A stretch of DNA of 10,385 nt from the NCBI GenBank assembly GCA_031364845.1, contig JANLWX010000187.1, positions 1 to 10,385 of the forward strand, written 5' to 3'. This DNA is from Candidatus Eiseniibacteriota bacterium. Its GTDB lineage: Bacteria > Eisenbacteria > RBG-16-71-46. The notes beneath the pieces were generated by a model, which was given only the letters and a program-made list of their open reading frames with translations, searched no databases and was not told the DNA's origin. Positions 1 through 10,385 of the stretch are shown piece by piece. The first letter of the stretch is position 1; each line of letters begins with the position of its first letter. The translations under genes were made by a program, and so were the position numbers.

Positions 1-41
1 TTCAATCCCATCCGGCCGAGACCGACGATGCCGAGTTTCAT
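1..41 (-). CDS. gnd: 5' end (partial) of an NAD(P)-binding dehydrogenase, probably decarboxylating 6-phosphogluconate dehydrogenase
   Basis: Not in the ORF track. The reverse complement of 41..1 reads ATG AAA CTC GGC ATC GTC GGT CTC GGC CGG ATG GGA TTG = MKLGIVGLGRMGL, a Rossmann GxGxxG motif matching the GLGRMG start of Gnd/GntZ-type enzymes. An AGGAG RBS (48-52) lies 6 nt upstream. Only 13 codons are visible, so a related beta-hydroxyacid dehydrogenase cannot be excluded. Confidence 0.6.
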   Translation of the reverse strand, partial: MKLGIVGLGRMGL

Positions 42-147
42 TTCGCGCTCCTGTGGGTGCCTGCGGCGAACGAACATCATCCGCCGCGGAACTTAGCCCG
101 ACACTACTTGGAGCGCCAGCCGGGAGACGGTTACGCAACGAAGCGCA

Positions 148-177
148 ACGGCCACCCTCGCGAACGAAGGTGGCCGT
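148..177 (-). terminator. Stem-loop (terminator or 3' stabiliser) downstream of the secreted-protein gene
   Basis: Minus strand reads ACGGCCACC-U-UCG-[UUCG]-CGA-G-GGUGGCCGU: a 13-bp stem with a UUCG tetraloop. The one irregular pair is a U.G wobble only in the minus orientation. It starts 24 nt after the stop codon. The downstream U-tract is weak (UGCGCUUCGUUG). Confidence 0.7.
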
Positions 178-201
178 CGGTGAAGCCCAGGTTTGCGGCT
201 T

Positions 202-933
202 CTAGCGGTACAGACTCTTGATGCTTCCCCACGTCGCCGTGCGCGTCGGGGTGGCGAGCGGACAGCCGGGGGGGCCATTCACGGGCGTTTGCCAGGTCGT
301 GTAGCTGCGATTCGCCGGGTTCACGATGTCGGGATCGTTCTGCGCTTCCAGCGGCTGGAACAGCTGGATGTCGTTGAGCACGATGCACGCCGAGTTCGCA
401 CAGCCGGTGCACGAGCCCACGCCGGTCGTCTTCGCCCGCAGGAGACTGACCTTGTAGGCGTAGTACTCGGTGCTCGCATCGACGGGACCCTTCTGATCCA
501 CTGGAATCGCGGCCTGGATGCGCAGGCGCGCACGCGCCAGGGTTCCGAAGCCGACATCATACGCATAGCCGCCGGCACCCTGTCCCGCAAAGAAATCGAC
601 GCACATGAACGGACCGGCCGTGAAGTCGAAGCCGATCGAAATGCCCGTGGTCCCACGACACTGTCCGCTGCCGTGCTTCCACCAGTCGGGTAGGCTGGGC
701 TGATCCGTGAAGATGTCGATCTGAGATGCGAGGCCCAGATACTCGTTGACTCCCGTGGGAGGAATAAACGAGGCGACGAGGACGTTGAGGCCTGAATTCG
801 AATTGCAGGCGAACGTCGAATTCTGGGTCCCGTTCACTCCACAGTCGGTCCAGGAGAGGTTGATTCCGGCGGCGGACGCGATCGACGCCGTCAACATCAG
901 CGCGGCCGCGAGGGTTGCAATGCGTGTCTTCAC
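202..933 (-). CDS. Secreted Cys-rich hypothetical protein (243 aa) with C-terminal TWGSIKSLYR motif
   Basis: Start reassigned from 1158 to GTG at 933, which has a GGAGGT RBS (941-946) 7 nt upstream. It is followed by a Sec signal peptide MKTRIATLAAALMLTASIASA|AG. The mature part is beta-rich with 8 Cys and ends GCPLATPTRTATWGSIKSLYR*. Third codon positions are strongly GC-biased. Confidence 0.9.
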   Translation of the reverse strand: MKTRIATLAAALMLTASIASAAGINLSWTDCGVNGTQNSTFACNSNSGLNVLVASFIPPTGVNEYLGLASQIDIFTDQPSLPDWWKHGSGQCRGTTGISIGFDFTAGPFMCVDFFAGQGAGGYAYDVGFGTLARARLRIQAAIPVDQKGPVDASTEYYAYKVSLLRAKTTGVGSCTGCANSACIVLNDIQLFQPLEAQNDPDIVNPANRSYTTWQTPVNGPPGCPLATPTRTATWGSIKSLYR

Positions 934-993
934 TGGGGGGACCTCCGGATTGAAAAGCGGGGGGAACTGAACACAAGGCGCGGCACGCGCGAA

Positions 994-1002
994 ATAGTAG
1001 CA
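994..1002 (-). promoter_or_regulatory. Candidate extended -10 (TGnTAnnAT) sigma70-type promoter for the secreted protein
   Basis: Minus strand TG-C-TACTAT, about 60 nt upstream of the GTG start, in a locally AT-richer patch. There is no good -35 element at 17 bp. Confidence 0.45.
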
Positions 1003-1135
1003 CGGGCTTTTGCGAACGGACCCGCGCAATCGTTGACCGCACGCGTAATTCCCGGGTTGATGCGCGGGATGGCGGTCCGACGGACCTCGAGATCGGCCAA
1101 GGGCTCGGAATTTCTGCCCGACGTTTTGCGTCACC

Positions 1136-1156
1136 AAACAGCGGGGCCTGACCCGC
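1136..1156 (-). terminator. Weak hairpin after the hybrid kinase gene
   Basis: Minus strand GCGGG-UCAGGC-CCCGC followed by UGUUU, about 28 nt after the TAA stop. The stem is only 5 bp. Confidence 0.3.
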
Positions 1157-1183
1157 AATGATCCGCGGATCGATTCGGACGTC

Positions 1184-4100
1184 TTACGCGACCCGGCGGC
1201 CGCCGCGGAATCCGATCGTGAGCAGATGGTCCTCGATTTTGCGCGACTCGCGGCGCGCAGCGTCCATCAACTCGTTCAGCCCATCGGTGCGATCCTCGTG
1301 CGCGAGCCGCTCGATCTCCATGAACACCGCGGCACATCCGATCGCGCCGATGGTCGCCGCCATCCCGCGCAGCCCGTGCGCTTCGTGTTCGAGCTTGCGC
1401 GAAGCGTGATTCAGGATCGCAAGGTCCATGCGATCGAGCCGCGGGTTGAGATCGTTCATGAAGGTGTTGAGCAGCGCTTCGCGAAGCGCGGGAATTCCCA
1501 TGCTGGCGTCGTCGAGCCGTTTGACGTCGAGGACGCTCGGGTCGTTGCCGAGTGCGCCGAACACGCCGCGATCGGGAGCCTTCTCGAGAATGAAGCCCTC
1601 GCTCTCCCCGCTCCCGGCGGCCGGCTCGGCCGAGACGGGCGCAATCGCACTGCGCGACGGCGTGATCTCGATGTCCGAATCGGAAACCAGTTCGATGCCC
1701 GGATCTCCGGTTCCGTCGGAACCGGCCTGGACGGGCTGCTGTTCGCCTTTGACCAGCGACAGACGAGGTGGATTCTGCGGCCGCGAGGGCATCGCGAATT
1801 CATCCTCGGCGGCCAGCGACAGCGGACGGTCGGTTTCGTCGTCGCCCGCATCGAGCGTCGGCGCCAGCATCGGAACCCGGCGCACTCCGGATACCGGCTG
1901 CGGAACATGCGTCGGCTCGGGAGGCGGCACGATCATGGATGCGATCGAAGCTTTCACCTCGGCGGAGTCGTCCACGACCACGGCTGGCGCATCCTCGGCT
2001 GCCGGCGCCCCATCTCCCGCGCCGGTCGTCGCCGTGGAGCGGCGATCGTGGGCGGTCCAGCGCTCGACGACTTCGCACAGCTCCGCGAGATCCAGCGGCT
2101 TCGAAAGATAGTCGTCCATTCCGGCGGCCAGACAGCGCGCGCGATCGCCGGGCATGATCTTGCCCGTAACCGCGATCACCGGCGTGCGGTGTCCGCTCTG
2201 CTGCTCGCGGGCGCGGATCGACTGCACGACTTTGTAGCCGTCCACGTCGGGCAACGCGATGTCGAGCAGGATCAGGTCGGGACGCTGCAGATCGAACAAC
2301 TCGAATGCGCGGGACGCGGTGCCGGCGCGTTCGGTCGTGTACCCGTGACGGCGCAGCGTCCAGTCGGTCACCAGCTGGTTCACCGGATCATCGTCGACCA
2401 GCAGGATGCGCACCCGGTTGCGGCGCGATTCGGCGATCGAGTGGCGGGTGACGAGCGAGGCCTGGGTCCCGGCCGGGACTTGCACCACTTCAGTGAGCGC
2501 ATCGTAGAGCTCGGTCCACTCGATCGGCTTGATGAGGTACGCCGAGAAACCGAGGCCCTGCACGCGCGCCGCATCACCGCGCCGTCCGACGCTCGTGAGC
2601 AGCATGGTGCGTGTGTCCTTGAGCTCGGGGATCTGGTTCATCCGGCCGCCGAGCTGCTCGCCGTTCGTCCCCGGCAGTTCCATGTCGATGATCGCGACCT
2701 GGTAGGGGTCCTTGTCGGCGTGCGCGCAGCTCATGCGCTCCAGCGCTTCATCGGCGTTCGAGGCTTCGTCGGCGCGGCTGCCCCAGGCGCCCAGCATCTC
2801 GACCACCGCATGGCGCGCGGCGCGCGATCCGTCGACGACCATCACGCGCAACCCGCGCAGGCGCACGGTCGGCGTCTCGGACATCGAGGTGACTTCGGGC
2901 TGCTTCACGATCTTCATGCGGAACCACGGCGTCGTGCCGGTGGCGGAGTCGCTGTCGACGCCGATCTCGCCGTGCAACAGCGTCACGAGCTGGCGCGCGA
3001 CCGCGAGGCCGAGGCCGTCGGCACCGTGCTTGCGCGCGATCGCGGCATCGCTGCGCACGAACGCCTCGAACATGTTGAGCATGTGGTCATCGGAAGCGCC
3101 GGCGCCGCTTCCGTTGACCCGGAACACGAGCGACACCTGTTCCTCGTTCTCATCGATGCGATCGATCGTCAGCTTCACGTCGCCGCCGTCGGTGCAGCGC
3201 ATCGCCGTGCGCATCACGTTCAGCAGAATCTGCCGCAGGCGTCCGGCGTCGCCGCGCAGGCGCGAAGGGACTTCGTGATGCACCTGGCAGCTGAACGCGA
3301 GGTTGCGTTCGCGCGCGATCGGCATCAGCACGGCATGCACTTCGTTGACGGTCACGCGCAGATCGAAGTCGACTTCCTCGATCTCGAGCTTGCCGGCTTC
3401 GAGCCGCGAGAAGTCGAGCGAGTTGTTGATGAGCGCGAGCAGCGCGTGCGCCGAATGCCGGATGATCTCGACCCAGCTGCGCTGCTGCGCATCGAGCCCG
3501 GTGTCGAGCAGCAGATGGGACATGCCGATCACGCCGTTCATCGGCGTGCGGATCTCGTGGCTCAGCGTCGACAGGAATTCGGTCCACTCGGTGCCGCGGG
3601 CCTGGGCGGATTCGAGCAGGCGCTCGAGCGCCGCAATGCGATGTTCGAGCTCCGGGACGTTCGCATCGCCGCCGCCGGGCGTCGTCTCCGCGCGCAGGCG
3701 CGCGATCTCGGGCTGCAGTGCCTCGATCTCCGAACGCGCGATGTCCCGCTCGGCCTGCGCGGCAATCGCGCGGGAGTGGGCGAGTTTCGTTTCGGCGTGC
3801 GCGGCCTCGGCGTCGCGCACCGCCCGGGCGAGATCCTCCTCGAGGGCGGTGATGCGCTGCTCCACCTTGCTCTTCTTGAGCCCGGCGAGCTCCCGCGCGG
3901 TTGCTTCGAGCTGATCGCGCAACTCCTCGGCGATCGCGTTGGCGGCCGCCTCGTTCACCGCGCTCGTCTCGGCGCGCATGTCGGCGGCGGTGCGCTCTTT
4001 GAGCGCCGCGTCGCGCGCCTGCATCATCTCGGTGCGCGACTGGCTTTCGTCGGCGCGCGCCGCCGCGGCGGCGGCCAGCAGTTGTGAGGCCGCCAGACGC

Positions 4101-4927
4101 TCGTCCTGCGCCTTCTGCTTTACCGTTTCGACTTCGGCCTTCGCCTGGTGCACCTGCTGTTCGGTCGCTTCGATCTCTGACTGCGCCGCTGCGATGCGCG
4201 CGCGACTCTCATCCAGCTCGCGGCGCAGCGGCTCGATCGAATCCGCCGCTTCGCGCGCCTGCGCTCGCGACTGCTCGAGTGCAGCCGTCAGATCCGAAAT
4301 GCGTGTCTCGAGCTCGAACACCCGGACATTCGCCTCGGCAACCGCCTGGGCGCGTATCTCGGACATTGCCCGCTCATCGATGCGATGCTCACGTTGCCCC
4401 AACCCATCCTCACCCGAAGCGACCGGCGCGCCTGTTGCCATCATCCCGCTCGCGCCAGACATTGAGGGGACGCCCTTGCCGTATGCCGGGTGGACTAGAC
4501 CCGGAGCCGGACCAGACGCGCCGTGCGCTTCGCGCATCACACCCACGAACACGCGGTCGCCGTCGACGCGCTCGATCAGCCGCACGCGGGCCACCACGTT
4601 CATCTCGGATCCATCCTCGCGCACGAGCGTGACGCAACATTCGCGTGGCGCGGAATCATTGCTGCGTCTCATGCGCGCGAAGTCGCGCATCAGGCGGAAA
4701 CGCTCGTGCGGAGCGATGATCTCGGTGCAGAAGTGGTCGAGCATGTCGCCGGGTTTCTGCGCGGCGAACGACTCGATCGCAGGACTCAGCCAGTTCCACC
4801 GCCCATCGAGGTCACAGCAGAAGATCGCGTCGGGTGACGCGTCGAGCAGCTCTCGCAGGCCGATCGGTGTCGGCGCGAACGTGGACTTGCTGCGGGCCTT
4901 GCTGGACTTCGACGAACGTCCGCTCAT
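1184..4927 (-). CDS. Cytoplasmic hybrid sensor histidine kinase-like protein, 1247 aa (PAS, coiled coil, HisKA, degenerate HATPase, REC, REC, Hpt)
   Basis: Start at ATG 4927 with GAGG 5 nt upstream; the longer 4993 start overlaps a promoter motif. PAS: LRELLDASPDAIFCCDLDGRW...FVGVMRE. H-box: FLSTLSHEIRTPMNGVIGM (His codon 3557-3559). HATPase: RLRQILLN...GLGLAVARQLV..LHGEIGVDS. REC1: VMVVDGS..IIDMELP..LLTS..YLIKP. REC2: LLVDDD..ILLDIALPDVDG..IAVTG..DDYLSKP. Hpt: EAHGLRGMAATIGA (His codon 1376-1378). No transmembrane segment. Confidence 0.95.
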   Translation of the reverse strand: MSGRSSKSSKARSKSTFAPTPIGLRELLDASPDAIFCCDLDGRWNWLSPAIESFAAQKPGDMLDHFCTEIIAPHERFRLMRDFARMRRSNDSAPRECCVTLVREDGSEMNVVARVRLIERVDGDRVFVGVMREAHGASGPAPGLVHPAYGKGVPSMSGASGMMATGAPVASGEDGLGQREHRIDERAMSEIRAQAVAEANVRVFELETRISDLTAALEQSRAQAREAADSIEPLRRELDESRARIAAAQSEIEATEQQVHQAKAEVETVKQKAQDERLAASQLLAAAAAARADESQSRTEMMQARDAALKERTAADMRAETSAVNEAAANAIAEELRDQLEATARELAGLKKSKVEQRITALEEDLARAVRDAEAAHAETKLAHSRAIAAQAERDIARSEIEALQPEIARLRAETTPGGGDANVPELEHRIAALERLLESAQARGTEWTEFLSTLSHEIRTPMNGVIGMSHLLLDTGLDAQQRSWVEIIRHSAHALLALINNSLDFSRLEAGKLEIEEVDFDLRVTVNEVHAVLMPIARERNLAFSCQVHHEVPSRLRGDAGRLRQILLNVMRTAMRCTDGGDVKLTIDRIDENEEQVSLVFRVNGSGAGASDDHMLNMFEAFVRSDAAIARKHGADGLGLAVARQLVTLLHGEIGVDSDSATGTTPWFRMKIVKQPEVTSMSETPTVRLRGLRVMVVDGSRAARHAVVEMLGAWGSRADEASNADEALERMSCAHADKDPYQVAIIDMELPGTNGEQLGGRMNQIPELKDTRTMLLTSVGRRGDAARVQGLGFSAYLIKPIEWTELYDALTEVVQVPAGTQASLVTRHSIAESRRNRVRILLVDDDPVNQLVTDWTLRRHGYTTERAGTASRAFELFDLQRPDLILLDIALPDVDGYKVVQSIRAREQQSGHRTPVIAVTGKIMPGDRARCLAAGMDDYLSKPLDLAELCEVVERWTAHDRRSTATTGAGDGAPAAEDAPAVVVDDSAEVKASIASMIVPPPEPTHVPQPVSGVRRVPMLAPTLDAGDDETDRPLSLAAEDEFAMPSRPQNPPRLSLVKGEQQPVQAGSDGTGDPGIELVSDSDIEITPSRSAIAPVSAEPAAGSGESEGFILEKAPDRGVFGALGNDPSVLDVKRLDDASMGIPALREALLNTFMNDLNPRLDRMDLAILNHASRKLEHEAHGLRGMAATIGAIGCAAVFMEIERLAHEDRTDGLNELMDAARRESRKIEDHLLTIGFRGGRRVA

Positions 4928-4983
4928 GGAAACCTCGCCAGGGACAATCGAGCATGCCGGCGCGGTGGCGCCATCTCGGGGTG

Positions 4984-5012
4984 CTATCGGCATTTGCCGC
5001 CCCCGGCTTGAG
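4984..5012 (-). promoter_or_regulatory. sigma28 (FliA/WhiG)-like promoter for the hybrid kinase gene
   Basis: Minus strand CTCAAG-N15-GCCGATAG, against the sigma28 consensus of TAAA/TCAAG at -35 and GCCGATAA at -10. It is intergenic, correctly oriented and 56 nt upstream of ATG 4927. Confidence 0.7.
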
Positions 5013-5065
5013 CACGGTAGCGGGCCGCGACGGCCGGCGGCGCCATCGGGGCGAAAGGCCCACCG

Positions 5066-6721
5066 TCATGGGCTCCGAGTGGGACCGGACCGCGCGCTGC
5101 GCCGCGTGAGCGCCGGCGGAAGCATGGCGCGCACCAGGTCGGCATCCGCCCGGCCCACGGCTCCCATCAGCACCAGCGTCACGACATAGACGAATACTCC
5201 CACGCATCCGCTGATCACCATCCCCGAAGCGCCTCCGGGCGAGACCGGAGCGAGTGCCGCCATCGCGAGCGCGGCGGCGATGCCGGCCGCAAGCGGCGCC
5301 CGGATCGCGCGCGCCAGTCCGGTCCCGGGCACCGTACGGCGGAACGTCGCGAACATCAGCGCGAAGCACACCAGTTCGCTCGCGACCGTGGCGGCGGCGG
5401 CGCCCAGAATCGACCAGCGCGGGATCAGGATCAGGTTGAGCGCGACGTTGAACGCCGCCGTGATCGCGACCGCGCGCGCGGTGTGGATCTGGCGGCGCTG
5501 GGCGGCGAGCAGGTGAAGCAGTGTATCGAGCATGAACGCCGCGGGCAGCGCCCACATGAGGATCGCGAGCGCGGGCGCGGCGTCCGCGTACGCGGGACCC
5601 AGCAGCACCTCGACGATGCGCCGCGATTCGACCGTGACCAGCACCGCGACGCCGACGGTGAAGATGAGCTGAACGCGGAACGACTTCCGGCACAGGACTC
5701 CGAGGGCTTCGGGCGGGCCGTCGGCGGAGCGCGCCATGATCGGAAACAGCACCGAGCGGTAAGCCGCGGACACCAGCACCAGCGCTTCGAAGAAGCGATA
5801 GACGCTGCCGTAGAGGCCGACCGCCGCCGGACCCTCAAGGACGTTCAACAACACCGAGTCCATGCGAAAGTAGATGGCGATGAACACGCCCGACAGCGCG
5901 AGCGGTGCTGATTCGCGCATCAATGCGAACGGCGAAGTGACCCACTCCGAGAAGGGTGCGGCAGCGTGTGAGCGCGGCGCACCGGTGGCCGTCGCGACGG
6001 TCGCCGCGAGTGCCACATCATCGCTCGCCTCGACCACGAGTGCCGCCGCGACCGCGTCGTCGCGCGACCCCTCGGTCTCGGGCAGCACCGCACGGGGCGC
6101 GGCCGCACCCGGATGCCACAGCGGCCACGACCACGCGAGTGCCGTCGCCAGATGCATGATCGAGCCCGCGAGATACGCGAGTGCCCCCGTCATCACCCCG
6201 GCGCCGAGTCCCAGCATGAGCACGCCGGCCGCAAGGGCCGTCATCCCCTGCGCGACGATCGAGAGCCCCGCCACGCCCGCGCGCCCCGATGCCTTGAGCA
6301 GACACTCGAACATCACGGCCGCCGAGTTGATCAGCATGCCCATCGTGAACACGCCGATCAGTCCGAGTGTGGCGAGCGGGGCACCCGTCAGGGCGGCGAT
6401 CCCGGGAGCGACGATCAACGTCGCCGAGGCGAGCGCGAGCTTGGCGAGCAGCGCGGTGCGCAGCAACGCGGGCACCGCATGCGGCGCACGCGCCGCCTCG
6501 CGCGCGAACACCGTGCACACGCCGAGGTCAGCGATCACGCTGAACAGCAACGTGAAGGACAGTCCGAACATGTGACGTCCGAACTGCTCGACTCCAAGCC
6601 CGCGCGCGAGGACCAGATAGAGCGCGAAGTCGAGCGCCTTACCCGCGAACAGTCCGGTCAAAAGCCGCGCGGTTCCCCGCGCGACGGTGTGCGACGTGCT
6701 CGACGCGCCGTCCCCGCTCAC
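5066..6721 (-). CDS. Wzx-like oligosaccharide flippase (polysaccharide biosynthesis protein, MOP superfamily), 551 aa
   Basis: Highly hydrophobic with many predicted TM helices. Family-typical motifs: LARGLGVEQFG..FSVIADLG, PLALSGVFIAIYFRMDSVLL..AVGLYG..YR, LLGPAYADAAPALAIL and NVALNLILIPRWSILGAAAATVASE. The GTG start overlaps the upstream TGA (GTGA, 6718-6721). Confidence 0.92.
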   Translation of the reverse strand: MSGDGASSTSHTVARGTARLLTGLFAGKALDFALYLVLARGLGVEQFGRHMFGLSFTLLFSVIADLGVCTVFAREAARAPHAVPALLRTALLAKLALASATLIVAPGIAALTGAPLATLGLIGVFTMGMLINSAAVMFECLLKASGRAGVAGLSIVAQGMTALAAGVLMLGLGAGVMTGALAYLAGSIMHLATALAWSWPLWHPGAAAPRAVLPETEGSRDDAVAAALVVEASDDVALAATVATATGAPRSHAAAPFSEWVTSPFALMRESAPLALSGVFIAIYFRMDSVLLNVLEGPAAVGLYGSVYRFFEALVLVSAAYRSVLFPIMARSADGPPEALGVLCRKSFRVQLIFTVGVAVLVTVESRRIVEVLLGPAYADAAPALAILMWALPAAFMLDTLLHLLAAQRRQIHTARAVAITAAFNVALNLILIPRWSILGAAAATVASELVCFALMFATFRRTVPGTGLARAIRAPLAAGIAAALAMAALAPVSPGGASGMVISGCVGVFVYVVTLVLMGAVGRADADLVRAMLPPALTRRSARSGPTRSP

Positions 6722-6987
6722 GCGACGGGCTGGGGCGTGACGGCTTCGGTGGCGTGCGGAGTCTTCGCGGTGCCGGAGGCTTCGGGAACCGCGGGGTGTC
6801 TTGCGGGCGCAGGCGACGATGGCCCCGTCGCCTGCGGCGTCACGTCGGGAACCGCGCGCGTATTACCCGGAGGTTCGGGCGGCGAATCGATCGGAGGCTG
6901 GACGACCGCGATGGACGCCGGATGAAAGTGAGCCAGGCCGCGGCGCAGCATTCCCGTCGGGAAACTCTTCAAAGTATTGCGGGGCAT
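6718..6987 (-). CDS. Small Pro/Ala/Thr-rich hypothetical protein (89 aa), translationally coupled to the flippase
   Basis: ATG 6987 (MPRNTLKSFPTGMLRRGLAHFHP...QPVA*) has a weak GAGAG RBS and lies ~50 nt downstream of a sigma54 motif. Its TGA overlaps the flippase GTG. Codon bias is weaker than in neighbouring genes and I recognise no domain. Confidence 0.45.
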   Translation of the reverse strand: MPRNTLKSFPTGMLRRGLAHFHPASIAVVQPPIDSPPEPPGNTRAVPDVTPQATGPSSPAPARHPAVPEASGTAKTPHATEAVTPQPVA

Positions 6988-7038
6988 GAGGGTGCTCTCG
7001 AAGGATGCAGGGAGATGGAACCGGGACACGCGAGGGAC

Positions 7039-7055
7039 TGCAATGCCTGTGCCGG
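7039..7055 (-). promoter_or_regulatory. sigma54 (RpoN) -24/-12 promoter for the small ORF and flippase
   Basis: Minus strand CCGGCACAGGCATTGCA against the consensus YTGGCACGnnnnTTGCW. It has exact GG-N10-GC spacing with GGCAC and TTGCA intact, and is intergenic and correctly oriented. Confidence 0.7.
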
Positions 7056-7073
7056 ACAGCCGTGCCCGCCTGA

Positions 7074-7089
7074 CGCGGCCAAGGCCGCG
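7074..7089. repeat. Perfect inverted repeat CGCGGCC-AA-GGCCGCG between divergent promoters
   Basis: 7-bp arms with a 2-nt spacer, directly abutting the TTGACT -35 element. It could be an operator, but all-GC arms arise readily by chance in this genome. Confidence 0.3.
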
Positions 7090-7090
7090 G

Positions 7091-7120
7091 TTGACTCCGG
7101 CGCAAACCGCGCTCCATGGT
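7091..7120 (+). promoter_or_regulatory. Candidate sigma70-type promoter giving a leaderless transcript
   Basis: TTGACT (7091-7096)-N18-CATGGT (7115-7120), with the ATG only 6 nt after the -10 element. Confidence 0.5.
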
Positions 7121-7126
7121 GATCGC

Positions 7127-7360
7127 ATGAGCCTGCTCATGCCCCAGAATCGCAACGGCACCGTTCACTCGGTGACGCCGGTCAGCATTCACGGCGACCG
7201 CTACACCGATCTCGTGATTGCACTCGAGGACGCCGACGGCCCGCCGGTCGTGGGACGCGTGGGCGGCGACGAATGCCCGGAGGCTCTGGCCGCGGGCGAA
7301 CGCGTGACCGTCCGCTTCATCATGGGTGTGATGGTCAAGGTGGTCCGCGCGCCGATCTGA
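7127..7360 (+). CDS. Small hypothetical protein (77 aa), predicted beta-barrel or OB-fold-like
   Basis: MSLLMPQNRNGTVHSVTPVSIHGDRYTDLVIALED...LAAGERVTVRFIMGVMVKVVRAPI*. Strong GC3 bias begins at 7127. Alternating hydrophobic beta-strand patterns and a GxxVxV motif are typical of small barrels. The 6977 start in the ORF track crosses two promoter motifs. Confidence 0.8.
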   Translation: MSLLMPQNRNGTVHSVTPVSIHGDRYTDLVIALEDADGPPVVGRVGGDECPEALAAGERVTVRFIMGVMVKVVRAPI

Positions 7361-7405
7361 GTGCCGCCGCGACTCCGCGTCATGTGCTCCCCGGGCTTCG
7401 CGGGA

Positions 7406-7434
7406 CTCACGACGCCGCGGTTGTGCGCCGATAC
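7406..7434 (+). promoter_or_regulatory. sigma28-like promoter for the HDOD gene
   Basis: CTCACG-N15-GCCGATAC, with the same spacing as the motif at 4984-5012. Confidence 0.55.
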
Positions 7435-7471
7435 TCCTCGTCGAGCGCCGGTTCGCCGGCGATGGCCGCCC

Positions 7472-8215
7472 AGGAACGAGAATTCGGACGTCGACGACAT
7501 CGTCCAGGCGATCATGACCGACCCGATGCTCGCGACCCGCATCATGACGCTCGCCAACTCCTCGGCCTACGCCGGCGGTCAGACGCTGCAGGGTCTCAAG
7601 CCTGCGCTGATGCGCATCGGATCGAAGGCCGTGCAGGACATGGTGTTCTCCGAGTCGATCCGCATGAAGATCTTCTCGGTCAAGTCCTACCGGAAGATTC
7701 TCGAGGAATCGTGGAAGCTCTCGCTCGGAACCGCGATCGCCTGCGAGGCGATCTCGAGAGCCACCGGGATCGAGCGCGAAGGCGCGTTCCTGATCGGACT
7801 GCTCCACGACACCGGCAAGCCGGTGCTCGTGAGCGCGATCTCGGAGTACGAGAAGCAGAACAAAGGTCTTCCGATCGGCGAGGACATCGTCGAGATCCTG
7901 ATGTCCCAGCTCCACGAAGAAACCGGATCGTACGTCCTCAAGGACTGGGGCATGCCCGAGTCGGTCGTGACTGCGGCCGGCGGACATCACGTCTATCACG
8001 GTTCGCAGGCGACGCCCGCGCATCGGCTGGTCCATGCCGGCAATCTCATCTGCCAGCATCTGGGAATCGGCGACATCCAGAACGACGTCGACTTCACGGT
8101 CAAGCACGTGTTCGCGGAGCTGAACCTCGCCGAGTTCGAGAAGATCGAACCGATCCTCGAGGCGGTGAGCAGGGACGTCGGAGGCCTGTTGACCGGACTG
8201 GACAGCGCCGCCTAG
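7472..8215 (+). CDS. HDOD-domain protein with missing or frameshifted 5' end (possible pseudogene; first in-frame ATG at 7514)
   Basis: HDOD signatures: SDVDDIVQAIMTDPMLATRIMTLANS, ALMRIG, AFLIGLLHDTGKP, HEETGSYVLKDWGMP and GHH. Family-like sequence and GC3 bias begin abruptly at ~7472. None of the three frames upstream encodes the N-terminal LPxLP helix expected of HDOD domains. Confidence 0.85.
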   Translation, partial: RNENSDVDDIVQAIMTDPMLATRIMTLANSSAYAGGQTLQGLKPALMRIGSKAVQDMVFSESIRMKIFSVKSYRKILEESWKLSLGTAIACEAISRATGIEREGAFLIGLLHDTGKPVLVSAISEYEKQNKGLPIGEDIVEILMSQLHEETGSYVLKDWGMPESVVTAAGGHHVYHGSQATPAHRLVHAGNLICQHLGIGDIQNDVDFTVKHVFAELNLAEFEKIEPILEAVSRDVGGLLTGLDSAA

Positions 8216-8240
8216 GCGGGTCCGCCGTGGTGCTTCAGAC

Positions 8241-8882
8241 TCAGGAGTTCTGCGCGTTCCTGCGCCGGCGTGCGCGCAGGAATTCCACGACGGCGGGCAG
8301 CAGCGAGATGAACACGATCCCGAGCACCACCAGCGAGAAGTGCTCCTTCACGATCGGAATGTTCGCGAAGAAGTAACCCGCCGGAGTGAGCAGCAGCACC
8401 CACAGCAACGCTCCCACCACGTTGAACGCCATGAAGCGCTTGTAGCTCATCGCTCCGATGCCGGCGACAAACGGTGCGAAGGTCCGCACGATCGGGACGA
8501 AGCGCGCGAGAATGATGGTCTTGCCGCCGTAGCGCTCGAAGAATTCGTGCGTCTGATCGATGTGCCGCTGCTGGATCAGCCGTGGAAACCGGCGCACCAG
8601 GCGTTGTCCCGCGAGGTTGCCGATCCAGTAGTTCACCGTGTCGCCGAGAATCGCGGCCACCAGCATCACGAACATCGCGAGGAACAGGTTGAGACGTCCG
8701 TTCACCGCGATCGCCCCGGCCGCGAACAACAACGAGTCGCCCGGCAGGAACGGCGTCACGACGAGTCCGGTTTCGCAGAACACCACCACGAACAGAATGA
8801 CATAGACCCAGGTGCCGTACTCGGTCACGAGGCCGTCGAGGTACGTGTTGAGGTGCAGAGCGATGTCGATCAGGTGTTCCAT
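8241..8882 (-). CDS. dedA: DedA family (SNARE-associated/VTT domain) membrane protein, 213 aa
   Basis: Hallmark motifs ILFVVVFCETGLVVTPFLPGDSLLFAAG, AAILGDTVNYWIG and FFERYGGKTIILARFVPIVRTFAPFVAG, closely matching E. coli DedA-type proteins. Confidence 0.96.
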   Translation of the reverse strand: MEHLIDIALHLNTYLDGLVTEYGTWVYVILFVVVFCETGLVVTPFLPGDSLLFAAGAIAVNGRLNLFLAMFVMLVAAILGDTVNYWIGNLAGQRLVRRFPRLIQQRHIDQTHEFFERYGGKTIILARFVPIVRTFAPFVAGIGAMSYKRFMAFNVVGALLWVLLLTPAGYFFANIPIVKEHFSLVVLGIVFISLLPAVVEFLRARRRRNAQNS

Positions 8883-8968
8883 CGGGGTCAGTCTCTCTCG
8901 GGTGAGTGCGGCCGTGATCGGGCAATGACCGCGGGCAGAGCGGTGAGGGTCAGGGCGAAAGGCGAGGC

Positions 8969-8997
8969 AGAATCACCGACGGCCCCATGCCCGTCAA
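8969..8997 (-). promoter_or_regulatory. Candidate sigma70 promoter for dedA
   Basis: Minus strand TTGACG (8997-8992)-N17-GATTCT (8974-8969), 86 nt upstream of the ATG. Confidence 0.55.
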
Positions 8998-9072
8998 GCG
9001 TTCGCGATTCGAGGCGAACGACGACGACGAACCCCGCGAACGACTCCTCCTGCATCGGCACGTGCGCGGCGC

Positions 9073-9101
9073 TTGGATGAATGGAATCTTCGCGTGATAA
9101 T
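9073..9101 (+). promoter_or_regulatory. Candidate sigma70 promoter for the Ser/Thr kinase
   Basis: TTGGAT (9073-9078)-N17-GATAAT (9096-9101) in an AT-richer patch, divergent from the dedA promoter. Confidence 0.6.
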
Positions 9102-9188
9102 GTGCGGTGCTCGCTGTGAGCGCCTGCCGTAGAGACTGGAAGTGCGCGCCCGTTCTATCGTTCCGACCCTCGCGAGGCCTTCTCCCAG

Positions 9189-10385
9189 ATGGTGTTCTGC
9201 ACGCAGTGCGCGCACGCGATCCCCGAAGGAAGCCGCTTCTGCCCGGCGTGCGGGGCCGCCGTCGCCACGACTCCCGCGATCGACGCCACCGCCGCCATCA
9301 CGCAAACCACCCCCGCGCGGACGGAAACCGCCCGCTCCTCCGCATCCGGCGGATCGAGTGCGGTGCACGGGCGATTCGAACCGGGCACGAGGATCGGCAA
9401 CCGGTACCGCGTCGTCGCGCTGCTCGGGCGCGGCGGCATGGGCGAGGTCTACCGCGCGGACGATCTCGAACTCGGCCAATCGGTCGCGCTCAAGTTCCTG
9501 CCGCGCGCGGTGGCCGGCAATCCGGCCGACCTCGAGCGGTTCCGGGGCGAAGTGCGCGTGGCGCGGCAGATCGCCCATCCGAACGTGTGCCGCGTGTACG
9601 ACATCGGCGAAGCCGACGGGCACGTCTTCCTTTCGATGGAATATATCGACGGCGAGGATCTGGCGTCGGTGCTGCGAAGGATGGGACGCCCCTCGACCGA
9701 CAAGGCGCTCGAGCTCGCGCGCCAGATCTGCCTCGGCCTCGCGGCGGCGCACGAGGCCGGCATGCTGCATCGCGACTTGAAGCCGGCCAACATCATGGTC
9801 GATGGGCGCGGCCGCGCGCGCATCACCGACTTCGGGCTCGCGGGGCTCGCCGATGAGCTGTCGCGCGACGACGCGGTCGCGGGCACACCCGCCTACATGG
9901 CTCCGGAGCAGCTCAGCGGTGGCCGCGTATCGGTGCGCAGCGACATCTACGCGCTCGGCCTCGTGCTCTACGAAATCTTCACCGGCAAGCGCGTGTTCTC
10001 TGCTTCGAGCATCGCCGAGATCCGCCAGATGCATGACTCGGCGTCGGTGACCACGCCTTCGGAACTGGTGCGCGATCTCGATCCCGCAGTGGAACGCATG
10101 ATCGTTCATTGCCTCGAGCGCGATCCGGAATTGCGTCCGCCCTCTGCTTACGCCGTGCTCGGCGCGCTGCCGGGCGGCGACCCGCTCGCGGCCGCGCTGG
10201 CGGCGGGCGAAACACCCTCGCCGGAGCTGGTCGCGAACGCCGGCGATCGCGGGAGCCTCTCTCCGGTGGTGGCGATGGCGTGCGTGGGGGCGGGACTGCT
10301 CGGCATCGCGATGTGGGCCGGCATCATCGGCCCCGATTTTCGGGTGCTGACCCAGCCCACGCAGGTGCTCTCGGTGCGCGCCACC
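9189..10385 (+). CDS. Hanks-type Ser/Thr protein kinase with N-terminal zinc ribbon and a downstream TM helix (3' partial, 399 codons visible)
   Basis: Not in the ORF track because there is no stop in the window. Manual translation from ATG 9189 gives MVFCTQCAHAIPEGSRFCPACG (CxxC-x10-CxxC), LGRGGMGEVY, VALKFL, HPNVCRVYD, HRDLKPANIM, DFGLA, GTPAYMAPE and SDIYALG, then a hydrophobic helix VVAMACVGAGLLGIAMWAGIIG. Confidence 0.96.
   Translation, partial: MVFCTQCAHAIPEGSRFCPACGAAVATTPAIDATAAITQTTPARTETARSSASGGSSAVHGRFEPGTRIGNRYRVVALLGRGGMGEVYRADDLELGQSVALKFLPRAVAGNPADLERFRGEVRVARQIAHPNVCRVYDIGEADGHVFLSMEYIDGEDLASVLRRMGRPSTDKALELARQICLGLAAAHEAGMLHRDLKPANIMVDGRGRARITDFGLAGLADELSRDDAVAGTPAYMAPEQLSGGRVSVRSDIYALGLVLYEIFTGKRVFSASSIAEIRQMHDSASVTTPSELVRDLDPAVERMIVHCLERDPELRPPSAYAVLGALPGGDPLAAALAAGETPSPELVANAGDRGSLSPVVAMACVGAGLLGIAMWAGIIGPDFRVLTQPTQVLSVRAT

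Follow-up and report, generated by a model that had tools for sequence, protein, structure and literature searches.

The gene at 1184-4927 on the minus strand raises the question of whether a protein laid out as a hybrid histidine kinase, in which the residues that bind ATP have been replaced, is a conserved pseudokinase, and what role would remain for it in phosphotransfer. It lies in the window, i.e., the whole stretch of 10,385 nucleotides analyzed here (contig JANLWX010000187.1 of the Candidatus Eiseniibacteriota assembly GCA_031364845.1). The reading frame is open throughout and codes for 1247 aa counted from the ATG at 4927, confirming the unbroken frame claimed in an earlier note made from the sequence alone, and the start methionine is matched by an equivalent methionine in the orthologue of G001 (G000 denotes the genome carrying the window; G001, G004, G013, and similar labels denote other genomes and P0002-P0004 protein matches). 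Pfam identified PAS, HisKA, HATPase_c, two Response_reg stretches, and Hpt, and the order of the parts is PAS, coiled coil, DHp, CA, REC1, REC2, and Hpt, i.e., the BarA/GacS-like DHp-REC-REC-Hpt layout that the note had described. Hydrophobicity windows across the protein displayed none of transmembrane strength (maximum 1.49). The features are as follows, where clade members are the six full sequences of the window's clade described below:

1184..4927, minus strand: predicted pseudokinase gene, coding for a soluble unorthodox hybrid histidine pseudokinase of 1247 aa (open reading frame, Pfam)
4526..4864, minus strand: PAS domain, approximately aa 22-134, specific to the family (Pfam PAS_4)
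3593..4363, minus strand: long Ala/Glu/Arg-rich predicted coiled coil, approximately aa 189-445 (composition and weak coiled-coil Pfam matches)
3386..3583, minus strand: DHp (HisKA), aa 449-514 (Pfam E-value 4e-19)
3545..3559, minus strand: H box with His457 (3557-3559) and the HExxT phosphatase motif with Thr461 (3545-3547), in 6/6 clade members
2909..3253, minus strand: degenerate CA (HATPase_c), aa 559-673, predicted fold retained and ATP contacts gone
3206..3208, minus strand: N-box Asn replaced by Thr574, codon ACG; Thr, Cys, or Ser in 6/6 clade members
3110..3112, minus strand: G1 Asp replaced by Gly606, codon GGA; Gly in 6/6 clade members and Ala in a seventh fragment
3017..3022, minus strand: G2-box Gly-Thr replaced by Ala636-Asp637, invariant in 6/6 clade members and found in <1% of intact orthologues
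2483..2851, minus strand: REC1 pseudo-receiver, alignable with ShkA Rec1, Asp748 (2684-2686) present and the metal-binding acid replaced by Gly700 (2828-2830)
2063..2413, minus strand: REC2 canonical receiver with Asp845/Asp846, Asp889 (2261-2263), Thr921, and Lys943
1217..1537, minus strand: Hpt domain with His1184 (1376-1378), preceded by a poorly conserved linker of approximately 170 aa

The replacements of the N-box Asn and the G1 Asp were borne out when both codons were re-read, and the G2 box, the SHEIRT H box (His457, Thr461), REC1 Asp748, REC2 Asp889, and Hpt His1184 were all as the note had given them. Further changes in the pocket comprise K577R, F578C, G636A, T637D, and F667P; these had not been recorded, nor had Gly700 in REC1. 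Among the 4 of 16 listed runs that were covered, an independent 980-nt contig from a second sample of the same study is identical to the window across 2571-3550, and the N and G1 codon changes are therefore not an assembly error. The structure model (pLDDT 89.3, pTM 0.81), for which ShkA, GacS, and RetS were the best Foldseek matches, indicates that the kinase fold is retained.

The gene belongs to a Ca. Eisenbacteria orthogroup. The row set combined the best 120 protein matches with best-match loci of genomes belonging to the order, plus a small number from the class, and removal of duplicates and of the two rows of a split G126 gene left 198 rows. Quick trees and FastTree were used. The orthogroup tree, from which the CA domain and the scored acceptor columns were excluded, supported a 164-row orthogroup clade at SH-aLRT 100; BLAST identified the family PAS domain in 138/164 of its rows vs. 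0/34 of the rows outside it. In 59 genomes the retrieved flank contained a conserved cluster of MFS transporter and gnd genes, with zwf and pgl coming next in the longer loci, and this held whether the copy was intact or dead; a search of the flanks of the orthogroup loci for a conserved adjacent response regulator found none. The G000 neighborhood differs in that the usual downstream neighbors of the family are absent; its upstream flippase is common to G001 and to the intact-copy locus of G004, and its downstream secreted protein is common to G013.

Within the orthogroup, the window's clade is defined by six full sequences only, of shared ancestry (G000, P0002, P0003, P0004, G001, and G013; 64-91% identity); in all of them both the N-box Asn and the G1 Asp are missing and the H box is intact. 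The seventh fragment agrees with them across the N and G1 boxes, and a truncated G119 copy clusters with the clade with Asn and Asp still present and G2 altered. The 112 intact orthologues share 48 CA positions at a conservation of 90% or more; of these, all six clade members retain 28 and have lost 11, the latter including N574, K577, F578, D606, G636, and F667. Positions changed in at least one member amount to 20/48 in CA vs. 9/80 in DHp, REC1, and REC2 together; 29/32 family-conserved REC2 positions are retained in all six, and the H-box His, ExxT, and Hpt in 6/6. Nine derived CA residues are invariant across the six members and the G1 glycines vary within the clade. Alignment and model together suggest a pocket loss centered on the nucleotide contacts while the fold is retained.

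Selection on the degenerate domain resembles that on intact copies. A codon model for the three clade genomes with DNA gave omega values of 0.095 for CA, 0.077 for REC1, 0.058 for REC2, and 0.036 for DHp, rejecting omega = 1 for CA (2dlnL 258) and displaying no difference between CA and REC1 (2dlnL 1.9-2.4), and three unsaturated intact trios gave 0.048-0.092 for CA and 0.031-0.045 for DHp. Only the comparison between domains or between sets is trusted, because absolute omega shifts with the model (CA 0.095 with F3x4, 0.007 with F61, and 0.41 by simple counting for G000-G001) and two further intact trios were saturated. Identity to G001 is 72% in CA, 71% in REC1, 70% in Hpt, and 40% in the linker, and DHp identity is 77-97% in the clade and 91-97% within the four closest relatives. 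The coiled-coil spacer is poorly conserved (38-68% identity), and the PAS-to-His distance is 318-479 aa in five clade members vs. a median of 71 in the other orthologues. CA is under purifying selection like that of the intact orthologues, and the gene is therefore not decaying. The earlier note had reserved the case in which close orthologues carry canonical boxes and this copy evolves under relaxed selection; instead, the five closest relatives share the loss with omega well below 1, and canonical boxes occur in distant orthologues. Sequence comparison confirms a catalytic-residue loss conserved under purifying selection, and the protein is judged a real, conserved pseudokinase.

Replacement of the same residues is rare elsewhere. 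The N-box Asn or G1 Asp was replaced in 0/81 CA domains from 80 metagenome loci, 0/119 other short hybrid-kinase matches, 0/34 rows outside the orthogroup, and 1/35 other scorable CA domains of G000, and this rarity in control domains argues that the loss of both in the window's gene is not due to chance. The metagenome loci had been retrieved in a scan for close relatives, in which the best match reached 43-44% identity and no member of the window's clade was found, and were reused as a control set.

The orthogroup, in contrast to the rows outside it, displays the loss repeatedly. Asn or Asp is missing in 42/164 orthologues vs. 0/34 outside, and a kinase-dead signature (loss of Asn, Asp, a G1/G2 glycine, or the H-box His) was identified in 52/164 vs. 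1/34, so that 112 copies are predicted to be intact and 52 to be dead, with a dead copy in 31 of the 85 genomes having a row. The dead copies fall into 11 separate clades that differ in their substitutions, and the contrast often lies between sister genera. The count is approximate, since the trees are quick ones and their branches long; at least 12 changes are required on the orthogroup tree. A single origin of 21 dead rows was rejected in a 50-row subset (p-AU 2e-5), and multiple origins of the predicted kinase loss are not in doubt. Phospho-sites fared unequally in the 42 copies without Asn or Asp, as the H-box His is lost in 22 and kept in 20, which compares with its absence from 0.9% of HisKA domains generally (PMC12632262), and the REC2 Asp is kept in 40/42 and the Hpt His in 37 of 41 scorable copies. 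Among scorable dead copies in genomes, 11/30 also have REC2 or Hpt defects, and in family f3 some copies have lost the His, the pocket, and the Hpt His with the gene still retained.

The claim of four intact phospho-acceptors had to be revised. A true receiver has an acidic pair, Asp, Thr/Ser, and Lys, the second acidic residue binding the metal directly (PMC12632262). REC2 has the complete set, whereas REC1 lacks the second acid here and in 163/164 orthologues, which leaves three usable acceptors rather than four; Glu, Ser, or Gly takes the place of the REC1 acceptor Asp in 66/164 orthologues, including 53/112 intact kinases. In ShkA, the Rec1 Asp is present yet not used for phosphotransfer (10.1101/675454), and such pseudo-receivers are reported as widespread in GacS/BarA-type kinases (PMC7010744). 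REC1 is presumed to be a non-phosphorylated regulatory domain.

Several kinase-derived proteins can be compared with the product of 1184-4927. DivL and ChpT are kinase-derived non-catalytic proteins, and RetS is membrane-bound. A pseudo-histidine kinase is defined as a kinase-derived protein lacking one or more kinase functions (PMC12632262), a description that fits a protein with its predicted fold kept and its catalytic residues lost under selection; from the set expected of an active hybrid kinase, H-box His457 is present and the N-box Asn and G1 Asp are replaced (Thr574, Gly606). RetS of P. aeruginosa (PDB 6DK7/6DK8/7N0E) shares the succession of DHp, degenerate CA, REC, and REC, the intact HExxT, and a functional receiver in REC2. 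It is described as not autophosphorylating, with HExxT kept, REC2 as sink, and T428 as phosphatase residue (PMC5992135), and it dephosphorylates GacS (PMC5992135, PMC8498467). RetS is not orthologous to the present protein, however, and its pocket is broken in another way, the G2 loop being gone and the N-box Asn and G1 Asp still in place. None of its three sites is an Hpt, whereas the present protein, which has lost Asn and Asp, is soluble and carries both PAS and Hpt. PA14 RcsC is likewise an unorthodox sensor with ExxT motif, receiver, and Hpt His, described as likely having no kinase activity and as acting through an ExxT phosphatase and as Hpt relay for the Hpt-less PvrS (PvrS-RcsC-RcsB; PMC3842833). 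The likeness drawn here is one of motifs and role, and PA14 RcsC is encoded with its partner kinase and regulator, whereas 1184-4927 is an orphan gene with an extra pseudo-receiver. The note's suggestion of a so far undescribed type of pseudokinase therefore does not hold, RetS and PA14 RcsC having already been described with sink, phosphatase, and relay roles, and by this analogy the protein likely works as they do.

Likenesses to other systems are more distant. ShkA of Caulobacter crescentus (PDB 6QRJ) was the best full-span match in sequence and fold, with DHp, CA, a pseudo-receiver with an unused Asp, and a receiver, but has kinase activity and neither PAS nor Hpt (10.1101/675454, PMC7010744). 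Its c-di-GMP contacts R324, Y338, and I340 are matched and R344, S347, and Q351 align to Glu, Glu, and Ala, and its DDR motif was absent from the alignment of the window's protein; ShkA-like c-di-GMP binding was rejected as unsupported (3/6 contacts, no DDR). BarA/GacS-type unorthodox kinases (PDB 7Z8N) have their domains in the same order, with a pseudo-receiver likewise lying between CA and REC, but the NF008318 score was 356 against a cut-off of 890 bits, and the membrane anchor and the ATP pocket are missing here. PsmA of Streptomyces venezuelae is a kinase-derived non-catalytic PAS hybrid with degenerate CA (PMC12963549), and lacks the His, ExxT, and Hpt that the present protein retains; RcsD lacks the transmitter His, unlike this protein with its His457. 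Membership in RetS, BarA/GacS, ShkA, or PsmA was rejected by these feature tests (reviews cited alongside: PMC12189002, PMC12471899).

The absence of autophosphorylation, as the earlier note had proposed, is very likely from sequence, given that Asn and Asp are absent and their loss is conserved. The preferred reading, held at a probability of about 0.5, is that the protein would be a REC2-Hpt relay and phosphate drain fed by another kinase, for which, as for the note's putative phosphorelay hub, there are candidate partners only. This role appears likely because Asn and Asp are lost while REC2, the Hpt His, and the H-box motif are kept under purifying selection, and it was chosen because the REC2-Hpt pair survives best, together with HExxT in the window's clade, and because Hpt matches are few in G000 and in five genomes with a dead copy, G000 also having ten hybrid kinases that lack one. 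Phosphate would enter at Hpt His1184 from the receiver of another hybrid kinase, or back from a response regulator, or alternatively at REC2 Asp889 from the His of another kinase as in RetS; it would then be forwarded to a regulator or hydrolyzed at Asp889 with the help of His457/Thr461, and PAS input may tune relay vs. drain. EnvZ N-box mutants lose kinase and keep phosphatase activity (PMC3009899), and titles cited in PMC5727384 describe N347D as kinase-minus/phosphatase-plus and phosphatase activity without the CA domain. Mutation of the EnvZ G2 Thr402, however, removes phosphatase activity (PMC3009899), and the G2 Thr, equivalent by motif position, is Asp637 here, which counts against phosphatase activity, as the dispensable conserved receiver Asp of PsmA (PMC12963549) counts against the relay. 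So do the REC2 or Hpt defects in 11/30 scorable dead copies, the lack of a conserved response regulator beside the gene, the small number of full sequences in the window's clade, and the partial function of an N-box mutant of CaNik1 (PMC3848655).

Genome content provides the candidate partners. In G000, Hpt was matched twice, in the window's gene and in an intact hybrid on C189, and ten hybrid kinases that have a receiver at the C terminus gave no Hpt match; G013, G014, G006, G142, and G144 each have a dead copy and a single Hpt match, and G013 and G014 contain other hybrid kinases. One of the Hpt-less hybrid kinases, at G000:C81:18663-22118, is conserved and has two receiver proteins downstream; with this query it was found in 72/88 other f1 genomes and 0/10 f3 genomes, and as donor it is a lead only. 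Dead copies had an intact relay in 14/16 genomes with the C81 kinase and 5/14 without it (raw Fisher p 0.007), with 8 rows unscorable, one paralogue left out, and incomplete genomes included among the absences. On independent pairs the co-occurrence was not significant once kinship was allowed for (sign test p 0.25-1), and co-evolution with the C81 kinase was not supported.

The main rival to a REC2-Hpt relay and drain is a phosphorylation-independent scaffold or regulator sensor of the PsmA/DivL kind, in which the dimer, PAS, and coiled coil would position or bind partners and the acceptors would persist structurally or bind a phosphorylated regulator without turnover. Retention of the gene in f3 even with H1, CA, and the Hpt His all changed would fit such a protein, as would the elongated spacer and long low-conservation linker of the window's clade and the example of PsmA, a PAS-HK-disordered-REC pseudokinase (PMC12963549). 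It is nevertheless less probable than the relay, as the His, ExxT, and Hpt missing from PsmA are kept throughout the clade, REC2 retains nearly all family-conserved positions, and the spacer itself is poorly conserved. A heterodimer is another possibility, in which the CA domain of another kinase would phosphorylate His457 in trans, with transfer via Asp889 and His1184 to a regulator, or in which the partner would be blocked as RetS blocks GacS. DHp is the most constrained domain, His457 is kept in 6/6 members, and the structure of a RetS-GacS DHp complex has been solved, but DHp is equally constrained in intact trios, the His is lost in over half of the copies without Asn or Asp, and G000 has no close paralogue (next best match E 4.5e-42), so that such a partnership is unlikely.

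That the protein is still a kinase, its remodeled pocket binding ATP or another nucleotide in a non-standard way, would agree with the nine invariant derived residues, the retained His457 and fold, and the partial function left in the CaNik1 N-box Asn-to-Asp mutant N627D (PMC3848655). Against this, Asn and Asp are both absent, the G1 glycines vary in the clade, an Asp lies in the phosphate loop, and CheA cannot do without the corresponding Asn, Asp, and Gly (PMC3009899), making retained kinase activity very improbable. Least credible is a decaying gene or sequencing artefact, for which there are the frameshift between PAS and DHp in the G013 copy, the counting estimate of 0.41 for CA, and the lost downstream neighbors. 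The frameshift may itself be an assembly error, since G013 is one contig, scored 86% complete, and the frame is open in five full-length members spanning 64-91% identity, every model puts omega well under 1 with no difference from REC1, and the codons were confirmed by the independent contig, which largely refutes decay and artefact.

To our knowledge, RetS, DivL, PsmA, and RcsD are single, old end points without a close active twin. The sink, phosphatase, and relay chemistry predicted here has precedents in RetS and PA14 RcsC, and the new part is one single-copy hybrid kinase with ATP binding predicted to have been lost approximately eleven times. A literature search, for which most subscription journals were out of reach, returned nothing on the family or on repeated kinase loss within one orthogroup. 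Significance is limited by an uncultured lineage and by a partner that is only a candidate. The repeated loss provides natural matched pairs of predicted working and dead enzymes, which let one ask what activity persists without ATP binding and in which order phospho-sites are lost, and about one third of these "sensor kinases" are probably mis-annotated. Tentatively, and at odds clearly short of even, the orthogroup may be a signaling node for whose essential function its own kinase activity was never required, with ATP binding shed in approximately eleven lineages and the copies forming a series of steps (intact; without the pocket; without the H-box His; without REC2/Hpt). On this reading, the emptied pocket of the window's clade would have been remade (fixed Arg577, Gly606, His615, Ala636, Asp637, and Pro667) as a site for a new ligand or partner, and the full unorthodox scaffold around it would serve as the main Hpt for the other hybrid kinases of the genome.

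The genomic context of the pseudokinase gene was compared across the family, where genes for an MFS transporter, gnd, zwf, and pgl lie downstream of the kinase gene (e.g., L021:11618-15993 and equivalents) and adjoin intact and kinase-dead copies alike. This cluster was absent next to the kinase gene in the window's genome and in G013, a genome from the same clade. The window encoded the following neighbors:

205-933 (-), predicted secreted protein of 242 aa, Cys-containing
5069-6721 (-), polysaccharide flippase, Wzx-like, containing an Ala-rich insert (Pfam)
7127-7357 (+), small OB-fold-like protein (weak Pfam matches)
7361-8212 (+), HDOD-domain protein following the OB-fold-like protein (Pfam)
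8244-8882 (-), DedA-family protein (Pfam/NCBIfam)
9189-10385 (+), zinc-ribbon Ser/Thr kinase, truncated by the contig end (Pfam/NCBIfam)

The predicted secreted protein had no Pfam or NCBIfam matches, and its orthologue in G013 (64%) likewise comes after the kinase gene. The Wzx-like flippase was also found upstream of the kinase in genomes G001 and G004.

Two further signaling loci were identified on other contigs of the window's genome:

L207:3994-8020 (contig C81), Hpt-less hybrid kinase with two receivers, followed by two small receiver proteins; conserved
L214:3217-9109 (contig C20), FliA/WhiG-type sigma factor clustered with a REC-HK and receiver proteins

The query search identified the C81 locus in 72 of the 88 other genomes of family group f1, and the query used gave no match to its kinase in groups f2 or f3. 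The first small receiver protein appears DivK-like, and the family search returned no DivK-type family call for it. No CheA-type Hpt was matched in the genome hosting the C20 sigma factor cluster.

Variants within the window's clade included the truncated copy L158 (G119:C202), maintaining the N-box Asn and G1 Asp with an altered G2 loop, which from its sequence is a possible intermediate. In G013 (L022:8015-9180), an apparent frameshift in the coiled-coil region, either real or an assembly error, splits the PAS domain from the kinase core. Other orthologues included a tandem duplicate with an intact copy adjoining a degenerate one (L145, G146:C121). The f3 orthologues L190, L191, L192, and L019 have lost the ATP pocket, the Hpt His, and mostly also the H-box His while still being full-length, and their sequences suggest them as candidate pure scaffolds.
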